In this document: positions 1 through 64,000 of the stretch, piece after piece
Numbering within the stretch: the stretch's first letter is position 1
How the letters are laid out: every line of letters begins with the position of its first letter
From: Sphaerodactylus townsendi
Lineage: Eukaryota
Assembly (NCBI RefSeq): GCF_021028975.2
Contig: NC_059431.1
Coordinates: 62,372,001-62,436,000 of the forward strand
Direction: 5' to 3'
DNA length: 64,000 bases
Position numbers and translations under genes: made by a program
The notes under the pieces: generated by a model
Databases searched by the model: none
Seen by the model: the letters and a program-made list of their open reading frames with translations, nothing else
Told to the model about the DNA's origin: nothing

Positions 1-160
1 TGCTCCTACCGTTTTACCCACATCTATGGCTGCCATCTTCAGAGGCATGCCACAGTGAGATCCCTTGTCATTCCTCTGAAGATGCCAACTATAGATGTAG
101 GTGAAATGTTAGGAGCAAAAACTAACAGGCCATGACCACACAGCCTGGAAAACCCACAAC
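1..160. mobile_element. Penelope-like element terminal repeats in inverted arrangement
   Basis: 1-45 is an imperfect reverse complement of 73-117 (cctctgaagatgcc...gtgaaatgttaggagca); same unit as 38080-38168. Confidence 0.75.
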
Positions 161-761
161 TCGTTAAGGTATCCTTTGGAAAAAAAGAAGTGGACAATTC
201 TTTGCCCATCCACATGACTAAAAGTTCAATTCTAAGCACAGTTTGATTGATCTTTCTGAATCCAGTGAAGTCTGCAGGCTTGAAAGAGTTCAACTCTGCT
301 TAGGACTGAGCTGTAAATAACTTCCAAAACATAGAAAAGATCCAGCAGGCATATTTTTAGCAGGGCCAAAGAATTCTAAAATGAAAATTTAACGGATTGG
401 ATGCATTTAAACACTAAATAGATGTTTGATAATACATTAATTTTTTTTAAGATGGGTATTAATGTGTAATTGTTGCTATGGTAATAGCCCCTCAAAGGTA
501 GTGTGGAATGCAAATTCAGAATAACTGCTCTTTCACTGTATGTTTGCAGGAGTACTGCACCTGGGTGCTGATGTACACAGATTATTGGACTTCCAGCATA
601 AAGTTTCTCCTTGCCCATTTTAGTACCAGCATGTTAAGAAACATGCAAATATAATTATTGGATATTTATTTTCTGCCAAGGAACACATCCCAAACCAGTT
701 AACTGAATCTCTGTTGTCAAATGGATCCCCCCACTACCTTATGTAATTCTTAAGTGATTTT

Positions 762-1208
762 CAGCCCCATCCATAGTGGAGGCGACGGGCTGTGGTGCTG
801 CTGTGGCATTGCCCCACCACTCCCAAAGAGGCTTGCAAGCGGAGTGCAGGGGCTTGCAAAGTGTGACAGCTTCCCCACCACTGACAAGCCTCAGTGGGCT
901 GCAGTGGGCTTACGCCAGCCAAAAGGCTGACTTAAGTCCAGATGGCGGCCTGCCGGTGCAACGCCAGCAAAGGCTGTGCGAGAGCCAACTAACATCAGTT
1001 CTTCCTCTGCTACACTGATGGTGGAGGTACAGGAACACTGTCACAGCGTCCTGTGCCACATTTTACTGCTCGGGGGAGGGTGACGGCCGCCACATGGCGG
1101 TGGTTTTGCCCCTCTTCCAGGGTAAGTTCCCCTGGCAGGGCAAATATACTGGTGCAGCTGCCCCACTGCTCTCACAGGTGGATTTCCCCTTCCCTTTGGA
1201 TCAGGCTG
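762..1208. mobile_element. MITE with CAGCCC(A/C)ATCC-type termini and 3-bp TSD
   Basis: Ends CAGCCCCATCC / GGATCAGGCTG flanked by TTT on both sides; GC-rich interior in AT-rich context. Confidence 0.6.
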
Positions 1209-3260
1209 TTTGGCACCTATCTCAAGATACTGGATATTACTGAATAGCTGTTGAATAGATTGAATGATAGGGCTGATGTACAGAATAAGCTCATTCTTAT
1301 TCTAGATTGAACGTACAAAAAAGATGCTATGTTCTGTGTTTTTATATTTGTTCTACAATACATTTGTAGTGACTTTTGCAACTGATGGGAGAACGGTGAG
1401 ACTTAAATCTACGTCATTTTTGGTACATGAAAACATCTCAGCAAAGCTACGTAATTAATCTATTGGTGTTTCTCTGGTAGCCGCTTGATCAAGAACTGTC
1501 ATAGACTGTTGTTAATACAGGAGAATTGACAGCAAATTGGTAATAAACTATATTTTCCAAGGCCTAACCGATCCTTGCCATTATAAATGTTGGTTTTTTA
1601 CTGTTTAACATCACCAGCATTTTTCCCATTACATATATGGCCCTGTATTCTATTTTCTGGACCAGTCTCTGTTCTGATTTGTAGAACTGCTTATAGAAGA
1701 GAGTATTTTGATATCCTTGTGTTTTTCACAAGACTCTTCTGCCTTAAATTTAAGCTTCCCAGTTGATACTAAGCTTTGCCTTTAATAGTAATTTCAAAAA
1801 ATATTTTTATATAAAATGTAAGCCAGTTTCTTGTATAATATCTGGTATGATAATCATTTTTCCAAGTAATTTTTCTATTATTTGCTAAACTTGTAATTTA
1901 AAATTAAATAAATTTTGTTCTTGTAGGATTGTGATTTCTTTTTCTTTAAACTATTTTGTTTAATAGTGATTTCATTGTTAGGTATTTTTAAAATACTTCT
2001 TAAAATTATTCTACAGCCAAAGATAAATTCTAACAGCATCATTTGTTTCTGCAAAGTTGAATTATTTCAGCAATAAGTTTTCAGCTACACAAATGAAGCA
2101 TATGGGTGACACTTACCTGCTGTCATTTTGTTTTTCTCCCTCCATAGTTCCTTAAAAATTCTGTTCTTTGTGTATTCTTTAAGAATTTGTCCTTTTTTTG
2201 TGAAAAAATAAAAATAAAATTGCAGAAGCATTTAATTGCTCATGCAATTAAATGGTGATTCTAGTAAAGGATTGTTTGTTATACTATTTAATGAAAAAAT
2301 AAGTATGTTAAAAGCCGTGGTCAGAATTCCATAAAATAAAATAAAACAGTTTGAACCCATGTGTGCATTAAGTACTGTCAAGTTTCTTCTGACTCATGGC
2401 AACCCCATTGATCAGTGTTCTCCAAACTGTCCTATTGTTAATAGCCTTGCTCAGGTCTTGCAAACTGTGGGCTGTGGCTTCCTTTACACAGAGTCAATCC
2501 ATCTCATCTTGGGTTTTTGTCTTGGCGTTATTAGCTTTTTCAGTGGTTTTTGTCTTCTCGCAATGTGACCAAGGTACGATAGCTTCAGTTTAGTCATTTT
2601 AGTTTCCAGGATCAGTTCTTGCTTGATTTGATCTAGAAACCACTCATTTGTTTGGTGGTCCATGGTATCTATAACACTTTTCCATCACCACATTTCTAAG
2701 TTATCTACTTTCTTGCTGTCAGCTTTCTTCGTTGTTTAACTTTAACACCCATACATAATAATAGGGAATACTGCCGGTATGGCATGAATTAATTTGATTT
2801 TGTTTCTAAGTGACACATCCTTGCACTTAAGACACTTTTTGAGCTTTTTCATGGCTTCCTTTTCAGTCTCAATCAGTTGCAGTCTCCCTTTTGGTTGATG
2901 ATGGAGCTGAGGAATAGAGAGTATCCAACAATTTCAGTTTCCTCATTACCCACCTTAAAGTTGAGAAGTTCTTTAGAAGTCATTAGTTTTGCCTTCTTAA
3001 TGTTTAGCTATAGTTCTGCTTTGGCACTTTCTCCTTTAACTTCACTAGTAGACTTTTCAAGTCTTTGCTATTTTCTGCGAGTAATGTATCATTGACACAT
3101 CTCCAATGTTAACCCCCACCCCAATTTTCATTCCTCTTTCATCTGATCCAGCTTTCCCTGTGATATGTTCTATATACAGATATAGGGGGATAAAATACAT
3201 ACTTGTCTAATACCTTTGCCAATTGGAACCTATTTTATTTCTCCATATTTTGTCCTAACA

Positions 3261-3555
3261 GCAGTGGCGTAGGAGGTTAAGAGCTTGTGTATCTAATCTG
3301 GAGGAACCAGGTTGGATTCCCAGCTCTGCTGCCTGAACAGTGGAGGCTTATCTGGGGAATTCAGATTAGCCTGTACACTCCCACACATGCCAGCTGGGTG
3401 ACCTTGGGCTAGTCACAGCTTCTCAGAGCTCTCTCAGCCCCACCCACCTCACTGGGTGTTTGTTGTGAGGGGGGAAGGGCAAGGAGATTGTAAGCCCCTT
3501 TGAGTCTCCTACAGGAGAGAAAGGGGGGATATAAATCCAAACTCCTCCTCTTCTT
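3261..3555 (+). mobile_element. tRNA-derived SINE (Squam3-like)
   Basis: A/B-box head, body shared with four other copies, CT-rich tail, flanked by ctaaca on both sides. Confidence 0.9.
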
Positions 3556-3883
3556 CTAACAATCGCCCCTTGTCCAAAGTTCAGGTTGCACATCAAAACA
3601 ACCAGATACTGTGGCACACCTCTTTAATTTAAAACCAGCTATAGCTTTTCATAATTTTCACAATCAAAAGCTTTGGTTAAACCTATGAAACACAAGCTGA
3701 TTTTCTTCAGAAATTATCTCGTATACTTTCACTCCACATTCTAAAACTCGTAAGTTTTTCAAAAGATTCTTCTTGGAAGGAATCTCATTTTTTCATCTCT
3801 TCTATACAGTTCTTCAGTGTTTCCAGACATTTTGTTTATTTTATCTTGTTCAGTTAATGAATTTTCATTTTGATCTTTCAGTA

Positions 3884-5698
3884 ACTCTGCCATTGCCAGT
3901 CTCGACTCGTTAAGACAAACTGCCGAAAAGACAAGAAGGATTGGCTGAAACAGAAGCACAAAAAGAGCAGAAGCAGAAAAAGCAGGTGACCGAAATGATC
4001 CCAGAACCCTCAACCGTATTATCAATGAACTGACTGAAACCAGGAATAGCTCTAATGTCCCAATTAGGGACAAGAATGGAAAGCTCCTAACTACCCAAGA
4101 GGAGCAGAACAAAAGGTAGATTGAACACTTTCAAGAAACCCTCAACCAACCCGGCCTAACCACCACATATGACTTCAATTCAGAAGATTCCCAAGAGGAG
4201 CTCCAAGTGAACACTGGTGAGATTCCCATCGAAGAAGACTGCAACCAAGACACTCAAGAACAACAAGGCAGCTGGGTTGGATGAAATACCTGCAGAGATC
4301 CTGAAACATGGTGGTCAGGCAATGGCAGAAGCACTGATGTCACTATTCAACAACTGCTGGCAAAGGTGTGCAGTCCCAGAAGATTGGCGAAGTGGTGCCA
4401 TATTCAAGTTCTCCAAGAAGGGTAATATCTCTTAATGCACCAGTTAGCAGAGCATCACACGCCTCTCAATCCCTGGGAAAGCATTTTGCATGATCCTACT
4501 CCTGTAATTGCAGTGTGCCCTTGACCAACACCTGAGAGAGGAACAAGCTGAATTTCGCAGTGGAAGGTCCTGCAGTGAACAAATCTTCACCCTTCGAAAC
4601 ATTATAGAGCAATGCATAGAATATCGACACTCACTGCCATCAACTTCAAGAAAACTTTTGACAGCATTCACCGAAAGTCCCTCTGGCAGATCCTGCGTTT
4701 CTACGGAGTACCTGCAGCCTTCATCACCATCTTCCAAGACTTGCACCTATGATCCAGCTGTTGCATCAAGACAGATAATGACTTGCACAGACTTCCTTGA
4801 AATCATCACTGGGGTCAGACAAAGCTATATTCTGTCTCCACTTCTCTGCCTTGTTGCTCTTGACTACATCTAGCGGAGAACTGGAACACGCTCTGGCAAT
4901 GGCATACACTGGCCTGATCAAAACCACCTTGGCAACTTGGATTTTACTGACGGCAGCAGGAAACAACTGACCTGGATAGAGAAGTGGGCAAAATTGGCCT
5001 CAGGATAAGCGCTGATAAATCAAAGAACATATATGTTAGCTCTACAGCCCGAACACAGGGAATCATCATTGGATCACAGCAGCTAGAGAAAGTGGAGAGG
5101 TTCACCTACTTGGGCAGTGTGATCTCCCAGAATGGAGATGCAGAGGCAGATGTCAGGTGCCACATTGGGAAGCTTGCAGCCATTTTCAGAGAATGACAAG
5201 ATCTGGTGCTCACCAACCATTGCCCTAAAGACCAAGCTCTGCCTACTCACTTCCATTATGATCCCAACAGCCATTAATGCTTGAGAAAGTTGGGAAGTCA
5301 TCAACAAGTATCAACAACAGGTTCAATGTCTTCCACCAGAAATGCCTTTGCCGAATCCTGAAGATCCAATATTATGACCACATCACTAACAAAGAGGTGG
5401 TCCAAAGGAGCAGCATGTTCAAACTCCAAACCATCATTCATGCAGAATACTTCGACTGGCTGGCCACGTCCTTCGCATGGAAAATGGTCGGATCCCAAAG
5501 ACAGCAATATGGTGGATACCTCCTGATGCCAAATGACAGGCAAGGATGCCCCCAGAACACCTAGAGGAGAACATTCAAGCAAGACCTGAAGGCACTGAAT
5601 ATTGCATGGGAAGAGGCTGAAACATTCGTCCAAGACCGGAAATGCTGGAGAACACCTGTTGCCCGATATACTACTTAGCATGATGGATTTGATGATGA
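3884..5698 (+). mobile_element. 5'-truncated RTE-clade LINE nested in the BovB-like element
   Basis: RT motifs KAAGLDEIPAEILK, EQAEFRSGRSCSEQIFTLRNIIEQ, GVRQSYILSPLL, LEKVERFTYLGSVI and FHQKCLCRILKI; (GAT)n tail; 13-bp TSD TGATCTTTCAGTA (3871-3883 and 5699-5711). Confidence 0.92.
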
Positions 5699-6964
5699 TG
5701 ATCTTTCAGTATGCCTAAACATACTTTAACTTTTCCTTTGATTTCTTGGATCTTGTGAAACAGATCTCCTGTTCTTCCTTTTTTGTTGTTCTCTTCTATT
5801 TCTTTACATTGGTTATAATGGTTCTCTGTTTCTTCATGTTAGTGATGGAACACTGCATTTAAACTTGATTCTGTTTCTGTCACCTTTTACTTTGCCTTCT
5901 TGCCTATCCCGCCTAGCTTTCTAAGAGTTTCCCCAGATCTCCATTGAGGCTTTTCATTTCTTTTGGCTATAGGAATAGTCTTTGTACATTCTTTCCTGAT
6001 AATATCTCTTGTTTCAACTCATAGTTCTTTGTTTACTTTCCCTTGAACTTAGCAATGCAAATCTGCTCTTTACATGGTCTTTAAACTCTTCAGGAATGTT
6101 GCTTTGATTGTAGTTTGGCACTATGAATGTTCTGGTGTTTTTCCTCATTTTTAGTTTAACTTCCAATATTAACAATTTATAGTCTGTGCCACAGTTGCCT
6201 GGTCTTGTTTTAGCAGAGAGAATAGAGCTCTCAGTTTTCTGCTTAGTATTGTGTAATTATTTGATTTCTATACTGGCCATCTAGTGAAGTTAATGTATAC
6301 AATGAAATGTGTCTGCAATGAACAAATTGTTGTTTTCACAGAATTCTATGAGTCACTCTTGTGCTTCATTTCATGTTCCTAGCCCAAATCTGCCAACAAT
6401 GTTTGATTTTGCTTTGTTTTCTACTTTTGCATTCCAGTCACCTTGTTTTGGTGTGCAATCATTTTCTTCCTAGACTCTTGCAAAAAAGCTTTCAATTTCT
6501 TCCTCATCAGCATCTGTAGCTGAAGCATAAACTTGAATGATGGTGATATTGATAGGTTTTCCCTGAAGTCCGATTGATATTATTTAGTCAGACTTTACAT
6601 TACAGCTTCTGATTGCCTGTGCTACATCTTGCCTCACTATTAAAGCTGTTTTTATTATTCCCTGAGTAAAACACTTGTGATTTTCTGTCTGAAAAATGTC
6701 CTAATCCAATCCATTTTCATTCACTCACTCCCAGGATTGAAATGTGGAAATGTTCCATTTCTCATTTTACAATTTCAAACTTGCCTTGATTCATGCTTCT
6801 CATATTCCATGTTCCTAATATATGCATCAAACACCTTTTGCACCTGTTCACCTCAACAATTGAAAGTCCTTTTAGCTTTGGTTCAGTTATGTCATTAACA
6901 ATAATGCTACTTGTACTTGTCCTTTTCTCTTTCCCAAGAGTTGAATGAGTGCCTTCTGACCTGG

Positions 6965-7206
6965 NNNNNNNNNNNNNNNNNNNNNNNNNNNNNNNNNNNN
7001 NNNNNNNNNNNNNNNNNNNNNNNNNNNNNNNNNNNNNNNNNNNNNNNNNNNNNNNNNNNNNNNNNNNNNNNNNNNNNNNNNNNNNNNNNNNNNNNNNNNN
7101 NNNNNNNNNNNNNNNNNNNNNNNNNNNNNNNNNNNNNNNNNNNNNNNNNNNNNNNNNNNNNNNNNNNNNNNNNNNNNNNNNNNNNNNNNNNNNNNNNNNN
7201 NNNNNN
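6965..7206. other. Assembly gap (N run)
   Basis: Run of N. Confidence 1.
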
Positions 7207-8724
7207 AGGGATTTCAAGGTAAGGTTTGGTCAGAAGTGGTTTACCATTCTATTCAATACTGACTAGGGTTAGCTGAAGGAGCACTGTCATTGCTACCGAA
7301 GATCCTCTGCCAGTGTCACCTTCCACTACTGCTGCTACTTAGTAGCTAGCCTTTAAGGGTCCCTCTTCCCTTATCACCACTGGAACCGTTCTGTTCTGCT
7401 GATGTGGCCATTGATCCCTGAAGTGAATGGACGCATCTTAGTCTGGTGTCTCAACTGACCGTTCTGCCTTGAGTGTCTCTGCTAGGAGTTTAGCCTCTGG
7501 ACAGAGTGGTTGACTATCCAGACCCCTTACTGTATTGCTCCCAGCTTTGTTGACACACACATCCCCCCTCACCAAAAGGGTGGGGGGAGTTTGACTCTAC
7601 AACTATGCAATAAATCAGCCAAAATTAAAAGTGCTGACTCAACATGTCCCTAAGTGTTTTTACATTATGGAAACAGGTTCAGTGGTCTCTTATGCTGTAA
7701 AATTGGACTTTTAAAGTGGGATGATTCTACCCTTGGTTTGTGATCTGCCATCAGTTCTATGATCCAGCAGAGGGCAGTATTATTGCAGTGAATTTTGTAG
7801 ATGAGAATGCATGAACTGAACAAATAATCCTATGAATATTCTACTCCCATGTATGATGGAAATTGTTGGAAAAGAAATCAGACCATTTGCCCAACTTGGC
7901 CAATTTGCTCCTTTCAAACCTATCACATGAACAGTATTAATAATAACAATATTAATTAGAGATTTTGGAGTTCCTAAATTATCTATGGCCTTTCTGCACT
8001 CCAAACGTACCCCATTTCAAGGAGTCTGTCCACACTCGGTTCCTCAGAACATTGCTTTCTGATTACCATCTCTTTTTATTATTTATTTTCTACACATGCA
8101 CTGTAGCAATGATTTAATAATCCAAAAAATGGAGAAAAAAATAACACAAGAAATGATAAAAAGGGCACCACAGTGAGGTGAAGAATGGAAAAAATGACAG
8201 ATCAAATGCTGAGGGGAAGTTTGGGTGAATGCACAGGGGGTACGGATAACAGCCAGGTTTTTTGGCAGGAAAAAGTATGATCACAATGTGGGCAAAGTGG
8301 GCTTGGAAACGTTTCAGAGAATAACATTGTGGTAAATATGTTTTCAGAAACAATGAAGCGAAAACTTGGAAACATTTCCAGAACCAAACCGGGGGGCGGG
8401 GGGAGGGGAGCTCCATCCTGTCTTTCCAATAATGCATATCTTCAGCTGCCTTTAAGTCGTATCTGATCATTTGCCCTATCCATAACTTTTTCTTGACTCC
8501 TAAGGGGTTTTTTTAGTTCCATGGTTCCACCATTCAGAGCTTGCTCAGACTTTTGTGTTTCGTCTCGCAGCCTTTGCCCCTTTTCTTTTGCCATGTGCTT
8601 GAACAGTGGACCACTGCTCACGGCACACATCTTTGCCTGGTCTCAAGCACAGCGACACTTTCTCAGAGACCTTTTAGTTCCCTGTCTTTGCTTTCCTAAA
8701 CCAGAATGGTACAGTGAAAAAGAA

Positions 8725-8996
8725 TAGAGTTTAATACCCCATTTTCCTCTACCATAAGGAGTTTAAAAGCAGTTTACAATCTCCAGCCCTTCCCCCCTCA
8801 TAATGGGCATCTTGTGAAGTAGGTAGGGCTGAGAAAATTCTGAGAGAACTGTGACTAGCCCAAGGTCACTCAGCAGACTTTGTGTGGAGGAGGGGGAATA
8901 ATATCTGGTTCTCCAGATTAAAGTCCACTGCTCATACTGGAGAAGCGGGGAATCAAATCTAGTCATCCATATTAGAGTCCACCACTCTTAACTACG
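8725..8996 (-). mobile_element. Older related SINE, reverse orientation
   Basis: Reverse-complement matches to the SINE head and body (ctgtgactagcccaaggtcac; ccactcttaactac). Confidence 0.7.
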
Positions 8997-10874
8997 TTGG
9001 TTAGAGTCAGGCTGGAATATGGTTAGAATATGGTTAGAGTCAGGCTGCAATACCCTGCCCAGTGGTGGGATTCAAATAATTTAATAATCTGCCCAGTGGT
9101 GGGATTCAAATAATTGAATAATTTAACAACTGGTTGTTTACAAGCACCATTTTAACAACTGGTTCTACTGAAGTGGTGCAAACCCGCTGAATCTGCCCCT
9201 GCCCCCCCCCCCGGCCACTGCAGAGGAATGTCCTGGCCCAGCCAGGGACATCACCTCGAGCGCTGCTGCATGGTCTCAGGCTGAGCCGCATGCCTGGGAG
9301 GCCTCTCCCCTGGCAGGGGATCATGCAGGTCAGGGCTGGCAGGATCCCCAGTGGGGGAGGGGCTATCCCAGCTGCGTGGCTGGGCCTGTCTCTTTTAATC
9401 TGACCCTGAGATCATTTCACTGGAGCTACCTGTTATATCGAGTCATATGACTATCACTGAACTGTGGCCTCTAATCACTATAAAGTGGTTTGATCACACA
9501 CACTTTGGAGAGGGGTTGATTTTTACTTACATTTTCTTCACAATACTTTATCCTATGACACTTCCACTTCCATTTATATTAATTGGGCTAGTGTGGGGGA
9601 TGTTTCTTGGGCATGGTGTCTGTAAGATGTATATTTCCCATGATTTTAAAATAGAGTATCAATTTGAAATTGAGCGACATGTCATATTATAACTGGACAT
9701 TCATGGAATTTCCTTTACAAAGAATATATGGTATGTACAAAGAAAGAGAAAAGAAGAATCAGGAGACTGCTTGAGTGTAAAATTCACTGAATTTCCCAAC
9801 AAATGCTGCCAATTTGATTTACATCTTTTGAATGTACATTCATAGAAAGGTATCAGAATGCTGCTGCATTTCAATAAAGGCAGAAATGACTCCATCCATC
9901 ATCTTGGAGATTTTTTTTTTTTTTTGCAATAAACCCCAGGCATCAAGAGAGGTAGCACATTAGTATTCAAGTGAACCGGATATTGTTTTCTTGATTTGTT
10001 CTGAGGCTAGGCTAAGAATGGATGCATTGTTTATTGCAGCATTTCCATCTTCCTCGCACCTGAAAGTTTAAAAAAACAATTTGCAACATAAAACTATTTA
10101 ATCTCACTGATCACTGAATGAGAACCCCTGAACCAATCTTGACTAAACTTGACAGTTCTTGTAAGGAGAGTCACTGACAGATATGCTGAAAATATGGTGA
10201 CTGTACCTTAAAAACACCCTCCCCAGAACCCCAGAAAGATTTCCCATGGGTTTTAATGGAACAGAAGGGAGGATTTAAACTTTGAAGTACTGTGGAATTT
10301 GACACAAATGTGCTGAATTTTCTTTCTTTTTTTAAAAAAAGGGGTTTCTTCTTTTTTCATTGCTGTAGTCAACAATCCTGTAGAAAAGCCAAATTTGTTG
10401 GCTTTTTAGGAATTAAGATTACTGGCTACAGTTTTAAAAGCCATTAGCCAGATCCAGTTGGCCACCCTCCTGTTCTTGGCCTAGGCTGGGCTCCAGCTCC
10501 TGAGCAGACCCTCTGCACAGAAGGGTCTTGACTGGCACTCCATGCTTCTCCCGGCACTCAGATGGGACAGCGGCAGAGGCGTAACTAGCCTGGGGTAAAA
10601 TCTAGGGAAAATGGAATGGGGGGCCCCTCAGATTTTGCCCCGGGCTTCATTTTCCCTAGATATGCCTCTGGTCGTCAAGTCACAATGACTATCATTACCC
10701 CTGCAAGGGGCTTTCAGGGAAAGTGAGAAGCAAAGGTGGTTTACCATTGCCTTCATTTGCAGAATCTTCTTTTGTAGTTCCCTAGCTCAGGTTCTAGATG
10801 GGGATCTTTCAAGATGGGGATATACCACTCCACCTTCCCTTTCAGGAGGGTTTACTTCTGAATATGTACAGTTA

Positions 10875-11250
10875 GGCTGTTTCCGCACAGCCAAACAATA
10901 GCACCCTAGGGACGGTAAAAACACCATCCCTGGGGTGCTGAGCTAGGTTTTTCAAAAGCGGCATCATCCTGCTGGTGTGGTGCAAGCTGCACCAGCATGA
11001 GGGCGCCACTTTTGGCCCCTCCAGTGTTTGCAAGGCACCCAGGGGTTGGAGGACAGCGTGGACGTCTCTTTGCAGCCATCCAGAGCTGCACAGGAAGGAA
11101 AGGTAAGTGCCTCACAAACACCCTGGGCTGCTCCTGTGGGTAGCGGCAACATCGGGACTGCCTGCACGGGATCGTGTGAGTGGTCCTGAAGCTCCATTGG
11201 TTTTGTTTAAGCCAGTGGGAAGCCGCTGCTATGGCTGTGCAGAAACGGCC
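10875..11250. mobile_element. PIF/Harbinger MITE
   Basis: TIRs GGCTGTTTCCGCACAGCC / GGCTGTGCAGAAACGGCC, with 3-bp TSD TTA. Confidence 0.85.
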
Positions 11251-11597
11251 TTAGAATCACATTTCAGTTTCTCAGTTAATGTTTTTAACTTGGCCCATAA
11301 CTTTAGTGGACTAAGTTCATTCCAAACAAAAGTGGAAGCTAGTAAGAAGAATGATTAGATTTAAATTATTGCATATTTTTTCATTTCTTATTAGAAATAC
11401 ATGATTTTTAAGAAAAGCTGTTTGCAAAACCAAAGAAGATTAGCACATTCTTCAAAAAACAGAGGAAATACACTCTGTAGAGATGGGAGGACTTTTTCCA
11501 CTAAACTGAAAAGTGCATAACCCACCAACCGTCATGGTGAACATCTATAGTGGACATCACCTGTGTAAATGGGGATGGGGCGGTCTACAAATTCAAG

Positions 11598-11600
11598 AAA

Positions 11601-11643
<43 letters not shown>

Positions 11644-11645
11644 AT
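11598..11645. repeat. (AAAT)n microsatellite
   Basis: Seen directly. Confidence 0.95.
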
Positions 11646-12106
11646 GAGATTATTTAACAACAGTACCAACAAGCTGTCAAATCTGAGGAAAGATCAGGAT
11701 GATTGCATCAAGAGGCTCAGCTTTTTGGGGCACTCTGGTCAGCAGGAGCAGCAAAGGGCAGTCCAACAAGTTATCAGGCAGGCACTTTTACTGGGGTCAT
11801 TCCTCCACTATTCTTCCACAACATACACTATGTTTTTAGGTCAATCTGCATGAACTGGTCCAGGAGGTGGAGAAACATTCTGTCAACCATATTGTGGATT
11901 TCCTTAGCAGCCTAGCTGAGCTTCTGGATATGGCCCTGTAGGCCCCAGTGGGTAGTTAGGGTAAGGACTGAGGAGTCCATCTGGTTGTTGGGTCCACCTG
12001 ACTGTTGGGAATGGGGCAGTAGGTCCCAGGCAGGGATAAGCTGGAAGATTTTTGTAGTTCATGTGTTTTCTGTCCTCACAAAGTCTCCTCAGCAGTTGGC
12101 AAAAAA

Positions 12107-12809
12107 TCTATCAGTGCATTTTTCTGCTGACAGGTAATCTCCCAAACTACTGGACTGATTGCTTTGAAATTTTCACACAACGTCGCATTCGTGTGTGGCC
12201 AGGTTTCTATACTGTTTCCACACTTCCTGTTGTGTCCATGTCACAATTGTGCGAGTTATTGTGTACATGCCACACCTGTGACAGTTGGAACCACAGTTCT
12301 GTTCCGCAACAGCGCCATCTGCTGGCCGTCAAAGCAACACCCTCTGATACAAGGGAACCAACCATGCCTCCCTTGAAAACTACTGCCTTATGGATGGGGT
12401 GGGCCATCTGCACATGGCCCACCTACCCTAGCGGAGGAAGGGGAAGGTGAGAGAGGGTCCAGGGGTTTGCTGGACCAAATGCTCTGAAATTTGAACACAA
12501 CGTAGCTCATGCCTCCCAGTGTGTTTTATGCTAGATAATTTGCCTGCAAGGGAAGGGAGTGAAAGGGACAGAACCAGCCACCTGCACATGGCCCACCCAC
12601 CCTAGCAGAGGAAGGGAAATGTTAGGGAGGGACCGGCCAGGTTGCCATGCAAGGGAATGGGAGAGAGGGAGGGGAGTGAGGGGCCCCTTGCCCCTCCCCT
12701 CCCTTGCAATCATTGTGCAATGACACATGTTCGAACCGTTCGCTTCCCCTTTTCTTTCTTTTCCACTTCACCAGACTCAGCCACAGCAATGCGTGGCCGG
12801 GCCCGCTAG
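12107..12809 (+). mobile_element. Non-autonomous Helitron
   Basis: A|TCTATC start, subterminal hairpin GCCACagcaatgcGTGGC, then CGGGCCCGCTAG|T. The 5' motif (aactac...tgaaattt..cacac) is shared with the 13631 element. Confidence 0.75.
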
Positions 12810-13630
12810 TTATTTATATTACAAAGGCAGTTTACTCCCTTTAAAAACTGATCAATGATATTTCTTGGCATAAACCTTTTTATAGCTTTAGCTAATTATT
12901 GCTTGTTCAATGATAATAGAAAACTGAAAAACTGAATTGTGAACTCCCTCAGATTTATCATATTACTTGGGTTGAAAATATTAATCTGTTTTACCCAAGG
13001 ATCATTACTGAATTGTTTATCCTCCATCGTTTATTCTGTCAATTGTATTCTCATTTGGAACGTCTCATTTTGCAGATTTTATCATTTAGTGGTTAAATAA
13101 ATAATGCTATCAGGCTAAACATTTGGGCAAGTTTTTAAGCTTACCTCATATCTAAATTGATCATTTCTGAAAGTTATACATTGGAAAACTACTGCCTTTG
13201 CTTACTTTTTGACTGTTTCAATTATAATAGTGAAAAAAAATATGTGGCAGAAATATGAAGCTAACATTAACCATCCCTTTAAATAAAAAGCCAAAGTAAG
13301 CTGAACTGTTTTTGGAATTTTGTGAGAGTCTATGAAGTGACTCTGAGCTTGCCATAATTTCCCATGAATTCAGTGTAAATATTAATGTTATAAATACAGG
13401 GACAGAAATATGTCTCCTATCAGCAAACTCAAATGGAAACTTAAGCTTGTGCTTTATTTTTTAATGGGTTATATTTTAAAGTGAAATTTCACGTTGCATG
13501 TTCCATTGGAATTGGGAATTTAGAAACACACAATCGAAGCATTTGGATACTAGCATGATAGAAAAGGAAGAGCAGTTTCACTGAAGGAGAAACTTTCGAG
13601 TGCCCTAGGGACAGGAGGAGGAGTATTCCA

Positions 13631-14619
13631 TCTATATCTATAAACACGAAATACCACTGACTGACTCATTGACTCATCAAAAGAACTCAAAAACTACCGA
13701 ACCTACAAAGTTGAAATTTGGCACACCAGTTCATTATGTGATTTAGGTGCTCACTAAGAAAAGATTTTTCAAAATATTCAGTTTTACTCGAGTTATTACA
13801 CATTTACTGTTTTAACTGCTCATCTCTGGCCATCTGCACGAACATTCTAAGGGCAAACCAGCCCCTCAGTCCACAGACATGCTGCACGAACATTCTAAGG
13901 GTGACAGTTAAACACCACCAGCTTCAACAAACAGGCTGCAAAAAGCATGCTGAATGTCACCCCGAAGTTAACAAACAGGATGTGAAAAAGTACTCCTCCA
14001 CCCACCCTCACATTAACAACACCACTACAGCCAAATACAATCAAAACAGATTACCAACCACACTATCACCTTGGACTACTAAACATTTGTCGGTTTTTGC
14101 ATATGGACATCAGATTGATTACTGTGCAGACAAGTTTACTGCTGTCAGCCTCCGATCACCCTGTGCTTGGTGTTGTGCTCTGAAGTGGCAGGATGAGTCC
14201 CCAGGAATGTGCTGCAGTGGTGGTACAGTCCAGCTCCCTGCCCTTCAACCCTTCCCTGAACCTCTTCACAGCCTTCTCGGGCCATCAATAGCATCCAAAT
14301 GGCAGAACACTTCCTTTCTCTGGCATCCTGAAAAAAATACAATGGCTGCTTCCATTATTGACGCCTTTTTGAGCTACCAATTTGGTGGTGAAAAGGAAGA
14401 GAGCAATAAAACATTGCATTAGAAAAAGACAACTACAGGAAGCTGCTGCAAAATATGCGAAAACAAACCCATCAGTTCACAGACAGGCTGTGAGGAAATA
14501 TGTTGCATGTCACCCCAAGGTTCACAAACAGACTGTAAAGAAGTATGTTGAATGTCACCCCGAAATTCATAGAGAGCCTGTGATAAAGTATGCGTAGCAA
14601 AGCATGGGTGCCCTGCTAG
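13631..14619 (+). mobile_element. Helitron derivative with RepHel N-terminal fragment
   Basis: A|TCTATATCTATAAA 5' end and ...CCCTGCTAG|T 3' end. Encodes CAWCCALKWQDESPGMCCSGGTVQLPALQPFPEPLHSLL, the Helitron Rep zinc-finger-like motif. Confidence 0.88.
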
Positions 14620-14779
14620 TTCGTGATAATGAAATGGAGGCAGATACGAAGTCTTTGTTTTCAGAGTTACAAAAGGATGGTATGAAGGCTTCCAAATTAA
14701 TGTTAAATACATACGGTCAAATGACAGAATAATGTTTTATTAATAAATTTTGTCCTGAACAAATAAGAATAGAGTATAA

Positions 14780-15246
14780 CAGTACAATCCTGAGGGGGAG
14801 GAGTAGGTGAGCAGCAGTCAGGCATGGCACAGCCCCACCTCCTCCAAAGAGATTTGTTATGCCAGGACCAGCAAGAAAACAAAGAATGTTCCCTGAGGGC
14901 AGTGAAAAGCTCCAATGCAGCCCAATGGGCTTTGCCATCCTTTTTAATAGCATAAGTCTACACCAGCAAAAGGGGCATTTCCAAGCTGAAAATGCTTAGA
15001 AATGCTAAAGTTGGTTCCACCCTGGAAATGCCCCCATCGGTGCAAGCATGGGCTCTTGTACCAGAGCAGTGCTGGTTCCATGACAGCATTCACATTTGGC
15101 CATTGTGTTGCTGCTTAGCTCTCTAGCACTGGTGTAATTGCCCTGTCACTGGCATAGATGCCAATTATGTCGCACTGAGTGGCATCTATGCCAGTGCTAT
15201 GCTGCATCTAGAACCTTTTTGACCCCCCCCCCTCAGGTTTGCACTG
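14780..15246. mobile_element. MITE with 3-bp TAA TSD (Harbinger-type)
   Basis: Ends CAGTACAATCCTGAGGGGG / CCCCCTCAGGTTTGCACTG, with TAA on both sides. Confidence 0.7.
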
Positions 15247-16378
15247 TAAATTCTGCTAAGTTTATTAACAAACAAAATTAATTCTTAAACGTTAATGGGT
15301 TATTATTGTAACAATTTTGCTTGAATTGCAGTTCGAATGGTTGTTTTTGTTCTAAAGCTGATTGTTTTGGATTGTCTAACACTTTTTTAGCTACAACAAG
15401 CTGAATTAATAAGTTGCTGTCTTACTGCTGTCAAAATTATCTTAAGAAATGTACATAAATAACTTGGGGGGGTGAAAGAGAGAAGAATTTCACAATGTTT
15501 ATCTGTCATAATCCTTGATTTTTTTAAAGCAAATGTCATGTGTTTTGCAATCTTGTCATCTTTGTTAAGACATTCCTTATCTTTTCATTTCATTCTGCAA
15601 TGAAAGTAAGGAATGAAGGAGGAAATTAAAATACTGTAGTCACAGTTTGAAATGTTTTTTTTTTAAAAATGCAATGAATTATTCAAAGGACATCATATGG
15701 TTCTGCCTACTTTGCTACCATTACAGCATAAACACCCATTTCAGAACAAAACAAAAATATATTAACTGGAAAAGACAATTTTGCTATGTAAGTAAAGGTT
15801 CTGAAACACTGAAGCACAGAGAACTCAAGATCTGTGTTGGTTATGTTACCTTTAAGATCCTACATGTTTTAGAGGCAGGAACGACTATCTCTTCTCATAC
15901 TGTTCAGATCACCTGATATCTAAAGCTCACTTCTCTGTGGGTCTGCCTTCAGATGTGAGGCAAGTGGAAGATGGCATTTTCTGCAGTGGCACCTTGCCTT
16001 TGGAACACCCTCCTCCTTGCGGTTTGCCTGATGCCTACTCTACTTTCTATTGAGTGCCAGGCCAAAAAACATTGTTTTTATCCAGGATTCTAATTAGCTA
16101 GTTTATCTTATCAATTTTTAAATGGCCTGCTTCTGATTTGTGGATCGTTTTTATTGTGATTATACCTAATGGTTTACTTTTCATGACTTGCTTTTTATGA
16201 TTTGTTTCTAATGACTTGTTTTCTTATGCTGTGACTTTAAATAAATAAGTGTCCTAAATAAATATATTCCTACACAAGGAAAAAGTTCCTTTCTGTGGTG
16301 GGAGATGGGTTGGGGTATATCAAGTGATCCAGACACAAAAGCAAAGAGAAAATGCTAAGTTGCTGGGAAGAGCAGTGG

Positions 16379-16693
16379 GAGCAGCAGTGGCGTAGTGGCT
16401 AAGAGCAGTGGCTAAGAGCAAGTGCACTCTGATCTGGAGGAACCGGGTTTGATTCCCAGCTCTGTCACTTGAGTTGTGGAGGCTTATCTGGGGAATTCAG
16501 ATTAGCCTGTACACTTCCACACACGCCAGCTGGGTGACCTTGGGCTAGTCACAGCTTTTCGGAGCTCTCTCAGCCCCACCCACCTCACAGGGTGTTTGTT
16601 GTGAGGGGGGAAGGGCAAGGAGATTGTAAGACCCTTTGAGTCTCCTGCAGGAGAGAAAGGGGGGATATAAATCCAAACTCTTCTTCTTCTTCT
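16379..16693 (+). mobile_element. tRNA-derived SINE (Squam3-like)
   Basis: Same family; head contains a short tandem duplication (gtggctaagagca x2); (CTT)n tail. Confidence 0.9.
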
Positions 16694-16740
16694 TTTTTTG
16701 TGACTTCCAAAAGAAAAAGGAAGCAAATGGCTGCAGCCAA

Positions 16741-16791
16741 AAGAAGAAGAAGAAGAAGAAGAAGAAGAAGAAGAAGAAGAAGAAGAAGAAG
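16741..16791. repeat. (AAG)n microsatellite
   Basis: Seen directly. Confidence 0.95.
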
Positions 16792-19700
16792 AGAGAGAGC
16801 GCGCAACTGTTGCAAGCTCTCAGGAACAGCAATTATTGCTCCTATGCCTTCCTATGGTTACATGATGCTATTAGAATAATGTTTTTACAGGTAATAATAT
16901 TTGAAACTTTGCAGATGCAAGAGATAAAATTGCCTCACTGTTGAGCCAAGGGAAATGGAATACCTCATGATCATGATCCAGTCAGTGGGTGGAATGTAGG
17001 AAGAACCAACAAAGGTGCTGGAAACATTACACGTGTGAACAAATGAGCTTCAAATTTGGTTACTAGAATAAATATCAAGGTAAAAGTGGATCCATAAGAA
17101 AAGGGGGGGAAAGGAGGGAACGCATGGGCTCAAGAGAATGTGTGAAAACCAGGTGATAAATTGAAGCACTATGGGGTCACAACCAATGCAATAATGCCAT
17201 GTGGAAACCTGTGAGCTGAAACTGAATCCATACAAGACAGAAGTGATGATGCTAGAAGAAAAAAGCCCAGATGTCCTTGAGTGCCAGCGTGGTATAGTGG
17301 TTAAGAGCAACGAATAAATCCAAACTCCTCCTCCTTCTCTTCTTCTCCTCGTTTTCGTCTATTTAACTATGGATTGATCACATTTTATTGAATTGATTCA
17401 AGCAAAGAACTTAGGTTTCTTCCAAGATTCAGGTACTTGCGAGGAGTGCTGTAACCATTTAGGTATAATTAGTAAACTTTCTACCAACTTGGACCCTTCT
17501 ATCCTAGCCACACTCATGCTGAAATCACTGAGACACAGCAATTGAAATAGCAATTGGTAAAATGGCAATGTCTGGAGAAAGTGTAACTGGTACCTCTAAT
17601 CTTATGACATCTGTGCTGGTTGCCAATCTGTTTTCAGGCTCAAATGAAGATACTAGTATTTACTTCTAAAGCTGTTCACAGTTTGGAACTTTCACTTGAA
17701 GGACCACCACTCCTTGTACAAACACACTTACCACTTTTAACCTGCTCAGCATCTTCATTTGGAGTTGCCTTTTCTGTGGTGGAATCCACCCTGTGAAAAA
17801 GCCTCTCTAAGGAAGGGGTTGAAGAATATGTTCTCTGGAGAAGTTTCACAAACTATACAAATGTATCTAATGTGAAAAGCTTTTGGCTAATTTATTTTTG
17901 ATGTTATGCCACTTTTTTAAAATTTAATGAGCTTTCTGCTGAGCTGCGTGGCTTGACTGTGTTGTTAACTGCAGTCTTTGAGACTGCATTTTTACGGATT
18001 TTGTGTGTGCTGCTTAGAGTGGTGGTTTTAAAAACAGAGTAAAATCCAATTGTATTATAGTGATAATGCAGTGGCATGTAGTCCTGATGGCAGTGCACCC
18101 TTGCACTGTTAGAGCATTATTGCATCGGTTCTGACCACATGTTGCTTCAGTTCACCCCCTGCTCTAGGATCTCCCATAAAACCATAGAATTTTGAAGGAA
18201 TTCTACAGGAATTCACCAATGTGGTAACAGCACTTCCATTTGTGCTGGAAGTGACACTGCACTATCAGCATGGTGTCATTATGCCATCCCTGTCCCCTAT
18301 CTCTTCCACTAGTTGCCAGTCAATGGCTAGCAATTCTAAGCCTAGTTGAGGGCCCAAAGCAGGGTTATGACTGGTTTGGCCAAGCCAACCAAACTGAAAA
18401 AAAATTGAATTCTAAAGCAATAACAGTTCATTTCAAAAATGAAATCAATAGCAAAAGTTGTATTATATTATTTGGTGTAAAACATAGCTTGTGAGAAGTA
18501 AAGTAAGTCTAGGAGCTTGATCCTGATTGAGTTAGGATTGCCAACTCTGCCTTGGAAAATTCCTGCAAACTTTGGGGCAGTGTTGAAGAAGGCGGAGTTT
18601 GGAGAGGGGAGAGTGTAGATTTGATGTTATTCTAGAACTGCAGTTGAGGAAGGCGGAGTTTGGAGAGGAGATCTGATGTTATTCTAGAACTGCGGTTGCT
18701 CCTAGATTCTATGATATACCTTATAGCTCAACTTCCAAAATGGTCATTTCCTATAGGAGATCAGTTGGAATTCCAGGAGAACTACAGGTCCCATCTTGAG
18801 GTTGGTACCCTATTTACCTCTCTCTGCTTAAGAAATTCTCCACAACTTCATTGCTATATTTCACAAAAGGATTGCCAATTCAGTGACCAAAACTCTCCAT
18901 ATGTTTAAGGCAGAATTAATTTCTTCTCTTTGTTGAAGTATATGAAACATATGATATAAAGATTACTAATTCTTTATATTTTGTTTGTACCAACAGGATC
19001 TGATGTAGCTTACATACATAGAAGGAGATGAATGACAGCTTTGCAGACCTATAGCTGTGGAATAGTGGTAAAACATCTTCTTGGCATGTGGAAGGTTCCA
19101 GGTTCAATCCCCAGAAACTTCAGTTAAAAGAATATGGCGTTACGTGGTATGAAAGACTTTTGTTAGAGACCCTGGAGAGCTGCTCCCAGTCAAAATAGAA
19201 AACACTTATCTTGGATGACCAGTCTGACTCAGTGTTCATTTTATCATGCACATCAGTGTGAACCTAACCTGTAAAAAGCAGTGCAAATTTAGACAAATCT
19301 AGCTACTTGGAATAAAACAACTGCATGATACTGGTTTTTAAACAACTGAACAAAAAATGTGTCTTGGCAAGGAACATGACATCTCAATCCTAAAATCTAT
19401 TTTTCTTCCATTTAGATATTATTCTGAATTATTGTATTTTAAATTTATTGTTAAATTTTAAATATATTTTTCCTAATGAGTCTTCTATTGAATGAGTTTG
19501 CCTGAAGGTCACTGACTGTAATGAATATTCCAGTTGGCTAATGCAAGAGAGTTAACTGGCATCAAAAAGGAAGATTACTGATCGCAATCAATAATATCTA
19601 AAAAGAGCAACAGTGGGAAACTTATTATAGCTTTGATTTTTGCAAAGGCATTGGGAATGCCCTGTGATTTTAGGGGGAAGGGTACTCCTTTTGAATGTTA

Positions 19701-21431
19701 ATGTGTTCTGAACACGGTTTCAGACAGGCTGCTCAATTGCTGTGACTCAGTGAAGCAGAATCTACTGAAGAGTTGCTGAGGCAGAACTGAAATCGTGGCT
19801 TGCCTCAAAGAAATGACAGAGTTGTCAGCTAATTATTTTCACTTTCAAGGTTTCTTTTCTTTTCTTTTTAAAAAGCTTGTATAAGATTCTAAACCTTTAA
19901 CAACTGATGCCAGATCTTGGGATGCTTACCTAGTTGCTTGATGCTTTAGAAAACAAATAAGGTCTTGAAGACGAAAAACCAACTAATCTGTATCTGTGGG
20001 TTAAGTTTTCTCTCAACTGGATGAAGTCATTTCTACAACAAAAACTGAGCTCTACAAATGCATAATACTGCTTATCCATGTAAAACAAATGCTTATTGTT
20101 TGTGGTAAGTACTGAAAAGAGGAGTGCCTTCTATTCTGTTAACTATAAACAAGTGCATGTTAAATATAAGAGTACCATAATGAGCCCTTCGGGGGTAGAG
20201 TGGTTAAGAAATCGAATAAATAACAATAGCAATAACAATAATGTTGATGATGAAATTAGTACCCCATGTTAATTTTTGAGGTGCTGTTTGTGTATACATT
20301 CAGAAATGTTATTTGTTTTTCAATCCACTAACATCTGACTTGCTTAAGAGGCTTCAGTATTCAGAATGTTTTCTTGCAGAATCTCTGGCAAACACATTTA
20401 TTTGGGAATAAACCCCACTGGACTCAGTGTAACTTACTTTTGAGTAAACATTGATAGGATCAGGCTGCACATGACCTCAGAAATAAAGATACATTCTACA
20501 TTCATAGAATTAAGCAAAATGCTAGACCAGTTTTCCTCCAGAACATCAATTCCTGAATGCTAGTGGATTAATGAAAAATACTTTTGAATGCCAAAATGGA
20601 AGCTTTATTCATTGTACTGTTAATTTAAATGTGCTTAAGGTTCGATTCAGAGAACCCTGATTTTGTTAGATTGTTGTCACTATCTTGATGTATGTTCAAA
20701 GATTTGTACTCTTCAAACTGCAAGAAAAGCATGTTTTCTGAGTAGTGATAGTTTAGAGATCTGAACTTTGTAAGCACAAAATAACAAAATGAGATATAGA
20801 TATAACAAACCAGATGGCTTCTATTGACGGAACTAATATCAAGGACAAGCAGTGTGATGAATCATTTCACACCATACAGAGGGCAATTGATACAATCAGC
20901 AGTTTTAAGAGCCTCATACAGAAGCTAGGATTACTGTTGCTTTTACTATGAGATTCAACATATGGAACTATTTTATTGGTATATTTGGTATTTGAGACAG
21001 ATGGATCTTATTATCTACTGAAAAGCTGAGACCTTTGCTAGAGCGTATGCTATAGGAAAACAGGATATCTCAACAGATATTGGGTAACTTGATTTCCCCT
21101 CTCTGAACAGGTGCCCCATGATGTTACAGTGGAGCTGAACCAGTAACACAGTGGTGATGTGGTAAACTGGTAAAAGTAACAGATCCAACTGTCAAGTTTA
21201 AAAAGTAAATGGAAAGGATCTGCTTGATAGAACTAAGAGCATATTTCCTTGCCTGCATGTTTAAATTAATATTCGTACAAACTAGAACAGTATATTTCTA
21301 TTCTGAAGTAAGTCTGACTATGTTTATTGGAACCTACTCCCAGTGTATATATGACGGTTATCCTAATCTATTGTCTCAGGCTTGATGGAATTATAAACAT
21401 TTACCTTCAGCAAAAAGAAAGGGTAGCATAG

Positions 21432-22470
21432 CGGTGTGGGTAGCGTGATGGCCAAGTTTGCGGATGATACCAAATTATGTAGGGTGGTAAGAACCACAAA
21501 GGATTGCGAAGAGCTCCAAGTGGACCTTGATAAATTCGGTGAGTGGGCTAAGAAATGGCAAATGCAGTTCAATATAGCAAAATGTAAAGTGATGCACATA
21601 GGGGCAAAAAATCCAAACGTCACATACACGCTACAGGGGTCAGTGCTATCAGTCACAGACCAGGAAAGGGATTTGGGCGTCTTAGTTGATTGTTCCATGG
21701 GAATGTCAACTCAATGCATGGTAGCTGTGAAAAAGGCAAACTCTATGCTGGGGATAATTAGGAAAGGAATGGATAATAAAACTGCAAAGATTGTCATGCC
21801 CTTATATAAAGCAGTGGTGCGACTGCACTTGGAGTACTGTGTTCAGTTCTGGTCGCCACATCTCAAAAAGGATATCAAAGAGATAGAAAAAGTGCAGAGA
21901 AGGGCAACAAGGATGATTGAGGAACTGGAGCACCTTCCTTATGAGGAGAGGCTGCAGCGTTTGGGACTCTTTAGTTTGGAGAGCAGACGTCTGAGGGGGG
22001 ATATGACTGAAGACTATAAAATTATGCATGGGGTAGAAAATGTTGACAGAGAGAAATTTTTCTCTCTTTCTCACAATACTGGAACCAGGGGGCATACATA
22101 GAAAATGCTGGGGAGGAAGAATTGGGACTAGTAAAAGGAAACATTTCTTCACACGACGCATGATTGATGTTTGGAATATGCTGCCACAGGAGGTGGTGCT
22201 TGCCACTAACCTGGCTAGCTTTAAAAGGGGCTTGGACAGATTTATGGAGGAGAAGTTGATCTATGGCTACCAATCTTGATCCTCCTTGATCTGAGATTGC
22301 AAATGCCTTAGCAGACCAGGTGCTCGGGAGCAGCAGCAGAAGCAGCAACAGGCCATTGCTTTCACATCCTGCATGTGAGCTCCCAAAGGCACCTGGTGGG
22401 CCACTGCGAGTAGCAGAGAGCTGGACTAGATGGACTCTGGTCTGATCCAGCAGGCTCTTTCTTACGTTCT
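21432..22470 (+). mobile_element. CR1 LINE, 5'-truncated 3' end
   Basis: ORF KFADDTKL...WQMQFNIAKCKVMHIG...ERDLGVLVD...HLEYCVQFWSPHLKKDI, plus a CR1-type 3' UTR and tail. Confidence 0.95.
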
Positions 22471-22721
22471 GAAAGGGAATAAAATTATCTGGGAAGTTAC
22501 AGATGAAAAGGCAATTCTGTTCAGAGTTGGACAAAATAACACAGCTCACCAGAAAGATACAAACATTGCTTAAGTATCACATTTGTATCCTAACTTGCAA
22601 TGGGCTTCAGCTAAAAGCAATAAATATTTTCTGGAACAACATTCTTCATAAGAGGACTGTGAATCCGGAGTTTCATAGCTGTTGAAGGGGGATTTGCATT
22701 GCAGCTCTCCTGTATCCCAGC

Positions 22722-22722
22722 T

Positions 22723-22785
<63 letters not shown>

Positions 22786-22786
22786 T
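22722..22786. repeat. (TTTA)n microsatellite
   Basis: Seen directly. Confidence 0.95.
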
Positions 22787-24050
22787 AAACCGCCCAATCC
22801 CCAAGGGGCTCTACATTATACTACATCATAATCTCATAGCATAGAAATTAATTTGTTAAAGTTGATTTTGTTGGATTTATATCCATTCCCGGAGGGCTTT
22901 GGGCAGATTACAACATAGATCAAATATTCCATAACAATAAGCATTAAAATATAAATCCTAACAATAATTTAACATTTAAGATTTCAAATTCAAAAATGTA
23001 AAAATTCCCATTAAGATCATTTATCATTTATCCTTCCCACCGTCATTTATCCTTCCCATCATCACCGGCAATCATTTATCTTTCCCACCGTCCACCCTTC
23101 CTTCCTCCTCTTCCCCCCAGGTACCAAAATATGTTACAATCATCTGACTGGCTAGTTGGGAAAGGCCTGGTGGAACAGTCATGTCTTGCAGGCCCTGTGG
23201 AATTTGTTAAAGTCATGTCTTGCAGGCCCTGTGGAATTGACATACTTCCCACAAGTCCCTGACATCACTGGACAATTTGTTCCACCAATCTGGAGCTAGG
23301 ATTGTAAAAGCCCTGGTTCTCGTTGAAGCCAGCTGGATATCCATCGGGCTGGGGATCACCAGGAGGTTTCCCTCTGACAAACGGATTGTAAGGCAATATG
23401 GGGAGATGCAGTCCTGAAGATATGCAGGTCCACTACCACTTAAGACCTTAAAGGTCAGTACCAATACTTTGAAAATGACCCAGAACTTGACAGGCACCCA
23501 ATGTAGTTGTCTAAAAACAGGTGTTATATGATCACAACTGGTAGCCCCAGTAAGCAGCCTTGCAGCTGCATTCTGAATGAGTTTTAATTTCCAGATCAGA
23601 GACAAAGGTAGGCCACATAGAGTGAGTTACGGGTAGTCCATTCTTGAATTCACCATTGCATGGACTACTGTGGCAAGGTCAGATCTAGAGAGAAATGGGG
23701 CCAGCTGCCATGCTTGTCTTGAGATGAAAAAAAGCAGTCTGGGCAGTCCTCATGATCTGGTCCTCCAATGATAAACTGGAGTCCAGAATCACGCCTAGAC
23801 TCTTGACTGATGCAGCTAGATGAATAGCTGCACTGTCCAGGTCAGGCGGCAGCCAGAAGTCCCCTCGCCCCCGCCAGGCCAGAGAACCTCTGTTTTCACT
23901 GGATTTAACTTCAGTCTGCTCACCTTCAACCAACCTGCCACAGCTTCAAAGCAATGCTGGAGAGCCTCAGGGCCAGAGTCCAGCCAGCCCTCCATCATAA
24001 GAATGAGCTGGGTGTCATTGGCACACTGATGACAATCCAAGCCCAAAGCC
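22722..24050 (-). mobile_element. L2 LINE 3' fragment with AT-rich tail
   Basis: Minus strand ANDTQL, RLKLNPVKTEVL, VKSLGVILDSSL and LIQNAAARLLTG...HITPVFRQLHWVPV. The (ATTT)n at the 3' side may be its tail or an adjacent element. Confidence 0.85.
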
Positions 24051-24789
24051 AAATTATGTTCTCTGGTTACAATTTGGCCCAGCTCTTTATAAAGAAAACT
24101 AAAAAGACTTTTCTATAGTGGGGTGATATTATTTTCCTTACTGGAGGACTGCATGAGTACTGATGGAATTCACATTCAGGCCCTGGGAAATGGCACAAAC
24201 GAAAAGGCTGAACCCCATTTTCCCTCCTGTACTGTGGTCCTGGGACAGTTTGACTCAGAACAAATATGTATAATTGAACTCTCCCATTACTGCTACTTCT
24301 TTCCTTTCTGAAAGTTTGGTCATCGGTTCCAGGAAGGCATCATAAACTCATCAGTCCGGCTTGAGGATCTCTAATAGACCCTCACAATGAGATTACCATT
24401 GTTTCTCTCCCCCTTAATTTTTACCCAGATGCTCCCAACCAGGCTTCCAGGATTTAAGTCATAGACCTGATCACAGGCATAATCATCCCAGATATATAAT
24501 GCTACTCAACTTCCTTTCCTAGTTGATCTTTTTCTTTGAAATAGGTTATACCCCTCAATTGTTACATTCCAATCATGAGACTCATCCCACCAGGTTTCAG
24601 CTATGCCTATTATTGTGTATTTGCTTTTCCGCGATAAGAGTTCAAGTTTGTCTTATTTCCTATGCTCTGTGTATTTGTGTAGAGATGTCTAAGGACATGG
24701 TTCATCCCCCTGGCAGCTTATTTAAAAAATCCCCCCCCACCCACTGTTGGATTCTTCAACTATTTGCTCAGTTTTCTCTATAACCTTCA

Positions 24790-25770
24790 GACTACTATTT
24801 ATAGCACTTGAGGAACTCCTGCTCAGTTGTATACTGTCTCCCTTCCCCACATAAGTCAGTTTAAAGCCTTCCTGATCAGGTTTATGAGCCTTCTAGCAAC
24901 AATGTTCCCAGCTACAACCAGTGTCATACCATCAATGGAGACATGGTGTATCTCATGTCCCAAGGCGCACACCATTTTGACACATGGGGAGCGCCAGGTG
25001 CCAGCTGGGTCCCCATGGCTCCCCCCCATGCCAGGGCGCTGCTTGCTGGCTGGCTGAGCTGGACACTGAGGCTGCAGGTGAGTTCCCGCCCCTTCCAAGG
25101 AGGCTGGGAAGGGCAGGAGTTGGCCCATCGGCTTGGCACCTGCCGCTGAAACCCCTCCCCGACCTCCCCGCCGGCTGGTTCCTGCCTTCCCTAGGGAGGC
25201 CAGGGAGGGCAGGGCCCTGCAGCGGGCAGCCCAGGCTGGCCACTTGGGGGCAGGAGTCGGCTTACTGTCGCAGTGCCTGCCTGAGCCACCTGTCCAGGTC
25301 GCCCGCTGCTGGGCCCTGTCCTCCCCGGGGTATTGAGGTGAGGTAGTCCAAACACTACTAGATTCAAGATGTATATAAACTACCCAAATTTACAATTACA
25401 GCTGGATAGTTTTCGTCAGGTGGGCTAGGCATAGGGAGTCTGTAGGGAGACCGGGCCCCCAGCTTCTTCAGAGACCTGCCTGCCTTGCAGACCCACAGCA
25501 GGCTCCTGGTCTGCAAAGGTGGTACGGGGGCAAGGGTGGGGGGGTACTGGCACAGAGAGTGTGGGCAGCCAGTCATGTCCCCGGACGCCATCTAGGCCCA
25601 GAATGCCACTGCCTACAGCAGTGAGGTACAATCCATCCCTTGCCAATAGTCCATCTTCATGAAATTTTGAACCATGGTCCAAGAAGCCAAAACATTCCTG
25701 GTGATACCACCTGTGAAGCCAGTTGTTCACCACCTGCCCTCTAGTATTCTGTCTATAACTGTCCATAAGC
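24790..25770 (-). mobile_element. CR1 ORF1 (esterase-like) C-terminal fragment split by a DNA transposon
   Basis: VNNWLHRWYHQECFGFLDHG...DGLYLTAVG continues as AGNIVARRLINLIRKALN* on the other side of the insertion. Confidence 0.8.
24919..25611. mobile_element. Non-autonomous hAT-like element
   Basis: CAGTG...CACTG termini, imperfect 8-bp TSD gctacaac/cctacagc, GC-rich interior, and a clean interruption of the CR1 ORF1 frame. Confidence 0.65.
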
Positions 25771-25781
25771 CATCTATAACT

Positions 25782-25807
25782 GTGGTTTCTCATCACTTCC
25801 ATTTCAG
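25782..25807 (+). promoter_or_regulatory. Candidate 3' splice acceptor of the CTXN3 coding exon
   Basis: Pyrimidine-rich tract ...tttctcatcacttccatttcAG ending at 25807, about 100 nt before the ATG and just after a CR1 fragment. Confidence 0.55.
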
Positions 25808-25836
25808 ACCATAAAGAATCTCCTAGTGTCTTCTAA

Positions 25837-26145
<309 letters not shown>

Positions 26146-27669
26146 AATCAGTTATTCAATTTATTTGAACCCTCAGACATTCAAAAATTTATGTTTAACA
26201 GGCAAAGAACTATTTAATTTTTTAAAAGTTGCAAAGCTTGCTAAGCATTTAAAGAGAAACCAGTTGTCTCAATAAAGAAAATAATACATTTTCATGTGCC
26301 AAATTCAGCTTCAAAAGCATAGCAGAAACCTATGCAATACGCATATGTCTGACAATTCAAATAATATTTCATTTTGCCACTGTTAGGGGCATCAGTTTCT
26401 CAAAGCTGGTGTATATTTCCTGGGGCACAACTAAATCTTTAACAAGCATGCCTAAGTTTAAATGCAGTTCTCCAAAAAATATTTTTTCTTTGAAAATTGT
26501 TTGTGAAAATTAGATATTACACAAGCACTGATTAAAAAGTCTCTTTATTCCATTTGCTTCCTGTTACCAGAGATTCTTCTCAGCAATTTTAATTCAAAAT
26601 GTATAGCTAAAAGCAATTTATGCTGAAAAGCTGCTTATAGCACATATTTGTATATCTATAGCTGCTATCACAGATATAAATCACAATTCTTCCCTGACTG
26701 CAGGTTAATGTATAAGCTGGTTTATATCAACCATTGCTAGATTTACCTTTTTAAAAAGTGGGACTACCATACTAAGTTTAACAAAGTTCTGAGCTGCCCT
26801 CAAAAATACATGTATGTTCATATCTACATTTAAACTGTTCCTATTTTCTGGGACCTGTTCTTGGTTAAACAGTGCCTTTTAGAAAAATACAAGGGATAGT
26901 TTTTAAAAACAATTGAATAATTGAAATACAATTATTTAGAATATCCAGATGTTTAGAACTTCACCCACTCTTTTCTTATATTCCCCCTTAAGGGAAACTT
27001 AATATAATAACAATGCCAGTTATGTTCTATGGAATTTGCAAGCAAGACAACATATTTGGAAATCTTTTCCAAATATTATTTATTGTCGTATGGTTATTAT
27101 CATATGCTTATTATTATACATGTGTAAATACCCTAAAGTAATTAAGAAGAAACATACAACATAGCCAATAGTAGGTTATAGAAACTAGAAAATCTCATCT
27201 GTTAAATTTTGTGAGAGATTCTAGTTAAATCATATTCAAATTTCTAAATAGGTAAGGAAGATATTTATTATTTTATTTATTTCATTTCTACTCCACTCTT
27301 CAATGAGGCTCAGAGTGGCTTACAACATTCATTCCCCCTCCATTTTATTCTTACAATATCCCTGTGACACAGGTTGGGTTGAATGCGTGTTACTGGCCCA
27401 AAATCACCCAGCAAGCTTGCACAGCACAGTAGGAATTCAAACCTGTGTCTCCCAGAGCTTTGTCCATCACTCTAATGCACCACATCAGCTAACATAATAA
27501 TATGAAAACAGATGTTTCCATATATATTCAAGGTGGGATTAGTTTATCTGATTTCTTTAACAAGAAATTCTTTAGGAGTAATCATAAGAATATAGATCCT
27601 GAAAATCCTTTCTAAAAGTTTAACGTCTGTGCTCTATAAATAATATGATAGAAAATAATTATTTGGTCC

Positions 27670-27702
27670 AATAAAAATAAACATTTTCTGTTTCTTTGTA
27701 TT
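27670..27702 (+). terminator. Candidate distal polyadenylation signal of CTXN3
   Basis: Two adjacent AATAAA hexamers (aataaaaataaa) followed by a U/GU-rich tract, ending about 1.5 kb of AT-rich UTR-like sequence. A proximal AATAAA lies at 26271. Confidence 0.4.
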
Positions 27703-29099
27703 TAATTCTGTGAAGCCAACATGGCTTCAAATGCCTTTGTTTTTCTTATTAGGTAAAGATCAACCTACTTTTAAGAACCACTTAGTCAAATCGGCCAAGG
27801 TATCTGCTTTACAGTTCATCCTGTGCTAAGGACAAACAACCCACATTCAATGAGTTTTTCATTAGATAACTTTTATATATTCAGCGCAGGTACATCAAAC
27901 GTTTTATGCTGCTTTCCTTCACCATGCAAATGGATCCAGTTCATACTGCAGTCTGTCACATGAACAGCTAGCTTTACAGCTAACACTCGGATGAACCCCT
28001 CAGTCCACATTATTTGCTTGGTGAACTGCTCATCCTCCACACCATTATAGCCTCTCCCCCATCCAGATGAATGAGGGCAAGATTCCTTAACAGATCAATG
28101 TTGTTCTGTCCCCATTTCCTGGAATCCCCTATCTGGGTTGATGTAAGACTGTGTACCAGGCCAAAAATGTCCATGTGATGATAAATTCTATCACTCAAGT
28201 TTAATTAAACACATACACTAAATGCTTTTATATAATAGAAAATGGTTATTTTATTTCCTACCTGATTCAACTGTAACAGCATATCTGGAACCTCCAACTC
28301 TTGAAAATTCTATAGGAGAGGATAAAATGGAAGTAAATCTTCAATTTGCCATCCTCCTGCTGCTGCTAACAGATTTGAATCTAATCTCATTCCTCACTGT
28401 GCCCATTGCAACCCCCAATATCCCAGCCCCTGGGCCACAGTGGTCAGATGTACTAGACTGAATGTCTGAAAAAGAATACTGGACTAGAGGAAACATTATC
28501 CTATTCCAGCAGGACCAAAATAATGCCTTATAGAGATAAAAGACAAACCTTAGCTTCTACTTTCAGCATTCCAGTCTCAAGGTGTATCATCACATTTGAA
28601 ACTCACCTTGAGACCTAAAGGTCCACTTGGAGAAACTTAAATTGAACTAATTCTAACAGGGCAAAATCAGCCACCTGTGGTGCAAAATGTGTTCCATGTG
28701 ACAGTTGGGCTAGGCGGGATTTAACCTTGAATAATTTTAAGGCAGCAGGGACATAATGTTCCCCTTTAGAGTGACAAAGTTTGATAATGTTTAATGCTGA
28801 ACTTTCTTCCAGGCATGCAGCATTATTGATGTGGGTGACGAGAATTTGAAGCATGCAGGACCATTCCAAGGTACCTGAAGTTGGAGACCTGCTCAAACCT
28901 TTGGCCTTTTATGGTCCCAACCCTAGATTTTGGCCACTTGCCAAATGCGATAATCTTTGTTTTGTCATAGTTTATCTTTAATTTATCTTACTCACAACAG
29001 ATGGTAAACCTTGTGAGTGTAAAGTATAATGGAATGAGTCAGTTTGGATGGGTATAAATTTGCCATACCCTCTCCTACCACAAATTTTTAAAGAACAAT

Positions 29100-30560
29100 G
29101 ATCTAGCTATGCGGGGTCATACCTAGCCAAATTAAAATTTAAAACTGGTCTCAATATATTAAATGGGTCTACCCAGAAAGACCACCTGGGGGGGGGGATT
29201 TACCTACATGGCTGGAGATAAAGCCAGTACCTTAGATTTTATACGGTTGTGCTCCCTTCAAATATTGCCATATTTAGAAGGGAATAATTTCCCCCTATTT
29301 CTACAAGTCTCCCTAGCCTCAAAGGAGATTGGCTATTGCTTTTCAGTATCTGTTGTCCCCTCAGAACAATCAAACTGCCCTATAAGGTGGTCAAGCTGCC
29401 TAAAAACCCAGCTAAAAGAGATTCTAACAGCTGAAGACTTCCAGGCCTATTCTTCAGCCTTTCTGAATACCAACCCTAATCAGGATCTTCTATCTCTGTA
29501 TGAAACTCTCACGCAGAAGCTCAAAACTTTTTTATTTGAAGTTGAGAAACTGAAGGGTGATAAGCTTTACAAATCAAAACCAGTTCAACAAGACTTGTCT
29601 CAAAAAGAAAAGGGTTCTTACCCAGGCGAATCGTAATGACATTAGTGCACTCACACACAAAAAAATACAGACAAGACACCCAATTAGCTTTAGTAGATAT
29701 GAAAAAGTCTATAAATACTTAATCCTCCAAAATAAGAAATATATTGGAGAGTTTTTGGGGGATCTGATACAGGCTGCTAAAGACGAAAATTCAACTACAT
29801 TCTGGTGGTTGATCTAGGACCAAAGCTGGAATGACACCTCTCCACTTTATTCCCATTTATCACTTGACAACTGGGCCTCTTTTTTGCACAGAATGTATGA
29901 GGATGTTTCTCCTTCAGCTTGCTCCTCCTCAGCTTTTAAAGACCTCCCCAAGTGTTCCCCAGTTTCTTCAAAAGAGATGATCACACGCATAAACCAGCTT
30001 AAACCAGCTTAAACCAGGAGCAGCAGTGGCGTAGGAGGTTAAGAGCTCGTGTATCTAATCTGGAGGAACCGGGTTTGATTCCCAGTTCGGCCGCCTGAAC
30101 TGTGGAGGCTTATCTGGGGAATTCAGATTAGCCTGTACACTCCCACACATACCAGCTGGGTGACCTTGGGCTAGTCACAGCTTCTTGGAGCTCTCTCAGC
30201 CCCACCCACCTCACAGGGTGTTTGTTGTGAGGGGGGGAAGGGCAAAGAGATTGTAAGCCCCTTTGAGTCTCCTACAGGAGAGAAAGGGGGGATATAAATC
30301 CAAACTCCTCTTCTCTTAAAATGGCAAAGCTCCTGGCTTTGATGGCATTATCTGAGAATTTGTGAAAGGAAATATTGAATGATGGGCCCCTTTTCTATCA
30401 TCTACCTACACTGATGTTTCTGGCTATATTCGCCAAGGATTGGGGGATGGCCACTGTGGTCCCTTTTTTTAAAAAAGTATGCAGAAAAGATAGATCCAAA
30501 TATAGGTCTATTAGCTTATTAAGTATCACCAGCAATCTTCTACCAGCTCTATCCCTGGCT
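29100..30560 (+). mobile_element. Degenerate LINE ORF2 (endonuclease end to RT start), clade uncertain
   Basis: LNG...FTY...STLDFI endonuclease motif; LK|NGKAPGFDGI; KDWGMATVVPFFKK...SKYRSISLLS. Confidence 0.75.
30016..30316 (+). mobile_element. tRNA-derived SINE (Squam3-like), inserted in a LINE ORF2
   Basis: Same family; splits INQLK|NGKAPG of the host LINE; aaaccagctt is duplicated at the 5' junction. Confidence 0.9.
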
Positions 30561-31374
30561 TCCTTTTTTAAACATTCAGAACCTGTGAGCAATGAAGAAA
30601 GGGTATACTGGCCATATTTTATGAACATTTTTGTCCTTGCATGAACTAAGGTTCTCTTTTGCAAAAAGAGTACAAAGCTGTTCAAAGAGGGTCAGTTTCA
30701 GAGAACAGTTTCCTCACCATGAAAGCACATGGTCCTATATTCCCTCAAATTAGGAAGTTTATCCAAGTACAGCCCACTGTCCTGTGAACAAAAGAACTTC
30801 ATTCAGAAGCAAGTGTTTATTTGGCTGTACACCTGAATGTGCATCCAGTGCAAATGCAGATGTCATTTCCCTATCTGTTTAATTGGGAATACGTTTAGAC
30901 ATGCATACCAAGGCAAGAAAGCAGCCTGGTTGTCTTGAGAAGCATAAATGTCCTTCTTCCCCCATCCTGTTCATGGCCCACACACAGAAAGAGTAGAAAG
31001 AGGTTTTTTCTGTAGCCCTCCTCCATTTTTGCTGTGAAAATCAAACCTCATGAAAATTCAGTGAAATAGTATATTTTACAATTTCTAGTATTAAACTTGC
31101 TGGCTACATATGGATAACATCTTAGGACCACTCACAGGCAAAGCAGCAGCCTTTACATGCTCAGGAAATATGCAGAAAAAATCAACTTGTATATTAACTG
31201 AAAGAAGAAAATTAAAGCACAGTCTGAAAAGGACTGTAAGTGTCCTGGAAAAGGAGTGTGGAGAACACTTAAAGGGAAAAAAGGGAAGGAGGGAAATTAG
31301 CCTAGAGGTTCAAGCTGTTTAATTATGAAAAAAAAATGACTCAGTACATTAGTCTAGAGGAAATTAGTCTAGAG

Positions 31375-31732
31375 CAGGGGTAGGGAACCTTTAACACTCA
31401 AAGAGCCATTTGGACCCGTTTTCCATGGGAAAAGAAAACACTTGGAGCCGCAAATAATTTTTGACATTTAAAATAAAGATAACACTGTATATATTGGGGG
31501 GGGGGGTTTACCTTTTACTCCGCTCATTCTGAGAAGCGCATGGATGCGTCCGCCCTGCTGCCTGCGAGAGGGGAAGCCCGCGACGTGGCCCAGCCGGCTG
31601 TGGGCAGTTGGTGCACCTGTTCTGCTGCCTGCAGGGTGGGCAAGGATGGGGCCAGCAGCTTGGCTCGTGGAGCCGCAGTGCAAGGGCAGAAGAGCCTCAT
31701 GCGGCTCTCGAGCTGCAGGTTCCCTACCCCTG
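31375..31732. mobile_element. hAT-Charlie-type MITE
   Basis: TIR CAGGGGTAGGGAACCT / AGGTTCCCTACCCCTG, with perfect 8-bp TSD GTCTAGAG. Confidence 0.92.
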
Positions 31733-32307
31733 GTCTAGAGGTTCAAAAATGACTCAGTAAATTAAATTAAAAAGCCCTTCCTCAAAACTGTTTGGTAAAG
31801 ACTATGTTCCAAGAGCACAGACTACTGAGAGCACTGAGACTTCAGTGAAAATACAGAGGAGGAGGAATGGAAAGGGAACCAGCATATTCAAAGTCCTGAT
31901 AATTAAAAAAAAATAGAGATACACATATTGTGGGGTTGGATTTCTGAATTGTTTCCCACTCCTGGTGTTCTTTAAGAGATCACCTGGTTTGCCTTACTTT
32001 GTTCCTCCAGGATTCATACTTGCAGCAAGCTGAAGCTTGTTCCTTCATTTTATTTCACATTATATGAAAAGGTTTGTGTAAACAGGGGTTAAATGAGACT
32101 CCTGCCTTTTCTCAGTTAATCATAGAAGGAATAAAGTAGTGTCTGATCCCTTTGTGTGTCTGGTCTTGTTGTCTACCAGTTCTTGTTACCTCTCCTTTCT
32201 TTATCACTTCTAGTGTTAAATTACTGCTTTTTATATTTTAAAAAATCTAATTTTGGGAATACATTTTGTTGAAGGGACAGGTATCTATTGTCTAATAAAT
32301 CAAATAA

Positions 32308-32436
32308 NNNNNNNNNNNNNNNNNNNNNNNNNNNNNNNNNNNNNNNNNNNNNNNNNNNNNNNNNNNNNNNNNNNNNNNNNNNNNNNNNNNNNNNNNNNNN
32401 NNNNNNNNNNNNNNNNNNNNNNNNNNNNNNNNNNNN
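32308..32436. other. Assembly gap (N run)
   Basis: Run of N. Confidence 1.
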
Positions 32437-35400
32437 ATACAAACACTTTACAGAGATGATATCGCCAATTAACATCAATAATTCTGTTCTAATTTTTAAA
32501 AACCCCATTTATTTAGCAGTCTGGAGTCAAGCACTTGGAACTGTATAATTCGCTAGAAAACCTACATCACTTTAAAATTAGGCTCTGTTCTATTTTCTGT
32601 CAAGTTTTTTCATGTTACCATGAAGTTTATAAAATGCATTCACATGGATGACTGAAATTCTCATGATCATAAATCTCTTATAAGGGCAATTTAATGATTT
32701 CTATGTTGTTGCCTTAAGGGTAATTTTATCATTTCTATGTTGTTGTTTTCATCTTTGTGTGTAGAATAAGCATATGACAAAAGGATGTGACTCAGACTCT
32801 AATTAATGAAATGAACCAAATGAAAAAGCCATTTTCAACATTGTTGGTGCTATAATGGATTTGATTATTCAAAATGATGACAACATGTAATTTCCATAAA
32901 CATTGGACATATATTTTCTAATTACTAGCGCCTGCATTTTGTACTTTCTAGTCACACAAGCCAGAAGCAGGAAGGACAGTAAGGAGAGAGTGCATCTAAT
33001 TCAGTATCCTAAATGGCCATGACATCTTCTAGTTAAAAGAGCTAGCAAATCAGTCAGTGCACTGTCCCAATAGTTTTGAGAAAAGCTCAAGGTTTATTTA
33101 TTTATTTGATTTATATCCTGCCCTGTCCCCGCAGGACTAAGGACTGGTCACAACATAAAATTATTATATAGTTATTAAAACCTTTAAAAATATAAATATC
33201 AATACAAATATTAAAACAATGAAACTCCAGTGCCAATAGCTGATAAAAACAGATGGCAATAACTAATACATAATCCCCTTCACCACCTCTTGCCCCCCTC
33301 CCCCTATAATGTTATACTATGGCACTATTTCCATGCCAGTGCAACACTGTGCTCATACTCATGGGTTCTTTAGCAGCTTGCTTTGCTATTAGCAACTGCT
33401 TGTTGATGTACTACTAGCGGTCTTGTGGGATAAGGTGATTTGCTGTAGTAAGTATAAGAACATCACTATTTAGGCAGTATTATTCAATGTGTGAGCATTT
33501 CTTACTGAGATTTCTTCCAATGTAAAAAAATAGTGAATTGTTTGGCTACTAGATGCAAATCTTTTTGCATACTCTGCCACACTAACTTTTTCAGACTTTC
33601 TTTGGTTGCCATCCAGGATTCCATAATATAGAATTATGGGAATATTTTCTCCTACCTGTTGGCACTTAGCAGAAGGGATCCTTTGGATGAAGATACAGTC
33701 TCTGAGAATTTCATCCCACTTGAACAGGAAACAAATGGGAGTAATACTGATATTGAAGATGAAATGATCTAATAACCACCACCAGCAACAACAACAAAAC
33801 TTTCTTTTCATTTCCCTCTGGAGTATTATCCAACAGTTAGATAGAATAGAAAGGATTTAGGATGATAGGTTCTAATTGGTTTGGAATATTTTCTGGGTTC
33901 ATTGAGCTAATGCACATGTTGGACTCAAGCCTGTGCTCTAGCACAGGCCTACTTGTCTTTGTTCAAGCATCACTGATGTAATTAACTGCATGTCAAACCC
34001 TACAAGTTAATATGCTGTTGTTATATTTGGCTGATCAAAGAATATAATACTTTTTAAAAGTAGCATATAGTTGTTTTATTTATTTAAAACATTTCTGTGT
34101 TGCCTTGCCACTTAAATAGGGTCCCCTGGGTCTGAGCATTAAAACTTTCAAAAGATTAAATAACGTATAATTTAACAATGAAGTAAAGACATATAGACAC
34201 ACAAACACAATACAAGTTAGAGTTGCATGCTACCATAATTCAGTTTTGACCTCAATGTATTAATAATCTAGATTTGGCGATGAGCAATTTGGAATAAAAG
34301 AAACCACAGAGAGTGAAAACATAAAAAGAGTTTAGACAACTTAGAAGTATAAACAAAAGTATTTTTAAAATTATCTTGCTTAGACAGCATGTGAGTTTAG
34401 GTCATTCCAAGTTCTTTCTTAATAAATAAATCAAAGAAACTATTGTTTGGATATATTTGTAAGTGTAACTGAAGAACTTCAGATAGAAGTTTGTGCTCTC
34501 TATTTCCATATTTACTTACAAATGGTAAAAGCATGCTTTTTGTCTTTGCTGCAGTGTCCAGGCCAATTATTCAGTCAGAATTCCGGAGGCAGCCCAGAGG
34601 CGAAATACTCATGTACCAATCAGCACTCCATATTCTCCCACTCACACTGCCAACCAAACATCAAACACATAATAGTCTACACATTGGTGGCCAAGAAATG
34701 AAAACAACTCTATGCTGATAGCTATAACTGTAAAATTTAACCAGAGCCTCATTGGTCCCAGAGTTTGGCTTCTTATGAATAAGAAGAAGCTGTTACTAGA
34801 TCAAGCTGTTACTAGATCACTGAACAATGAACAGAGCTCAAGATTGGAAGGCAAGAAGGACTTCCATACTATTAGCAGTTTCTGAGAAGCCTCATGCAGG
34901 TCTTGGAAGAACTATCATATTGTTGTTGCACTTGAGGTGCTTTTGAGAGGGAATGAGTTGGGGCATAACGTGATAGTGAGGGCCAAGTGGCACTGAAGCG
35001 TGTAGTGAGCTGAACAATCTATTCCTTTTGTTGCCTTGATGACAATCAAGTCTCCTGCTTTTCTGATGTGAAACCCATATACTCAATTTTCAATTGATTA
35101 TCTGTATCTAATAGGTGTCCCTCCACAGTCCATGACTGAACATGTTAAAAAGGAAACTTGAAGGAAGCCATGTGGTTTCACTAGCTTTTCTCAAGTAATA
35201 AAAAACTAGCACTATGTACCAAAAATAGACTCTTTGAACTTTCAATTTAGACAGTGGGTGTGGGTTTTGGAAAGGAAATGAAAAGGGGGTGGAAATACTC
35301 CAAACACATCTATTCATTTCAAAAAATTCAATGACCTCAATTTGCTTCAGCTTATAACAAGGACCATTTAAATGTATTTCAAAGGCAACATGTAAAAGAA

Positions 35401-35815
35401 CAGAACTGTAAATGGGGAAATATGTAGGTCATCTCCAGAGGCCCTGCTTTGGGTGCCACTGACAGCTGAGGTGGCAACCTGAAAAAGACCTTTTCAGTTC
35501 TGGCATCAAACCTGGGAAACTCACTCCCTGGGGAGATTTATCTGTCTCTCTCTATTGCTGTCTTTCCCTCAGTGAGTGAAGACTTTTAAAATTTTGCATA
35601 GTATTCCATCACCAACTGTTATTAGCCCTCCCCCTTGTTTCTGTGCTTTCAGTTGTGCATGTATTTATGTTTACAGTATGCTTTATTTGTTTTAAATATA
35701 CCCCACACATACGTATGTATTATGTGTGAATGTATTTGAAATGCTTTTTAATGTCTCAAATATTCTAATGTTTACCACTCGAGGACCTTACAGTGCTTGG
35801 AAAGACCACACAACA

Positions 35816-36110
35816 CATATGGGAACAAATACAGTTAGAGATTTTTGAGAAACTGTCAAAAAATAAACTATGGGAAGAAAAGATGGAAGATATAATGAAA
35901 TTATGGACAGTGTATGAAACATGGATGGAAGAAGCCGGATTTAACAAAGAACTATGGAATAAGAGAATAAGAAGAATGAATCTCCTACTGCTTGCATAAA
36001 ACAATTAATAGAAAGGGGGGAGGGGGGGATGAAAAAAATGTATAGATGAAATGAAGATATTGAATGTAACAAATGCATAATTATTCTATACAATAAAATA
36101 ATAATAAAAA
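35816..36110 (+). mobile_element. 5'-truncated poly(A)-type retroposon, probably an L1-clade 3' end
   Basis: 17-bp TSD GGAAAGACCACACAACA (35799-35815 and 36111-36127); Trp/charged ORF tail; AATAAA and A-rich end. Confidence 0.8.
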
Positions 36111-36748
36111 GGAAAGACCACACAACAATGTTTAAAATAAATAAATAAATAAATATTAGATTTAGCTCTTTTTTGGCCTGACAGCATATTAATCACATGA
36201 TCAAATTTGCGATCAACTGTGACAGGAACATTAGGCATTCATTCTTTTATAAATTAAATAGTCAGTTGCTGGAATCAAATAAAAACTTTGTTCAATAATC
36301 AACCAGCACAGGGGAAGAGAAACAGATTGTTCCATATACCTTGATGTCTCCCTATACAATCACATACAATAGCATTGAGGAGTTTTCAAACTGAAATATA
36401 CTTTGGACAGAAATATTGCACTTGGAAAGGTGAATGGTGGGCCAGTAGGGTAGTCTTTCTTAAAATCCCACAAAGTTTGAAAAGGAAGTGTATGTCTGAA
36501 AACACATATTACAAGATATTTAGATTGGGGAAGGAGATACATGGCAACTTTAGGAAATGTTGAGTATGACCGTTTATGGTAACTATAAATGGACACTATG
36601 CTGATATGTACACAGAATCCAGTTTGGCACATGTCATTAACTGGACCCCAAATGAATCCACATCCCAGGCTATTCATTGCAGTAATATAGTTGATTCCCT
36701 AAGATCATGGAAACCCTGGTAAAGAGGCAAGAGAGTGGCTTCCTACCC

Positions 36749-37174
36749 CAGTGGTGGCGAACCTATGGCACGGGTGCCAGAGGTGGCACTCAGAGCCCTC
36801 TCTATGGGCACTCGCGCACAGAGTTCATCATGTGGAAGGGCCGTGGAAAATCACCCACCCACCCACACACACACACACACACACATATTTAGGCTGGCCT
36901 GGGCATGATCCTTTACCTGGGAGTAAGCTCGGTTGCTGGCAATGGGGCTTGCTTCTGAGTAAATCCTCCTAGGATCGTGATTCGCCCATTTGAAGCATTG
37001 CACGGTTGCTTCACTAAGCTTACTCCTGAGTAACGCGTGCCTCAGAGCTAACCGTTTTTTCTAAACTAAAACCTCAGTATTCAGGTTAAATTGCCGTGTT
37101 GGCACTTTGCGATAAATAAGTGGGTTTTGGGTTGCAATTTGGGCACTCGGTCTCGAAAAGGTTCGCCATCACTG
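36749..37174. mobile_element. hAT MITE with CAGTG(A/G)TGGCGAACC TIRs
   Basis: TIRs plus perfect 8-bp TSD TCCTACCC; internal (CA)n. Confidence 0.92.
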
Positions 37175-38079
37175 TCCTACCCCATTCCTGCCAATGGTAT
37201 GGGTTTTTTTTTAGCCCCAGTAACATGTGTAGCTTCTTCAGCTACCTTCTAAAACTGATAGAGTTCCGTGACAAATTCTCCATCTGGCATATCATCCTCA
37301 TGGGAGGCATCCAGTCATCCCCATGAAGCTTCTGCTGTCTCCACTTTGACTACCTCCTACATGTTTTTCTATACTATGATATTTATTCTGGTTCAAGTTT
37401 TGACAAGTTGCAACCATAGTTATTCATATTAAAAGAATATTGGCCACATCCCCCAGATATAAAACATTTCCCAGACCTCAGTATCCTGTTTATATTTCCA
37501 GTCCCTGCTTCACAAAATAAACCACAAGCATCCAGTGGAATCTACAAAAATTGCTGACCCCAAACATATTAATGCTGGAAGAATACCAGGAACACTGTCA
37601 CCCAGAGCAATCTCTAGCATTTCCCTTGAACCAAATGGCACAGTCTGTACCTAATATCAGGACTGTTTCCCAAAAGATGGAAAATGGCTTTTTCAAAATT
37701 CATTGAAGATTATGGAAGAATCTTCTATTATTTCCTCTGTTCTTTAACTTGTATTTTAAAAATAAATACTGTATTTGTGATTTACATGTTGCTTTAAGAA
37801 ATAACTATACACAATATTCCAGGTGAGGTTTAGAGGTACAATGCAAAATAGAGAGGTACAATTACATTCTTCGATCTAGACACTATACTCCAATTGATGC
37901 AGCCCAAAATCGCATTGGCTTTCTTGCCAATATTTCTTCCAATATTCTTTTAATATGAATATTCAGTTTGTGGCCTACTTATTGCACTGAAGACTATAAG
38001 TATTAGTCTTTAAGATCCTTTGTTGTTTCTGCTGATAAATCCAGTGAGATCTGCCCTCTTGTAAGTGTGCCTAGAACTG

Positions 38080-38168
38080 GGGTGTTGGGGTTCCCGGGCT
38101 GTATGGCTGTGTTCTAGTAGCATTTTCTCCTGACATTTCACCTGCATCTGTGACTGGCATCTTCAGAG
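38080..38168 (-). mobile_element. Penelope-like terminal fragment
   Basis: Minus strand ctctgaagatgccagtcacagatgcaggtgaaatgtcaggag..., flanked by a 13-bp near-perfect duplication gtgccta(g/c)aactg. Confidence 0.8.
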
Positions 38169-39658
38169 GTGCCTACAACTGCAGCATGAGAATCTATTTT
38201 GGTAATCTATATTAATTTGGTAATCTAAATTAATTTGAAGATATGATTGCAGTTATTGATATAGTTTAATCCATAATTGGCTTTGTAATGGCCCTTTAAA
38301 ATTATTAGGAAGTCATTTTTATGTCTCAGTATTAGATGGAAGCTATTCCAAGCCCCTTCCTCAGAGGAATTAATAGAAATTGTAAAAAAAACAAAAACAA
38401 AAGAGGGAATGGAAAACAAACATTTATTTGGCCACTGGGTGCCACTCTTCTTCCTTGCCAGTCACCATATTCCTCTACCATAGCAGCAAAATGACATCAC
38501 CAGAATGTAAGGTTACTAATTCAATCAGCACAGGGATATCGGTTCATATTTAGCCCTTTAATTTATGGGTAGAAAGTGGAAACAGAGCAATATCTTTTTA
38601 GGATTTCCCAAGATCATAATATCTAGGAAAGAGATGTTCTTATGGGTAAAAAAACCCCCAACCACATAATTATCATATCAGTGAAATCTGGTCAGCCTGC
38701 TGTGATTTTCTTTTAGATTAATGGCATCATTCCTTGCTCTCCAAGGATGGGCTCTTGGTATATAAAAACAAGAACACTGTCTATCTGATTCATCCACCTT
38801 GGACCTAAATTAAATGCTGTACTGAAGCTTCATGGAATAGTAGGCCCACAGCTGCTTCTCCTTTATTTTATTTACAACATGTACCTCAGAAATTTTCTAT
38901 GTGGTTTGATCTCATGGTAAATAGATCATTTCTGTGGGGCAGGCAAATAATGTGATTACATTGGATTTTGTAGTGACTAAATTGATGAAAAACAAAGCTG
39001 CAAAGATCATGTATTTTCAAGACACCTGTTGAGCAGAATAACAGGCCCAGCTATATGCATTTAATTCACTTACTCTAACTTGGGCCCGGTGGGGACAGGG
39101 CTATTGTCTGAATATAAAGAAAAAAACTGTTCTGAATTTTTTTAATATCACACCTGACTTATGATAATCTGGTATGGTTTTTAAGGCAAGATACATTCAG
39201 AGGTGGTTTGCTATTGCCTGCCTCTGCATCACAAGCCTAGACTTCCTTGGTGGTCTCCCATCCAGATACTAACCGGGCCAACCTTGGTTCAAAGATCTGA
39301 TGAGATCAGACTATTCTGGTCTATCCAGGTCAGGCATTCAGAATAACAATGTTCAATAACTAGAAATATTGCTGCAAACAGAAATACATTGTCTGAAGCA
39401 AACAGAGTCAAAGATATGTATGCTTGTGTAATTCCAGCAAGAAATACTATGCCAGTATAGTAATAATAATCTTAATCTTACAGATTATTATTTGATACTT
39501 GTCCTACCAATTTAAAACTGTATTTTCTTCCTGACTGAGGAATGCAGAAGCAGATATATATATATCTGCATTCCTTGCCTTTGGGGGCAAGAGTAGCTTT
39601 TTGATGTTTGCCATCATGGTTACATTAGCAATGTTATAGCAAAGTGGGAAACAGTAGG

Positions 39659-39885
39659 TTAGAATCATAGAACTGGAAAAGACCACAAGTGCTGTCAAGT
39701 CCAACCCCCAGCCATGCAGGAACACACAATCAAAGCACTCATGACATATGATCATCCAGCATCTGTTTGAAATATTTCAAAGAAGGAGACTCCACCACTC
39801 TCCGAGGCAGTGAATTCCACTGTCGAACAGCCCTGACAGAAAGTTCTTCCTAATGTTTAGGTGGAATCTCTTTTCCTGAACCTCA
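39659..39885 (-). mobile_element. CR1 3' end fragment
   Basis: Minus strand RFHLNIRKNFL...and a CR1-like tail (...tctatgattct). Confidence 0.85.
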
Positions 39886-41453
39886 AATCCACTAGTCCAG
39901 TTGAATTCACAACTATTTTCTGTTAAGTAAGGAGATCTGTTGTGGTGGAAGAACCTTGTTCTGGCTGAAGCCAGCTGTTTGATCCAACCCAGTGTCTCTA
40001 CACTAGCAAATAGCTCCTCAAACAAATTGCAGAAGGACATCACAATAGCAATAGATCTTGTGTTCCTAGCTGAGATGGAACTGCATTTTCTCACTAACAA
40101 AAGAAGGCAGCTTGACTACTGAAGGCATGCTGAATCCCTGCAACAGCAATACCTCTTCCCATCTAACACAACAAAAAGTGTACATACATTGTGTGGTAAA
40201 AATTATACAGAATAATCTTGAGAGCAAGAGAACAGAGGTATTGTTCCCACTATAAATATCAAATTCACTTCTTAACAAATACTTACTGCACCAGTCTTCA
40301 ATATTCAGAAATTTCAGCTAATCTGATTACACACTTAATTGCCTTTTGTAAAGAACAAGATGTTGCCTCCACAACTTCATAAATTAATCATTCTTTTGTT
40401 TAGCTTGAGGAGGGAAAATGCCTTTGTTCAAGTTCATTGTTTGGGTGTTTCCTTGTAACTGAAAACTTTACAAATGTTACGTGGGTGATTGAATCTCAAA
40501 AGAGACATTTGTTGAGTGTGTCAAGTGTTCATGTATTATAACATTTCTTTGGAACCAGAGAGCCTCTTGTCTTTGCCTCACAATCCTTTTGGTGTCACTC
40601 GAACTGCTCATGTGACAGAATTCTAATATGGAAAGAGACAAAACGCATTGTTAAGGACACAAACAAAGGCTGCTTCCTGGAACACTGTGTCACAAGATTC
40701 CCAGGGTCACAGCCTCCTTGCTTTGCACACATGAGAAGCACTATTGAAATCAAAGTACGACTCAAGTCTCCAAAGGAGCTGTTCCACATGAAGGAACTCT
40801 TCTTGGCAGAATTCAGGGCCTGTTTATTACACTGCTGTGATTGACATCAGGAACCAGCCTACAGTTGTCATTGCAGTTGTCCTCATTTTACACTCATGTG
40901 AGATCCATGGATTTAGACATTTATTTAAAGGACCTACACACCCCTCCTATGGGACTACAGAATCTCAAAGCAGCTTGCAGTAATTACAACTAACTGAAGT
41001 TACCTCACAAACAAAGCTATGACTAGAGGTCATGAGTACAGGCTGGATTGACTTGTGCCTCATACATTCCCATAAATAAGTCCAAGTTTGGCGTGAACTG
41101 TACCCTCAGTGTGGAACCACAGGCACTCTCAGTTCTCCCACGAATAAGATAATATGGTGGTTTATCATATGAGGAGAGGGAGCAATCCATAAGATCCTCT
41201 GACTTCAACTAGAGAGAAAGAGGTACTTGACACAGAACCTAGCTCCTTTTGGTTTGTGATTAGAGAGCAACTGTAACCTCTTTCATTCTCAATCTCCCTC
41301 TTTGTCTCTTTTTTAATCTGTATCTTTTCAGCCTCACCTGTGTTCTGCATTCTTTGCTCAGTTCATGAGTATGATGTTAATCCCCCAGCTGGCCTTTAGT
41401 AATGAAAGGTCATTGTTCTCATGAAGGTTTCCCTAATACTCATGAGTACTAAT

Positions 41454-41932
41454 TGTAGTCGTGCCCGCAGGGTCGTCGTAATAATGAGACGAGACGTGGA
41501 GATACCATCTGGTGGAGAGAGCCAGCAGCAGGGAGCGCGGGATCCCATGCCGTGGATCCGGCTACTCTGCCTTGTGCTAGGCTCGGGCTCCTTTTATTAG
41601 GGTTTACAAGAGGGGGGGCTACGTGGGCGGACCGGGAGGCAGGAGAGCAGGAGAGCAGGAGATCATCATGTGATGCATGATCTCATCGGGCTGTTACGTG
41701 CAGGAGGAAGTGTCCGTGTCTGGGTCTAATCCACACCTGGGGGCAAGGGCTCCCATTGTCCCTTTGTCCTGGGACACCTGGTGGCTGCCAGAGCCAGGTA
41801 GTTCATGACCCTGTGACTCTCACGGGGTGTGGGGGATGGGGGAAGCCCAGTGCGACCAGAAGGCACGTAGTTGGGCCAGCATGCCAAGCACTCTGCCCTG
41901 CAGTTCTGCTGGGTCAGCGGCTCATCCCTACA
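41454..41932 (-). repeat. 3' LTR of the ERV (479 bp)
   Basis: Direct repeat of 46321-46792, preceded on the minus strand by the PPT. Confidence 0.95.
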
Positions 41933-41945
41933 TCTCCTCCCTTTT
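41933..41945 (-). promoter_or_regulatory. Polypurine tract
   Basis: Minus strand AAAAGGGAGGAGA abuts the TG of the 3' LTR. Confidence 0.9.
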
Positions 41946-42559
41946 GCATTTTAGGAAGGAAGCCCGAATTGGTTTGGGACAATTTAAGGGGATGCTCACA
42001 CCTCCTCAGCTATTTGCCCAAGCTGAGTCGAGGCTGCTTGTGCAACATGAGAACCTGGTTGTGAGCGTAGGGGAAAGTCAAAGGGTCTCTTACACACATT
42101 ATAAAGCGCAGCTAGGAATACATTACATAGAGAAGGTTTTCAGCAATAAGGCAGCTAATCAAACCAATGCAGAGTGCGGAACAAAAGTATAGCCATCTTG
42201 CAACTCACATACTTTCATATGAGCTAACAACAATAAGCAAATCCCAATGGCGGCATGGTATCTGAGGTTTGTAGACCAAGCTCTTGCGGCCGGGAGGCCA
42301 GAGCATCCAGAGCAGTCGAGGTGGAGATGATGGACTTCGCTTGAGGCTGAGGCCAGAGCCCGGCCCGACAGTCTTAGTGATTACAGGAAACAAGTCCGGG
42401 GACTCCACCAGGGGGGGAGGTCACGAGGGAAACCTCTCTCCTGCCTGGGGAGGGCAGCATTAAGCTCCGGTGAGAGGAGTCGAGGGGAAGGGCAGAGGCG
42501 GTGGCGACGCATGCAGGACTCCTAGGAGGTGGAGCCTGAGGCAGAACTTGATAATGCCA

Positions 42560-44520
42560 AGCTGGCTGAGACAGCAGAGAGTCCCAGTGGAAGGATGGCC
42601 GAGGATGGAACAAGCAACAAATAGCATAATTTCTAAAATCAAGGCATGCAACAACACCAGCGATCAGTTGGGTTACAGTACTCGATAATTCCTTTGGAGA
42701 TTGACTCCAAAAGGCATCATACAAAATGGAAACAATAAACATGGCTAAACAATGCAAAAGCTAGGTGATGAAGGGAAAGGAGGGCAGCCCATGGCTGCAT
42801 AATTATCCAATGCACGGCTCTTGCTGTTTTATTGCAAAGCCTTTAGAGCGATGGTGGTAGAGTCCATGGATTTCTCAAGAGCGTAGAGAGAGAGCTACTG
42901 ATAGTCTTTAGCATTTCAAGTTCAGTGACTCTCCACGAGCAAGGCTGCAACAGAAGGCATGTTCCGATAACAATCAATTGTAGCTGGAAACAGCGGAGAG
43001 TTCCAAAGGTTAACCTATCAGGAATGTTCCTGGCTGCAACTTCAAACTCCAGCCAGGGGGCGGCAGTGACAGAGAGAATAGCTGACTGTAGATGAGGAGC
43101 AGCGACACACAGCGTCAACCTCCTGAGCCATAGCTGGCCCAGGCTGAGCACCTTCCCCGGAGGTGGGGGCAGCGAGGACTGCGGTCTCCCAGGTAAGAGT
43201 ATGGGTAATGCCGGCTCCAAGAGAGATCCCTCCTGTTTAGGCCCAGGCTGGGTGGGGGGGGCGATCGTGCCCTCTCAACAAGACACGACTTTCCTGCGTC
43301 CCTGGGATTAGGTTGGCCCCATCCCGAGTTGGAATCCTGTGTGGAAGAGAAAAGACAAGCAAGGCTTTTTCCCCGGGGGGGTTTGCGGCACTGCTGAGTT
43401 AGTATAGAGAATAGTACTTTGGATATGGTCTGCTGGATGAGACCTTGATTGGGTCGATAGGGGGGACTACTCCCCTTTCTTTAGTTTGTTTTGGCCAGCA
43501 GCTTTCCTTAGGTACAGTTGGCCCATTCCGACAACGATCACTTGCAACAATCAAAGTTAAAAACACACAAGGCAGAGAGTTGCCCGAAGGCTTAGGAGAA
43601 GGGAGAGGTCACATCCAGGTCGGGTGTTTGTTTGTAAAACAATCCCAATCACCGTCTAAAGTGTAGGAGTTTTTTTTGCAAAGCAACTTAAACAATTCAC
43701 AATTATAGTCATATCATTAATATAGCAATCCATAGGAAAAGATTTAGAGAGAAGCGCAAAGAAAACAGTTCCTATGGGCTTGAGGTTTGATCACCACGAG
43801 CAGCTTAGCAGAGAGGTTTGCAAAGCCCTTTATCAGATCCTAGATCTAGAGGTGGGAGATGCGTCAGCCCATTCGAGGTAAGGTGGGTGTGCAGAAGAGA
43901 AGGCAAGGGGGGGAAAGGAGTTTGGAGAAGTTGGCTCTACCTTCCCCCCCCGTAAGGAGACTTTGGCGGGTTTGGGCTAAGCTTCCTACCTTCACTGCGG
44001 AGGCTGTGTAAGATAGGTAATGGCTGAGGAAATCCCCTAGCACTGTGACTAGCCAGGTGGCGCTCAACCAAGAAAATGTGGGAGCATGGAAATAATTCTG
44101 GCTTCACCTATAAACAGCCACGCCAATGTGGCAGTGTGGAGGCTCAGAGTAGAACAAAGAAAGGGTTCTCAAGGAAAAGCGAAACCAAGAAAGAGCTTTG
44201 AGGGTTTAAAACTAGAATGGAGGAGGTAACTTGAAGCAGATTCCAATGGCATCCCAGGGAGCACTGTGCCCCTTAAAGAGGCTGATGTCATAATGGGTGG
44301 AAACTTTTTTTTTTTCAAGGCATAGGTACACATAATCAAAGGGAGGAAAACTTTAGATTCAGGAGTGCAAGAGTACGGCTTAGAAATGATGGAAGGGGAG
44401 CCCCTCTCATGGAAAGGGAGGGAAAACTTTAGGGGTCTCTTTACAGAGACCAAGACACACAGAATATACATAAGCATACATAATACAATGAGGAGGAGGG
44501 TTTGTGAACGACTCAAGATC
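42560..44520 (-). pseudogene. env: Decayed env-like region
   Basis: Lies between a splice acceptor and the PPT. Hydrophobic signal-like stretch LLLIVLCMLMYILCVLV near 44500, Cys-rich middle, then MPSVAAL (42960-42940), LEKSMDSTTIALKALQ* (42879-42829), ALDNYAA (42813-42793) and a hydrophobic segment. Many frameshifts; limits approximate. Confidence 0.6.
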
Positions 44521-45549
44521 CTTTTTTTAAAATCCAGTGAAGGCTTAATAAGCAGGCTGAAAAAAAAGTGTGGTTAGTCTTTTTGTCCCAATTCTGTAGG
44601 AGGAGTGTTTCCAAGCTGGATCATTTTTTTATTGAACATACAAGTGAAAACACACCTAAGAGGAGGCGACATGAGTGTAAACATCTAGGCTTCTTGTCCC
44701 AGCCCCTCCTCAGGAGGGGGGAGGGGTTAGCCGCTCTTCGTTTTTCTGTGGAAGAAGAGAGGGTTAGGTGGGGAGTCGATGAGGAAGTTGTGCAAGCCTT
44801 TGTTTTTCTATGGGCTGGATTTGAAACCCATTTGATCTGGACACTAGAAACAAGCAAGTGTTGGATTTTTTTTAGCAGAAGGTGGCTATATCAGGACTTG
44901 AGAAACTTACTCTCTGGATCTACTTAGGCGGTTCAGCCTAGCAGGACTGGGATTCACCTGCCCTTCCTGGGGTACTAATGATTTTTGCTGCCACTGGGGG
45001 CTTTAGGCTTAGGGCTTTGCACGGGCTCCAGAGGGCTGTGAGATCTGGTTTGAACCCCTTACCACAGGTGGAGGGGGCCAGGGGGGCACCTTCTTTATGA
45101 AGGACTCTGGAAGCTTAAGGCCATCGTCTTGAGAGCATCTTCCCTCTCTCCGCGCCTCATTGTCCTGTAGATTGGCTATAGGACATTCTGAGGAAGGGTC
45201 AAAGCGGCAGTCCTTTTGGTTGAGTAGAGGCGGACTGGGCATAGTGCCAGAATGTTAGCGTCTTCTTTAAAATCAGCGACTCTTTCTGCTGCAATTCAGG
45301 GGTTATGGACTCTGCAGAAGATTTTTGATATGCACGCCACTCTGTGGCACTGATTGGGAGAGCATGGTGACTTTCAGAAATAGAAGGAGGCTAGCAGAGC
45401 GGGAAGCATAGACGCATGAAGGAGAGCAAGCAACGAGATTTAAGGCAAGCTGAGCTTAGATTGGAATTCGAGTGAGAGCATAGAGGCAGAAGGATTGGAT
45501 GGGAGGCCGGACATTGGACCTGGCGAGAAGGTAGGCATCATCTTCCGTC

Positions 45550-46121
45550 AGGGTTTCCTTCCTCCGCAGATAAAGGTTTTGAAACCAGCGCCATTGCGTG
45601 GCAGCTGTGACGGAGGAGATCTTGGTGGCTTCAGAAAATGAAGAGGCCGAGGAGTGGGCCGGAAGGCAGTACGAAGGGAGGAGGCGGCCCGAGCCGTGGG
45701 AGGATCCGAAGGCGGGGGGGAAGCAAGGGAGGCAGAAAGAAAGAGGACGAAGGCGTCCAGTTTAGTGGATAGAGAAAGTTCTGGGGGGTGAGAGTGAAGC
45801 TGAAGGAGTCGAAAGGAGGGCGATCTATGGCAAGAGAGAGCCATAGACCTGCTACGAGCTGATGGCGACATAACATTGCCTCCACGTCAGTAGCGGTGAC
45901 ATGTGTGCGCGAGGCTCTCTGTGCAAGAAGTGCGCCCGATGTTTTCCCAATCCATAAGATTCAATGTCCCCCTTTCTAGGTACCATGGACATTGAGCTTC
46001 AATCTCCTCAAGCAATTTGCACAGCTCCCCTCTCTTCTGAGGAGACCCTGCAGCTTTTTAGCTAAAGCACTTTCAATTCGGTAACGTGATTGTCACTAGC
46101 CCTGCTTTTGCAAGCCCCCAT
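45550..46121 (-). pseudogene. gag: Disrupted gag (matrix plus proline-rich region)
   Basis: Starts MGACKS at 46121 (possible myristoylation Gly). After a stop and frameshift, 46027-45932 reads ELCKLLEEIEAQCPWYLERGTLNLMDWENIGR, matching the betaretroviral matrix motif CPW(F/Y)xxxGTL.L.DW..IG. Proline-rich sequence follows. The 3' limit is approximate. Confidence 0.85.
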
Positions 46122-46300
46122 ACTTACCGTTGTTTACCGTCCGGACAAGAGGAGAAGTGTCCTAGAGCACTCGGGTCCCCTGGATGCGCCGATCCAGCAG
46201 GCGAGCGATACCGAGCAGTGGAGTCCCTGGATGCACCGATCCAGCGGGCGTGATTACCTTGACCCTTTCCCAAGCGGCCGCGGGGTGGAGGTTTGAGGAT

Positions 46301-46318
46301 TCCCGGGTTTCGGCACCA
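46301..46318 (-). promoter_or_regulatory. Primer-binding site, tRNA-Phe
   Basis: Minus strand TGGTGCCGAAACCCGGGA, 2 nt from the LTR, complementary to the 3' 18 nt of vertebrate tRNA-Phe(GAA) (TCCCGGGTTTCGGCACCA). Confidence 0.93.
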
Positions 46319-46320
46319 GT

Positions 46321-46792
46321 TGTAAGTCATGCCCGCAGAGGTGCGACCATTAATGTGGGCGGGACACAGAGATACCATCTGGTGGAGAGAGCCAGCAGCA
46401 GGGAGCGCGGGATCCCATGCCGTGGATCCGGCTACTCTGCCTTGTGCTAGGCTCGGGCTCCTTTTATTAGGGTTTACAAGAGGGGGGGCTACGTGGGCGG
46501 ACCGGGAGGCAGGAGAGCAGGAGAGCAGGAGATCATCATGTGATGCATGATCTCATCGGGCTGTTACGTGCAGGAGGAAGCGTCCGTGTCTGGGTCTAAT
46601 CCACACCTGGGGGCAAGGGCCCAGTTGTCCCTTTGTCTGGGACACCTGGTGGCTGTGAGCCAGGTAGTTCATGACCTGTGACTCACCGGGGGGTGGGGGA
46701 TGGGAGAGCGGGTGCGACCAGAAGGCCGTAGTTGGGCCGGCATGCCAAGCACTCTGCCTACGGTTCTGCTGGGTCAGCGGCTCATCCCTACA
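46321..46792 (-). repeat. 5' LTR of the ERV (472 bp)
   Basis: Direct repeat of 41454-41932. On the minus strand it begins TGTAGGGATG, ends GACTTACA, contains AATAAAAG and is followed by the PBS. Confidence 0.95.
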
Positions 46793-46873
46793 ACTAATGA
46801 AGAATTAGAACTTTCCACCATATCCACAGAACAGCTCTGTTTCCTATCCTCTACTTTTCCTCTGTCTCTAGAG

Positions 46874-48125
46874 CAGGGGTCTGCAACCCACAGCTCCGGA
46901 GCCACATGTGGCACTTTCACCCTTGCACTGTGGCTCCACATGGCTTGGGTCCTCTCAGCCTCTTTCGGAGAGTCGCCCTAAGGGTTAATGGGAAAGAGTC
47001 CCCATTCCTAGAGAGGCACAGCCCAAGATGGCTATCCCAAGCCACATCCGGTTTCCCTGTCCCAGCTGCCTGGTTGGCTGATGCCAGTGATGACGGCATG
47101 GGGCGGGGGTGGAGCACCGCTAGTGGATCCTCTTGAACAGGTGAGCAGTGAAGGGTGGGAAACGGGAGGGAGTTGCAGGAGCGCAGATTTTCAGCACAAT
47201 CCTAACCTAAGTCAGCCCCCCTTGAATAGGGGGTCAGTGGTCGACCCTGCTTAGGGTGGCCTCATTTCCCCCTCTCCTGGGTCCTTCTTGGGGGCAGGAC
47301 CACATGGGGACCCCAGCAGTGCCACAGACCCCCAGCAGCCCCACTGAGCTCCAGGGGCTTTCCTGGTAGATGGCAGCCTGGCTGAGTCCAGGTGAGAAAG
47401 ACGATGTCAGGTTTTAAAGGAGTTATTACCTGCAGCCGTGCAAAGCTGCGCTACCTCCTCCGGGGAGCTGTTTGATGGGGGGGAGGTGGGGGGTGGGTGG
47501 GGAGATTGTTTTGCTTCTGCATTGCCAAGGAGGGGCAGGAGCGCATGGGGAAAGCCTTGTATGTGTGGATCTTGGAAGGTTTACTTCCAGAGTAAGCCAG
47601 TGGAGGGTAAGCTTGTAGATCGTGGAAGGGAGGAAGGCCGGGATCATCCTCAGGCATGGTTGTCGCGGGTTGCCAACTCCCAGCAGGGAAATCCCAAGAC
47701 ATTTGGGGGTAGATTCTCAGAAGTTGTGGCTGTTGGGACCAGGGTGGGGGCCATGCTCAGTGAGGAATGTGGCTGTCGAGTCCACCCTCCATGGCAGACA
47801 TTTTCTCGGGGGCGGGGAGGGAGAAGTTTAGGCTTGGGGGGCATAATCAGTGTCTTTCAACACAAGAAAAGAGAAATGTGTGAAATGGGGGTTCTATTGC
47901 TGGTCATTAGAATCATGTACAAAACAACAGGCTTTTTATCCCCTTCCCTTTTTGCTTTGATGGGTAAAAATGGACCCCAAAGAAGGGAACTTCTCCCTGC
48001 ATGAGAATATATACAGTGTTATCTTCATTTTAGATGTCAAAAAGTATTTGCGGCTGCAAGTGTTTTCTTTTCCATGGAAAACGGGTCCAAATGGCTCTTT
48101 GGGTGTTAAAAGTTGCCGACCCCTG
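46874..48125. mobile_element. hAT-Charlie-type non-autonomous element, 1.25 kb
   Basis: TIR CAGGGGTC.GCAAC / GTTGCCGACCCCTG, perfect TSD CTCTAGAG; ends homologous (inverted) to 31375-31732. Confidence 0.9.
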
Positions 48126-48741
48126 CTCTAGAGGCTTTAACAAGATGAGATGTCAGCTTGAATTCCCAAACACACTATATTTACTGTTTAGTTATATATG
48201 ATGAATGGGTGGCAACTGAACTTACCTTACTGTAAGGAAGGGCACAATGAAAAGATGTTACTATTTGATTTATTTATTTAAAATACTTATATACTGCTGT
48301 CTTGTTGTACACTCAAAGCTGTTTCCACAAACAAATAATACCATAAATATTACACCATTAAAACAAACGTCAACATATGCTGTGATAGATACATTTTAAA
48401 AAATTCTTAAAGATTAGAACCCTCTTGTGAATTATACTAAGCAAATAAAATTTTTCATGCATTTTAAACATATTTACAACATTAAGAACTGTTTCTAAAC
48501 ACCTAAATCAATGTAATATAGTGGTACAGTAGGAGTAATTTAAAATATAGTTGCTAAGAATAGTCTATATACTAATTTAGAAAATTTTAAGAATCTAGAA
48601 GAAGGATTGCTAGATATTACATTACGATGAAAATGTGAGGCTAATAGGAAGTGATCCAGATATGTATTGTTGTTTCTTTGTTTTGTTGTAATTTTTTATG
48701 GTTGTGAAAATGGTGTATAATGGTTTTATGAGTGATAGGTT

Positions 48742-48789
48742 GCATTGAACTTAGCATTGAACTTAGCATTGAACTTAACATTGAACTTA
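48742..48789. repeat. 12-bp tandem repeat (GCATTGAACTTA) x4
   Basis: Seen directly; one mismatch in the last copy. Confidence 0.9.
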
Positions 48790-51156
48790 AAATGTTCAAG
48801 TTTATTGAATGATGAACTGAAGGAATAAATGGCTTCAAGTAAAACCAGTAAAGTGAACTGTGGAAGTTTTAATATTTCATATGAAATAGTGGTTAGTGCT
48901 GTTAGAATCAGCAAGTTGTAAAATGCTTTCTTATAATTTTCTCTCATGTTTTTATTACATTCAGAACTTTATGAGACATTCCTTTTAAGGGCAGGGATTT
49001 TCCACAGCAGATGGCAATTACATATAGAGCAAACTGTAGAACAATATCTTGCCAATGTTTGCAAACTCTTTATGACTAAATCAATTTTTTTCTCTTTGAC
49101 TGCTATAAAGTCTGCCTTATACAATAGGTTATTAAATGGTGGAGTTTTTAACATGGGTATGTAAAGAGTGTTTGACTTAATATGGAAAAGATAAAAGATG
49201 GTAAGGCTTTTAAATGGCCCATCACATTCATGCATAAATGTATTCCATTCAACAGCTGTACTATCTGAGAGAAGAATGACATTATCTCCAGTGCAAAATA
49301 TTCTGCTTTGAAAGTCTGGAACATGTAGTATCTGCCCAACTGAAGTGATTCTTAATGGGAAACACCTAGGACCTATTTTGTGCATTTATCATGTTAAAAC
49401 ATTGCATGGGAATACCTTAATCTGTACATTAATAAATTCTATATATAAATGTTTATGAGATTGGAACAGTGGTATCTACTTGTCAGATGTGCCACAAACC
49501 CAGTCCACAGTATGAGATAGCGCTATTTTAATGCATATTATAGCACCTATGTAGCTCATTTCTATCTCCATCTGTGTCTATGCACACACCATAATTCCAG
49601 ACCACCATAAACTATTGTTTATGCCAACATAAGGTACCTATGAAATCATTTTATCCCAGCCCTGTAAGTCTCCAATAGTCAAATTGTGACCAATGCTATA
49701 TCATTTGAACAAAGAAAATTGCAATTGCTGTCATTTTCATTAGGCATCTAGTGCACTTTCTGGCAAAGCATTCCATACAGCTGTCTCATACCAAATTATA
49801 ACTGACAAATAAGAATGTTAAAAATGTTTATTTATGTAATAGCACTGGCACCTTGATTGTACAGCTTGTTTGATAGAAGCAGCCTATATAGGTCAGTTCC
49901 CATTTAGATTGTTTTCCTTATATTTATATGTAAACTTAGTTCTGTGAATGAAATAGGGTATTTCATTGGTGCATTACTAGGGGATTATTAAACTTGCTGG
50001 GTGGTTAGCATCATCTGAGGCATGCAATAATTGCCCAGAAATGCAGAGCCTATTGTATTTTAGGGCTTTAAAAAGAACTGCAGATCTAATGAGAACAACT
50101 TTGAAGTTAGTTGGTCTTGGTTGATATAATCAAATAGTATATGCTTCATTTAGGACAAAATAATATGTTTGATTGGGTAACATTTTATATGAACATTAGC
50201 TAGCTGATTAATTCCAAAATGAAGGATATAAGTCATGGAAATAACCTGATTTGTTTTAAGGTTATTTCCTGATCCTGCATAAAATATCATAGACACTCAT
50301 TGTTGATGAAAGAACTTATTATGCAGTCAATTTTTCAGTAAATGGACATTTGCATTTGATGTTGACAGTAAAATTATAATTTTAGCAAACATCAGCTCCT
50401 ATTCCTCCCTGTAAATAGAAAAGTGAAAAATACTACCTACAGGCCAATAGTATGAAGGACTGCCTCTACTATTTATTCATTTAAGTACAACATTACAACC
50501 ACTATTGCTTACTTATCAACCCCCCCCCCCCAAAAAAAATTAGATAAAAACAGAATTCACCTAAATAAACCAATTCGGTTTTTTAATCCAAAATAAAATC
50601 CAAATGTTATTCACTTCATCATGGTGCTATAACATGTGACTAATAAAAAAGAACTATTTCATAAAGATCTGTTGTAAAAGATGTCTTTGTTATTCTATTA
50701 CTAAACAGTTGTAGCATCAGGATTGGACAGGTTTCTCATGAAAAGCAGTTGTACTGCAGTTAAGAGCCATGAATTATTGCCTCTTGGAACAAACTTCATA
50801 CAGAATGTTTAATCAGGAGTCTGACTGACCACCTGTGACAGATCATCCACAACAAGTTGTTAGACTGGATGTTATATAATGAGAGGGGGAAGAAAACAGA
50901 AGTGGCCAGAGTTTTCTCTTTCCTGTGCTTCTTTAAGATGCCAAAAGAGAAACTTCTTGTAATCCTTCTCTTTCCATTGTGTGATGTGCAAATTTCTGAT
51001 GTGAGAATAGCTTGTACATAGGTGGGGATAGCTTGTACACATGATCATAGGAAGGGACAATGGAAAAGTTCCACTTCAATTGTCACAAGGAAGTATGACA
51101 CTCCTCCTGATTCTGCTAAAGTATACTTGTTTTCACCCACTCCTACCTGGAGACTA

Positions 51157-51462
51157 GTAGCAGTGGCATAGGAGGTTAAGAGCTCGTGTATCTAATCTGG
51201 AGGAACCGGGTTTGATTCCCAGCTCTGCCGTCTGAGCTGTGGAGGCTGATCTGAGGAATTCAGATTAGCCTGGGCACTCCCACACACGCCAGCTGGGTGA
51301 CCTTGGGCTAGTCACAGCTTCTCGGAGCTCTCTCAGCCCCACCCACCTCACAGGGTGTTTGTTGTGAGGGGGGAAGTGCAAGGAGATTGTGAGCCCCTTT
51401 GAGTCTCCTGCAGGAGAGAAAGGGGGGATATAAATCCAAACTCTTCTTCTCTTCTTCTTCTT
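51157..51462 (+). mobile_element. tRNA-derived SINE (Squam3-like)
   Basis: Same family, (CTT)n tail. Confidence 0.9.
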
Positions 51463-52996
51463 CCATTGTCCTCAACTCCCATTTTGTAACATCATGTATA
51501 ATTTGCCCTGTGTCTGAATGTCACAGTGCTTGTTAAGCAAGGAAATGTGCATCATAATGAGATCACAAGTTGCACTAGATATTTACAAAGAGTGAAAGGA
51601 ACTTGACACAGGGAGCCATTTTGAGTGGCAGCACTGTGTGTTCTTGTAACCTTTAACCTCTATCCATATTTTTTTCTTTAAATCCTGGACCTATACAAAG
51701 AAGTTGAAAATGATTCTAACCCACTGTAGAGCCAGAGTAGTGTAACAGCCCAATCCAGTTCCTGGAGGTGCTTGGGGAAAGCACTGCTGCAGCTGTACTG
51801 ATGCGCCGCCTCCAGAAAGCTTCCCGGTGGTGCTGGAAGGCAGCTAGAAGAGAAAAAAGCCCCACCACCCAGAATCCCTCTGGCATAGGCATAGCTACCA
51901 TGGGGCGAGGTGGGGACAGGCACTCCGGGCAGCCGTCGTTGGGGTCGTGTGGGGTGCAAAATCACCCCGCACACCCCTCACCCTTCCCCCTCACCTCACC
52001 CCACCAGGCCCAGCAGAGACCACTGCCAGGCACCCCTGCTCAGCCCTGCCCCACCTGGGCTGGTGGAGGCTTCTGCACATGCCCCTCCCTGGCCCCGCCT
52101 CACAGCCCTCTGAGGCAGCAGCAGCAGCAGTGGTGCAATGGCAGCAGTGGCGATGCCAAAGCAGGAAGCATCTTCCCATTCCTCCGGGTCTCCCCTTCCC
52201 AAGGTGAAGACTCCCTGGTTCAGAGCGGCGCTACTGCTGCTCATCATGCTGGTACTGAACGCGGCTTGGGCTGAGAAAGAAGGTAAGGAAGGCATGTGGG
52301 GGGGAGGGTTATGGGGCAGTGAGGACCAGCCAATGCTTCTATCCACCCCCAAATTTCCAATCCTATGATCTGGAGCTTCTTTTCTTCTTTAACTGACCCC
52401 CCTGGTTCTGTCCTCATTTTCATGGGTATTTAAATGCTCGGTAGGGTCGGACGGCCGTGGTTCCCTTCCTTTAGCCTTCCTCTTCCCTAGTTGTTTAGCT
52501 AGTACCTCTGCTTTTTTATTTCCCCCCTTTCTGCTGAATCTTTTTCCTCATGTGTCTCCCCCCCGCATGACACTGCTACTTCTGCCCCCCTTTCTGCATG
52601 TGAAGTTCATGACTCTTTGCTCATCTGTTCCGAAGCTCTGTGATCTCCTCTGTTTTTTCTCTTTCCCTTTTCTCTCTGGAACTTACCTCCAACTAGGTTT
52701 CTTTCTCTCTCTCTTTTGTTTTGTGCCCCTTGTTTCTCTTCCCCGCCACTCTGGACTTGTCTTGCTCCTTCCCAGCTGGGCTGCTAACTCACTGGCCGGC
52801 CCTGCTCCACCTGGCTCAGGACCTGTCATCTCAGGGCCTGGCTCTCCTTCTTTCTGTCTGCCCCTCCCACTTCATGGCTGGCCATGGAAGTCACGGCTCG
52901 AGCACTTCTGCTTTGGTGCTGCTCCCCCACCACATGTATTTGGTGGTGAGGTAGGGTTGCTGTTTTGAACCTGTTTGTCTTTTTGAAGCACTAGAG

Positions 52997-53402
52997 CAGT
53001 GATGGTGAACCTTTTCGAGACCGAGTGCCCAAATTGCAACCCAAAACCCACTTATTTATTGCAAAGTGCCAACACAGCAATTTAACCTGAATGCTGAGGT
53101 TTTAGTTTAGAAAAAATGGTTGGTTACTCAGGCGCACGTTACTCAGGAGTAAGCTTGGTGAAGCAACCATGCAACGCTTCGAATGGGTGAATCATGCCCT
53201 TAGGACGGTTTACTCAGAAGCAAGCCCCATTGCCAGCAACCAAGTTCACTCCCAGGTAAAGGATCATACCCAGGCCAGCCTAGATGTGTGTGGTTGGGGG
53301 GTGATTTTCCGTCCCCCACATGATGAACTCTGTGCACGTGTGCCCACAGAGATGACTCTGAGTGCCACCTCTGGCACCGTTGCCATAGGTTCGCCACCAC
53401 TA
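52997..53402. mobile_element. Second copy of the same hAT MITE, opposite orientation
   Basis: Reverse complement of 36749-37174, with TSD CACTAGAG. Confidence 0.92.
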
Positions 53403-54444
53403 CACTAGAGACTGGAATGCAGCATTATGTTTTCTCCCACCCAGTCATGAACAGCCATTATACCATCCATGGCTAAGCCTGATTCTGGCTTTCTTGTTGA
53501 AGCAACTCTTCCCTTACATATCTATTTTGCAAATTATACATGTCCCAGCTGCCTTACACCATTACTTTTTTTCTGAAAAGTTTGTGGATGCTCCTGAACA
53601 TCAGAGTCTATTGAAAGGAATCCAGAATGGGTTTTTATTTTGGGACTGGGGTGGTGGTGGTCGTGGTGGTGGTGGTGGTGGTCTTTACATGCTTGTAATG
53701 TAATGCCTTGGAGAAATATCTGGAAGACTTAATTCCTGGAAATACATGTAATCCATAGGAAGGCAGAACAGGAGCCCATAACTCCAAGCCCCAGAGCATG
53801 GTGTTCATGGACCAAACTCCAAGTGGAAGCTGACTGAAGTTGGTTTCACCCCTGGGAACACCCTGGCCCATCCCCCTCACTACAGAGTGTCACCATGGAC
53901 CCGAGGGGTGACTGAGCACCAGTGCCTCTAGCCCTGCCACTGGCAGGGATGCCCATTTGCACCGACAGAGAGGGAAAATGCATCGCCATGTTCCTCCACT
54001 GCTCCCTTGAGAGTTCAGCCCCCCATCTGGATTGGGCTTTAAGAATGCCAGCTAGTACCTGGAAGACCTGAGTTTGAATCCTCACTCATGTCATGGAAGC
54101 TCGCTGGGTGACCTTGGGCCAGTCACACACTCAGTCTTCCCTATTTCAGAGGATTGTTTAAGCATAAAATAGAGAAGAAAAAATGATGCATATGCTTTCA
54201 GTTCCCATTATGGAGAAAGGTGATGTATAAATGAATTAAATTTAAAAAATCAACTGTGCAAAGGGGAAATCAAAATAAATGATAAATATCTTCATAATTA
54301 TTTATTTTATAAAGACATTATTTATTTTATAAATTGTATAAAGACATCAACACATCTGACTCTATATTCAGTAATATAAGCAAAAAAAGAGCTTGTTCTA
54401 TGGAAAGAAGAAAAAACTAATATATACAAAGGTGGTAAAACTAT

Positions 54445-55027
54445 GGCCGTTTCCGCACGGCCTCCTTGCGCCCCCACACCGCCAAGAGTGCGGGTGGCGT
54501 GGGGAGCGTATAAGCCGATTCGCACATGTGCAGCGGGAGAAGCGGAGAACCCCAGCAGGCGGCAGAAGCGGCTCCGCGCACGGAGACGCCTGTTCCCCCT
54601 CCTCCCACTCCCACTTACGGTGTCCTCCCTGCATTGCGCAAATGGCCTGCGGGCGTCGCAGCCGCCGCCCATGCGCTGCCACCTCCGGGTCGGAGGACAG
54701 TGTGGGCCGAGGGCTGCCGGCGCTTCCGCAAGCTTGGCGGCTAGGACACCGTAAGTGGGAGGGAGGAGGAACAAGCTTAATCTTCCAGCCGGCGCTGCGG
54801 TTAAGCGCACCGCAGCTGCAGGGAAGGCCGCTCCCTCCCCAACAACAACCCTTTAAAGGGTTGTTGTTTAGGGCGGCCTGAAGCCGCCCTGGGGAAGGAA
54901 AGGCGCATTCAGAATTAAGCCCGCTGCTCGCGTTGCAGCAGCTGGCGGCGCTATCTTGAAACGGCGGCCTGGGGGAGCCTTTTTTGGCGCCCCCAGGCCG
55001 TCATAAATGGGCCATGCGGAAACGGCC
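54445..55027. mobile_element. PIF/Harbinger MITE (CpG-rich, probably young)
   Basis: TIRs GGCCGTTTCCGCACGGCC / GGCCATGCGGAAACGGCC, with TSD TAT and an internal palindrome aacaaccctttaaagggttgtt. Confidence 0.88.
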
Positions 55028-55959
55028 TATGATTCACACAGATATGCATGCAAATCACTTTCTGAACCAGTTGTGATTTTTTCTTTCTTTCTTTCTTTCG
55101 GAGAAACACAAAGCAGTACAGTTTTCGATTGAAGCTCATTGTTTGTGCCCCAAATCAAATACTGAAACTAAAAAGTAGTATGGACAAGCCCTTTACTAAC
55201 AAATTGTGTTGCACCTTTCATGCCTCAGTCTGATTGCAGAGTCCTACGATCCTGTGATCGTCATCTGTGATCTGTCGCCAATAACCCAGAGCTTTCAAAG
55301 AAACGAGTAGATGAAGAAGTCAGGAATGCAATCATTTACCCATTCTAAAATGCTTTTCACTAATAGAAGGGATAGAATTGCTTTATTACAACTCTTTGCC
55401 CTCCTGTTACAATATAAGCAATACAAGAATTCTCAGGCAAAGTAGATTTCTGGATTGTTTTTGCCTAATGCAACACGAGCCCTTTATTCAACTTGACTTT
55501 CATCTGATGTCTTGAAACAATATCTCTTCTTAATTTGTATAAACTAAAAATAAGGTTTGACTAACAAATGGAACTTCAAAAAAAGAACTTGAGAAAGAAA
55601 AATCAAAGAAAATTGTCATTTTGAAGAACAAGAGATTTTTCCTATAATGAAGGAATACATGTAATATATAAAAAGAACCTGTACAAGCTGTGACTGTTTA
55701 AATATGAATTTCCCCATGAGAATCTGAGGTTGGAGTAGGTTTAGTTGATAAATTAATTTATTAGTATTTATTTATTGTTGCGGTCAATTAACTCAGCTAA
55801 AGTAAAAATTTATTAGTAGTATATGCCACCCTTCCCCTTGCTGGTTCAATGTAGCTTCTAAAATCACAGTACACCTCAATGTTAAAATCTAATCTAAAGT
55901 TCAACAGCACCAAATATACAGTTTCAAACCCAATGCTGAAGGGAAGAGGAGTGGGAAAG

Positions 55960-56780
55960 GGAAAGCCAAATGATGGGGGAAAATGTAGCTGCCTCAACAA
56001 ATATGCCTGATGGAACAGCTCTGTCTTATAGGCCATGTGCAAATACATCAGATCCCACAGGGCCTGGGTCTCATTAGCAGAGCATTCCACCAGGCTGGAA
56101 CCAGGTCTGAAAATGTCCTGGCCCTGGTTGAGGCTAGCCGGACATCTTTCCAGCCAGGGACCACCAGAAGATTGTCGTGTGCTGAATGTAGTGATCTTCA
56201 GGGAACACACACAGAGAGAGATATGCTGGCCCCAGACAATTTCAGGGTTTATAGGTAAATACTAAAACCTTGAATTTTGAATTGGCTCTACCTGGAGCCA
56301 ATGTGGCTGGCAGAGCATTGGTTGAATGTATGCCTTCCACAGGATTTCCGTAAGGACCTGAACTGCTGCATTCTGCACCAGCTAAAGTTTCCAGAGCAGG
56401 GTAGCCTTGCATAGAGCAAGTTGCAGTAGCCCAATATAGAGGTGATCGTTGCATGGAACACTGGGACAGGCAGGGAGCCAATTGTCTTACCTAGCGAAGA
56501 TGGTAAAAAGCCAGGCAGGCCACATATGTCACCTAAGCCTCTGACAAAGAGGCATCAAGGAACACACTCAGGCTCTTGAGGGTTGGTGTAGCATTGTATG
56601 CCATCAAGAGTTGGCAATTGGCATCACTCCTGAACTTTTCAACCTAGCCACAGCACCTTCATCTTAGATGGATTTAGCTTCAACTGACTCCTTTTCAACC
56701 ATTCCACCACAGCCTCCAAGCAATTGGTCAGTACATCTGGGGTGGTGTCTGGATGTCCATCAATAGATATAGCTGGGTGA
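55960..56780 (-). mobile_element. Degenerate L2 LINE fragment
   Basis: Similar to 23200-24020 (nucleotide remnants of QNAAA, FKVLVFTYK and LKLNP). Confidence 0.75.
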
Positions 56781-58081
56781 ACCATTAATTTTTACAGTAT
56801 TATTTGAGGATTCTAATTTCTTCTTAACCAGTAACTTTGGAAAATAATACTGTCAGAGATTAAAGTAAATAAGTAGGAGCCTGCAAGGACTTCTCAGAGG
56901 CAAGTCCCCTACCACACTGTGTCCCGAAAACCCCCAGAGTCTCTCCTCTTTTCCTGCTTCCATCTCTTCTTGTAGGGTTTGCGAACCTCCAGATTGGAGT
57001 TAGAGATCTTCTGGAATCACAATTGATCTCCTCAATACAGAGATCAATTTCCTTAGGGTTGCTAGCTCCAGGTTAGGAAATTACTGGAGATTTGGGGATT
57101 GTCCATCTAGTATCTAGGCACTTTCTTTCCAGATTCTTGACTTTCCCCATCCTCTTGAATTGTTGCCTTGTCTACTGGCCATTGTGTTCCTTTATGACAC
57201 TTACCAGGCTAAAATTTTCCTTAGAAGTCACAAGGAGGACTGAAGAGGGAATCTGGTTTGCACAAAGGAAGCAAATTAGGGCATAAGCCTAGTTCAAGTT
57301 AATGAAATAATGTTTTGATATGTGGCCTAAAGTGGGAAACTGGACCACCCAGATATATTCCGGAGATATTCACTAATCTTCCAACTATGACCTTAATTAG
57401 ATTCAACCCAAAGGTTTAGCAATGTCACATTGCATAGTTCTCAAGGGGAATGTCACATGTGCAAATGAAAAGCTAGCATATTTTTAAAAAATCATTTTGG
57501 CTTAATCTAGCATTGCATACGCAGAAAGATTTTTATGTATATAATCCAAATAGGGAATCTATCAACTGCATTCTGCGATGTTACAGTTATGTGGGGACCT
57601 GTATTTATTTTAAACTTGTTTTCTTTGTTGGGGAAAAATAGGTTTGCTAACTCTCTGGAGAAAAAAAATTGTCCTGTCCCTTTAACAAAAATTTAATGGG
57701 ATGTTATTTACTTTTATGCTATGAAAAGTTTCAAGGGCCCATTTCTAAACATTCAGCCTCCATTATATGTAAGAGGTGTGGGGGTGAGGACTTTAACCTG
57801 TTCCTATCCTTCAATTCCCTTACTGCAAAAAGTACACCCAGCTGCTTTTATTGCAGTGGAGAAAAAATGACAGGTACCTGTATTTCTCTGCTGTAGCATT
57901 GCATGAGCTGAGCTTCTATCAGTATAAGTCCTTTGAATGCTGGGATGGGGAAAGGAAATAGAAAATTATGCCAAATACCAGTTTTGCCTGAAAATAGCAA
58001 GGTTTTTTGTACGGTCAGTCTTGCAAAGAATACATATTTGTTTTCCCTATAATTTATCTGACACTTCCTGGTGAACACTCA

Positions 58082-58232
58082 GGCCCCTTCCGCACATGCA
58101 GAATAATGCACTTTCAATACACTTTCACAGTTGTTTGCAAGTGGATTTTGCTTTTCCACACAGTAAAATCCAGCTGCAAAATGCACTGAAAGTGGATTGA
58201 AATTGCATTATTCTGCATATGCAGAAGAGGCC
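58082..58232. mobile_element. Short palindromic PIF/Harbinger-type MITE
   Basis: Long TIRs GGCCCCTTCCGCACATGCAGAATAATGCA / TGCATTATTCTGCATATGCAGAAGAGGCC, with TSD TCA. Confidence 0.85.
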
Positions 58233-61200
58233 TCATAGATTTCATTGTTCCAGGCTTAACCAAGTGAAATTTACATGCATACAAAACCATCAGCAGCACA
58301 TCGTATGAGCAAAAAGGTGCTTATTATTACATTTTTGTTAAAAACAATTGTTAGAATTACTTTAGTCAAAGGGAAACATTTTCCTAAGCTCCAGTGAAAG
58401 AAAATTCTGCTATAATAGTTACCGAAAACAGGCTTTCAAATTTTGAAAAGCACCGTGTTTGTGAACCAATTAATTTGTATGTAGCTAATTAATTCCCAAA
58501 GCTTAGCTGAGCTTCCATCACCACCAGTAAACAATGAACTGTATCACTATTAATCACTCTAGCACAGCCAGACAGCTGAGTTCTGGTTCCGGCTGCATAT
58601 CACACCATCAGCACTGTGACATTCTTGTTCATTTCCCCCTCCTGGATCTGCCAGTCTGGGTCATACAGTTTGTGATTCTGTGTGGTTTCAGAAAGGATGC
58701 GGCCTTCAGGTTCTCACCATACACTCTGTTGCCTTCAGACTGTGTTTAACCTCTCAAGGGGTCGATTTATCTATGTATAATAAAGAATAATGCTTCCTCC
58801 CAGGAAATTTAATTAGTAAGTCTACAGAGGTTGACAGAACATGGAAAATTATTCATACAATATATACTTGTAACAGTATTTCAGCTGGGGTTACTGGATC
58901 CCTTCTGGCTACCTATGGGGGGAAGGGACTGTAGGATTGCCAGATCCAGGCTGGGGATGGAGCCTGGAGAGGACAGGGACCTCAGTGGGGTACAATGTCA
59001 CAAAGTCTACCCTGCAAACATCCATTCTCTCCAGGGGTGCTGACCTCTGTAGTTGGAAATGAGCTGTAATTCTGGGGTTTCCTCAGGTCCCCCCTGGAGG
59101 CTGATATCCTGAGATCTATGCAGAAGGGCAAAGGACAGAAGAAACAATAACATGTTGAACTCTTAAATGACATCTACACATTTCATATGGAATCTTGATT
59201 TAAGTTGAAATAAAATTTTAGCTTACCAAGACTCTCTATATGGCTTATATATGCATATATACATGTTGTGAGACAAGATGGAAAGTCAAACAGGTAGGTG
59301 TTTGATATTCTTTCAGTGACATGGCAATAAGGTTGGGCTGTTTTTCATCATTATAGATCTTGGTGCCTGTGCCCATAGTGCTTACCCAGCACATTTAGGG
59401 TCTGTCCGCATTTGAAGTCAAAGAGAGATTTTTCTTCTGGTCAGATTGTTCAGTCAACTGGAAGATTTATTCACTTTCATTTTCTTGGGACAACTTTTTT
59501 TTAGTTGTTTGTGCCATAAGGAGTCCCTTTAGTCATGTAGAAATATTTTAAAGTGCATTCTTTCCAGCAGTCTTATACCATGATCTGGAATGTGTGGGTA
59601 GTTGTGGTGGAGAAGCTGATGACTGCTTGAATGGTCTTGCCTTGAGGGAGAAGGGTTTAGAAGGGTTTAGAAGTGAGACACTTCATGTACTACTGGGGGG
59701 GGGGGGAATCTGTTGGCTAGTGACTATGCTAACAATTAGCAACACTACCCTTTTATTTCTTTGTCTGCTAGAGGCAGTGGGAGAGCTCATGTAGAGAGAT
59801 AAACTAGTGAACAGGAGGATTAGCTAAACCTCTTTCTAGCAGCATTACCCCTTCATTCAGGGAATACCTCACCCTTTAAAAAACCTGCTTCTAAGCTGTG
59901 ACCTCTTCTATTTAGCAATGGAGGGTCCACACTCAGACCATTTCTTTTAAAAAAAACTATCTGATCAGACAATCCTTCTGCAGTGATTCTACTTCACCCC
60001 TTCTAGTAAAGTAACCCATGCCAGCAGTGGCGCAGCACCAATGGGGTGGGGAGGAGGCAGGATGCCCCAGGCGGAGCCACGGCAAAGGCTTGGCCAGGCC
60101 GTGGAGGGTGTGTAGTGGGGGCATTCCGGGGCAGGCAGCTCTGTGGCAGGGGTGCATGGCACATGCAGACCCTGGGCACAGTTTCCCCTCGCTCCGCCTC
60201 TGAATGCCAGCTATTTCCATCATGAATATAGCAACTTGGGGGCACCAATGCACTAGTTCAATTTTTAACATTCAAAAACAATTTGCAAAATGCTTTCCAA
60301 CCAATAAAGGTTATGTCACTGTTATAGTTTCCCAAAGTATGGCTCAGGAACTTTTGTAAATAATTTTTTATTTGGGAGAAAAATATTTATAATTAATTCA
60401 AAATTATTTAATTAATAGTTTTATATAATTTTTTATTTATGCTGTTTTAATGCCATTTTGTTTTCTGTTAGCTGCCTTTGAAATCTTTGGCTGAGAGAAG
60501 GGATAAAAATCTTTTTAATTCAAAAACAGGCTTCTGTGAAGACATTCCATGTTAGAAGGGGAATTCTGTGCACAGTTGGCTACTGCATATACAACCCAAC
60601 AGCCAGGTTTACCTTTGCAACTGTCCCTTTTAGATACACAGAAAAGTGCTGGCCAGCTGATTCAATTGGGTACAGGTGTGGACTGACCCTTTCACTTACT
60701 GGGAGAGTTTCTGTTGGGCTTCTTCTCCACCACAAGGAACAAGCAAAGCTTGGTGATAAGAGTCTGACGCCTTCCCCATTGTTGCTGAAGATATGCCCAA
60801 GCAGAATGGGCCCTACATTACTGCCAGTACCACTTAGACCACTTGGTCCAGAGCTGCTTCAAGATTTGTATTCTTTCCTGAATGAGTGCTAAGAAACTGT
60901 ATTTTTGGTGCCATCCTATGCACAGTATTGATGGGGTCAGATTGGAATAATTCTTTTCAGAATTGCACTGTTAGTGATTTCTTGACTACTGAGCACCTGA
61001 GCAATGCTATTCAGAGTACTAGACTGGCTGGGCTTCTGTATGTACATAACACAGGTTTGTGGGCTTGTGACTTTATACTACTCAAGAGTTTGGATTCAGC
61101 CATTAGTGATGTTTGGCAAAACAAAGTGCCACTTTAAGTTATGCAACTGCTGTAGTAAAAAGAGGCATTGAGCAACTATTTTGGCATATTAGGTATTCAC

Positions 61201-62412
61201 AACTCCCATTTCAGCCCTTGTTTACTTCACTTTCACAGAACTTTCTAAAGTGTGTTGCGCAACAGCACAAGAAGTGTGGGTCCTGAGTTCTATCCAGTTT
61301 CACTATCATATGCTTACAACACAACTCAGTTAAGTCTTTCACCTTGTGAGTCATGACCAGCATTTGTCTTTCTGCAGTATGGTACATATTTAAATCATGC
61401 TACACAAAAATATTTACTCTAGGCAATCCATGACCCACAATGAAACTGAGAACCAAGGGAAATCATATAGCAACAGTCCTGAACAGTTATGAAAAGCCGT
61501 GTGTTCATCTGGGTATCAGCCTGACATTGCATGCACATCAGATACAAAGGTTATTTCATAACTATGGTTTATTTTCCTTTCTTTGGCTTTTTTTTTAAAA
61601 AAAGGGAAGCAAAGGTTCAAAAGGAAGTTGGCAGGGTCATCAGTTTAGGTTTCAAAATAAAACAGTTTATAGAATACAAATGTTTACTGACACAATCCCA
61701 TATGCTGCTAGTACACTGCACCTATTGGGCCAACAATGCCCAAATGCATAGGCAGCAGGTCTCATGCTAATTTACACTACAGGTGACACTGCTGTTTACT
61801 GCAGCTTCACATTATGGACCAATATTACTGATAAGCATTTTTGAAATTTTTGTCCATTTTGAGACAAACACCCTATCGTGTATAATACTGTTCCTGAACT
61901 GTGCCACTTCAGCCTGAAGGCAGGAATGGCATGACTGAATACTCTTCTGACACATAAAAGACTAGCTGCCCCAGGCAGAAGGATTCTAGCTTACCTTTCC
62001 CTCTGATGTGCTATGTGTAGGAATGCTTTGACTCATGTGGCCACTCAGTCACACCCAGCACCTGTCTGTCGATTCATCATGGGGCCTTGGTAACAGAGGT
62101 GGCCAGAAGGAGGAAACTGAGACTATGTAAGGAATGAGAAAGCAACAGTGCTCAGTGGGAGGAGGAAATGGGGAAGGGGTAATGACCAGCAGAAAGAGGA
62201 AGGGGGAAATTGCATTTTTGTTCCCACAAGTTTTTCTCTTGTTCTTTCCTGTTACATACATAGATCTCTTACATAAAAAACATGCACACATATAGTGTGA
62301 AATACAGCTGTACTTTAAGCTTAGTACTTGCTCCTCAGGATTTTATAGCCAATCAAAATACTAGGAATGTCAGCAAACCTACCAATATTTAACACACTAT
62401 TTAACACACAAT

Positions 62413-63960
62413 GGCTGTTTCGGCATGGCACAATTATACAGGGTTATAATCGATATCTTACAATCCAGGTCTATTTTATCCCAGTTTCTCCCTTTGCATG
62501 GCTACCTGTTTCTGTGAAGGAATCAAGTGAAGACTCAGAGGAAATACTCCAGTTTGTTTTGCGCAAGCCCAGGTCTTTTGTATTTACACCGCAAGCGTAT
62601 CCGCGCATGCGCGAACATCCCTTGTGTCCCGCTTTCTGATTGGCTGTTACTTTTGAGCAGCAGCTTGAATGAATGTCTCTGCTCTGCCTTTTCTCTGGCT
62701 CTGCGGTTTTTAGGTAGGAGCACATTTTGTGAGCCAGGAGATCTGAACCTATTGAGCATGGATCCAGAGGTGGCACAGCTGCTGGATGTATTTGTGGCAC
62801 ACCTACTCAGCCTCATGCACAGTTCCATTGCTGCGTGTGCCCACTACCAGGAAGAGATGGCCCAGGCATCTCTTCAATCTGCTGTACTGAGGAGACATTG
62901 CAGGTGGACGTGGTTTGCCCTGGTGACCACTCCCCAACCCCCTCGCTACTGGGTTTATCCACACAGGAGCAGGCTTGTTGGGATGATGAGGAATGGCTTG
63001 TTGGGATGATAAGGAGTGGCTGAAAAACTTCTGCATGACCAGGAAGACCTTGGAGTCAGCATGGTGTTGTGGTTAAGAGCAGGTGCACTCTAATCTGGAG
63101 AACCAGGTTTGATTCCCTGCTCTGCCACTTGAGCTGTGGAGGCTTATCTGGTGAACCAGATTAGCTTGTGCACTCCAACACATGCCAGCTGGGTGACTTT
63201 GGGCTAGTCACAGTTCTTTGGAGCTCTCTCAGCCCCACCCACCTCACAAGGTGTTTGTTGTGGGGGGGAGGAGATTGTAAGCCCCTTTAAGTCTCTTTAC
63301 TGAAGAGAAAGGGGGGATATAAATCCAAACTCCTCTTCTTCTCTTCTTCATGAGGATTGTGGACAGCCTTAGATTCCATCTGCAGCGCCAGGACATGCAG
63401 GCTGCATTCCCAGTCTGCATGACTATCTGGTATCTGGCCAGCATGAACAGTTTCTGTGAAGTGAAACAGCAGTTTGGTTTTGGCCTGGCAACTGTTGCAG
63501 AAGCCATGCATGAATTCTGCCTAGCCATGAGGGTCACACTCTTCAGGAGGGGCGTCCATTTTGCAGATAATGTGGAAGAGGTACATGGATTCTTCTGTGC
63601 AGCTGGAGTGGCCCCTTTATGCAGAGACTGTGTGTATCAAGCCACTTCTCGCTTTATGTTCTTGGTGTCAGTAAACTTGTGTATGAGTTCATGGCTGTAC
63701 CTCCTCAAAGCCCCTGTGCACACATGTGTTGATCCCCCCACCCCTCAAGGCACTTTTTGCTCTGTGGAGTGATGCTTTCTTATGCCTCTCTCAACAGGTC
63801 ACGGCGGGATTTGCCCAGCTGGGCTTCCCCCAATGTGTGGGAGCCAGGGATGGATGCCATATTCCCATCAGGAATCCTTCTGATGCATCGGGGCAGTATG
63901 TGAATAAGAAAAACTTTGCCTCTGTTGTCCTGATGGCAGTCTGCGATGATAAGGGTATAT
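62413..63960 (+). mobile_element. PIF/Harbinger DNA transposon with disrupted DDE_Tnp_4-type transposase
   Basis: TIR-like start GGCTGTTTCGGCATG. Coding pieces from ATG 62758: ...RYWVYP, WDDKEWLKNFCMTRKT|FMRIVDSL, TIWYLASMNSFCEVKQQFGFGLATV, GFPQCVGARDGCHIPIRNP...YVNKKNFASVVLMAVCDDKG. Interrupted by a SINE, a 23-bp duplication and a GT-AG intron (63581-63797). Homology is lost near the window end. Confidence 0.9.
63052..63348 (+). mobile_element. tRNA-derived SINE (Squam3-like) inside the Harbinger transposase
   Basis: Same family; removing it restores ACC TTC ATG AGG (T-F-M-R). Confidence 0.9.
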
Positions 63961-64000
63961 TAAATCTGATATATAAAATAAATAAATAAAATAAAGGGAC

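Follow-up and report, generated by a model that had tools for sequence, protein, structure and literature searches.

A pol-less class II provirus of Sphaerodactylus townsendi is likely a passenger of a two-component helper family

The window, a 64,000-nt stretch of the Sphaerodactylus townsendi genome, carries a provirus on its minus strand at 41448..46798, target-site duplications (TSDs) included, with an interior of 4388 nt. Host RAG1, at 95% to a Gekko record versus 91-92% to other lizards, identifies the host as a gecko. The duplications read ACTAAT on the plus strand at 41448..41453 and 46793..46798, and a contig of organism B departs from the window exactly at 41453. All parts between them lie on the minus strand. 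The 5' LTR at 46321..46792 (472 nt, AATAAA at 46468) and the 3' LTR at 41454..41932 (479 nt, AATAAA at 41598) both have TG...CA ends, and contigs of X1 and X2 span the flank-LTR junction of the latter. The primer-binding site (PBS) for tRNA-Phe(GAA), at 46301..46318 and 2 nt from the 5' LTR, comprises 15 bases that equal the 3' end of two host tRNA-Phe(GAA) genes, followed by three that pair with the CCA added to tRNA 3' ends, and a polypurine tract (PPT) occupies 41933..41945. The gag remnant at 45522..46121, recognised by Pfam, homology and sequence, opens at an ATG at 46121 with MGACKS and comprises a matrix stretch that matches Gag_p10 (7e-9) and a proline-rich region, with frames that are broken in the assembly. 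The LTR pair, exact ACTAAT duplication, 18/18 Phe PBS, PPT, MG- gag start and matrix motif claimed in a sequence-only reading of this locus were thus all present.

Behind gag, the proline-rich post-matrix region recurs in degenerate form at approximately 45260..45520, with limits set from sister copies; this second copy shows 42-45% identity in L002-L004 and profile matches to gag of all types. The passenger body, at approximately 43540..45260 and common to all passenger copies (types C and Cg), has no credible profile match to the 12 type A, type B and complete-layout copies searched, no Pfam match in the frames tested and no Rfam match. It is followed by a small integrase remnant at 43361..43537 (tblastn E 4e-5; blastn 77% over 119 nt to L063), by a decayed homologue, at 42245..43098, of the sequence that follows integrase in type B (blastn 71% to L062), and by an env remnant at 41950..42591, which comprises the end of SU and a TM with an internal deletion (tblastn with L028 and L029 env queries, E 1e-14 and 1e-9). 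Capsid, nucleocapsid, protease, RT and most of env are absent. A motif scan of the sense strand found no YxDD, retroviral D[TS]G or CCHC motif, and one DSG on the antisense strand. The earlier claim that pol is missing holds for protease and RT motifs but overlooks the integrase remnant; of the proposed gag'-env' layout, gag is reduced to matrix and proline-rich region and most of env is gone. On its own, the window provirus is an ordinary passenger.

We also compared the window copy with sister copies and reads. Private changes, which are biased toward insertions, number 12.6 per 100 nt within 41750..46359 versus 1.4-1.8 in the outer LTR parts. Of the 40 best-supported read differences, beyond which lie 222 further ones, 35 restore the state of sister copies, as do 11 of the 12 best-supported left-out letters (105 more lie beyond these), which suggests that the interior letters are likely assembly noise. 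The two LTRs are 92% identical, with 20 substitutions and 16 gaps that fall in the inner LTR parts within the noisy stretch. Neither this identity nor the broken frames are likely to be biological, and because the interior is noisy, the LTR identity is not usable as an age and LTR dating of this copy was discarded. Discordance of the LTRs through gene conversion or a heterozygous virion is disfavoured, as the reads restore the sister copies' state. We also considered that assembly collapse has hidden pol here; the element is not spanned by any read, but its layout recurs at other loci. A close relative of the host likely carries the empty site. In an RNA run of another species (X12), 1481 of 16.8 million reads were placed, 21 of them at ≥99%, with both strands alike and no assignment to a type, and we left the run out of the evidence. 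Read depths were not taken as copy numbers.

The pol-less layout was found at further loci with their own TSDs: L002, L003, L004, L121, L043 and L044 share the passenger body and are flanked by duplications of 5-6 bp. These copies, together with the retained LTRs, PBS and PPT and the absent enzymes, bear out the proposal of a non-autonomous element that kept its cis signals. A 6-bp duplication had been taken as characteristic, and this is true of the window copy, but TSD size varies from copy to copy: among 30 copies with both ends called, TSDs measured 6 bp in 14 and 5 bp in 9, and were absent from 7. Some TSD-less copies, which include the type B copies L051 and L067 with near-identical LTRs, are likely chimeric joins. 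By LTR differences, young TSD-flanked copies occur in type A (L093, 0/447), type B (L068, 0/446) and type C (L003, 2/469). With regard to possible selection for an open fused frame, as in a passenger of the IAP 1-delta-1 kind, frames of 437-504 aa are present in 4/10 C copies and of >600 aa in 7/16 Cg copies. Shared indels number 12 per 742 nt inside the frame versus 77 per 1250 nt behind it, with 0/12 in multiples of three, omega of the passenger body is 0.3-1.8, and the chance of meeting no stop is 0.26 at 6% divergence.

Pol-containing relatives, whose existence had been predicted, are present in the same genome. Genome searches returned 2458 SU, 2101 protease and 174 RT-thumb candidates, which are not copy numbers; we scored the best 150 protease and the best 150 RT-thumb candidates, and about 37 RT-thumb matches on small contigs were left out while two such contigs were taken in. 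RT or integrase matches led to 55 loci, of which 47 contain RT; 39 of these 47 lack protease and also SU (0/39), and we call them type B. In type A, a sample biased to relatives of L028, gag, dUTPase-protease and env are kept, RT is absent from 28/28 copies, and the same ~700-nt insert, which has no Pfam, Rfam or family match, stands in place of pol in all 28. In type B, CA and RT are in phase in 25/43 copies, 15 of them without a stop, and out of phase in 18/43 in the present assembly; a DTG motif occurs in 1/43 B copies versus 25/26 A copies. The frame joins matrix, capsid, one zinc knuckle, RT, RNase H and integrase, and in L062, L125 and L145 it runs for 1596 aa without RVP. SU deletions end at similar places in most B copies.

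Complete copies are scarce and decayed in the present assembly. Protease, RT, integrase and SU occur together only in L049, L074 and L076 among the 55 pol-picked loci, and in these the frames are broken and the second LTR is missing, partial or 88% identical; L131 and L143, which lack most of RT, were left out of this count. A DNA search across the protease-RT junction gave 7 full-length matches among the best 40 of 1427 candidates, at 87-89% to the query besides the self match. No young complete copy was found among the 55 loci and in three capped searches of this one noisy assembly, which could lack such a provirus through collapse, through polymorphism or because it is exogenous. Separately, protease and RT are retained together in L063 and L064 (LTRs 98.7% and 96.6%), L065 and L126, copies that could have given enzymes to part of the family. 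The postulated helper is, as sampled, no single complete virus: its genes are shared out between two kinds of defective copy.

By its predicted proteins and RT tree, the family is beta-like class II, within a reptile RT clade and with an alpha-like env. The expected class II placement of the helper RT is supported by Pfam (RVT_thumb, Integrase_Zn, IN_DBD_C), a YMDD motif, homologues annotated as ERV-K-like, the RT tree, and a best PDB match of 327 bits to 7sr6, which we take to be HERV-K RT, versus 158 bits for HIV-2. The window element is tied to this family by LTR, PBS, leader and matrix, and 19 of the first 20 RT-thumb loci match it. Betaretrovirus-like traits include a frame of their own for dUTPase and RVP, two zinc knuckles (zf-CCHC and zf-CCHC_5), a -1 phase in 18/26 A copies with GGGAAAC at the overlap in 7/7 checked, and an integrase that scores 195 bits to 3jca, presumably MMTV, versus 154 to RSV-type entries. 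The family falls outside the genus proper, as its RT groups with reptile sequences and is split at 100/99 from SRV, IAP and bird sequences in a tree that is unrooted and lacks an alpha or lenti outgroup; identity is 56-62% to records from turtle, cobra, monitor, wall lizard and garter snake. In place of a beta-type TM with two cysteines and no ISD, the type A TM has CX6CC and an ISD-like LDNRAAIDYLLL, and env matches TLV_coat and Ebola-like HR1-HR2 in Pfam. Read against the available text of PMC3758190, the L028 env frame has the features of an avian-gamma-type (alpharetrovirus-like) env, which are deleted or garbled in the window copy. The Avian_gp85 match is weak (E 0.044, below the cut-off), and among the nearest named env sequences are Mab3/Mab4 at 43-44%, with turtle records at 39-46%. 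An alpharetrovirus or EAV-HP-like member would be expected to show alpharetroviral pol and a single frame for gag and pro; here pro shares its own frame with dUTPase and the integrase scores nearer the MMTV-type than the RSV-type entries, in an analysis whose RT tree holds no alpharetroviral sequence.

The genes that each type kept are under purifying selection. With omega computed on variants common to at least two copies, values are 0.06 for protease, 0.13 for SU and 0.10 for TM in type A, and 0.08 for RT and 0.06 for integrase in type B, against 0.77 for the B linker as a neutral control. Disjoint pairs gave 0.08-0.11 for protease, 0.15-0.24 for SU, 0.08-0.30 for RT and 0.06-0.15 for integrase. 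Omega is also low in the partly deleted TM of B (0.22) and in the Cg capsid (0.12), which indicates that recombination with working genes can yield low values. The single selected B frame from matrix to integrase raises the possibility that type B is autonomous, an intracellular retrotransposon whose Gag-Pol stays unprocessed or is processed by the host, parasitised by A and C. We consider this very improbable, as retroviral RT and integrase need release by protease, the omega of 0.06 on A's protease would be left unexplained, and B would yield no free Gag; in the accessible part of PMC8994222, HIV-1 Gag-Pol alone gave no particles.

The two types also share their 5' ends. In an LTR tree of 90 copies, label A takes 15 changes and label B 18, and strong branches require at least 11 of these. 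Between the youngest B LTRs and an A LTR the distance is 1.1-1.3%, versus 16% to a complete-layout LTR, and in the youngest clade the A-B distance rises from 0.6% in matrix through 5.7% in the proline-rich region to 16% in capsid, with 17% in TM. Passenger matrices are 1-4% from the nearest A, Cg or complete-layout copy. The LTR clade of the window copy holds passengers only (nearest A 7.9%, nearest B 8.3%), which places its direct helper pair outside our sample. Polishing could draw shared regions of copies together. It is conceivable that collapsed repeats and mis-polishing account for most of the reciprocity of layout and the sharing of ends: noise is plain in the window copy and in L027, small contigs carry near-identical copies in tandem, and TSDs are missing from some copies. 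However, 23 of the 30 called copies have TSDs of 5-6 bp, at least five LTR groupings each contain both A and B where averaging would give one LTR, capsid beside the shared matrix is still 16% apart, and noise would lift omega and not reduce it, which together make an artefact a slim prospect.

A more serious alternative is that a complete helper, be it an exogenous virus of the gecko or a set of intact proviruses absent from the assembly, carries A, B and C alike as passengers, in the way that MusD carries ETn and full-length IAP carries IAP 1-delta-1. Dependence of this kind is the usual pattern for defective copies in the portions of PMC6466679 and PMC6407205 at hand; complete-layout copies do exist, the assembly is noisy, and only the best-scoring candidates were examined. 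Yet each type has a common lesion (the insert in A, the like-placed SU deletion ends in most B) while its kept genes have diverged to pS 0.35-0.63 with omega near 0.1, exactly reciprocal gene sets are not expected of pure passengers, and every sampled complete copy stands 16% away from the youngest LTRs of A and B. We therefore regard a complete helper as rather unlikely.

The gene sets of A and B complement each other, purifying selection acts on both, and the two have regulatory ends in common. These features point to a different arrangement, and we think it likely that the window element is a young passenger copied by a two-component helper, type A plus type B, that resides alongside it in the gecko genome. 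Gag, protease and Env would come from type A proviruses, and type B, from which the protease active site and SU are deleted and in which gag is in frame with RT-RNase H-integrase, would supply a protease-free Gag-Pol. This Gag-Pol would be drawn by its Gag part into A-built particles and cut there by A protease. The text available from PMC8994222 offers a parallel in HIV-1, in which in-frame Gag-Pol alone does not bud, Gag packages it in trans, and the surplus protease that it brings depresses yield. Since A and B are both inherited in every cell, co-infection would be unnecessary. A, B and passenger RNAs may be co-packaged, and exchange of the LTR-leader-matrix block by template switching would keep promoters and packaging signals matched. 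Particle formation, trans cleavage, co-packaging and obligate dependence are what we infer; what the assembly itself displays is the layouts, the selection on retained genes, the 5' block common to both types, and complete copies that are few and decayed.

Parts of this arrangement have counterparts elsewhere. According to the available text of PMC6466679, mouse ETn resembles the window element as a non-coding class II passenger with LTRs and cis signals that is mobilised in trans and has ends in common with coding relatives; its helper MusD, however, is single, coding-competent and env-less, whereas gecko type A keeps env under selection and no young complete helper was found. In the same text, IAP 1-delta-1 resembles type B in having an internal deletion that creates an in-frame gag-pol fusion, is non-autonomous and has a fusion that aids in cis, but it needs the gag and pol proteins of other IAPs, whereas purifying selection maintains RT, RNase H and integrase in B, which would itself donate pol. 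A likeness to chicken EAV-HP, proposed earlier, extends to the layout, with part of gag, all pol and part of env deleted and an env of the avian-gamma kind (PMC12523071, in part), but not to the RT, which groups with squamates and turtles apart from the bird sequences tested (the tree holds no EAV-HP or ALV), nor to the dUTPase and separate pro frame. A parallel to A and B, as described in excerpts of PMC5491270, is the rice and grass pair ePVCVL and ePVCVL2, complementary non-autonomous reverse-transcribing viruses of which one provides capsid and the other RT, with regulatory regions homogenised by recombination; these are plant DNA viruses without LTRs or integrase, whereas the gecko split sets protease and env against pol in heritable proviruses of a single vertebrate retrovirus. 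Canine CfERV-Fc1(a) likewise comprises defective proviruses spread by trans complementation, as judged from common lesions, but it is class I, and the available text of PMC6407205 analyses 19 proviruses and describes no stable reciprocal pair. Close reptile counterparts are the beta-like class II ERVs (PyERV and the squamate and turtle Shui clade) and the Mabuya Mab3/Mab4-like env, for which the accessible parts of PMC3758190, PMC6001957 and PMC13568524 describe no split organisation; the gecko family forms a distinct RT clade (100/99), and its avian-gamma-type TM differs from the murine-gamma-like env of PyERV. The literature within our scope, outside which lie most subscription journals, Repbase and Dfam, contained in the text available no comparable split vertebrate retrovirus and no account of the present family.

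The broader proposition, which we hold to be evenly balanced, is that this is a vertebrate retrovirus obligately bipartite in the germ line, with Gag-protease-Env and protease-free Gag-Pol components co-evolved far from a complete ancestor, an RNA ratio in place of the pol frameshift, a pol component that probably lost its protease active site on two occasions, and passenger tiers such as the window element riding on the pair. The prevailing view is that a retrovirus has one genome and that its defective endogenous copies rely on a complete helper. If the proposition is true, a stable, selected reciprocal pair would represent natural genome segmentation in a vertebrate retrovirus, and the complete, intermediate and split forms in one genome would allow the steps to multipartite genomes to be dated and ordered. 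It would further mean that an env-keeping lineage can attain high copy number, and that screens that declare a genome free of active retroviruses for want of a complete provirus can err.

The element lies on the minus strand at 41448-46798, and every cis feature called in the sequence-only reading could be located: an ACTAAT target-site duplication (TSD; 41448-41453 and 46793-46798) flanking the 5' LTR (46321-46792) and the 3' LTR (41454-41932), an 18-nt primer site (46301-46318), a purine tract (41933-41945) and a gag start codon (ATG, 46121). Two host tRNA-Phe(GAA) genes carry the complement of the primer site at their 3' end, and the matrix stretch was identified as Gag_p10. The closest record to the host RAG1 is from Gekko (95%), which marks the host as a gecko. 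A motif search of the sense strand detected no RT, protease or zinc-knuckle motif, which confirms the reported absence of protease and RT motifs. The truncated gag-env interior proposed earlier was correct in part: matrix with a proline-rich region and a deleted env end are present, but the interior also holds a degenerate second copy of the proline-rich region, a passenger body of ~1.7 kb and an integrase scrap. By itself, the element is ordinary, and it is almost certainly a passenger mobilized in trans. Its way of working is like that of ETn (PMC6466679); the suggested likeness to EAV-HP is limited to layout (PMC12523071).

We also compared the window copy with three family loci from the gecko assembly, L002, L003 and L004, which diverge from one another by 1.6-1.9% and from the window copy by 8.8%. 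Relative to these loci, the window copy has ~110 private insertions and 10-14 private deletions, and its private changes per 100 nt number 12.6 across 41750-46359 and 1.4-1.8 towards the outer LTR ends. Reads at the 40 inner sites listed almost all support a different letter, which at 35 of them is that of the sister copies. From this pattern, we infer that the interior is under-polished assembly. The insertion itself is real, because in two runs matching the window flank (0 and 2 differences) single-copy contigs span the flank-LTR junction. In organism B, a relative with 5 differences in 1154 nt of the flank, a contig matches exactly up to 41453 and then runs 99 letters further, which likely represents an empty site and would make the insertion young or polymorphic. 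Elsewhere in the window, a 224-aa open frame (21427-22101) is a candidate reverse-transcriptase tail of a CR1-type LINE.

The body of the window element was found at many other loci, and six further copies of this capsid-less passenger form (C) have their own 5-6 bp TSDs. The C matrix genes lie 1-4% from the nearest copy of type A (gag-protease-env without RT), of Cg (a passenger form with fuller gag) or of complete layout, and as much as 9% from those of other clean C copies, so recombination likely renews the 5' end of the passengers. The passengers also have a long fused frame that may or may not be under selection. One passenger copy contains a reverse-orientation LTR of a different subfamily (L043:3432-3878), and another is adjoined in the L010/L121 flank by a putative copia-like integrase-RT fragment. 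Solo LTRs of the family occur at L033, L034, L036, L037 and L039-L041, with L033 99% identical to a passenger LTR.

Among the 20 RT-thumb loci fetched first, 19 have an LTR, leader or matrix in common with the window element. The family RT belongs to class II, as anticipated for a helper, and shares 56-62% identity with records from turtles and squamates; in an unrooted tree of 46 rows, hand-picked from 120 listed proteins and 17 tried loci and lacking an alpha or lenti outgroup, it groups within the reptile sequences as a distinct clade, separate from those of birds and mammals. We take PDB 7sr6 and 3jca to be HERV-K RT and MMTV integrase, respectively. Beta-like ERVs are already known in reptiles (PMC6001957). 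Judged by the criteria of PMC3758190, the TM of the family env is of the avian-gamma type; this env shares 43-44% identity with Mabuya Mab3/Mab4, the reptile alpha-like group of PMC13568524. A Caretta caretta gene model (P0121) combines domains of dUTPase, protease and env but has no pol, and may be a pol-less turtle relative or merely gene-model splicing.

Genome searches yielded 2101 protease, 2458 SU and 174 RT-thumb candidates. RT is absent from all 28 type A copies, which carry a common 700-nt insert at the former pol position, and in 5 of 7 young copies examined the gag and pro frames are open, as is a full-length env frame. The insert (L028:3563-4256), also present in some Cg recombinants, matches itself in inverted orientation over a short stretch, has no Rfam match, and could be an RNA export or packaging element. 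Of 55 loci chosen by RT or integrase, RT is present in 47: protease and SU are both missing from 39 (type B), 8 have protease, and 3 have all genes but are broken and without a matched LTR pair. A search for the PR-RT junction gave 7 full-length matches among the best 40 of 1427 candidates. In type B, gag is in phase with RT in 25 of 43 copies (15 without a stop), and in the cleanest copies one frame of 1596 aa covers Gag, RT, RNase H and integrase. Two losses of the protease site have moderate support from the deletion limits and the RT tree. Type B resembles IAP 1-delta-1 but retains its enzymes. Other layouts include L131 (G000:C6:60064100-60074099), in which pol was deleted independently, with RT and RNase H lost and protease, integrase and env kept; intermediates with protease and RT but deleted SU (L063, L064, L065 and L126), with pro continuing in frame into pol in L063 and L064; and a type B copy with an inverted integrase region (L046:5509-6483). 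Many 10-13 kb contigs hold near-identical copies of B or Cg arranged head to tail at a period of 5.0-6.6 kb (e.g., C486 [L125], C1269 [L145] and C475 [L124]), and are tandem arrays, circles or assembler loops.

Omega on variants present in at least two copies was low in type A (protease 0.06, SU 0.13, TM 0.10) and type B (RT 0.08, integrase 0.06; decayed linker 0.77), and disjoint copy pairs concur at pS 0.35-0.63, which indicates that A and B each remained in use once they had separated. A and B interleave in the LTR tree, and their divergence within the youngest clade is ~1% for the LTR, 0.6% for matrix, 5.7% for the proline-rich region and 16-17% for capsid and TM, which points to exchange of ends between them. 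Co-packaging and template switching would be expected to join old bodies to recently shared 5' ends. Against this reading, the TM remnant of type B and the capsid of Cg likewise show low omega, a TSD is missing from 7 of 30 called copies, and the LTR clade of the window element contains passengers only. We consider an A+B pair the probable helper of the window element. Defective ERVs are known to complement one another (PMC6407205), and so is a reciprocal pair with homogenized regulatory regions in grass pararetroviruses (PMC5491270); our literature searches, which offer limited evidence, found no vertebrate retrovirus with reciprocal A+B organization.

In the proposed mechanism, type A would supply Gag, Gag-Pro and Env, and type B a protease-free Gag-Pol that would be packaged via its own Gag part and then cleaved by the protease of A. 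Selection on genes acting in trans might operate through cis preference or through a small number of active loci per cell. The in-frame Gag-Pol of HIV-1 fails to bud by itself, enters particles in trans at 1:10 and, if overexpressed with active protease, lowers yield (PMC8994222), which could explain why protease would be lost together with the frameshifts. Served by such a pair, the window element would require cis signals alone.
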